In this document: piece by piece, positions 1 through 6,013 of the stretch
Layout of the letters: each line of letters starts with the position of its first letter
How positions within the stretch are numbered: the first letter of the stretch is position 1
NCBI GenBank assembly: GCA_037147375.1
Contig: JBAWVI010000060.1
Span: 1 to 6,013, forward strand
From: an archaeon
GTDB lineage: Archaea > Iainarchaeota > Iainarchaeia > Iainarchaeales > CSSED10-239
DNA length: 6,013 nt
Direction of reading: 5' to 3'
Notes under the pieces: generated by a model
Database searches by the model: none
Told to the model about the DNA's origin: nothing
What the model saw: only the letters and a program-made list of their open reading frames with translations
Made by a program: the position numbers and the translations under genes

Positions 1-742
1 CTAATGCATACGATGGTTGCTGACGAGGGATAAACTTCTTATACAATCTCATGTAATCTAATGAACTGACTCCCGCAATCTTATATGGCATCAAGGGATC
101 ACGTTCATCAAACTCTACAATGTTCAATGGGGACAATGAATTGGCATTCTTGGCACCAACGATTTTCTTCATCCTATTGTATAGATACGGAATATCGAAT
201 GAATCGCCATTCCAATGTATAACAATCGTAGGATCGATCTCTTTCCATTTATCTAGGAATTGCAATAGCATTGTAGATTCCGTATGACAAGAGATTACAC
301 TCTTACTATCATCCGAAGATGACTCCAATAATTTGGCTTCGTCTAAGACATATGCGTAGTAATGCTTTCCGGTTTCATCATATAATGCGATAGCAGTTAC
401 TTTCATAGGGGCCCGTTGACAATAACCTAAGTTAATAGCCTCTCCGCGTTCTGTCTCAATATCTAGAAACACTTTGTTTTGATACGACGCCACATCATCA
501 CTATCCCGATAGATATCAAGTAGTATTGTAAGACACTTATCTACATCCTTCTCATATAAAGTCTTATCGTCTTTGTCGTATTTCTTAGTAGGATTGGCTC
601 TCTTACCATCTAACGTAGCATACTTACCCTCCGGATGAAGTTTATAGTATGTAGGTTGGTACTGGAATTCATGCCAACCCTCGTTGTCGTCTCTTAGATG
701 ACATACTCTGTCCCTATATGAATAGTAAATGGCGTTATACAT
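1..742 (-). CDS. Family B DNA polymerase (T4/RB69 gp43-like), N-terminal and 3'-5' exonuclease domains; 5' part only, ORF runs off the left edge
   Basis: Not in the supplied track because it has no stop in the window. ATG is at 742-740. I read all 247 minus-strand codons down to position 2 and found no TAA/TAG/TGA. Translation starts MYNAIYYSYRDRVCHLRDDNEGWHEFQYQPTYYKLHPEGKYATLDGKR... It contains Exo I FLDIETE (449-469) and Exo II HWNGDSFDIPYLYNR (173-217). GVSSLDYMRLYKKFIPRQQPSYAL (about 2-73) closely parallels T4 gp43 GVSILDYLDLYKKFAFTNLPSFSL as I recall it. An AGGA lies about 9 nt upstream of the ATG. Confidence 0.9.
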   Translation of the reverse strand, partial: MYNAIYYSYRDRVCHLRDDNEGWHEFQYQPTYYKLHPEGKYATLDGKRANPTKKYDKDDKTLYEKDVDKCLTILLDIYRDSDDVASYQNKVFLDIETERGEAINLGYCQRAPMKVTAIALYDETGKHYYAYVLDEAKLLESSSDDSKSVISCHTESTMLLQFLDKWKEIDPTIVIHWNGDSFDIPYLYNRMKKIVGAKNANSLSPLNIVEFDERDPLMPYKIAGVSSLDYMRLYKKFIPRQQPSYAL

Positions 743-745
743 AAC

Positions 746-904
746 TTATTTTCCTGTGCTACCGAACCCACCGGTTCCGCGATTAGTAGATGGTAATTCT
801 GAAAGTTCTTCAAATTCGATTGGAATAACTTCTTCTAAATATATTTGACCTATTCGGTCTCCTACTTCAAAAGGAGAAGGAGTATAGCCTAAATATGGTA
901 TTAT
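746..904 (-). pseudogene. dut: dUTPase C-terminal fragment (motifs IV-V only), 5'-truncated and joined in frame to the ligase ORF
   Basis: The last ~50 residues of the 746-2218 track ORF read ...PFEVGDRIGQIYLEEVIPIEFEELSELPSTNRGTGGFGSTGK*. GDRIGQ (845-862) matches the G(D/E)RIAQ strand motif of trimeric dUTPases. RGTGGFGSTG (752-781) matches their C-terminal P-loop-like motif V. Motifs I-III (including the G-x-I-D-x-x-Y-R-G-E region) are absent upstream. G+C and codon choice (cga, cgc, ggg, acc, ggc) match the polymerase block, not the ligase block. The 5' boundary is approximate (about 890-925). Stop is TAA at 746-748. Confidence 0.8.
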
Positions 905-2119
905 ACTATTTTTAATATCATCGGGTAAGAAAGATTCAAGTTCTTTCTCATTATCTGTAATTATAAGCTCAGTTGGCCTAATGATTGGAGGAATATTGAA
1001 TTTATCCTCAACTATCTTTCTTCTTTCAAAGAAAGGAACATTTATCATTTCCTTTCCATTAAGATAAAGAACATCAAACACCTTTAGATGAAGAGGAAGC
1101 TCTTTTGCTTTTTCATCAATATCATATTTTCTTTTTCTTTGTATAGTTATTTGAAATGAATGATACTTGTTGTTATCTGGATCAAATGCAATTGATTCGC
1201 AGTCAATTATAAAATCTCCTTCTATTTTTTTAATTTCTTCAACTATATCTGGAAACATCTTTGTCATATCTTCTTCATTTCTTGAAAATATTTTTACATG
1301 ATTTCCAATCTTATGAATCTGTTGACGAAATCCATCTATTTTTGAGTCTACTGCGAACTGTTTCTTTTTATCTTCCTTATCTTTACCTAATCTCTCTATA
1401 ATTTCTGGAAAGCCGCTTGCTCTTTCACAAAGAGCAGGCTTGATTGGAATAAATGGAGTAATACTTACGCTTTCAAGATCTTTCATTCCACCCAGCTTAA
1501 TTATTTTTGCAATTAATCCAAGATCAGAAACTTGATTATACTTATTTGTAATTATTTCTTTTGCAATCTTCTGATCAACAGATGGATCAATAGACGCTAG
1601 AGCATCAACTATTGTTGAATCTGAAAAACCTAGTCTAAATGAAATTGGAAACTTAACAACATACTTTGCTTCTTTTTGGGAAACATTAAAAAGAATTGAT
1701 TCAAATAACTTAAGCTTTTTTTCAATAGTTCCTTTTCCACTAATCTCTGCAATCTTTTCAAATGTTTCATAAACATCTAAAAAGGATAGTTCTTTTGAAA
1801 ATAAAGTTTTTTGTTGCTTTGTAACAGGCGTACCTTCGATGATTAAACCAAGATCTCCAACCTTAAGAAGATCTTCTTTGATTTTATCTTCTGGTTGTCC
1901 AAGATATCTTGCAGTTAAAGAAATAATTGTTGCTTCACCAATATTTATCTCTCTTCCTTGATACTTAGGTCCAACCTTACCTTGACAGAAATAAACAAGT
2001 TTGTTAATATTTTCTTTTTCGCAAAGCACAAATAATTCATGAAGAATAGATGTCATAGTTAAGCGTGAAGAAGTATCTCTTACCTTATCAAAATATTCAC
2101 ATACTTTACTAAATTCCAT
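905..2119 (-). CDS. lig: ATP-dependent DNA ligase, archaeal/eukaryal Lig1-like (DNA-binding domain plus adenylation domain through motif IIIa); 3'-truncated before motif IV
   Basis: The likely true start is ATG at 2119-2117 (MEFSKVCEYFDKVRDTSSRLTMTSILHELF, a typical ligase N-terminus). Motif I is SKIDGFR, with the adenylated Lys at 1340-1342 and the motif at 1325-1342. Motif III is FIIDCESIAF. Motif IIIa is LKVFDVLYLNGKEMINVPFFERRK. The protein is colinear with Pyrococcus-type ligase as I recall it. ELESFLPDDIKNS parallels the segment just before EGLMxK in human LIG1. Motifs IV, V and VI and the OB-fold domain are missing. The frame instead continues into the dUTPase tail (one open frame, 746-2119). 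Confidence 0.88.
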
Positions 2120-2150
2120 ATAAATATAATATAGCAAAAGATTTAAAAAT

Positions 2151-2177
2151 AAGAAAAAGAAGAGAAAGAAAAGAAAG
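2151..2177. repeat. 27-nt uninterrupted purine (A/G) run; polypyrimidine on the coding strand
   Basis: Read directly: aagaaaaagaagagaaagaaaagaaag. It lies in the 77-nt spacer between the orphan gene stop (2197) and the probable ligase ATG (2119). It is the source of the FLFFLFFFLFL string in the track's N-terminal extension. Confidence 0.85.
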
Positions 2178-2196
2178 TAAAAATAAGAATCAAACT

Positions 2197-2889
2197 CTAG
2201 ATGATTCTTATAGTACATCCTGTACTTCTAAGAATATCTGTAAATGTATTCTCACTTTTATCTAGATTCTGGGGGTGAAGATAAACTTCTTTATTATCTC
2301 TATATTTAAGATAATCTCTAGAGTTAACAAAGTATACCATCTTTTGAACAGAAATTGAATTTAAATTAACTAATATTGATTTTCTTTGATCACTTGTTAA
2401 AAGAATAATATCCTTCCTATCTCCTTGTCCAGTATAGTCCTTAAGAGTCTTAACTAAATGGTTATAGAAAAAATATGATATAGGATAATTTGTTATAGGA
2501 GGAGATTCTGTGTAAGGTCCAGTTTCAAAATAAGTATAAATCTTATATTGTTGTTGCAATTCAATAGAACTTAGGTTAAGTGCTTTTGAAAGAATAGTAA
2601 ATTGTCCATCTTTCTTAATTGCATTATCAACAGTTTTTTGCTTTTGTTTAATTCCAAGATCAATATCTTTTTGATTTGAAAAACCAGTATGAAGAAGAGC
2701 CATGTCATCTGTTTTTTTATTAAATGATTCATTATCTTTAACCTTTGTAATCTCTTCCTTTAAGAGATTCATTAAGTCATCTTTTTCAAACTTATCTTCA
2801 GTTAGTTGTTTAAGCTTTGAGTTTGCTTTTGTTATTGATTTAGGGGTTACTTCTTTTTTGCTTTCTGTATGTATTTTTGTTTTTACCAT
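2197..2889 (-). CDS. Hypothetical protein, 230 aa: Lys/Glu-rich N-terminal ~100 aa plus a C-terminal aromatic-rich domain; no family recognised
   Basis: A 693-nt open frame in ~28% G+C DNA is unlikely by chance, because stop codons are AT-rich. It is co-directional with its neighbours. A weak SD-like GAGATGAT (2895-2902) lies 5 nt before the ATG at 2889-2887. I recognise no catalytic motif. A PIP-box-like string QYKIYTYF is at 2527-2550. Confidence 0.65.
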   Translation of the reverse strand: MVKTKIHTESKKEVTPKSITKANSKLKQLTEDKFEKDDLMNLLKEEITKVKDNESFNKKTDDMALLHTGFSNQKDIDLGIKQKQKTVDNAIKKDGQFTILSKALNLSSIELQQQYKIYTYFETGPYTESPPITNYPISYFFYNHLVKTLKDYTGQGDRKDIILLTSDQRKSILVNLNSISVQKMVYFVNSRDYLKYRDNKEVYLHPQNLDKSENTFTDILRSTGCTIRII

Positions 2890-2967
2890 AGATAATCATC
2901 TCTAATATATTTTTTAATTAAAATAAAATAGTAATAAATAATATTATTAGATGAATTAATAAAGATA

Positions 2968-2984
2968 TTGGTTTAGTAAACCAA
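2968..2984. repeat. Perfect 17-bp palindrome TTGGTTTA-G-TAAACCAA
   Basis: Read directly: 2968-2975 ttggttta, centre g at 2976, 2977-2984 taaaccaa (the exact reverse complement). It lies 13 nt downstream of the pyrF stop, in the longest intergenic spacer of the window (2890-2996). Confidence 0.9.
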
Positions 2985-2996
2985 ACTATAGATTAA

Positions 2997-3761
2997 TTAT
3001 AAATTTTTTGCTATATCTTGTAATATTTCATAACCAGCTTTTAGTCTCTCCTCTCTAGTTTTTTGATCAGTTATTGCTCTTCCAATAACTAAAATACTTG
3101 AACCATCTATGATTGCATTTCCTGGAGTAAACACTCTTTTCTGATCAGCACCAGCAGGAGTATTAACACCCTTAATTCCAGGAGTTACATACATGAAATT
3201 AGTAGGTAATTTATCTTTGATTGCATAAAGATCAGCTGCAGAGCAAACAATTCCATCAAGTCCTGCTTCTTGTACAAGTTTTGCAAGCCTTAATACTTGT
3301 TCAGGAACCTCTCCAGATATATTTAATTGATTATTCATAATATTCTTATCAATACTTGTAAGAATTGTTACTCCAATAATCTTTGGCATATATCCTCCAT
3401 ATTTTTCAGAACCTTTCTTTGCACCCTCAACTGCTGCTTTAAGCATTTCAAGTCCACCAGACGCATGAACATTAAACATATAAACACCAAGCTTTGTTGC
3501 AGCTTGTGCAGCACCTTTAACTGTATTTGGGATATCATGATACTTAAGATCTAAGAATACATTTGCACCATATCCTTGAACAACCTTTACAACCTCAGGA
3601 CCAAACCTAGTAAATGTTTCTTTTCCTATCTTAAATAAACCCACAACAGGACTTAATTCTTCAACTCTTGATTTTACGTCTTCAATAGTTTCAAGTTCAT
3701 CAAGCGGTAAACAAACTTTTGTTCTTGCTAATTTTTCTTTTTCATTTAAACTAAACTCCAT
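2997..3761 (-). CDS. pyrF: Orotidine 5'-phosphate decarboxylase
   Basis: 254 aa. Signature FLDLKYHDIPNTV (D-x-K-x-x-D-I-P-N-T catalytic motif, D71/K73/D76), with LPLD near the N-terminus and FKIG. It is colinear with Bacillus-type PyrF, including VHASGG and the C-terminal VIGRAIT phosphate-binding loop. SD AAGGGGG is 8 nt upstream. Confidence 0.95.
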   Translation of the reverse strand: MEFSLNEKEKLARTKVCLPLDELETIEDVKSRVEELSPVVGLFKIGKETFTRFGPEVVKVVQGYGANVFLDLKYHDIPNTVKGAAQAATKLGVYMFNVHASGGLEMLKAAVEGAKKGSEKYGGYMPKIIGVTILTSIDKNIMNNQLNISGEVPEQVLRLAKLVQEAGLDGIVCSAADLYAIKDKLPTNFMYVTPGIKGVNTPAGADQKRVFTPGNAIIDGSSILVIGRAITDQKTREERLKAGYEILQDIAKNL

Positions 3762-3769
3762 AATTTATG

Positions 3770-3776
3770 CCCCCTT
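3770..3776 (-). promoter_or_regulatory. Shine-Dalgarno site for pyrF (AAGGGGG)
   Basis: The minus strand reads aatAAGGGGGcataaattATG, with an 8-nt spacer, in the 17-nt gap after the pyrC stop. Confidence 0.65.
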
Positions 3777-3778
3777 AT

Positions 3779-4723
3779 TTATATTTTAAATGTTTTAATT
3801 ATGTTATCATACGTTAACTTATCTATTTCATTTGTTGATAAACCTAAGGTAGGTAAATATTCTTCAACAAAAATTTTGTAAAGATATAAAGATGGAAATC
3901 CAGACATATATGGTGAAAAAAGTTTTTCTCCAATTGCGTGTGATGCATGATCAGTTTCTATCCAATCAATCTTTCCTTTTGCAAGATCATCTCTTAAAGA
4001 ATTAACTTCCTCTTTCTTTCTTAATGGTGGATTCATCTTATACAACAATCCATCTTCTCTAGCAAGCATACTTTCATCCCAAAGAACATGATGTGGAGTT
4101 ACTGCACAAGTTATTTTTAGATCTTTTTCAGAATTTATTAGATTAACTGATTCTGAGCAAGATACGTGACAAATATGTAACGTACCTTTAAAGTTTGCTT
4201 CTTTTGCAAAACTAATTTGATCTTTTATTGATTGTACTTCAGAAATTGTTGGTCTTGAGTATGCATGTGTGATTGGAATATCTGGATTAAACATATTATT
4301 ATCAATAAATGACTCCTTTTCACAATGCAATGCAATAACTCCTTTATAATTATTTTCAGCAAGTGTTTTGTAAACTAATCTTTGTTTATCTTCAGAAATG
4401 ATTGCTAAGTCTCCAACTGATTTGCCAGCAAAAAACTTTATTCCAATAACTTCATTATATTTTTCTGTGATTCTCACAGCTTCTTGAAGTTGTTCTTGAT
4501 TAGAAGTTGCTCCAATATATAGATGATATCTACCTCTTACATCTTGTGGAACAAGATTCAACCTTTCAATAACATCCTTCTCGTTTAGGATAGGAGGAGA
4601 TGTGTTTGGCATATCAAATATCTTATCAACTCCTTGTTCGTCACAAACCTTAAAGACATGTTTAATAGTATCTTTATAGTTCTGATTTCCATCCCTACAA
4701 TGAACATGTGGATCTATTCTCAT
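3779..4723 (-). CDS. pyrC: Dihydroorotase, short amidohydrolase-core form (314 aa)
   Basis: Metal-ligand pattern of the DHOase/amidohydrolase fold: DPHVHCRD (H6, H8), GIKFFAGK (candidate carboxylated Lys96), ALHCE (H133), HICHVS (H183/H186), ETDHASH (D258). Also present are DMPNTSPP and KMNPPLRKKEE, both conserved DHOase strings. SD AAGAGGTG is 7 nt upstream. Confidence 0.9.
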   Translation of the reverse strand: MRIDPHVHCRDGNQNYKDTIKHVFKVCDEQGVDKIFDMPNTSPPILNEKDVIERLNLVPQDVRGRYHLYIGATSNQEQLQEAVRITEKYNEVIGIKFFAGKSVGDLAIISEDKQRLVYKTLAENNYKGVIALHCEKESFIDNNMFNPDIPITHAYSRPTISEVQSIKDQISFAKEANFKGTLHICHVSCSESVNLINSEKDLKITCAVTPHHVLWDESMLAREDGLLYKMNPPLRKKEEVNSLRDDLAKGKIDWIETDHASHAIGEKLFSPYMSGFPSLYLYKIFVEEYLPTLGLSTNEIDKLTYDNIIKTFKI

Positions 4724-4730
4724 AATATTT

Positions 4731-4738
4731 CACCTCTT
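4731..4738 (-). promoter_or_regulatory. Shine-Dalgarno site for pyrC (AAGAGGTG)
   Basis: The minus strand reads aaAAGAGGTGaaatattATG, with a 7-nt spacer, in the 22-nt gap after the pyrE stop. Confidence 0.7.
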
Positions 4739-4745
4739 TTTAATC

Positions 4746-5420
4746 TTATTTTTCTATTTTTGGAAAACCATTTTTTGCACCCCAATTAAATGGATCTTTT
4801 CTCCAATCAGCAAGCAATTCTATTTGGTCAGATGTTAAATAATTAATTTCTTTTGCAGTTTCTAGAAGAACATCATATGTAAGAATTGATCTTACTTCAG
4901 TTTTTTCAGGAAGAACATCAAACTCAGTTTTTGCTTTATCAAGTCCATAACTAAATATTGATAAACAATATTCTACTTTTCCTTTTGCATCTCTCACTGC
5001 TTGAACTGCTTTTGCAGAAGACCCACCAGTTGAGATAAGATCTTCAATAACAATTACTTTTTTTCCTTCTAAGTCCTTATCAGCATCAAGACCTTCAATT
5101 TGATTTTTAAGTCCATGATCCTTTGGTTTATCTCTGATGTATATCATTGGCTTGTTTAATAAATCAGCTAAGATTGTTGCGTGAGGAATACCAGCAGTTG
5201 ATGTTCCAGCAATTACATCACACTCTATTTTTTCATTATCAATAATTTCTTTAAATCCTTTTGCAACAAGAGCTCTATACTCTGAATAGAATAATAACAT
5301 TCTATTGTCATTGTATATTGGCATTCTATAACCGGATGCCCAAGTAAATGGGTCTCCTGGTCTTAGCTTAATTGATCCTATGCTTAATGATATTTTTGCA
5401 ATTTCTTTTCCATAATTCAT
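4746..5420 (-). CDS. pyrE: Orotate phosphoribosyltransferase
   Basis: 224 aa. FTWASGYRMPIYNDNRMLL matches the Bacillus/Gram-positive-type PyrE N-terminal signature (FTWASGIKSPIYCDNR as I recall it). The PRPP-binding motif KVIVIEDLISTGGS is at 5019-5060. SD AGGAGG is 7 nt upstream. Confidence 0.95.
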   Translation of the reverse strand: MNYGKEIAKISLSIGSIKLRPGDPFTWASGYRMPIYNDNRMLLFYSEYRALVAKGFKEIIDNEKIECDVIAGTSTAGIPHATILADLLNKPMIYIRDKPKDHGLKNQIEGLDADKDLEGKKVIVIEDLISTGGSSAKAVQAVRDAKGKVEYCLSIFSYGLDKAKTEFDVLPEKTEVRSILTYDVLLETAKEINYLTSDQIELLADWRKDPFNWGAKNGFPKIEK

Positions 5421-5427
5421 ATTTATT

Positions 5428-5433
5428 CCTCCT
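5428..5433 (-). promoter_or_regulatory. Shine-Dalgarno site for pyrE (AGGAGG)
   Basis: The minus strand reads aaaAGGAGGaataaatATG, with a 7-nt spacer. The site lies immediately after the pyrD stop codon. Confidence 0.7.
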
Positions 5434-5434
5434 T

Positions 5435-6013
5435 TTATTTCACATTGAAATTGTACTCTCTATCTTGATCTGATTTTTCTTTGAGCTTACCTCTAAAATC
5501 ATCTAAACTCTTATACCCTTTCTTTTGCATTAGCTCTTTTAACTCATTTGATATTCTATTAAATGCATTTGGTCCTTCTTTTGCATATGTGGTTGCAATC
5601 TGAACCATGTCTGCTCCTGCAAGAATAAATTCAAACACATCTGTTCCAGTTCTTATTCCACCACATCCAATTATCTTAACTTTATTATTTAAAAGTTGAG
5701 AGAAACCAAACACATTTCCTAAAGCAATTGGTTTAATAAAATCTCCACCAAGTCCTCCAAGTCCTTTCTTTGGTTTAATAACTGCTTCTTCTTTTTCTGG
5801 ATCGATGACTAAGCAATTACCAACTGAATTAATTAGAACTGCAAAATCAATCTTAGTATCTATAAGAATATCTGCAATCTGCTTTTGATGGACTTGATCA
5901 AGATATGGTGGTAATTTAACAGCAATTGGTTTATCTGTTAAGTCTCTTGCTGCTTCAAGAACCTCTCTTGAATATTCGAAATAATATCCAGCTTGCGGTT
6001 TTCCAATTATGTT
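5435..6013 (-). CDS. pyrD: Dihydroorotate dehydrogenase, class 1 (1A-like), C-terminal 192 aa; ORF runs off the right edge
   Basis: The track's 92-aa call begins at an internal GTG. The same frame stays open to position 6013: NIIGKPQAGYYFEYSREVLEAARDLTDKPIAVKLPPYLDQVH...LINSVGNCLVIDPEKEEAVIKPKKGLGGLGGDFIKPIALGNVFGFSQLL...IIGCGGIRTGTDVFEFILAGADMVQIATTYAKEGP. NSxGN, GGLGG-x-x-IKP and GxGGI-x-x-G-x-D are DHOD FMN/substrate motifs. GKPQ and VKLPPY resemble class 1A (Lactococcus PyrDa / yeast URA1 type) rather than 1B or class 2. Stop is TAA at 5435-5437. Confidence 0.92.
   Translation of the reverse strand, partial: NIIGKPQAGYYFEYSREVLEAARDLTDKPIAVKLPPYLDQVHQKQIADILIDTKIDFAVLINSVGNCLVIDPEKEEAVIKPKKGLGGLGGDFIKPIALGNVFGFSQLLNNKVKIIGCGGIRTGTDVFEFILAGADMVQIATTYAKEGPNAFNRISNELKELMQKKGYKSLDDFRGKLKEKSDQDREYNFNVK

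Follow-up and report, generated by a model that had tools for sequence, protein, structure and literature searches.

An in-frame DNA ligase–dUTPase composite in an archaeal contig is most likely an inter-genome chimeric join

ATP-dependent DNA ligases of the Lig1 type combine a DNA-binding domain (PF04675), an adenylation domain (PF01068) and an OB domain (PF04679), and a ligase deprived of motifs IV–VI and of the OB domain carries out neither self-adenylylation nor nick sealing. The active sites of homotrimeric dUTPases (PF00692) require motifs I–V, which are supplied across the trimer, and cannot be formed from motifs IV–V alone. In metagenome assembly, inter-genome translocation was the commonest misassembly class in the CAMI benchmark datasets (PMC9661791).

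The window analyzed here, that is, the whole stretch of 6,013 nt, carries on its minus strand a single open frame that contains parts of both enzymes. Similar to Lig1-type ligases, the frame encodes residues 1–397 identically to the ligase of an Iainarchaeota-like DPANN archaeon, but in contrast to them, its product is without motifs IV and V and without the entire OB domain including motif VI. It resembles homotrimeric dUTPases in that its last 59 residues contain motifs IV and V. Compared with the inter-genome translocation class of metaMIC (PMC9661791), the locus shows the same single sharp join of unrelated genomes, a composition shift and truncation of both genes, and one parent is intact elsewhere at 100% identity; unlike that class, the second parent was not found, and the evidence for the join is from sequence. 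Library preparation or in silico joining would yield a sequence indistinguishable from an assembly chimera. The features assigned in the window, with the evidence for each, are as follows.

1–742, minus strand: start of a phage gene for a family B DNA polymerase (PolB), encoding 247 N-terminal residues with the 3′–5′ exonuclease domain (PF03104, PHROG 262)
746–926, minus strand: end of a foreign gene for a trimeric-type dUTPase (last 59 codons and the stop, 746–748), without motifs I–III (Pfam, PHROG and structure-chain matches, motifs)
926|927, no strand: junction (base-by-base alignment to ERZ4201038 NODE_13013, BLAST end-points against three archaeal contigs, shared protein prefix)
927–2119, minus strand: 5′ part of an archaeal gene for a Lig1-type ATP-dependent DNA ligase, codons 1–397 out of 589 (Pfam, protein search, contig alignment, motif positions)
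929–1438, minus strand: ligase adenylation domain, residues 228–397, with motifs I, III and IIIa only (PF01068)
1595–2116, minus strand: ligase DNA-binding domain, residues 2–175 (PF04675)
2120–2218, minus strand: AT-rich upstream stretch, open in frame by chance and outside the gene (low-complexity F/L/Y translation; intact homologues called from MEFSKV as 589 aa)
2197–2889, minus strand: 230-aa orphan ORF (no Pfam or PHROG match)
2997–3761, minus strand: pyrF (Pfam, relatives' contigs)
3779–4723, minus strand: predicted compact dihydroorotase, 314 aa (match to solved dihydroorotases)
4746–5420, minus strand: pyrE (Pfam, relatives' contigs)
5435–6013, minus strand: pyrD, C-terminal 192 codons (Pfam, relatives' contigs)

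The longest minus-strand frame spans 746–2218 and encodes 490 aa, or 457 aa (746–2119) when started at MEFSKV; as this is the start used by the intact ligase homologues, the 457-aa reading was adopted. Its product comprises, in order, the ligase DNA-binding domain, the adenylation domain as far as motif IIIa, dUTPase motifs IV–V and the stop. In the Pfam search, PF04675 matched residues 2–175 (profile 1–174 of 174, E = 2e-33), PF01068 matched residues 228–404 over only positions 1–177 of its 204 (E = 9e-37), PF04679 had no match, and PF00692 matched residues 418–456, corresponding to profile positions 91–129 of 129 (E = 0.0019). At 18.4 bits the last match is slightly below the curated cut-off of 22 bits, because the dUTPase piece is short. 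Ligase motif I (KIDGFR) was located at residues 260–265, motif III at 303–312 and motif IIIa at 345–355, followed by dUTPase motif IV (GDRIGQ) at 420–425 (window 845–862) and motif V (RGTGGFGSTGK) at 447–457 (window 749–781). Ligase motifs IV, V and VI were sought in the 457-aa product and are missing, while all three are present in the intact 589-aa homologue.

These Pfam envelopes and motif positions confirmed an earlier, sequence-only reading of this DNA, which had described a single frame joining a ligase front to a dUTPase end and had assigned ligase motifs I, III and IIIa and dUTPase motifs IV–V to the places where they were found. The profile searches proposed there gave the same outcome, as the product contains no OB match anywhere and no complete PF01068, and its C-terminal 59 aa do match dUTPase. 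The two remaining frames across the junction were likewise found closed, as had been claimed, with many stops in both. With ligase motifs IV–VI, the OB domain and dUTPase motifs I–III missing, neither half is predicted to be catalytically competent, in agreement with that reading, and the fusion product, if ever made, would be inert, judging from the established knowledge of both families.

The archaeal side was then compared with its relatives. A protein search retrieved a 589-aa ligase, encoded on ERZ4201038 NODE_13013, that is 98% identical across the first 89% of the query. Through exact look-up of the neighboring OMP decarboxylase, two further contigs were reached, the 22,909-nt ERZ4223250 NODE_2176_length_22909 (L005) and the NCBI MAG contig CAYUKR010000028.1 (L006). 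Window 927–6013 aligned with the terminal 5087 nt (positions 1–5087) of NODE_2176 at 100.000% identity, with 0 mismatches in 5087 nt, and the identity ended abruptly at 927; position 1 of NODE_2176 is a physical contig end, with which the right end of the window coincides. The identity to ERZ4201038 NODE_13013 (L001) was 99.56% over window 927–4792, and that to CAYUKR010000028.1 was 99.83%.

In both NODE_2176 and NODE_13013 the ligase gene is complete, encoding 589 aa with PF04675, the whole of PF01068 (204/204) and PF04679 at residues 457–564, and the intact protein contains motif IV (EGIIAKD) at 407–413, motif V at 442–455 and motif VI at 552–564. Downstream of it, both contigs carry a 47-aa ORF and the genes of a KaiC-like ATPase, Rpb5 and RpoB, and NODE_2176 that of RpoA too. 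Relatives from five further samples encode ligases of 79–89% identity and full length (586–591 aa), located after pyr genes, and where the contig is long enough the ATPase, Rpb5 and RNA polymerase come next in the same order. The named homologues place the lineage among the DPANN archaea, near Candidatus Iainarchaeum / Diapherotrites.

Among the remaining archaeal genes, the 314-aa ORF at 3779–4723 had no Pfam match at E 0.01 and matched solved dihydroorotases over chain residues of about 53–315 (E = 4e-24); its predicted product is a compact dihydroorotase without the usual N- and C-terminal extensions. The slot between pyrF and the ligase gene, filled by the orphan ORF in the window, is variable, being occupied by a DUF3368 and UPF0175 pair in three relatives (L039–L041) and by a 233-aa ORF in another (L037). 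The pyrD gene is also variable in the lineage. CAYUKR010000028.1, which diverges from the window rightward of 5755, has only a 92-aa C-terminal remnant of it after ProRS (4993–5714 of that contig), in the more distant relatives L037 and L038 the interval from ProRS to pyrE contains no pyrD, and in L039 and L041 it is split into ORFs of 64 and 249 aa.

Base-by-base alignment to NODE_13013, together with the BLAST end-points against L001, L005 and L006, fixed the exact breakpoint. The match to the archaeal contigs extends up to window position 927 and is lost at 926. Along the coding strand, the sequence is ...GAA TCT TTC TTT AAT TCA... in the archaeal contigs vs. ...GAA TCT TTC TTA CCC GAT... 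in the window, so that the junction codon TT|A encodes Leu398, vs. TTT for Phe398 in the intact ligase. The protein prefix common to the window and the intact ligase is 397 residues long and ends with ELESF (F397, window 929). The earlier placement of the ligase boundary at ...IKNS was thus eight residues too far, LPDDIKNS being part of the foreign piece. The join cuts the ligase within its adenylation domain (profile 177/204) and the dUTPase after motif III.

Two local details were noted beside the join. A 7-bp hairpin at 928–948 was given no weight, its z score being −1.25 with 26 of 200 shuffles folding equally well. The independent MAG contig CAYUKR010000028.1 (GCA_964445425.1), from the same population, ends inside the ligase gene at window 971, 44 nt from the join, which may be a coincidence, or a sign of a variant, a coverage drop or a read-graph problem there.

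On the other side of the junction, the sequence is of phage type. The PolB gene starts with an ATG at 742–740 and continues beyond the left edge of the window, and the gap from the dUTPase stop to the PolB start is 3 nt. The PolB fragment matched PF03104 (E = 1e-18) and the DNA polymerase family PHROG 262 (E = 1.5e-38); with T4-like and cyanophage PolB it shared about 30% identity. Higher identities, of 72–76%, were obtained to PolB of uncultured viral and metagenome contigs at four loci that came from pattern-based locus searches, while a protein search of a 5.8-billion collection gave 40% at best. When searched alone, the last 59 aa of the composite product matched the dUTPase family PHROG 135 (E = 6e-11) and aligned to the C-terminal about 45 residues of solved trimeric dUTPases (E = 2e-7). 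The sequence-only reading had called this piece the last third of a dUTPase; its C-terminal origin was upheld, while its size was corrected, as 59–60 residues of a parent of about 140–165 aa amount to slightly more than a third. The missing motifs I–III span about 80–100 residues.

In all four of the closest PolB loci a dUTPase gene ends 15–20 nt upstream of PolB, and in L007 and L043, the contigs holding the entire gene, it is complete with 141–142 aa. Because the nearest PolB relatives keep this pair with a complete dUTPase, the dUTPase–PolB pair was judged native to the phage side and truncated in the window. The dUTPase piece is 48–51% identical to the dUTPases beside PolB in these nearest relatives, and at most 77% identical to other metagenomic dUTPases. 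In its own nearest relatives (62–77% identity), motifs III and IV are separated by an insert, and it is in this insert region that the break in the window falls. Unlike the PolB-adjacent dUTPases, which are of the short 141–142-aa subtype, the window fragment is thus of an insert-bearing subtype, and its first 12 residues did not align to short dUTPases because the fragment starts within the insert region.

A parent of window 1–926 was sought and not found, the best amino acid identities being 76% (PolB) and 77% (dUTPase), and blastn of window 1–950 against 50,697 phage records gave no match. A search for both missing halves had been proposed earlier; the ligase C-terminus was recovered, in the complete 589-aa gene of the relatives, and the phage parent with the dUTPase N-terminus was not.

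Several irregular genes were observed among the phage-side relatives. The closest full-length dUTPase relative, Logan DRR438537_281323 (L079), is a single frame save for one in-frame TAA after ...VVATEIL at position 192, which, in this phage-like contig of 28% GC, may point to an error in sequencing, to a pseudogene or to recoding of the stop codon. ERZ1023652 NODE_1497 (L078) carries at 2830–3036 a free-standing 68-aa ORF, the remnant of a dUTPase C-terminus, in which motif V is degenerate (NNRGSYGSTGK); the ORF adjoins a gene for a Type III restriction-modification C-terminal domain. Gene calling divided the PolB of a distant relative (L002, 4685–7214) into two genes that overlap, one for the exonuclease part (330 aa) and one for the polymerase part (519 aa); this PolB may be split or frameshifted.

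Base composition also differs between the two sides. The GC content was 0.379 in window 1–926 vs. 0.300 in 927–6013, and the 926-nt windows of the archaeal contig ranged from 0.243 to 0.347, with a maximum below 0.379. At third codon positions (GC3), the dUTPase fragment (749–925) had 0.153 and PolB (2–742) 0.385 (Fisher p = 0.0007), so that the third-position shift lies nearer to 745 than to 926; the archaeal genes had 0.13–0.17, similar to the dUTPase fragment and not to PolB. In the relatives L043 and L007, dUTPase and PolB were equal to each other in GC3, and the nearest dUTPase relatives are on contigs of 28% GC with no PolB beside their dUTPase. The GC3 contrast and the subtype mismatch, as read from the sequences, suggest a natural module exchange between related phages of differing GC. 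The possibility that dUTPase and PolB were themselves brought together by a second artefact was considered and rejected, as the dUTPase stop and the first Met of PolB are both intact at the boundary and the adjacency is kept in four related loci. Of all the observations, the GC3 contrast alone speaks, mildly, for a biological connection with a low-GC host.

Recurrence of the composite frame was evaluated in several collections, as the sequence-only reading had advised, and none was found. The exact 457-aa and 490-aa products had no record among 153 billion gene positions, and exact 26–30-mers flanking the join were absent from IMG/VR, the JGI metagenomes and the GTDB genomes. Among the matches listed, none of the 120 ligase homologues contained PF00692, while PF04679 was present, or the protein truncated, in 120 of 120; no ligase domains were found in the homologues of the dUTPase fragment. 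Exact look-up of two neighboring proteins led to three contigs only, two with an intact ligase and a third that ends inside the ligase gene. A literature search found no described ligase–dUTPase fusion in titles or abstracts. A differently composed ligase protein was met in the JGI data, the 618-aa P0098, which is annotated with a UbiA prenyltransferase (PF01040) together with the ligase N and adenylation domains but lacks an OB domain; it belongs to a cluster of four member sequences with one contig on record, and this odd ligase fusion may likewise be chimeric.

Taken together, the window very probably represents an inter-genome chimeric join, made in assembly, in the library or in silico, that stayed in frame by chance, and not a real feature. 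Each side of the join matches a different genome, the right one NODE_2176 at 100%, where the sequence continues as an intact ligase, and the left one a phage dUTPase–PolB module. Positions 927–6013 are a piece of the chromosome of a low-GC Iainarchaeota-like DPANN archaeon, which carries pyrD-pyrE-pyrC-pyrF, the orphan ORF and the first two-thirds of the probable replicative ligase gene, and positions 1–926 are from a phage replication module, with the dUTPase 3′ end and then the start of a T4-like PolB. Two unrelated DNAs are joined end to end, with both genes cut mid-domain and the frame kept by chance, so that a single 457-aa ORF presents itself to a gene finder or a reader; preservation of the frame had a one-in-three chance and requires no selection. 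The most likely interpretation is that the join is artefactual rather than biological, and it may have arisen through misassembly of two genomes, from a chimeric molecule in the library or by joining in silico. NODE_2176 ends where the window ends on the right, the contig of the window itself is absent from the indexed assemblies, and no assembly on record has the phage side; all three observations fit any of these three origins. The earlier view of the frame as a breakpoint and not an evolved fusion is consistent with an intact ligase that is 100% identical at the nucleotide level up to the join, a complete dUTPase beside PolB in relatives, the composition shift and the lack of recurrence.

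Among the biological alternatives, an illegitimate recombination in vivo would have joined or inserted viral DNA into the ligase gene of an archaeal sub-population, leaving a defective provirus remnant or an infection product. The window sequence is contiguous with zero Ns, the GC3 of the dUTPase fragment is host-like, the contig break of CAYUKR010000028.1 near the join is one that a polymorphic insertion site could give, and the low GC of the PolB relative L007 (0.307) makes low-GC hosts plausible for the clade. Against this, such an event would destroy the putative replicative ligase of a reduced genome, the intact ligase is the sole allele on record, the GC3 of PolB is far from that of the host, and PolB of the T4-like type is known from bacterial viruses. 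The viral side is, moreover, broken inside the dUTPase gene and not at an attachment site. No tRNA genes, no Rfam elements, and no direct or inverted repeats flanking the join were found within the window. A site-specific provirus is therefore not indicated within the 926 nt of viral side covered, and an integrase could lie further left. Recombination in vivo is thus considered very unlikely, and its specific form, in which a virus with a T4-like PolB recombined into a DPANN chromosome and left a defective fragment in the ligase gene of a minor sub-population, is regarded as highly improbable. If the in vivo join were true, an uncultured virus clade would be physically linked to a DPANN host.

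A virus genome or transducing particle with a recently captured 5-kb block of host chromosome would account for phage genes that directly adjoin host DNA. The host block, however, consists of at least 5 kb of housekeeping genes, is identical to the chromosome and reaches the very end of the chromosomal contig, the captured ligase is cut mid-domain, and no such virus was present among the records searched; a rare packaged hybrid molecule would normally not assemble either, and this possibility is barely credible. Finally, an evolved and selected fusion, in which the ligase DNA-binding and partial adenylation module acquired a new function with the dUTPase C-terminal arm, has in its favor the frame that is open for 457 codons and nothing else, and is effectively refuted, with next to no probability left to it, as it recurs in no collection searched, its ligase part shares 100% of its nucleotides with an allele that goes on to encode a normal ligase, which leaves no time for selection, the breaks inside the adenylation domain and after dUTPase motif III leave both folds incomplete, and the composition shifts at the join.

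As a chimeric join, the composite frame adds no new enzyme to either family, and its relevance is as a flag of contamination or misassembly. Such a join can be recognized when an in-frame ORF consists of two halves that are both incomplete domains and one parent is intact at 100% identity. A contig with such a join would place phage genes in an archaeal bin, or archaeal pyr genes in a "viral" contig, and would thereby create a false virus–host link and a false multidomain protein family.

Follow-up and report, generated by a model that had tools for sequence, protein, structure and literature searches.

A probable artefactual join between a phage-like viral fragment and an archaeal pyrimidine-biosynthesis locus

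Gene content of the window

The window (the whole 6,013-nt stretch of contig JBAWVI010000060.1 that was analysed) carries archaeal genes from position 927 to its right end and genes of a phage-like virus from position 1 to 926. All genes of the archaeal segment are encoded on the minus strand, in the transcription order pyrD, pyrE, a pyrC-like gene, pyrF, an ORF and a DNA ligase gene. Dihydroorotate dehydrogenase (pyrD, 5435-6013) is represented by its 3' 192 codons, which match positions 131-291 of the 291 in Pfam DHO_dh, and the gene runs off the right end. Orotate phosphoribosyltransferase (pyrE, 4746-5420) was identified by Pfam and NCBIfam profile searches. The next gene encodes a short (314 aa) dihydroorotase-like protein (3779-4723) that matches NCBIfam pyrC_multi below the cut-off (6.4e-53) and has no Pfam match. 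Orotidine-5'-phosphate decarboxylase (pyrF, 2997-3761) is well supported (Pfam, 9.9e-47; NCBIfam NF001273, 227 bits against a cut-off of 193). An ORF of 230 aa (2197-2889) has no family match, and its position is conserved in the two archaeal contigs NODE_2176 and CAYUKR010000028.1 described below.

The last gene of the segment encodes the N-terminal part of an archaeal ATP-dependent DNA ligase (928-2119, 5' 397 codons). An active ligase of this kind (the archaeal/eukaryotic Lig1 type) needs a DNA-binding domain, an entire adenylation domain and an OB-fold domain. The cut is inside the adenylation domain, so that the window lacks the remainder of it and all of the OB-fold domain. Of the three Pfam domains of the ligase, A_N is covered completely (1-174 of 174) and A_M in part (1-177 of 204), and A_C is absent; the TIGR00574 profile is covered from 2 to 348 of 527.

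The viral side is also encoded on the minus strand. A gene for a T4-type family-B DNA polymerase (PolB) runs off the left end, and its first 247 codons are at 2-742. This part comprises the exonuclease domain (Pfam DNA_pol_B_exo1, 1.3e-18; PHROG 262 DNA polymerase, 1.5e-38), and the polymerase domain lies beyond the window. The family-B polymerases of T4-like phages (PHROG 262) have an Exo I motif (DIE) and an Exo II motif (NxxxFD). Both are present in the translation, as FLDIETE and HWNGDSFDIPYL, respectively. Cultured relatives are the polymerases of T4-like phages and cyanophages, at about 30% identity, and the best match in a set of 5.8 billion protein clusters is 40% identical. A much closer relative is found in IMG/VR, on the 67.5-kb viral contig IMGVR_UViG_3300032236_001391, the 863-aa PolB of which has the same start and 72% amino acid identity.

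Directly upstream of the polymerase gene is the 3' end of a dUTPase gene (746-925, 59 codons and a TAA stop at 746-748). A trimeric dUTPase chain is about 140-160 aa long and has five conserved motifs; the 59 residues encoded here include motifs 4 and 5 only. The fragment covers positions 91-129 of the 129 in Pfam dUTPase and 101-143 of the 143 in NCBIfam dut, matches PHROG 135 (5.7e-11), and aligns to residues ~98-144 of dUTPases in the PDB (motifs 4-5). No in-frame start codon follows the junction within the fragment, so this gene, like that of the ligase, has been cut, at about two-thirds of its length.

The ligase and dUTPase fragments are on the same strand and in the same frame, for which the chance is about one in six. 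They are thus read as one ORF on the minus strand (746-2119 or 746-2218; 457 or 490 aa). We conclude that its product works as neither enzyme, since it lacks motifs IV-VI and the OB domain of the ligase and motifs 1-3 of the dUTPase.

We consider positions 1-926 to be, as judged from gene order and similarity, a coherent viral fragment with a dUTPase short of roughly its first 85-100 codons. The viral contig from IMG/VR encodes ribonucleotide reductase (RNR), two small ORFs, a 142-aa dUTPase and, after 15 nt, the 863-aa PolB, followed by an unassigned 238-aa ORF and GroES. The left part of the window has the same gene order and is 70.7% identical to this contig at the nucleotide level, and the dUTPase of the contig is complete where that of the window is cut. 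The PolB ATG lies 3 nt after the dUTPase stop, with AGGA upstream, a spacing that looks natural. The order dUTPase then PolB is thus the native layout of this virus lineage; the two genes were not adjacent in the contigs of four dUTPase relatives and three distant PolB relatives. The possibility that the left part is a machine-generated or simulated sequence is unlikely, given its identity to, and shared gene order with, a natural viral contig.

The dUTPase fragment itself shares only 48% identity with its counterpart on the IMG/VR contig, and 60-77% amino acid identity (~80% at the nucleotide level) with dUTPase ORFs on phage-like contigs of 28-30% G+C. The alignments to these relatives do not extend beyond position 875. 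The exact donor of 1-926 was not found by blastn against 50,697 phage records, and neither IMG/VR nor the GTDB genomes or JGI metagenomes contain a 40-mer taken from the dUTPase/PolB boundary. In protein searches for the donor, the best matches reached 40% identity (PolB) and 77% (dUTPase fragment); the 72% PolB relative came from IMG/VR only.

The junction and the native archaeal continuation

The archaeal segment (927-6013) is 100.000% identical to positions 17823-22909 of an independent metagenome contig, NODE_2176_length_22909_cov_5.73 (ENA ERZ4223250; hereafter NODE_2176). The match is 5087 nt long with 0 mismatches and covers the terminal 5087 nt of that low-coverage (5.7x) contig, so that the right end of the window is its last base. 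Base-by-base comparison places the junction at 926/927: position 927 is the last base identical to NODE_2176, and 926 is the first mismatch. Leftward of the junction the ungapped identity is 27.6%, the random level. The junction splits a codon, TT/A (Leu) replacing TTT (Phe), with the reading frame kept, and the first amino acid difference between the two ligases is at residue 398. The true junction is therefore 36 nt to the right of the position near 890 estimated in the initial annotation, which had advised that taxonomy be assigned separately on either side of that position; the two sides do differ, one archaeal and one from a phage-like virus, but the boundary between them is 926/927.

Past the breakpoint, NODE_2176 continues with the rest of the ligase gene. 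Its ligase is 589 aa long, has three Pfam domains and covers TIGR00574 from 2 to 527 of 527; the window ligase is cut at residue 397 of the 589. There follow genes for a KaiC-like ATPase, rpoH, split rpoB and rpoA, and from this gene content NODE_2176 is archaeal chromosome. A second contig, CAYUKR010000028.1 of GCA_964445425.1, is 99.83% identical to the archaeal segment and ends 44 nt from the junction. Its apparent divergence near 5755, considered as a second discontinuity on the archaeal side, is a run of N at a scaffold gap.

NODE_2176 is the sole 100%-identical contig that continues past the junction, CAYUKR010000028.1 stopping before it, and in principle the window could hold the native arrangement and NODE_2176 the chimera. 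We give this practically no credence. A GTDB genome assembled independently ('uncultured archaeon isolate SRP178699_co1_70') has the same gene order, including the genes downstream of the ligase, and a full-length ligase that is 89% identical to that of NODE_2176 over residues 1-585. The identity of the two ligases is 0.89 before the breakpoint and 0.88 after it. Since it is equal on both sides, the intact ligase arrangement is native and the window is rearranged. The completeness of the NODE_2176 ligase argues in the same direction, as does the fact that the window version truncates both genes. A chimeric NODE_2176 was rejected because of this synteny and because ligase identity does not change at the breakpoint.

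The junction was sought in public collections. A 33-mer across it is absent from IMG/VR and a 26-mer from JGI metagenome contigs, and the protein of the chimeric ORF is unrecorded among 153 billion gene positions. An exact look-up of the pyrF protein recovered only NODE_2176 and CAYUKR010000028.1; as the exact sequence is known only from these two, no recorded contig holds this junction. The 44-mer on the archaeal side of the junction is also absent from IMG/VR, and no viral sequence sharing it was seen. In the window itself we identified no tRNA, no Rfam family and no direct or inverted repeat at the junction. None of the ORFs encodes an integrase, with only 926 nt of viral DNA visible.

Base composition and codon usage

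A shift in composition does exist in the window, as the initial annotation had proposed. Its hand counts of 56 G+C in 751-890 (40%) and 39 in 891-1030 (27.9%) are exact on recount, and the 60-nt lines that it sampled are right as well (35-43% G+C in 1-420; 27%, 27% and 30% at 1021, 2581 and 4801). A model of the whole window with one change point in G+C separates 39.3% on the left from 30.0% on the right with a log-likelihood ratio (LLR) of 13.3. This exceeds all values from 300 shuffles of 30-nt blocks (mean 3.2, maximum 11.9). The shift in codon usage is also borne out when the left part is taken as a whole. Arginine is encoded by 7 CGN and 6 AGR codons to the left, against 2 CGN and 51 AGR codons to the right (Fisher p = 6.6e-5), and the G+C content at third codon positions (GC3) is 0.385 in PolB but 0.13-0.17 in every archaeal gene.

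The position of the step is not that reported. It had been put at about 890 and said to coincide with the breakpoint in the protein; the computed change point is at 781-793 in raw G+C and at 779 when only third codon positions of the shared frame are counted. At 926/927 composition is flat, with 31% G+C in 827-926 and 30% in 927-1026, a contrast of about 0. Thus, the junction is compositionally silent, because the DNA just to its left matches that on its right. The step in composition and codon usage (745-800, at the boundary of dUTPase motif 5 and PolB) lies inside the viral piece and is a property of that piece, about 130-180 nt left of the join.

By block, G+C is 50% in 751-800, 34% in 801-890, 22% in 891-926 and 30% in 927-1030. 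The first of these blocks encodes the Gly-rich dUTPase motif 5 (RGTGGFGSTGK), and the 40% of 751-890 is high because this one 50-nt block carried the count. Comparable archaeal and viral loci show a difference of at least 17 G+C between neighbouring 140-nt blocks at 3-7% of their positions, so the local contrast is not exceptional on its own.

This frequency, together with the part of the original signal supplied by motif 5, would fit a window free of foreign DNA, in which G+C varies as it ordinarily does within a genome and the ligase-dUTPase ORF encodes a natural fusion protein. Such a reading is barely tenable. The match to the archaeal contig ends abruptly at 926, neither the ligase nor the dUTPase is complete, and no homologue with a ligase-dUTPase architecture was found in the gene-position index or by protein search. 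The GC3 of PolB, the arginine codons and the 39% G+C of the left part are also outside the range of archaeal loci: none of 685 windows of 926 nt in three related archaeal loci reaches 39.3% G+C.

Within the viral piece, the two genes differ. G+C is 38.5% in 1-745. The GC3 of the dUTPase fragment is 9/59 (0.153), like that of archaeal genes and improbable under PolB usage (p = 9e-5). Within the fragment, GC3 is 4/48 upstream of 779 and 5/11 in the last 11 codons; position 779 is in the Arg codon that opens motif 5. A second join near 780, within motif 5, could have placed the dUTPase of a low-G+C virus next to the dUTPase-PolB region of another virus, either through an assembly mis-join at a shared k-mer or through natural homologous exchange. 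The window would then be a mosaic of three pieces. The coincidence of the change point with the first codon of motif 5 speaks for this, as does the greater identity of the dUTPase to the type on low-G+C contigs (77%) than to that of the IMG/VR contig. We nevertheless consider a third piece unlikely. Statistically, the change point and the gene boundary cannot be told apart (LLR 22.1 at 779, 20.3 at the dUTPase/PolB boundary at 740 and 13.7 at 926), and both Arg codons of the fragment are of the CGN type (CGA and CGC), which is common in PolB and accounts for 2 of 53 Arg codons in the archaeal genes. The native order of the two genes in the IMG/VR contig and their natural-looking spacing also argue against a second join. 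Replacement of an allele in a conserved slot is ordinary in phages, and the simplest reading is that a dUTPase allele of low-G+C ancestry occupies the conserved slot before a PolB of higher GC3, i.e., ordinary phage mosaicism.

The initial annotation had reasoned that a step this sharp inside an ORF means that two DNAs of different origin are abutted with no amelioration. The comparison with other sequences bears out the second part of this statement, in that viral and cellular DNA are abutted within an ORF and neither has ameliorated. As an argument from the sharp step to the junction it is unsound, because the step is some 130-180 nt away within the viral piece and the junction is silent.

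Origin and significance of the join

We infer that the window is, most probably, a non-biological chimeric join, produced either by mis-assembly or by concatenation in silico. A 926-nt piece of a phage-like virus would have been placed against the last 5087 nt of a contig of an uncultured low-G+C archaeon, with the join at 926/927, through a metagenome mis-join in another assembly of the same population or through in-silico concatenation. The long ligase-dUTPase ORF would then be an accident of two fragments that share a strand and happen to share a frame.

The window has the characteristics of inter-genome chimeric contigs (de Bruijn mis-joins) and concatenated sequences. As in these, DNA from two unrelated sources meets at a single base, an independent contig that matches one side perfectly takes a different course beyond the junction, and each side has a truncated gene at the join. 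Also as in these, the source contig has low coverage, and the junction is absent from the other datasets searched. One difference is that mis-joins are usually made at a shared repeat or conserved k-mer, whereas the ligase and dUTPase genes joined here are non-homologous. The in-frame, same-strand join also counts mildly against an artefact, being expected more for something selected or purposeful.

Other known kinds of junction resemble the window less. A provirus/host junction likewise has viral replication genes beside cellular genes on one contig, but the window has no integrase, att repeat or tRNA target, its viral side begins partway through the dUTPase gene, and the host gene is destroyed rather than reconstituted. 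Viruses of this type, with a T4-like PolB, dUTPase, RNR and GroES as encoded by the IMG/VR contig, are not known to integrate. Chimeras formed during multiple displacement amplification (MDA) share with the window an abrupt junction without long homology. Such chimeras mostly join inverted segments of one molecule; here a segment of an archaeon is joined to one of a phage-like virus, and the genes of both are on the same strand. Of the four processes put forward in the initial annotation (metagenome mis-join, MDA chimera, artificial concatenation and very recent recombination), MDA is the least likely cause, given that the joined DNAs come from different genomes and lie on the same strand.

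A real and very recent illegitimate recombination would be a biological route to the same sequence. A virus or a hybrid element would have captured at least 5 kb of archaeal host chromosome, with breaks at random positions and no amelioration since. Perfect identity to a cellular sequence is the expected look of a very recent capture, and the join is on one strand and in frame. The end of CAYUKR010000028.1 at 44 nt from the junction fits a branch of the assembly graph in another sample, and could reflect real natural heterogeneity at this site. The viral dUTPase has GC3 at the archaeal level and relatives on low-G+C contigs, consistent with a gene that circulates among low-GC hosts. As points for a real recombinant, none of the in-frame join, the perfect host identity and the contig end is strong.

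Against them, both genes are cut mid-domain with no integrase, att site or tRNA, and the junction is in none of the public collections searched. A rare molecule would not normally become the consensus path of an assembly, and the GC3 of PolB is far from that of the archaeon. The polymerase is of the T4 type, known in culture from lytic bacteriophages; that its nearest cultured relatives are T4-like bacteriophages makes a genuine junction with archaeal chromosome less plausible. Linkage of pyrimidine-metabolism genes to viral replication genes is also seen where viruses have captured host metabolic genes or in transduction-like capture. Captured genes are normally whole and adapted to the virus, whereas the 5-kb block here is host chromosome base for base and ends in half a ligase. 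We regard recombination of this kind as improbable, and the specific proposal that the junction is real and that a virus with a T4-type PolB, or a hybrid replicon, recently took at least 5 kb of archaeal pyrD-pyrE-pyrC-pyrF together with half a ligase as more doubtful again.

With an artefactual join as the preferred explanation, the window belongs to the familiar class of inter-genome chimeric contigs and presents no new biological feature. Its significance is mainly for quality control. To read the window as a single genome, or to annotate the 457/490-aa ligase-dUTPase ORF as a fusion protein, would be a mistake. The seeming association of archaeal pyr genes with viral replication genes is unfit for assigning a virus to a host or for claims about auxiliary metabolic genes. 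A lesson for method is that a step in G+C can flag a chimera and yet sit more than 100 nt from the junction, when the DNA beside the join shares the composition of its neighbour; comparison with independent contigs placed the join to the base. Were the junction real, it would represent an unusual recombinant between a virus and an archaeon, a direct physical link between virus and host, and the wholesale capture of a pyrimidine-biosynthesis operon.

Codon usage and identity of the viral dUTPase

The step in codon usage falls within the viral piece (window 745-925). In the dUTPase codons at 782-925 only 4 of 48 third positions are G or C (GC3), whereas the final 11 codons have 5/11 and the PolB gene has a GC3 of 0.385. 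By sequence, the dUTPase belongs to a type that occurs on low-GC contigs (77% identity to P0018/P0019), and it shares only 48% identity with the dUTPase that adjoins the closest PolB (on the IMG/VR viral contig L011). Either one dUTPase allele has replaced another in this conserved slot, or motif 5 holds a second join.

Contig ends and strain variation in the archaeal piece

The archaeal piece is also represented by L002 (GCA_964445425.1, CAYUKR010000028.1), a contig of an independent MAG that is 99.83% identical to the window and terminates within the ligase gene, at the equivalent of window 971. This end is only 44 nt from the junction, and the chance of such closeness is roughly 2% if contig ends are assumed to be uniform over the shared region. 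The position of the L002 end might indicate that the assembly graph of a different sample branches here. At the other side, the last base of the ENA record NODE_2176_length_22909 (ERZ4223250; L001) corresponds exactly to window 6013. Thus, the source of the window either ends where NODE_2176 ends or was built from it.

The window and L001 differ from L002 at eight positions, all of them transitions and all inside 97 nt (window 5334-5430) at the 5' end of pyrE and in the pyrD-pyrE spacer; no differences occur in the rest of the shared sequence (~4.7 kb). These positions make up a short tract of strain-level variation or recombination. The NCBI contig of L002 has a scaffold gap (a run of N, L002 ~5135-5393) within pyrD, and due to this gap pyrD is called only as a 92-aa fragment and BLAST identity to the window ends at window ~5755. 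A real rearrangement in L002 near this position was rejected, as the discontinuity is the run of N.

Archaeal genes and spacers

The protein encoded at window 3779-4723 (minus strand) is dihydroorotase-like and short (314 aa). It matches the pyrC profile only partially (42-316 of 412 positions), at 180 bits and thus under the curated cut-off of 279, and has no Pfam match. The counterpart in L003, an independent uncultured-archaeon MAG, is also 314 aa long. Thus, we conclude that this is a compact archaeal form, and reject gene truncation as the cause of its length.

Ahead of the ligase start codon, the spacer carries an A-rich, imperfect tandem duplication of 34 nt (window 2122-2189; 71% identity). 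The mechanically called 490-aa ORF starts in this low-complexity stretch; L001 instead uses the ATG at 2119 as the ligase start.

Split and partial genes in viral relatives

Distant PolB relatives are often encoded by separate exonuclease and polymerase ORFs (P0001, P0004 and L004 4685-7214, where ORFs of 330 aa and 519 aa overlap by 23 nt). On contig L008, a 68-aa ORF (2830-3036) has homology limited to the C-terminal third of dUTPase and adjoins a divergently transcribed EcoP15I-like gene; the 5' part of dUTPase is absent upstream on this contig (1.9x coverage).

The phage dUTPase of L007 (ena:ERZ27280654:k141_354204, 2393-3290) is interrupted within motif 3. An 83-aa ORF with the C-terminal end '...NSVGVLDSKNY' is separated from an 86-aa ORF (with '...MGYRGEV...GDRIGQ...RGTGGFGSTGK') by ~385 nt that include two small ORFs and match no Rfam family at the gathering threshold. 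Several further short dUTPase ORFs (P0019, P0021, P0024 and P0029) start at the same motif-3 site, which suggests recurrent insertion, by an intron or mobile element, in the dUTPase lineage of L007.
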